Shown here piece by piece: positions 1-14,279 of a DNA stretch of 14,279 nt. The notes under the pieces are model-generated. The model saw nothing but the letters and a program-made list of their open reading frames with translations. It was not told the origin of the DNA and searched no databases. The DNA is from Nitrospirota bacterium. Lineage in GTDB: Bacteria > Nitrospirota > UBA9217. The position numbers and the translations under genes were made by a program. Each line of letters starts with the position of its first letter. Position 1 is the first letter of the stretch. Location of the stretch: NCBI GenBank assembly GCA_035623825.1, contig DASPSR010000038.1, positions 1 to 14,279 on the forward strand, in the 5' to 3' direction.

Positions 1-1761
1 TCCGCTTAGGGCATTCAGCATCTTGGCCCCGTCAGGGGATCCCCAACCCGTGCACGCATCCCAGCCCGGGCCGGCATTGTATGCTCCTCCGTCGCCGGTG
101 ACGTCGTTGTTGCCGGCCGTGATGTCATGAAATGCGCCTGAGGAGGCAGGAAGGCCGTAGAGCGCAGGATTAAGATAACCGACCGGGCTTCCTATTTTTT
201 GGTTTAGGAGGGCGATCAGGCCTGACCAGAGAGGCGCGACCGCGCTCGTTCCACCGATAACATCCTGTTGTCCATCCACCAGAACCTGATATCCCGTTAC
301 CGGATCAGCGTCTCCTGCCACATCAGGCACACCTCGTCCCACTCGACCTCCTGGGTTTGCTGATGGCGGGACATTGGCTCCGGCTTGCCACTTTGGGAGA
401 TCGAACACGTCACTAATTCCCCCTCCGGTAGCGCCGCCGTCTCTCCCGTCATTCCACACTACTTCCTTAGTGATGACATTACCTGAACCTGTCAGCCGGG
501 TGCCGCCACAGGCAAGCGAATGAGGACTGGAAGCAGGAAAATCCACATGCAGAAGTCCGTCATCTGGTTCCGGTGGGCGAAGATCGGACGAGCCATCGTC
601 CCCCGCTGCACAGCAGACAGTTACGCCGAGGGTCGCGGCCTCCTGGAATGCCTGGTCCATGGCCTGCATTGTCTGTTGCGTCCATCCCTTTTCCGGTCCA
701 CCCCAGCTGATCGAGATAACCGAGGGCTTATTGCTGTTATCGTGGACAGCACTCTTAATCGCATCAAGAAAGCCGGCATCGGTGTTGGGTGCGAAATATA
801 CCACGATCTGCGCACCGGGAGCGACTGCGCCGGCCACCTCGATATCGAGGAGCACCTCGCCATCAGCATTCGTATCTACCATCGGTTGGTTGTTAGCGCC
901 ATCAACAGATACGCTTTTGATCTGCGGTGTGGCGATTCCAAGTTGAGAAAAGTAGGTATCGAGATCCACCATACGGTATCCGCCCCCAAGTTCTATTATG
1001 GCTATGCACTGACCGCTTCCATTCACTCCCTGCGGGAAGTCGTAAAGCTTTGCAATCTGGGGAGGCAGGTAAGATGTGCCATCTGCGCGAGGTTGGGCCG
1101 CTCCTTCCTGTTGTTTCCATGGACGCATGTGCGGCCGGGCTTGAGGCCGGTTATCGAGACCAAGGACGGCCTCAATGACTGGTGCGATGTCCTTCGGCAA
1201 ATGTATCGGTCCTGTACGTCCACGGTATGTTCCGCCCGGATGTTCGTATTTGTACAGATCAACACTAAACGCAGCACTGAGAGCGGCCACTGTCCCGGCG
1301 AGTACCACTCGGCGCTGTGCAGCGTTGGTTTCCACAATTTCCAGTCCGTACTTGCCTGCGAATGCCTCCATCTTTTTTAAATCACCGGGATCGGCACCAT
1401 GCCTCGCGGCAAATTCTTCGCGGCTAAGGTATTTGCGATCAGAAGGTTTGCGAGCACCCATCTTATCGATCATGGAAGTGAGCCCCTTGCTGGAAGGGCG
1501 ACGACGAATGATCACGGTAACCATGGCACGTTCATTCGGATCTGCCGGCCCAACTACGCGTGCCCCGGGAAGAGCGGTGCGCCCGCTGCCAGCGATCGGA
1601 ATTCGCTTCATAGGTGCTGGCACAATTTTTTTCTTTTTTGAAGTCTTCTTTATTGCTTTTTTGCCGAGAAGCTTCTTTTTCTTGACCGTTTTTTTGACAG
1701 CTTTTTTAAGCGTGGATTTTTTTACTTTTGACTTACTTTTGCCCCGTGATTTTTTAGGCAT
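1..1761 (-). CDS. S53 family (sedolisin/kumamolisin-like) serine-carboxyl peptidase with pro-domain and Lys-rich N-terminal extension; 3' end runs off the window
   Basis: Translated by hand: ATG at 1761, RBS AAGGAGGA at 1771-1778, open to position 1 (587 codons, no stop in window). Pro-kumamolisin-like region (GARVVGPADP...LSREEFAARHGA...VLGLDNRPQARPH). Catalytic motifs DGEVLLDIE (E 856-858, D 844-846), ISISWG, AAGDDG (oxyanion D 598-600), DFPASSP, GRGVPDVA, GGTSAVAP (S 244-246). C-terminal FHDIT..GWDACTGWGSPDG Ca-binding region. Confidence 0.95.
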   Translation of the reverse strand, partial: MPKKSRGKSKSKVKKSTLKKAVKKTVKKKKLLGKKAIKKTSKKKKIVPAPMKRIPIAGSGRTALPGARVVGPADPNERAMVTVIIRRRPSSKGLTSMIDKMGARKPSDRKYLSREEFAARHGADPGDLKKMEAFAGKYGLEIVETNAAQRRVVLAGTVAALSAAFSVDLYKYEHPGGTYRGRTGPIHLPKDIAPVIEAVLGLDNRPQARPHMRPWKQQEGAAQPRADGTSYLPPQIAKLYDFPQGVNGSGQCIAIIELGGGYRMVDLDTYFSQLGIATPQIKSVSVDGANNQPMVDTNADGEVLLDIEVAGAVAPGAQIVVYFAPNTDAGFLDAIKSAVHDNSNKPSVISISWGGPEKGWTQQTMQAMDQAFQEAATLGVTVCCAAGDDGSSDLRPPEPDDGLLHVDFPASSPHSLACGGTRLTGSGNVITKEVVWNDGRDGGATGGGISDVFDLPKWQAGANVPPSANPGGRVGRGVPDVAGDADPVTGYQVLVDGQQDVIGGTSAVAPLWSGLIALLNQKIGSPVGYLNPALYGLPASSGAFHDITAGNNDVTGDGGAYNAGPGWDACTGWGSPDGAKMLNALSG

Positions 1762-1847
1762 GTGATGATTTCCTCCTTGTTCATAATTTCCTAAACCATG
1801 ATGCCGACTTAAGGTTCGATACGGTCCTGCAGGAACTGACTATCGGA

Positions 1848-3149
1848 TCAAAGCGATTTCAAGAACGTTATGAGCTGTCGCTTCTGACGATTCGTTAGAG
1901 CAATGAACTTTTTTCGCTCCAGGGATGCCTCTCCCCGGTGCCTCAGGATGGCATCGGCGAACGTCAGCGACTTGCCGTCGTGCATGAGGCGGCTGCGAGT
2001 CCGGACGCCCCACAAAGGAGGCGTGCGCATCCTGTTGGCAGTGAGGGAATACTGCGGCTGCATTTCGTAGTATGACATGCCGTAGTGTTCTATGACGGGT
2101 ATGACGATGCCATCGCCAGTTCCGACGTTGTGAAGCAGGAAGTCGCTGAAAGGATGAAATATCTTGTCCCCTAATGCCGGTGGAACAGTGAAGGTGCCGC
2201 CGTTTATCTGTGTTCCGGCCGGTACTGTCTGCATCGTGCGTACATGGCACTGCGCGCATCCGACGGAGTCAAAGAGGGCCGATCCTTTCTTCGCATCCTC
2301 GGTCTGGGAGAGCTTCACATCCCGGGGAGGCACTTTTGTGGCGCGCATGAACCGGGCGAAGTGGTCGATGTCCGCCAGCCCGTCCGTCCCGGGCACGTCT
2401 TCGGGGTCCTTTACCGTGTCGCAGAGCGTCGTGACTTCAGTGGGTTGGAGGCGGTTGGTGATTCCCATTTCGTTGAGATACGCGTCGCCTGCGAAGGAGA
2501 GCAAGGTGGCCTGCTGGTCCTTCCAGCCGAACCTCCCTATGCGATACTTCCCTGGCGCTTCCAACACGGGTACCGAGATGGCTTTGCCGCAGATCCTGCC
2601 GTGCGTCTTATGGCACTGGCTAGTCGCGATCTGATTCAGTGTCTCGTCGGCAACCGCCTCCACGAATCCGTCCCCCAATAAGTTCAAGGAAGTGCGCAGA
2701 GTCCGGATAGTCTCTGTATCAGGAACGCGCTCCTGGATCTCTGCGTCAGGAAATTCGCCATTTGGGCAGATGGCGCGGTCATTGATGAGGGTGCGACCCG
2801 TTATAACCGTGGAGCCATCTGCGATAGGAACGCTGGGATTGACGAAGTTGCCTTTGCTGTCAAGGTGCCCTACGCGCAGCTCGGTCACCTGGCTGATGCC
2901 TCCGGACTGCGGGTTCTGATGGCACTCGCGGCAAGATTGGGCATTGTAAAGCGGGCCGAGGCCGTCTGATATTTCTTCGACCTCATCAAATACTTCAGCG
3001 TCAGCCGTATGCGTTGCTGCATCCACCAGACCGTTGGTAGCTCCGTCGAATGCCGCAGGCGCTTCCTGTGGACCTGTCTCTGCAATTCCGATAGATAGCC
3101 CCAGAGCGAGCAATGTTAACAGTGCAAGAGCACAAACTAAGCTTTTCAT
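1848..3149 (-). CDS. Secreted di-haem c oxidoreductase/peroxidase-like protein (DHOR family)
   Basis: Start placed at ATG 3149 (GGAGG at 3155-3159) rather than GTG 3155. N-terminal signal peptide MKSLVCALALLTLLALGLSIGIA. Two CXXCH motifs: CRECH (2919-2933) and CAQCH (2244-2258). Family-type motifs DGLGPLYNA, GRFGWK, AYLNEMGIT, PFSDFLLH, RTPPLWG, LMHDG, AILRHRGEA, FLKSL. Confidence 0.88.
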   Translation of the reverse strand: MKSLVCALALLTLLALGLSIGIAETGPQEAPAAFDGATNGLVDAATHTADAEVFDEVEEISDGLGPLYNAQSCRECHQNPQSGGISQVTELRVGHLDSKGNFVNPSVPIADGSTVITGRTLINDRAICPNGEFPDAEIQERVPDTETIRTLRTSLNLLGDGFVEAVADETLNQIATSQCHKTHGRICGKAISVPVLEAPGKYRIGRFGWKDQQATLLSFAGDAYLNEMGITNRLQPTEVTTLCDTVKDPEDVPGTDGLADIDHFARFMRATKVPPRDVKLSQTEDAKKGSALFDSVGCAQCHVRTMQTVPAGTQINGGTFTVPPALGDKIFHPFSDFLLHNVGTGDGIVIPVIEHYGMSYYEMQPQYSLTANRMRTPPLWGVRTRSRLMHDGKSLTFADAILRHRGEASLERKKFIALTNRQKRQLITFLKSL

Positions 3150-3331
3150 AGACACCTCCCGAATCTTCTAAAGAGTTTTCAATATGAAGTGTGACTCTCA
3201 CGCTTTTACTACAGATCGACTCTACAAATTGCCGACACCGCATGCTTGCTGCAATACATTAGCAATCAAACATTAAGACGTGAAAACATCATTTAGTTGG
3301 ATATTGTATTGTTCTCCGTCCTCTAAAACAT

Positions 3332-3362
3332 AAAAAGCCGCCAGAGATAATCTCTGGCGGCT
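3332..3362 (-). terminator. Rho-independent terminator forming the expression platform of the riboswitch
   Basis: Minus strand AGCCGCCAGAGA-UUA-UCUCUGGCGGCU, a perfect 12-bp stem, followed by UUUUAUGUUUU. Its 5' arm overlaps the 3' end of the aptamer. Confidence 0.9.
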
Positions 3363-3443
3363 CGGCGGACATTCAATCCAGTTACCTGGTTGGCCCCGTT
3401 GCTCTGCGTCCCGGGGTTTCCCCCGGTTTGCTCTGAGCAGAGA
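3351..3443 (-). ncRNA. GEMM-I (c-di-GMP-I family) riboswitch aptamer, A20 variant (candidate 3',3'-cGAMP sensor)
   Basis: Minus strand reads UCUCUG-CUCAGA-GCAAA-CCGGGG-GAAA-CCCCGG-GACGCAGAGC-AACGGGGCCAA-CCAG-GUAA-CUGG-AUUGAAUGUCC-GCCGAGCCGC-CAGAGA. It has P1 UCUCUG/CAGAGA, the GCAAA and GACGC core motifs, a P2 hairpin with GAAA tetraloop, and P3 with a receptor-like CCAA/AUG element ending GCCGAGCCGCC. This matches the c-di-GMP-I consensus layout. Confidence 0.88.
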
Positions 3444-3506
3444 AGAATTTAATTCTTTAAATCCTTCGAATTCTATCAATGAGCATGTAAAAACCACATT
3501 ATTATT

Positions 3507-3535
3507 AATTTATCAAATTAAGTGACTCAAGTCAA
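3507..3535 (-). promoter_or_regulatory. Putative sigma70 promoter driving the riboswitch leader
   Basis: Minus strand TTGACT (3535-3530), 17-nt spacer, TAAATT (3512-3507) preceded by TGn. It lies about 65 nt upstream of the aptamer in the correct orientation. Confidence 0.5.
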
Positions 3536-3648
3536 CCCCATGAGGGTGGATTTTGTTACTGCAAAAGAGCGCCGTGTATTACATAAAACCAGGAATTTAT
3601 AGGCGAGGAGCAATCGTCAAGTCTTTGAATCTCTTAAACTAATAATTG

Positions 3649-3676
3649 TTGACAATTCTATTTTTTTTGGTACAAT
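3649..3676 (+). promoter_or_regulatory. Putative sigma70 promoter of the diguanylate cyclase gene
   Basis: TTGACA (3649-3654), 16-nt spacer, TACAAT (3671-3676) with extended -10 TGn. About 90 nt upstream of the start codon. Confidence 0.7.
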
Positions 3677-3768
3677 TAATATAGAAATTGAATATCTCGT
3701 TTAAGGCGATTTAGTCTGACGCTACTTCTGTCCGGCTCATCGACGATACTCGATTCTTGGAGAGTCAA

Positions 3769-5619
3769 ATGCATGCTAGGATTATGCCTACGCGGCTTAT
3801 ACATCCGAGTAGTTTTTTACATGTCATCCTTCTACTGTTGTCGATGTGTCTCGTATTTTGCGTTAACTCGTCCTTGGCGCAGCCCAAAGTGACCGTGTCC
3901 CCTCCGGACAGGATCGTGGCCGTTATCCCGCCTGATTCTCCACCCACATATTTTATTGATAAAAAAACTGGCAAACCGGCCGGCTTTGCGGTCGATGCCA
4001 TGAACGCCATTGCCAAGCGCGCCGGCCTGCGCGTCGATTACATTTTTGAAGATGGCTGGACCGATATTATGAACCTGTTAATGAGCGGTAAAGCGGATGT
4101 TGTCCCTGGTCTCGGCGTAAGTGAAGAACGAAAAGAATATTGTGCATACACCGAGCCGCTGGAAACATTCCCTGTTTCATTTTTTGTACGCGCCAAACAC
4201 CCCGACCTCACGTCGACGCCGGGCATTCACCTTGTGGGGGTCATTCAAGGGAGCGTTGCATTTGAACATCTGAAAGACCGGCCTGATCTGCGCCTGTCGG
4301 AATATGAGAGCTTTGTCCAGGGGCTATTCGATCTTCTCGCGGGGAAAATAGATGCTTTCGCATGTCCTGCGCCGACGCTTCAGGCTCTTGCCCGCGAGTC
4401 GGGAGTAGATGACCAGATCAAAATGATCGATGAGCCGATAGTCGAGATCAAGCGGGCAATTGGCGTTCGCAAAGACAATACTGCGCTTTTGAGACGGTTG
4501 GATAAGGCCATGGCTGGTTTTGTCGGCTCGCCTGAATATCAACGTATTTATGTTAAGTGGTATGGTAAGCCGACTCCTTTCTGGACCTTGAGAAAAGTTG
4601 CCATACTAGGAATTGCGGCAGGGTCGTTCGTCATCATTATGGCGATTTGGAGGCATTTATCGCTGCTGAGACTCAACCGCGAACTTAACATCACAATACA
4701 AGAACGAAACAAGGCCGAGCTGGAGTTGAGGGAAAGCGAAAACAAATACAGAAAAATATTTGAAAATGTCCAGGATGTATTCTATCAGTCGGATATGAAT
4801 GGAATTGTTACCGACATAAGCCCGTCAATCCTGCGATACTCCGGCTTTACCCGTGAAGAACTGATCGGCAAACCTATCACAGATTACTACTATAATCCAC
4901 ACGACGGGGTCAAGCTATTTGAAACGATGCGGAAAGACGGAGAAGTAATCGATTATGAGGTCCGGCTGAAAACGAAAGAAGATCAATTCGTGATCGCATC
5001 GGCCAATGCGCATTACATTTATAATGATGGCGGAGCGCCTTCCGGAATGGAGGGGTCATTCCACGATATCACTGAGCGAAAAAAAGCGGCTGAGGAACTG
5101 AAGCGCCTGAACGAGCTTCTTGCATGCCAGGCTACCACGGATCAACTCACCGGAATATCGAACCGGTCGAAGTTCAACGAAGCGTTAAACATCGAGATCC
5201 AGCGTTCGAAACGATTTAAATTCCCACTTTCGCTTATTATCTTCGATATCGACCATTTCAAAAACATAAATGACATGTACGGCCACAATGCCGGCGACCG
5301 CGTCCTGCAGGAACTTGCGGGATTGGTTTCGAAGGTTGTCAGAAAACATGACCTCTTCGCCCGCTGGGGAGGAGAGGAGTTTGTAATCATGGTGACGAAC
5401 ACAGAACTGCTTGGTGCTGAAATTTTCGCGGAAAAACTGCGCATGCTAATAGGAAAATCTGACTTCCTAGGCGGGGTACATCTTACAAGCAGCTTCGGTG
5501 TGGCTGAATTCTCCCCTTACGATACCAACGAGGCTTTGATCAATCGAGCGGATAAAGCACTTTACCGGGCGAAAACGGGAGGAAGAAACAGAGTTGAATC
5601 CATGCCGGCGTCAGACTGA
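3769..5619 (+). CDS. Membrane-anchored diguanylate cyclase: periplasmic substrate-binding (family 3/PBPb) domain, TM helix, PAS domain, GGDEF domain
   Basis: Start uncertain (ATG 3769 follows GGAG 3759-3762; the track uses TTG 3757). Hydrophobic signal ending SLA. PBPb motifs (DSPPTYF..GKPAGFAVD, GKADVV, GKIDAF, YQRIYVKWYG). TM segment VAILGIAAGSFVIIMAIW. PAS (ESENKYRKIFEN...GFTREELIGK...DITERK). GGDEF domain (TDQLTGISNR, FDIDHFKNIND, GHNAGD, RKHD I-site 5341-5352, GGEEF 5368-5382, ADKALYRAK..GRNRV). Confidence 0.95.
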   Translation: MHARIMPTRLIHPSSFLHVILLLLSMCLVFCVNSSLAQPKVTVSPPDRIVAVIPPDSPPTYFIDKKTGKPAGFAVDAMNAIAKRAGLRVDYIFEDGWTDIMNLLMSGKADVVPGLGVSEERKEYCAYTEPLETFPVSFFVRAKHPDLTSTPGIHLVGVIQGSVAFEHLKDRPDLRLSEYESFVQGLFDLLAGKIDAFACPAPTLQALARESGVDDQIKMIDEPIVEIKRAIGVRKDNTALLRRLDKAMAGFVGSPEYQRIYVKWYGKPTPFWTLRKVAILGIAAGSFVIIMAIWRHLSLLRLNRELNITIQERNKAELELRESENKYRKIFENVQDVFYQSDMNGIVTDISPSILRYSGFTREELIGKPITDYYYNPHDGVKLFETMRKDGEVIDYEVRLKTKEDQFVIASANAHYIYNDGGAPSGMEGSFHDITERKKAAEELKRLNELLACQATTDQLTGISNRSKFNEALNIEIQRSKRFKFPLSLIIFDIDHFKNINDMYGHNAGDRVLQELAGLVSKVVRKHDLFARWGGEEFVIMVTNTELLGAEIFAEKLRMLIGKSDFLGGVHLTSSFGVAEFSPYDTNEALINRADKALYRAKTGGRNRVESMPASD

Positions 5620-5642
5620 GAAGCTTAATTGGTAATATCATT

Positions 5643-6053
5643 TTAGCTTATGATCAAAAAAGTGCCGGTATCGCCGAAACATGCGCCTGCTGAGGTCACA
5701 GAATAAGTTCCCGATATCAAACCTCCCGAAATAGTTCCGATAAAATTACCAATTCCCGGGGCGCTCCAACTAACCGTAGTCCCCGAAACAGTCCATCCGG
5801 TGATTGAAGAAGTTGAAAAACAAGGAGAACCGTTCATTGTTACGCTGCCGGTAAAAGCCGTGCCCGATTCAATAACTGTCAGGGACATAGTTCCATTCGC
5901 GATAACTTTGTTGCTGACCCAGGTACCATTCCAAATTTGAGTAGGTGCCGGCGTATCGGGGACAGTGCCTCCTTCCTCCGATCCGCCGCAACCTGAGAGG
6001 AAAGATGTAAAAACTAATGTAATAATCATAAGTAACATGTGTTTGCTTATCAT
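5643..6053 (-). CDS. Hypothetical lipoprotein, beta-strand rich
   Basis: AGAGG RBS before ATG. Basic N-terminus, hydrophobic stretch and lipobox LSG-C, then a GGSEEGG..PDTPAP linker. Mature part is Gly/Thr/Ser-rich with alternating strands and two further Cys. Confidence 0.8.
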   Translation of the reverse strand: MISKHMLLMIITLVFTSFLSGCGGSEEGGTVPDTPAPTQIWNGTWVSNKVIANGTMSLTVIESGTAFTGSVTMNGSPCFSTSSITGWTVSGTTVSWSAPGIGNFIGTISGGLISGTYSVTSAGACFGDTGTFLIIS

Positions 6054-6413
6054 GTCAACCTCTTTGATATATATTTTCCACGGTTGATTTGTTCGAACCG
6101 GTTCATTGAGATTCGAAACTGAATACTAATCAAAGTTACTGCCTCACATAGAGCTTTTTCTTCCAACATCGGGCACTTCACTCGATGATGACTGCTAGAG
6201 TAAGCTTATCATAAAAAAATATATTTTAGAATCATCCAGAATGATTTTGACGATATTTTTCAGGGGTGAATGACTGGAGAGCCTGGATAAATGGATCGTA
6301 TCAACAGGGAAATAAACGGGACAGGTCTTCGAGCTTTCGACCCGGCGGTTCAACGACCCTGGGCCACAACCCGAGTCGGGCTTCGTCACTGTGTTAGCGC
6401 GGCCTGAATGCAG

Positions 6414-6953
6414 CTATTTTTTACGCTTATACAACATGATTCCAAGATATTTATTCAGAGGATGTGAACGTTCGAGAAACGGTATCAGAGGCTTTCTTGT
6501 CCTGACTCGCATCCTTCGCAATTCCTTATGGATATCTTCGTTGCCCGGATCGTAAGATAACCCTATATTAAATGCATCCAATGATTCTTTCCGTTTGCCA
6601 GCAGTTGAATACGCCTTACCGAGGTTATAATAACATAGCGAATAACCCATAGCCTCATCGCAAAAAGTCTTTACCTGAAGTTTTTTGATTGCTTTCTGGC
6701 AAGTTGCAATTCCCCTATTGTACTTCCTGTCAACAATGGCCAAAAGACACCCATAATATGACAATAGAATCGGCTCATTGGGGAAATACATCATCGCAGC
6801 CTGTAATAGCTCGAATGCCTTTCTTAGTTTGCCCTTCCGTAAATACGCCTTCACCCGCAGAAAATATTCGACAGGCGTGATTGTTTCGGCATCTACGATG
6901 TAGCTTAGAGCGCTCCAATGTTCTGCCGGCAAAACAGCAGGATCTTTTTTCAT
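6414..6953 (-). CDS. Tetratricopeptide-repeat protein
   Basis: GGGAGG RBS. TPR-like helical pairs (AYLRKGKLRKAFELLQAAMMYFPNEP; YYNLGKAYSTAGKRKESLDAFNIGLSYDPGN). Basic C-terminal tail KPLIPFLERSHPLNKYLG. Confidence 0.8.
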   Translation of the reverse strand: MKKDPAVLPAEHWSALSYIVDAETITPVEYFLRVKAYLRKGKLRKAFELLQAAMMYFPNEPILLSYYGCLLAIVDRKYNRGIATCQKAIKKLQVKTFCDEAMGYSLCYYNLGKAYSTAGKRKESLDAFNIGLSYDPGNEDIHKELRRMRVRTRKPLIPFLERSHPLNKYLGIMLYKRKK

Positions 6954-7052
6954 GATTACGTGCCTCCCTGATAAGCTCCTCGCAATGGGAAGTCAGCTTT
7001 TTTTCAGATAGCGATACAAAGAGTCTATCAGCAATGTAGAGCTTTATGCTCC

Positions 7053-7367
7053 TTATTCCGAGCCTACTTCGCCTGAGCCAAACTTGGGGTTTTTTGCCTT
7101 ACACGCGGCTACAAGACCTGTATCGACCGACGGCAGTGCCTTTGCGGCGCCTGACACAGTTGTTTTTCCCTGCATGATGGGGTCGATACAGTCTCTCCAC
7201 AGGCCATAACCTTCCTTATACATTCCTTTGACGAAGCCCGCGTCTTGGCAGGCTTTAAGGATTTGATGGCATGGCCCGTGCACTTTGCCCTCTTGTTTGG
7301 GAGCTGCAAATGCCGTGGTTGAAAAGGCAAATGATGCTACAATGGCCAGGATAATGGATGCTTTCAT
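7053..7367 (-). CDS. Small secreted hypothetical protein with four Cys
   Basis: Start revised to ATG 7367 (GGAGGA at 7375-7380), giving 104 aa. Sec signal MKASIILAIVASFAFSTTAFA. Mature region PCHQILKAC...LWRDCIDP...VAACKAK. Confidence 0.8.
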   Translation of the reverse strand: MKASIILAIVASFAFSTTAFAAPKQEGKVHGPCHQILKACQDAGFVKGMYKEGYGLWRDCIDPIMQGKTTVSGAAKALPSVDTGLVAACKAKNPKFGSGEVGSE

Positions 7368-7680
7368 GACGAGTTCCTCCATTAAGTCGGTGAAACTGAA
7401 TTTCGCGGGCATCGGTCTGCAACGTCATCTATACGTCACCTCTGATTTTACGGGCAGCTACATCAAATAGATAATAAATGATTAACAGGGGGATAATCTT
7501 AGTCACCATCCTGGTGGCAATCGAGACTACTCATGCGCCTTTTAAACAAAATAGATTATATATAATAAGACCGACGCACACGTACGATAGGCATTTTATG
7601 ATGAACCAGAGCTTTCGTTTCTTATCCATTCTTTGAACCTCTATAGACATATATCTTGAATAGACACATCTCTGCTCCAG

Positions 7681-8286
7681 TTAATTCTGCCCTTCCTCCG
7701 TCTTTTGCTCCTTCTCAAATAGCGCATCAAGTTTTTTCATCACTTGGGCGGCCTTCCTCCCCCTTTCCGCTGATTGCTGCTTCGCATTATCTAAGGCGTT
7801 TCCAGTTACACCGACGATTGTGAGTGCATCCTTTCCATGGGCAAAAACGAGATAAAGGGATACTATGGCGATGAGAGCATTGCGTACGATAGAAGTCAGT
7901 TTCTCGTTCTTTTTCATCTCGGCTTGATTTCTTATAATGTAGAAGACCAGGATTGAACCGATGATGACACATCCTGAAATCATCAATCTGTAGCTGAAGG
8001 AGAGTGCAACGTGTTTTTGCGAGGTCTCCTGTGCAGCAGATATTGACGGTTCACGCCCGCTTTCAGCAGCGGCAGGTATTCGAGCCTTTGCAGGTTCATC
8101 TTTCGATTCGTCTTGAACAATTAGAGCAGATGCCCTGTATTGTTCCGGGATAACCTGAAGATTGTCCGCAAAGCATAGTTTGCCGTCTTTATCCACATAT
8201 TTATAAATGACCGCCATGCTGTTAGAAACGAATACTATTGAAAGGAGGCAATGAAGAGCAACAGCCATTATAACTATTTTTTTCAT
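7681..8286 (-). CDS. DUF4124-type N-terminal domain protein with two C-terminal TM helices
   Basis: GGAG RBS and signal peptide ending SMA. IYKYVDKDGKLCFADNLQVIPEQYR resembles the DUF4124 motif. Ala/Glu/Pro linker, then two hydrophobic segments (LMISGCVIIGSILVFYII; ALIAIVSLYLVFA). Confidence 0.75.
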   Translation of the reverse strand: MKKIVIMAVALHCLLSIVFVSNSMAVIYKYVDKDGKLCFADNLQVIPEQYRASALIVQDESKDEPAKARIPAAAESGREPSISAAQETSQKHVALSFSYRLMISGCVIIGSILVFYIIRNQAEMKKNEKLTSIVRNALIAIVSLYLVFAHGKDALTIVGVTGNALDNAKQQSAERGRKAAQVMKKLDALFEKEQKTEEGQN

Positions 8287-8317
8287 ACAGGATCACTCCG
8301 TAGTTATCGTATTGTAT

Positions 8318-8347
8318 TTTATATCTTTTTTCTGTTAAATATTGCAA
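8318..8347 (-). promoter_or_regulatory. Putative sigma70 promoter for the DUF4124-type gene
   Basis: Minus strand TTGCAA (8347-8342), 18 nt, TATAAA (8323-8318), about 30 nt upstream of the ATG. The context is AT-rich, so a chance match is possible. Confidence 0.35.
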
Positions 8348-8417
8348 CAGTTATCATTCTTATCGGAGTCTTCTGATTTAACTTTAAGGGAAAAGGCGGG
8401 GATTTAAGGAGTTTTAT

Positions 8418-8567
8418 ATGTGTATACCATGTAAAAAAATTCCGAATGAAAAGTGGATATTCTGGGAGGTGAGGTCGCAAAAATCAACGTTTCGGGAAAG
8501 CCACATTTCAGGCCATACTCATTATCAGAATTGCACGTTCATGTCGTCAAGGCACCATAATGTTTAA
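8418..8567 (+). CDS. Possible small protein (49 aa) with N-terminal CxxC and His-rich C-terminus
   Basis: AAGGAG at 8406-8411, ATG at 8418, TAA at 8565-8567: MCIPCKKIPNEKWIFWEVRSQKSTFRESHISGHTHYQNCTFMSSRHHNV. Fits in the intergenic gap without overlap. No recognised homology. Confidence 0.25.
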   Translation: MCIPCKKIPNEKWIFWEVRSQKSTFRESHISGHTHYQNCTFMSSRHHNV

Positions 8568-8607
8568 GAATCATTTTAATGCAGCACCCGAAGATTTCAT
8601 ATCATAT

Positions 8608-10344
8608 TTAATACGAGTAGTAAGGTCCGGTGCCGACGCTCGACGTCTTTCCCTCAATTCCCACGAAGATATTACGTCCAAAGAAAAGTGGAATTCCCCA
8701 ATCGAACTGATTTGGTGATGATGATCCGCCGATATTGGAGAATGCGTTGTTGGACGAATTGGTAAGGCTGGTGAAGTTTTCTATTTGGAAGAGAACCTCA
8801 CCGCTCGGTGATCCCGAGGCCCCTTCGTTCACTGCGGAAAGGGTCGTCGTGGACGAGGGACAGAACCATCCGGAATCGGAAGACGGGCAATCAGGGAGAA
8901 GGCCTGTTGAGGGAGGGGCGAAAAACAGGCCGTTTGAGCCGCTGTCGATAACGCCCGCATAGGAGCCACTGAAATTTGTCACTATTTCACCGTTTGCATC
9001 GGTGTTATACGTAGTAATCCCGGAAGGGACATTGTTGGTCTTTGTGCCGATCCCAAGCACAAGAATTCCGTTGACTGAGGGCGAACCGTTCGAAGGCACA
9101 CTTGTAAGCTGCACACTCACACCGTTATTATCTGCAGGGAGCAGCGCCACTGGATTCTGTACTTGGCTGGAAAGGGGGACTGTTGTGCCCGTGCACGTCG
9201 ATCCGCTGCAGGAGTAATAGATTCCGTTGTTTGCATCGGTTGCGCAGGTTGAACCGCAATCCTCGGTGAAGACGCCGACCCCCAGTATCCCGGTTAAGCC
9301 GGCGACCGAGGGGCTCGTATCCGGGATGCCGCAGGAGCTGGGGACCGTGCCGAAGCTGGAATCTATGACCTGAATTGGAACATTCTGGGCGGTTTCGCCG
9401 CCCAGGGTAACGTCCCCTAACTGAACAGGCCCCCAATCCGACGAGCCGTCACCAAACTGAGTGCACTCGACGACTGATCCGGAACCACCGGTTGCCTGCA
9501 ACTGAGAAAGGGTTACAGGACCCAGGGCCGATCTGAAAATTCGGAGTCCATAGCTGCCCGTATCGAGGAGGATGTCGTCAATCGTCTGGCAGGTGGACGT
9601 ACCGTGAGTGCAGACCGTAACACTGACGCAGGGCTTGTTGATGTAGGAAGCTGAGGTACTGGCCGAACAAAGCGAGCCGTTCACGGTGATCGGAAGCACG
9701 TTGCTGGCAGGCGCGGCATTGCCCCCTGTCACCGTCAGTAAGGCAGATCCCGAGGCGTTCCCTGACCTGGCCGTAATCATTGTTGCAGCTGTTGTGGCCG
9801 TGGAAATTGCGGTCGCCACATTACTGCTGACAGTCGCGACATTGGGGTCCGATGAAGCCCAACTTACCAGTGTCGTGATGTCCCTGGCAGAATTGTCCGA
9901 GTAAGTCCCCGTGGCAGTAAACTTCTCGGTCGTACCGGTCGGAATACTCGATACCGTCGGCTGCACATCAATAGATACAAGCGCCGTAGCGCCCACCGTA
10001 AGGGCAGTAGAGTCCGAGATGCCCCCTAACTCAGCCGTGATCGTCGTTGTGCCCGTAGAGACCGAAGCGGCCAATCCATTGAAATTTGCCGCGTTGCCAA
10101 TAGTTGCGACATTGGCAGCTGATGAAATCCAGCTTACTGATGCCGTGATGTCCCTATCGGAATTATCCGAGAATGTTCCTGTAGCTGTAAACTGTTCGGT
10201 CGTCCCAAGTGCAATGCTCGACCCTGCCGGCGTTATGGCAATTGACCGGAGTGTTGCCGACGGTGTGCCCGATCCGCTGCCACTTGTGCAACCGGCCACC
10301 AGATCTAGAACCAGCAAAAAAAGCTGGATTTTACTTGATTTCAT
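8608..10344 (-). CDS. DUF3443-family lipoprotein with two N-terminal Ig-like (Big_2-type) domains and a pepsin-like aspartic protease fold
   Basis: Start revised to ATG 10344 (AGGAG at 10354-10358). Lipobox VAG-C and two Ig-like repeats. DUF3443-type motifs YINKPCVSVTVC..GTSTCQTID.ILLDTGSYGLRI, ECTQFGDG, WGPV, GILGVG, QVQNPVA, DNNGV, LVLGIGT..NN, IDSGSNG, FDWG.P.FFGR. Confidence 0.88.
   Translation of the reverse strand: MKSSKIQLFLLVLDLVAGCTSGSGSGTPSATLRSIAITPAGSSIALGTTEQFTATGTFSDNSDRDITASVSWISSAANVATIGNAANFNGLAASVSTGTTTITAELGGISDSTALTVGATALVSIDVQPTVSSIPTGTTEKFTATGTYSDNSARDITTLVSWASSDPNVATVSSNVATAISTATTAATMITARSGNASGSALLTVTGGNAAPASNVLPITVNGSLCSASTSASYINKPCVSVTVCTHGTSTCQTIDDILLDTGSYGLRIFRSALGPVTLSQLQATGGSGSVVECTQFGDGSSDWGPVQLGDVTLGGETAQNVPIQVIDSSFGTVPSSCGIPDTSPSVAGLTGILGVGVFTEDCGSTCATDANNGIYYSCSGSTCTGTTVPLSSQVQNPVALLPADNNGVSVQLTSVPSNGSPSVNGILVLGIGTKTNNVPSGITTYNTDANGEIVTNFSGSYAGVIDSGSNGLFFAPPSTGLLPDCPSSDSGWFCPSSTTTLSAVNEGASGSPSGEVLFQIENFTSLTNSSNNAFSNIGGSSSPNQFDWGIPLFFGRNIFVGIEGKTSSVGTGPYYSY
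9730..10254 (-). repeat. Tandem intragenic duplication encoding two Ig-like domains
   Basis: Repeat 1 (about 10254-9994) SIAITP..SSIALGTTEQFTATGTFSDNSDRDITASVSWISS...NVATI. Repeat 2 (about 9984-9730) SIDVQP..SSIPTGTTEKFTATGTYSDNSARDITTLVSWASS...NVATV. Confidence 0.9.
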
Positions 10345-10867
10345 CAACAATCACTCCTGGCGGTATTAAGGCCAACACGTAGGCGCGGCCCCGTAGGTTT
10401 CGCATATGGCCCCATTTCTCGACCACAATCACGTCCGTCTTTACCCGAGAGAATCTGCTGCCCGGCTTGCGTGGCGTCTTCAGCAGAGCCTGATGATATT
10501 CGCCGGCATAGGAACCCAGAAGAGGCGTGAGATCTGGGTGGATCAAGCCATTCCAAGCGATTCCAAATACAACGCCGGATGGCGATATATACTCCCGAAC
10601 GGTGACCGACGCAGAAGTGATCTCCTGAACAGTGTAGCCAGTGTGGATTATTGCAGCGCCTTGCATGGCCGAGAGCGCATTAAGGTCAGACATGACCGAA
10701 TCGGCAGATTCACCGAGTGCAGCTTGAGCTACATGTACTGCCGCAAGAATGGCCGCCAAAATGCCCAGGCAAAAAAACAGGACATAGAATCTTTTTCTCA
10801 AGGTCGTGAGATCCCTCATAATTTTTTGCAAACTACGAAAGCCCGTCTCTGCATTTACCGAGATCAT
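10331..10867 (-). CDS. DUF2844-family secreted protein
   Basis: Start uncertain (10867 or the ATG at 10819). Signal peptide ending AQA-ALG. Motifs YTVQEI...TVREY.SP.G.VFGIAW.G...PDL..LLGSY...Y and GHMR...GRAY....IP.GV...I match DUF2844. The stop overlaps the DUF3443 start by 14 nt, the usual gene order for this pair. Confidence 0.85.
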   Translation of the reverse strand: MISVNAETGFRSLQKIMRDLTTLRKRFYVLFFCLGILAAILAAVHVAQAALGESADSVMSDLNALSAMQGAAIIHTGYTVQEITSASVTVREYISPSGVVFGIAWNGLIHPDLTPLLGSYAGEYHQALLKTPRKPGSRFSRVKTDVIVVEKWGHMRNLRGRAYVLALIPPGVIVDEIK

Positions 10868-10906
10868 TATAACTCTTTGTTTGATCCCGTGCCCATAACA
10901 ATTTCT

Positions 10907-12373
10907 TCAGTGTTCCACCAACCGCTGTGTAGCAGCATCTGACGATAGAGATTCCCATCCGCCCCCCAGCGCCTTGTATAGGGCGACGATATCAGTAATG
11001 ATGTTACCCTCGCTTTGCACTAATGCGTTTTCCGATGCGTAAAGTGATTCTTGAGCAATAAGCACGTTGAGAAAAGCGATTTGGCCTTCGGTGTAAAGCA
11101 GAAGCGACAGGTCCACTGCTTTGCGGTTGGCCGCTGCGGCTTCGGCAAGCGATTTTCGGTGTTCCTGCTCATTTGCAAAAGCAATTAGTGCATTTTCGAC
11201 ATCCTGAAATGCTGCTAGTACTGTTTCCTGGTAGGTGATGAAAGCCTGGTCGCGCAGCGCCTGCTGCAAACGCACATTAGATACAGTAGCGCCTCCCTGG
11301 AAAATCGGCCAACTCAGTGACGGACCGAAAGAGTACGAACGGTTGTTATTGCTAAACCACGAGTGAAGCAGATTACTGTTCCAACTTACCGCGCCGGTCA
11401 GCGAAAACGCGGGGAAAAATTGCGCGACGGCAACACCTATTTGAGCGGTGGCGGCATGGAGTTGTGACTCGGCTTCACGGATGTCGGGACGGCGACGAAG
11501 CAATTCCGAAGGCAGCCCGGCTGGGATTTTCGCCGGCGCGACGGGCAGGTTGCCCGTGGGCGACAATTTTTCCAGCAAATCCGCGGGCGGCCGCGCCAGC
11601 AGCACGCTTAACGCATAAATGGATTGCCGCGCTGATGTTTCAAAGACGGGGATTTGCGACTCTGTCGTAGCGACATTGGCCTCGGCGTTGGCAACATCGA
11701 GGGCACTGCTGAAGCCCACATCGAATAGTTTCCGGGTGATTTCAGCAGTGTGCTGCTGCGCTTCTAAGTTTTTTTTTGCGACCACGATCTGCTGCTGGTA
11801 ACCGCGTAACTGTATATAATCAAGTGCGACTTCGGAGATGAGGCTGACCTGCACATCCCGGATGTTCTCAATGGCGGCCTGGATGTTGGCGTTGGCTGAT
11901 TCTATATTGCGCCGAACACCCCCGAACAGATCGATCTCCCATACGGCATCCAAACCTGACAGATAAAGGTCCTGCGCGTGGTCGTCAGGAGTGACGCCGG
12001 CCGTATGCTGCCTCTGGTAGCTGCCTGAAGCGGTAACGGACGGCCACAAGCCTCCTTTTGCGATCCCGCCCAAAGCACGGGCCTGGCGCAAGCGAGACTC
12101 TGCGATTTGCAGGTTTAGGTTCGTCTTCACCGCTTCCTCGACAAGCTCGTTCAGCGTTGGATCGTTGAACTGCCCCCACCACAGACTGAGTTCAGCCGAC
12201 TGAGCAGTTGCCTCTGATGGTTGGCCTCCCGGCGTCTTCGTCACGCCGACCCACGTGTCAGGTGCTGCTGTCTGCGGTGGATGATAGTCCGGACCCACCA
12301 TGCACCCGCTGGCTAGAAGTAGTAAACCGGCGGCAATTAAGGCGGCAGGACACGCTTGCTTATTCCCATTCAT
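10907..12373 (-). CDS. Efflux transporter outer membrane factor (NodT/OprM/TolC family lipoprotein)
   Basis: Start revised to ATG 12373 (GAGGA overlapping the permease stop). Lipobox LASG-C followed by MVGPDY. Motifs WWGQFNDPTL..LVEEA..N.NLQIA..R, WEIDLFGG.RR, GLPSELLRRRPDIREAE, AFQDVENAL, LYKALGGGW. Confidence 0.95.
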   Translation of the reverse strand: MNGNKQACPAALIAAGLLLLASGCMVGPDYHPPQTAAPDTWVGVTKTPGGQPSEATAQSAELSLWWGQFNDPTLNELVEEAVKTNLNLQIAESRLRQARALGGIAKGGLWPSVTASGSYQRQHTAGVTPDDHAQDLYLSGLDAVWEIDLFGGVRRNIESANANIQAAIENIRDVQVSLISEVALDYIQLRGYQQQIVVAKKNLEAQQHTAEITRKLFDVGFSSALDVANAEANVATTESQIPVFETSARQSIYALSVLLARPPADLLEKLSPTGNLPVAPAKIPAGLPSELLRRRPDIREAESQLHAATAQIGVAVAQFFPAFSLTGAVSWNSNLLHSWFSNNNRSYSFGPSLSWPIFQGGATVSNVRLQQALRDQAFITYQETVLAAFQDVENALIAFANEQEHRKSLAEAAAANRKAVDLSLLLYTEGQIAFLNVLIAQESLYASENALVQSEGNIITDIVALYKALGGGWESLSSDAATQRLVEH

Positions 12374-12383
12374 CACTGCATCC

Positions 12384-13757
12384 TCACTCATATCTGAGCG
12401 CATCGATTGGATCGAGCCGCGATGCCTTCCATGCAGGATAGAAACCAAAAATGACACCCACAACAGCCGAAACTACCACTGAAACCACGATAGCGCCCAT
12501 CGAAGCCGCTGTTGGCCAGTGCAAGACCGATGTGACAATGTACGAAGCGCAGCGTCCCAGGATTATGCCCATCGTGCCGCCGAGAAGGCACAGTACTATG
12601 GCCTCAATCAAAAACTGCCGCAGAATGTCAGCCGGCTCTGCACCCACGGCCATGCGCAGACCGATCTCGCGCGTCCGTTCAGTGACCGAGACGAGCATTA
12701 TGTTCATGATTCCAATGCCGCCGACAATCAGCGATATCATCGCAACGCACAGTAAAAGCTTCGTTATCAATTCTGTCGTAGAACTCATTGCCTTGGTAAT
12801 TTCGGTCATGTCACGTATCGTGAAATCGTTCTCATCGCCGGGCAGAAGATGATGACGCTCCCTGAGCAGCGAGGTCATTTCCTGCATCGCGGCAGGTACC
12901 TGGCCTGCGGACTGGGCCGCCGTCAGTATCTGGTCCACGTTTGTAAAGCGGATTGGCTGCGGCGTGTCGGTCTGCTCCGTTGCTGACGCTGCAGGGTAGA
13001 GGTTCTGCTGGAGATTAGGATAGACCTGGCTCAATGAAGTAACTTCGTTGCCGCTCGCAGTACTTGTACTGCTCTGGTTAGCGGCGGAAAGCGAAGAGGC
13101 CACTACCCGGTATTTGATGGTTGTCCACGGCGCCAGCAGGATATCATCCTGGTCCATGCCCATCATGTTTGCTCCCTTTGGGCCCAAGACGCCTATTACC
13201 TTGAAGGCCACATTCCTTATCCTGATCTCCTTGCCTATGGGAGATTCTCCGCCGAACAGCTGCCTTACGATGGTCTGTCCGATCATGCATACCTTATTCA
13301 CATTCAGAACATCGTGTTCGGTGAACGCTTCGCCGCTGTCAAGATCGGTCCAATCCCGAACCTCCAGAAACGCAGGAGTAGTGCCATAGAGGTAAGTCGG
13401 GACATAGTTGCGATTGCCGTATACGAGTTGGGTGCGGGCGCGCACGATGGGTGCAACACTGCGAATTGAGGGGATCTCTTTGATGATCGCATCGGCGTCC
13501 TGCGGCGTCAGCGTCATTATGCTGCCCATCCCGAAGTTTATGCCGCCTGTGCTTGCGGCCCCCGGAACGACCACAAGAGTGTTGGCGCCCATGCTGGCCA
13601 TGGTACGCTGGATAGCGATAGTCGCTCCATTGCCTATCTCCATCATTGTGATCACCGCCGCAACTCCGATGACTATGCCGAGCGTGGTGAGCATCGTCCT
13701 CATGACATTGAGACGAAGTGAATTTAAAGCCGTTTTCAAGATGCCGCGCCAGTTCAT
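12384..13757 (-). CDS. MacB-type ABC transporter permease (periplasmic core + FtsX domain)
   Basis: GAGAGG RBS. N-terminal TM RTMLTTLGIVIGVAAVITM and large periplasmic domain. Motifs ISLIVGGIGIMNIMLVSVTERTREIGLRMAVGA, QFLIEA, GFYPAWKASRLDPIDALRYE. Confidence 0.95.
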   Translation of the reverse strand: MNWRGILKTALNSLRLNVMRTMLTTLGIVIGVAAVITMMEIGNGATIAIQRTMASMGANTLVVVPGAASTGGINFGMGSIMTLTPQDADAIIKEIPSIRSVAPIVRARTQLVYGNRNYVPTYLYGTTPAFLEVRDWTDLDSGEAFTEHDVLNVNKVCMIGQTIVRQLFGGESPIGKEIRIRNVAFKVIGVLGPKGANMMGMDQDDILLAPWTTIKYRVVASSLSAANQSSTSTASGNEVTSLSQVYPNLQQNLYPAASATEQTDTPQPIRFTNVDQILTAAQSAGQVPAAMQEMTSLLRERHHLLPGDENDFTIRDMTEITKAMSSTTELITKLLLCVAMISLIVGGIGIMNIMLVSVTERTREIGLRMAVGAEPADILRQFLIEAIVLCLLGGTMGIILGRCASYIVTSVLHWPTAASMGAIVVSVVVSAVVGVIFGFYPAWKASRLDPIDALRYE

Positions 13758-13776
13758 ACCGCCTCTCGAAACTCGC

Positions 13777-14279
13777 CTATATCGGGGCTTTTTCTATCAG
13801 GCCATCCTTGATGTAAATGACCCGCCGTGCATGCCGCGCCACGCCGGGATCGTGGGTAACGAGGATAATAGTGATGCCATCGGTGTTATTGAGCTGTTGG
13901 AACATTTGAAGGAGTTCCTCGTTGGTGCGCGAATCGAGGTTCCCGGTCGGCTCATCGGCAAGGAGTACTTGAGGGTTGTTGATCAGCGAGCGTGCGATAG
14001 CCACACGCTGCTGTTGTCCGCCAGAAAGCTGGGAGGGGACGTGATCGAGGCGATCGGCCAGACCTACTTTTTCCAGCAACCCGACGGCACGCTGCTTCTT
14101 TTGGCCCTCACTCAAGTTCTCCCTCGTATAGAGAAGAGGCATCATTACATTCTCCAGAGCGGTTGTGCGCGGCAGCAAGTTGAACGTTTGGAAGACAAAA
14201 CCAATCATGCGGTTTCGCAGTCGCGCCTGCTCCGCTGCATTGAGTCTGGAAATCTCCCTGCCGCCAAGCCAGTACTTTC
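13777..14279 (-). CDS. ABC transporter ATP-binding protein (MacB/LolD-type), 5' end outside the window
   Basis: The frame stays open to the window edge (..KYWLGGREISRLNAAEQARLRNRMIGFVFQ). Q-loop GFVFQ, signature LSGGQQQRVAIAR, Walker B LLADEPTGNLD, H-loop VTHD. Walker A lies beyond the window. Confidence 0.95.
   Translation of the reverse strand, partial: KYWLGGREISRLNAAEQARLRNRMIGFVFQTFNLLPRTTALENVMMPLLYTRENLSEGQKKQRAVGLLEKVGLADRLDHVPSQLSGGQQQRVAIARSLINNPQVLLADEPTGNLDSRTNEELLQMFQQLNNTDGITIILVTHDPGVARHARRVIYIKDGLIEKAPI

Follow-up and report, generated by a model that had tools for sequence, protein, structure and literature searches.

An A20-type GEMM-I riboswitch preceding a di-haem protein gene in Nitrospirota: a predicted transcriptional ON switch and candidate 3',3'-cGAMP sensor

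The Hypr-cGAMP pathway is defined by cGAMP riboswitches. The earlier reports consulted treat such riboswitches as essentially a Geobacter speciality (PMC8835794, PMC6456294, bioRxiv 10.1101/600031), and Geobacter is described as having 17 GEMM-I riboswitches, of which 12–13 bind cGAMP (PMC8835794). In the aptamer Gs1761, the A found at the position of G20 in the Vc2 aptamer is described as pairing with the adenine of the ligand, and the G20A change as opening Vc2 to cGAMP (PMC6140456). By the published descriptions, Gm0970 and the pgcA leader prefer 3',3'-cGAMP to c-di-GMP by at least hundreds-fold (PMC8835794, PMC6140456, PMC6456294). The affinities quoted in PMC6140456 for two other A20 aptamers are 53 nM for c-di-GMP and 120 nM for cGAMP (the Vc2 G20A mutant), and 30 nM versus 463 nM, respectively, for the natural A20 aptamer Cbe 1-2. 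The key junction residues of Vc2 are A18, C46, A47 and C92 (bioRxiv 10.1101/871194), C92 being described as the Watson-Crick partner of the G-beta of the ligand (PMC5888326, PMC6140456). Among the papers searched, none linked Nitrospir* with GEMM-I riboswitches.

The window analysed here is a stretch of 14,279 nucleotides (contig DASPSR010000038.1) from an uncultured Nitrospirota metagenome-assembled genome (MAG) that is 89.65% complete. The leader and the genes that follow it comprise the following features:

3353..3442, minus strand: GEMM-I (c-di-GMP-I family) aptamer of type S (RF01051, 52.6 bits)
3327..3363, minus strand: intrinsic terminator with a 13-bp stem (3363..3335) and a U tract (terminator scan)
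3452..3479, minus strand: promoter-like site TTGATA-16-AAGAAT (consensus scan only, 9/12 matches)
1848..3149, minus strand: gene of a secreted di-haem protein of 433 aa, the first regulated gene (Pfam DHOR PF06537)
1..1761, minus strand: sedolisin-type (S53/S8) peptidase gene (Pfam Pro-kuma_activ and Peptidase_S8)

The first-pass annotation had claimed a riboswitch at 3351–3443. The c-di-GMP-I family RF01051 was the only match above the gathering score in the whole window (cmscan, Rfam 15), and it lay at this place: 3442..3353 on the minus strand, with 52.6 bits against a cut-off of 35 bits, an E-value of 4.5e-8 and a full-length alignment (model positions 1–87 of 87). The whole-genome Rfam search returned the same match. 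The fold of the leader reached −59.1 kcal/mol, compared to −38.5 ± 3.6 for shuffled sequences (z of −5.8), and homologous aptamers were found repeatedly across the family of the host. The E-value, the fold and this recurrence together place the aptamer beyond chance. Its architecture, called type S here, consists of a P1 helix UCUCUG/CAGAGA, a P2 helix capped by a GAAA tetraloop and a short P3; in an alignment of 27 homologous type-S aptamers, 4 of the 19 predicted pairs showed compensatory changes. The aptamer precedes a same-strand gene and has an expression platform, the cis-regulatory setting expected of RF01051. On sequence grounds the RNA can be called a genuine GEMM-I riboswitch, predicted to sense a cyclic dinucleotide and belonging to the A20 (GEMM-Ib-like) kind, here in a new phylum and with a new regulon.

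The residues of the predicted pocket, as placed by the cmscan alignment, are:

3432, minus strand: A at the specificity position, Vc2 G20 or Gs1761 A14 (model position 11)
3404..3406, minus strand: C46 (3406), the intercalating adenine A47 (3405) and G48 (3404; consensus A)
3357, minus strand: C92 equivalent, first of the two Cs in the 3' gCC (model position 83)

Model position 11 is unpaired, with a consensus G directly before a paired G-C, and hence corresponds to Vc2 G20. The Infernal alignment to the Rfam c-di-GMP-I model was identical to the earlier by-eye alignment to Vc2, and it put A, not G, at the discriminator. A47 and C92, both said to be kept, were present, and A18 was retained at 3434, so that all four ligand-contact residues of Vc2 (A18, C46, A47 and C92) are found in the window aptamer. 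The pair following A20 is G(3431)-C(3406), i.e., G21-C46. The aptamer thus carries the A20 and C92 combination of GEMM-Ib (A 3432, C 3357). The Gs1761-like neighbours C15-G40 and A42 are absent, with G21-C46 and G48 instead; these neighbours are said only to influence selectivity and are not established as defining GEMM-Ib. The C21-G46-type pair of Gs1761 was present in three other A20 copies of the host genome (contigs C9, C20 and C15). The combination of G20A with a retained C92 had been put forward as the hallmark of the cGAMP subclass. As a necessary feature this holds; as a sufficient one it does not, since Vc2 G20A and Cbe 1-2 bind c-di-GMP. Two further departures from the consensus that had been pointed out are real: J2/3 reads GACGCAGAGC in place of GACGCAAAGC, and the P3 tetraloop receptor reads CCAA in place of CUAA. 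Because G48 occurs in 70 of 77 related aptamers, the G in J2/3 is a trait of the lineage and not a defect, whereas CCAA is peculiar to the window copy and differs from the 26/26 other type-S copies.

The host genome contains 19 GEMM-I copies, eight with A20 and 11 with G20. The family aptamers were collected with a search pattern unconstrained at positions 20 and 48, and matches were obtained in 51/64 genomes of the family. A20 was present throughout types S and L (27 and 45 aptamers, respectively; 72/72 in all) and in 73/77 of the related aptamers, and C92 was retained in 77/77. A48 accompanied A20 in six of the 77, and G48 accompanied G20 in three. Among the hairpin-bearing CAG-type matches in the whole phylum, the seven G20 examples counted by eye all had A48, and the A20 examples mostly had G48, with eight exceptions. 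As types S and L are invariably A20 while the genome retains 11 G20 copies, A20 is likely under selection. The A of the window copy is no stray mutation, and the riboswitch belongs to a conserved group with A20.

The 5' arm of the terminator is made of the 3' strand of P3, C92 and the 3' strand of P1, the aptamer ending at 3353, and the ligand-free minimum free energy fold showed the terminator formed and P1 absent. The same overlap of aptamer and terminator was observed in 17/27 type-S and 45/45 type-L leaders, with covariation of the arms. The remaining ten type-S leaders had a ribosome binding site instead of a terminator, preceded in seven of them by a second CAGAG. Because the terminator overlaps the 3' strand of the aptamer, the riboswitch is predicted to be a transcriptional ON switch placed before the di-haem DHOR gene and the sedolisin gene. 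When no ligand is bound, the aptamer's 3' strand (P3 3', C92 and P1 3') would pair with a copy of the P1 5' strand that lies downstream, and the resulting 13-bp terminator would halt transcription. Ligand bound at the three-way junction would allow P1 to form and block the terminator; the RNA polymerase would then enter the DHOR gene and probably also the sedolisin gene behind it, the two being probably co-transcribed. The promoter-like site at 3452..3479 would start the RNA near the 5' end of the aptamer, and its region is retained in a paralogous leader on contig C27 (79.5% identity over 215 nt).

The c-type haem protein announced downstream proved to be a DHOR-family protein (PF06537, 97.6 bits, residues 141–433) with a signal peptide and two CxxCH motifs, CRECH and CAQCH. 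Its gene starts 204 nt downstream of the aptamer. The sedolisin gene, truncated where the contig stops, follows 86 nt further; its paralog (77.6% over 541 aa) comes immediately after the paralogous riboswitch of contig C27. On the other side, an SBP-PAS-GGDEF gene divergently adjoins the window riboswitch. Neither the DHOR protein nor the type-L lipoprotein was assigned to a family by NCBIfam. An aptamer was found at 1/20 DHOR loci by Rfam and at 1/80 other DHOR loci by a loose regular expression, and the link was limited to the host genome and to one MAG of the same genus. The di-haem gene does lie outside the known regulon, as had been suggested: the association with DHOR is new, the same-genus MAG being the sole other case among 80. 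In that MAG the aptamer before DHOR is intact (50.3 bits), and no sedolisin was found within 3 kb of the DHOR locus. The regulon of the related riboswitches comprises DHOR, sedolisin and Big_2/FN3 lipoproteins.

Seven DNA runs labelled peat metagenome contained at least 0.85 of the sampled words, and the RNA-library runs at most 0.06. Contigs from four RNA-library runs had matches confined to the aptamer's conserved 5' half (mostly 3393–3446). They were rejected as expression of the window locus because they diverge on both sides, and they were assigned to other copies or relatives.

A search for possible cGAMP synthases, of which a Hypr GGDEF and a CD-NTase had been proposed, was carried out in the host genome. 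It revealed 17 GGDEF domains, 13 with the canonical Asp and three with Ser at the specificity site, which is the PleD-D344 or GacA-S348 position. The best candidate, a GAF-GGDEF protein (contig C13, 236907–238040), had as its best solved match in phmmer the Hypr domain of GacA, 6D9M (111.9 bits versus 105.9 bits for WspR). 6D9M is the GGDEF domain of GmGacA, for which the R304Y/D348S path was described (PMC6456294). The C13 protein shows both GacA signature changes, N-Y-R (R304Y) and G-S (D348S), and the Tyr304/Ser348 signature is kept in 30/30 orthologs examined. It thus agrees with the GacA-type Ser348/Tyr304 criterion and departs from the 'Goldilocks' rule of a GGDEF Asp together with Ser348, as its motif, like that of the 30/30 orthologs, is GGEEF. 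The GacA D374E mutant is inactive, the combination of Ser with GGEEF was reported as inactive, natural Ser/Thr enzymes were reported with GGDE[F/Y] only, and Hypr GGDEFs are able to make all three dinucleotides in vitro (PMC6456294). The two other Ser-type proteins (C27, 67589–69037, and C35, 20019–21422) combine HAMP, Ser and GGDDF. Pfam detected only HAMP and a partial GGDEF in them, with no EAL or HD-GYP, and the Ser aligned with the canonical Asp in PDB alignments; a third paralog of this kind (contig C17) has Asn at the specificity site. The same HAMP, Ser and GGDDF features are given for GSU1937 in section 2.3 of PMC8835794, in whose account GSU1937 contributes to cGAMP in G. sulfurreducens, on the basis of one engineered fusion and reporter data. 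The two serine-type families were present in 62/64 and 58/64 genomes of the family, and by their specificity residues both are candidate cGAMP synthases. The search for a CD-NTase gave no match to SMODS (PF18144) or DncV-like NTFase (PF21654) in the 89.65%-complete host genome; as the PF21654 control was silent in 14/14 control genomes, a CD-NTase may still be encoded. On the degradation side, a cGAMP-specific HD-GYP phosphodiesterase is marked by an Rxx[Q/N] motif (bioRxiv 10.1101/600031). Co-occurrence of riboswitch and enzyme was also considered. In a phylum sample of 401 genomes, 90 had the riboswitch pattern and 169 the GGDDF-type enzyme domain, and the enzyme was also found in riboswitch-poor or riboswitch-free families (f9, 39/76; f11, 22/35; f24, 11/14; f16, 6/14); co-occurrence consequently speaks neither for nor against a link. 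Within the host family it is uninformative because both are near-universal there.

Replacing G20 by A would remove the recognition specific to the Hoogsteen face of guanine and admit the adenine of 3',3'-cGAMP. By analogy with the described A20 aptamers, the window RNA is expected to bind cGAMP and probably also binds c-di-GMP in vitro, since it has the same first shell as Vc2 G20A. The reading that we slightly favour is an ON switch with an A20 pocket whose likely signal in the cell is cGAMP, made by the serine-type (Hypr-like) GGDEF enzymes of the host family; c-di-GMP would then be read by the genome's G20 copies. As to the physiological ligand taken by itself, the chances that it is cGAMP seem roughly even.

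A less probable but serious alternative is that the riboswitch physiologically senses c-di-GMP and that cGAMP plays no role. A20 would then lower the affinity from picomolar, as in G20 aptamers, to tens of nanomolar. The operons would need high c-di-GMP to be turned on, a second threshold in addition to that of the genome's G20 copies. The published affinities of Vc2 G20A and Cbe 1-2, which bind c-di-GMP as well or better by way of a protonated adenine, fit this explanation, as do the Vc2 G20A-like first shell of the window pocket and the canonical Asp of 13/17 GGDEF domains, including that of the divergent neighbour SBP-PAS-GGDEF. The reported inactivity of the Ser/GGEEF combination in the best synthase candidate and the lack of a SMODS or DncV-like match in the host genome point the same way. 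However, the maintenance of both serine-type families suggests a function, the A20 state marks cGAMP sensing in Geobacter, and the stability of P1 could tune affinity with the pocket left unchanged. It is improbable, although conceivable, that the A20 and G48 pocket senses another nucleotide (c-di-AMP, a linear dinucleotide or another cyclic oligonucleotide), as an orphan variant akin to c-di-GMP-I-GGC or c-di-GMP-I-UAU. G48 lies beside the intercalating A47 where both the Rfam consensus and Gs1761 (A42) have A, its phylum-wide distribution largely follows that of A20, and the ability of Hypr GGDEFs to make all three dinucleotides in vitro is compatible with such a ligand. Yet C92, which reads guanine by Watson-Crick pairing, is invariant in the 77 aptamers, so that a G is expected among the bases of the ligand; the link of G48 with A20 is loose, given the three G20/G48 and six A20/A48 aptamers, and confounded by shared ancestry, and G48 may simply have as its pairing partner the C that stands at the base of P3 instead of the consensus U.

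It is very unlikely that the window copy is a decaying duplicate which binds no ligand and acts as a constitutive terminator or a leaky leader. The leader indeed duplicates that of contig C27 within the genome (79.5% over 215 nt), the CCAA receptor sets it apart from the other 26 type-S copies and its 52.6 bits are among the lower Rfam scores of the genome. Nevertheless, every pocket residue, P1 and both arms of the terminator are intact and match the C27 copy exactly, the change in P3 preserves pairing (A-U to G-U) and the same-genus ortholog before DHOR is intact as well. A constitutive 13-bp terminator before two intact genes would, moreover, be costly.

Beyond the cGAMP-responsive switch favoured above for the window, we tentatively raise a wider possibility, which we regard as rather doubtful: the Nitrospirota family and several neighbours might run their own Hypr-type cGAMP pathway, with A20/G48 riboswitches and a Tyr304/Ser348 GGEEF writer. 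The readers would be the two dedicated architectures, with A20 and G48 fixed on a Vc2-like scaffold, and the targets would be surface and extracellular proteins, namely Big_2/FN3 lipoproteins, a CarboxypepD_reg-like lipoprotein, cytochromes, DHOR and sedolisin. If true, cGAMP signalling would exist in soil and sediment anaerobes far beyond Geobacter and the myxobacteria, and revision would be needed of the rules for riboswitch selectivity as well as of the 'Goldilocks' enzyme rule. In any case, dozens of riboswitches in a second phylum carry, as a fixed feature, the pocket change of the Geobacter riboswitches, alongside conserved GGDEF enzymes of the serine type. Either cGAMP signalling reaches peat and soil Nitrospirota or A20 re-tunes c-di-GMP sensing there, and either outcome would sharpen the rules by which a ligand is deduced from sequence in the GEMM-I family. 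The GGEEF candidate also bears on the published claim that Ser/GGEEF enzymes are absent from nature and unable to work.

Among the known systems, the variant c-di-GMP-I-GGC (RF03167) belongs to the same clan (CL00126) as RF01051. Of the other 18 GEMM-I loci in the genome, 15 scored best with this model, nine of them above its cut-off of 59 bits, whereas the window copy went to RF01051 in the clan competition. The RF03167 consensus has G at the place of A47; in the window and in each of the 15 alignments this place is taken by A, suggesting that none of these loci bears the change that gives the variant its name, and with its RF01051 assignment and A47 the window copy falls outside RF03167. The pocket state is thus not given by the Rfam family alone, a point of interest for annotation. 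Cbe 1-2 from Clostridium beijerinckii is likewise a natural A20 GEMM-I aptamer outside Geobacter; compared by its published affinities alone, it is bispecific and favours c-di-GMP. The Vc2 G20A mutant has a first shell identical to that of the window aptamer (A18, A20, G21-C46, A47 and C92), but it is engineered and bispecific, whereas A20 here is natural and fixed in 72/72 homologs; further differences lie in G48 and in the sequences of P1 and P3.

The Geobacter GEMM-Ib riboswitches (Gs1761, Gm0970, pilM and the pgcA leader) differ from the window copy in several respects. The pair stacked on the ligand in Gs1761 is C15-G40 (equivalent to C21-G46) and not G21-C46, and A42 stands where the window has G48 (PMC6274999). 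The window scaffold, with its GAAA tetraloop and receptor-type P3, resembles the general consensus; the host, known as a MAG, belongs to the Nitrospirota and not to the Desulfuromonadota, the regulon consists of DHOR, sedolisin and Big_2/FN3 lipoproteins, and the ligand is a prediction. The likeness is nonetheless extensive. It includes the Rfam family and the three-helix junction, an A in place of G20 together with retention of the intercalating A and of the C92 equivalent, and terminator-based ON switches before secreted or surface proteins, c-type cytochromes among them. Serine-type GGDEF enzymes and G20 copies are co-resident in both, and in Geobacter, as in the host genome, two pocket states, A20 and G20, are maintained within one cell.

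The RNA on the minus strand of the window was a member of the c-di-GMP-I family by all tests run. An Rfam 15 scan of the whole window gave RF01051 (c-di-GMP-I) at 3442..3353 (-) as the sole match above gathering, over the full model, with 52.6 bits (cut-off 35 bits) and an E-value of 4.5e-8. In the Vibrio cholerae Vc2 aptamer the key residues are A18, G20, C46, A47 and C92 (bioRxiv 10.1101/871194). G20 reads G-alpha by its Hoogsteen face, C92 is the Watson-Crick partner of G-beta, and A47 intercalates, as described in PMC5888326 and PMC6140456. In Vc2 numbering, the RF01051 alignment gave:

3434 (-), A18, kept
3432 (-), A at the Vc2 G20 position (A20); unpaired model position 11, where the consensus has a G preceding a paired G-C
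3431 and 3406 (-), the G-C pair after A20 (G21-C46)
3405 (-), the intercalating adenine A47, kept
3404 (-), G48, where the consensus has A48
3357 (-), C92, first C of the 3' gCC, kept

The first-pass annotation had aligned the RNA to Vc2 by eye, with A at the G20 equivalent and A47 and C92 kept, and the model alignment gave the same result. It had also described J2/3 and the receptor as off consensus, which the alignment bore out, with G for A48 and a P3 receptor CCAA for CUAA.

The aptamer was embedded in a compact leader:

ending 10 nt upstream of the aptamer (-), promoter-like site with 9/12 matches (consensus scan)
3363..3335 (-), terminator, a 13-bp stem followed by a U tract (terminator scan)
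3149..1848 (-), first gene; its 433-aa product has two CxxCH and a signal peptide, and residues 141-433 match Pfam DHOR (di-haem oxidoreductase, putative peroxidase)

The 5' arm of the terminator comprised the 3' strands of aptamer P3 and P1 together with C92, and UCUCUG, the P1 5' strand, recurred in its 3' arm. The fold of the 125-nt leader on its own had P2, P3 and the terminator, and P1 was absent (-59.1 kcal/mol versus -38.5 +/- 3.6 for shuffles; z -5.8). Since this ligand-free fold has the terminator without P1, a ligand-stabilised P1 and the terminator would be mutually exclusive, which argues for an ON switch: the ligand would stabilise P1, exclude the terminator and so turn expression on.

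The c-type haem protein announced downstream was confirmed as the secreted DHOR protein with its two CxxCH. A sedolisin-type peptidase gene (Pfam) started 86 nt beyond it and was truncated by the contig end; we infer that both are co-transcribed. Divergent from the riboswitch, an SBP_bac_3-PAS-GGDEF gene at 3757-5619 (+) with the canonical Asp and GGEEF was preceded by a near-consensus (11/12) promoter-like site at 3649-3676. It encodes a probable diguanylate cyclase adjoining the cyclic-dinucleotide-controlled operon. A conserved-looking export cluster occupies 8608-10867 (-) and 10907-14277 (-): an outer-membrane efflux protein, a MacB-type permease and an ABC ATPase come first, and behind them on that strand lie a DUF3443 protein, which has Big_2 domains, and a DUF2844 protein.

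The host is a Nitrospirota bacterium, not Geobacter. Its assembly (3.24 Mb, 67 contigs, 53% G+C, 89.65% complete) holds the window as the entire contig C31, and the closest DHOR ortholog, with 87% identity, lay in a Nitrospirota MAG of the same genus. Of the sampled words of the locus, a fraction of 0.85 or more was present in each of seven DNA runs labelled peat metagenome. The matches of contigs from four metatranscriptome-labelled runs (three studies) were confined to the aptamer's conserved 5' half, window 3393-3446, with divergence on both sides; the RNA libraries of these runs contain other members of the riboswitch type, not this locus.

RF01051 matched 19 loci in the host genome (L001-L019), 18 of them above the cut-off. 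In the covariance-model alignments, 8 copies had A at position 20 and 11 had G. The A20 copies followed three designs: three with the window's junction (the window, C27:55399 and C53:24696), two with AAGAGUAAAC preceding a multihaem cytochrome (C26 and C61), and three with AAAACCAAAC and a C21-G46 pair (C9, C20 and C15). In Rfam clan competition, RF03167 (c-di-GMP-I-GGC) was the best model for 15 of the 18 other host loci, 9 of them above its cut-off. All 15 had A beside C46, where the RF03167 consensus has G; they are therefore not c-di-GMP-I-GGC in the pocket, and automatic annotation as RF03167 would mislabel their pocket state. Of 41 genomes searched around the window, 35 had GEMM-I matches; for family genomes, the host excluded, the figure was 23 of 24, with a maximum of 27 per genome. 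GEMM-I riboswitches are thus strongly expanded in this Nitrospirota family, with 19 in the 3.2-Mb host genome, 22 matches in the relative G001 and 27 in the relative G012. Some loci lay in tandem at distances of a few hundred bases (e.g., 17498, 17786 and 18087 on contig C53 of the relative G017).

The family search covered 64 genomes, with a pattern of fixed flanks that left positions 20 and 48 free, and found matches in 51 genomes and 16 of 19 genera. The resulting set of 77 aptamers comprised 74 fetched regions, which are all the matches bearing a P2 hairpin, and three host copies. Two architectures predominated. Type S (27 of 77, including the window) had a P1 of CUCUG/CAGAG and a short P3, and type L (45 of 77) a P1 of CUUUG/CAAAG and a long P3 insert, of 40-70 nt in the A20 riboswitches of this type (host copy C53:24696-24831, L016, and 44 relatives within L130-L203). 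Five aptamers had other architectures. A20 was present in 72/72 type-S and type-L aptamers, and G20 in 4/5 of the others. G48 was found in 70/77 and the 3' GCC/ACC motif with C92 in 77/77; A47 was set by the search pattern, so its constancy is uninformative. The type-S alignment showed compensatory double changes in 4 of 19 predicted pairs, with P1 almost invariant.

Positions 20 and 48 tended to covary: among CAG-type hairpin matches phylum-wide, G20 (seven counted) came with A48, and A20 mostly with G48. Exceptions among the 77 aptamers were A20/A48 (n = 6) and G20/G48 (n = 3), with kinship uncorrected. The G20 aptamers L152, L177 and L180 (genomes G046, G008 and G065) had the window's J2/3 (GACGCAGAGC) and a different P1, and small secreted rhodanese-domain proteins lay directly behind all three. 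In the phylum sample the riboswitch type occurred in 90 of 401 genomes, enriched in families f1 (48/63), f2 (6/6), f6 (3/3) and f8 (6/11) and near-absent from f10 (0/28), f17 (0/40) and f16 (0/14).

A terminator overlapping the aptamer 3' strand was found in 45/45 type-L and 17/27 type-S leaders, the latter count leaving out L144 (scripted count 18), which was spurious on inspection. Ten type-S leaders (L144, L160, L162, L165, L166, L168, L170, L172, L182 and L183) ran without terminator directly into the ribosome-binding site. Seven of these had a second CAGAG before it, able to pair with the P1 5' strand. Their CAGAGGAGG fuses a further copy of the P1 3' strand to the Shine-Dalgarno, pointing to the same switch in a translational ON form. 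The terminator and ribosome-binding-site designs are both ON switches.

Behind type-L leaders a conserved lipoprotein of ~149 aa (C-terminus NPGEVNIQPP) was found in 39/44 cases; in the four members sampled, CarboxypepD_reg matched weakly and scored under the curated cut-off. Outside the host, 16 of 25 type-S leaders were followed by large Big_2-repeat lipoproteins, of which two had an fn3 domain. The remaining type-S targets were a two-haem Ig-like protein (L151), three beta-helix-like proteins, family-less small proteins and one DHOR (L139, the same-genus MAG). The paralogous type-S leader on host contig C27 (79.5% identity over 215 nt, promoter region and terminator included) immediately preceded a sedolisin with 77.6% identity to that of the window. 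Among 80 DHOR loci in other genomes, mostly Acidobacteriota, an upstream aptamer was present only in the same-genus MAG, so the di-haem gene is a recent recruit to the regulon, at genus level.

Putative cGAMP synthases exist in the host genome and are conserved. Of the two enzyme kinds named in the first-pass annotation, Ser-type GGDEF candidates were present and a CD-NTase was not matched: the search of this 89.65% complete genome gave no SMODS or DncV-like match, and the DncV-like control gave nothing in 14 control genomes. The 17 host GGDEF domains had Asp (13, including the gene divergent from the riboswitch), Ser (3) or Asn (1) at the PleD-D344 position. A GAF-GGDEF protein at C13:236907-238040 (L234) had as best solved match 6D9M (111.9 bits; WspR 105.9), in which the Hypr GGDEF domain of G. 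metallireducens GacA is fused to T4 lysozyme (PMC6456294). In this alignment N-Y-R and G-S fell on GacA's own (Tyr304, Ser348), and PMC6456294 names R304Y and D348S as the two changes that lead from a diguanylate cyclase to a cGAMP cyclase. M. xanthus GacB is a GAF-Hypr enzyme activated by cAMP (bioRxiv 10.1101/600031). The signature motif of the host protein was GGEEF; GacA D374E is reported to be inactive, and natural Ser/Thr GGDEF enzymes to be exclusively GGDE[F/Y] (PMC6456294). Orthologs (among them L235-L263) were found in 62/64 family genomes, with Tyr, Ser and GGEEF all kept in 30/30 examined. The protein is thus a conserved natural exception to the published rule of Ser/Thr with GGDE[F/Y] only.

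The other candidates are three HAMP proteins of the membrane, whose divergent GGDEF domain reads GGDDF (GGDD[F/Y] when relatives are included); two have Ser and one has Asn at the specificity site:

C27:67589-69037
C35:20019-21422
C17:8716-10128 (L204; relatives L205-L233)

They have the features that PMC8835794 describes for Geobacter GSU1937. According to that paper, a cGAMP reporter in G. sulfurreducens falls when GSU1937 is deleted, and E. coli made cGAMP with one fusion construct of the GSU1937 domain. Proteins of this type occurred in 58/64 family genomes, with Ser in 24/28 and Asn in 4/28 of the motif-matching loci (among 30), and the domain type in 169/401 genomes of the phylum sample.

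Judged from its pocket residues, the window RNA should accept cGAMP in vitro and probably c-di-GMP too. Whether cGAMP is also the physiological signal is close to an even call. Counted for it were the A20/A47/C92 triad, A20 fixed in two architectures, with G20 copies alongside in the same cells, the serine-type GGDEF enzymes, and the Geobacter precedent of 17 GEMM-I riboswitches, 12-13 of them binding cGAMP, which are ON switches upstream of genes for cytochromes and surface proteins (PMC8835794). The main rival, a threshold-tuned c-di-GMP switch, is possible at a lesser probability. Against selectivity, PMC6140456 reports that the Vc2 G20A mutant is bispecific (c-di-GMP 53 nM, cGAMP 120 nM), that Cbe 1-2, an A20 aptamer found in nature, binds c-di-GMP better than cGAMP (30 nM versus 463 nM), and that A20 aptamers bind c-di-GMP by means of an adenine in protonated form. 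A different ligand, to which G48 points, is unlikely, and a decaying window copy is very unlikely.

What is new here is an A20 GEMM-I riboswitch in a new phylum with a new regulon. No literature pairing Nitrospir* with these riboswitches was found; the aptamer sets of the primary papers lay outside this search, and earlier sightings are possible. The wider lead, which we rate above the window copy, joins the family-wide A20+G48 classes, GEMM-I totals of 19-27 per genome and the conserved Ser/GGEEF enzyme.

The hallmark of GEMM-Ib, the A20 subclass preferring 3',3'-cGAMP in Geobacter, had been assigned to this aptamer; it holds for A20 with C92 and does not extend to the pocket-neighbour residues of Gs1761, the cGAMP riboswitch with a solved structure. 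GEMM-Ib is defined by selective binding, and we therefore class the RNA in the A20 kind, not as a proven cGAMP riboswitch. In Gs1761, A14 is followed by a C15-G40 pair (PMC6274999), whereas A20 in the window is followed by the Vc2-type G21-C46, so that its first shell equals that of Vc2 G20A, not that of Gs1761. The host A20 copies with the Gs1761-type pair (C9, C20 and C15) would be better cGAMP candidates than the window.
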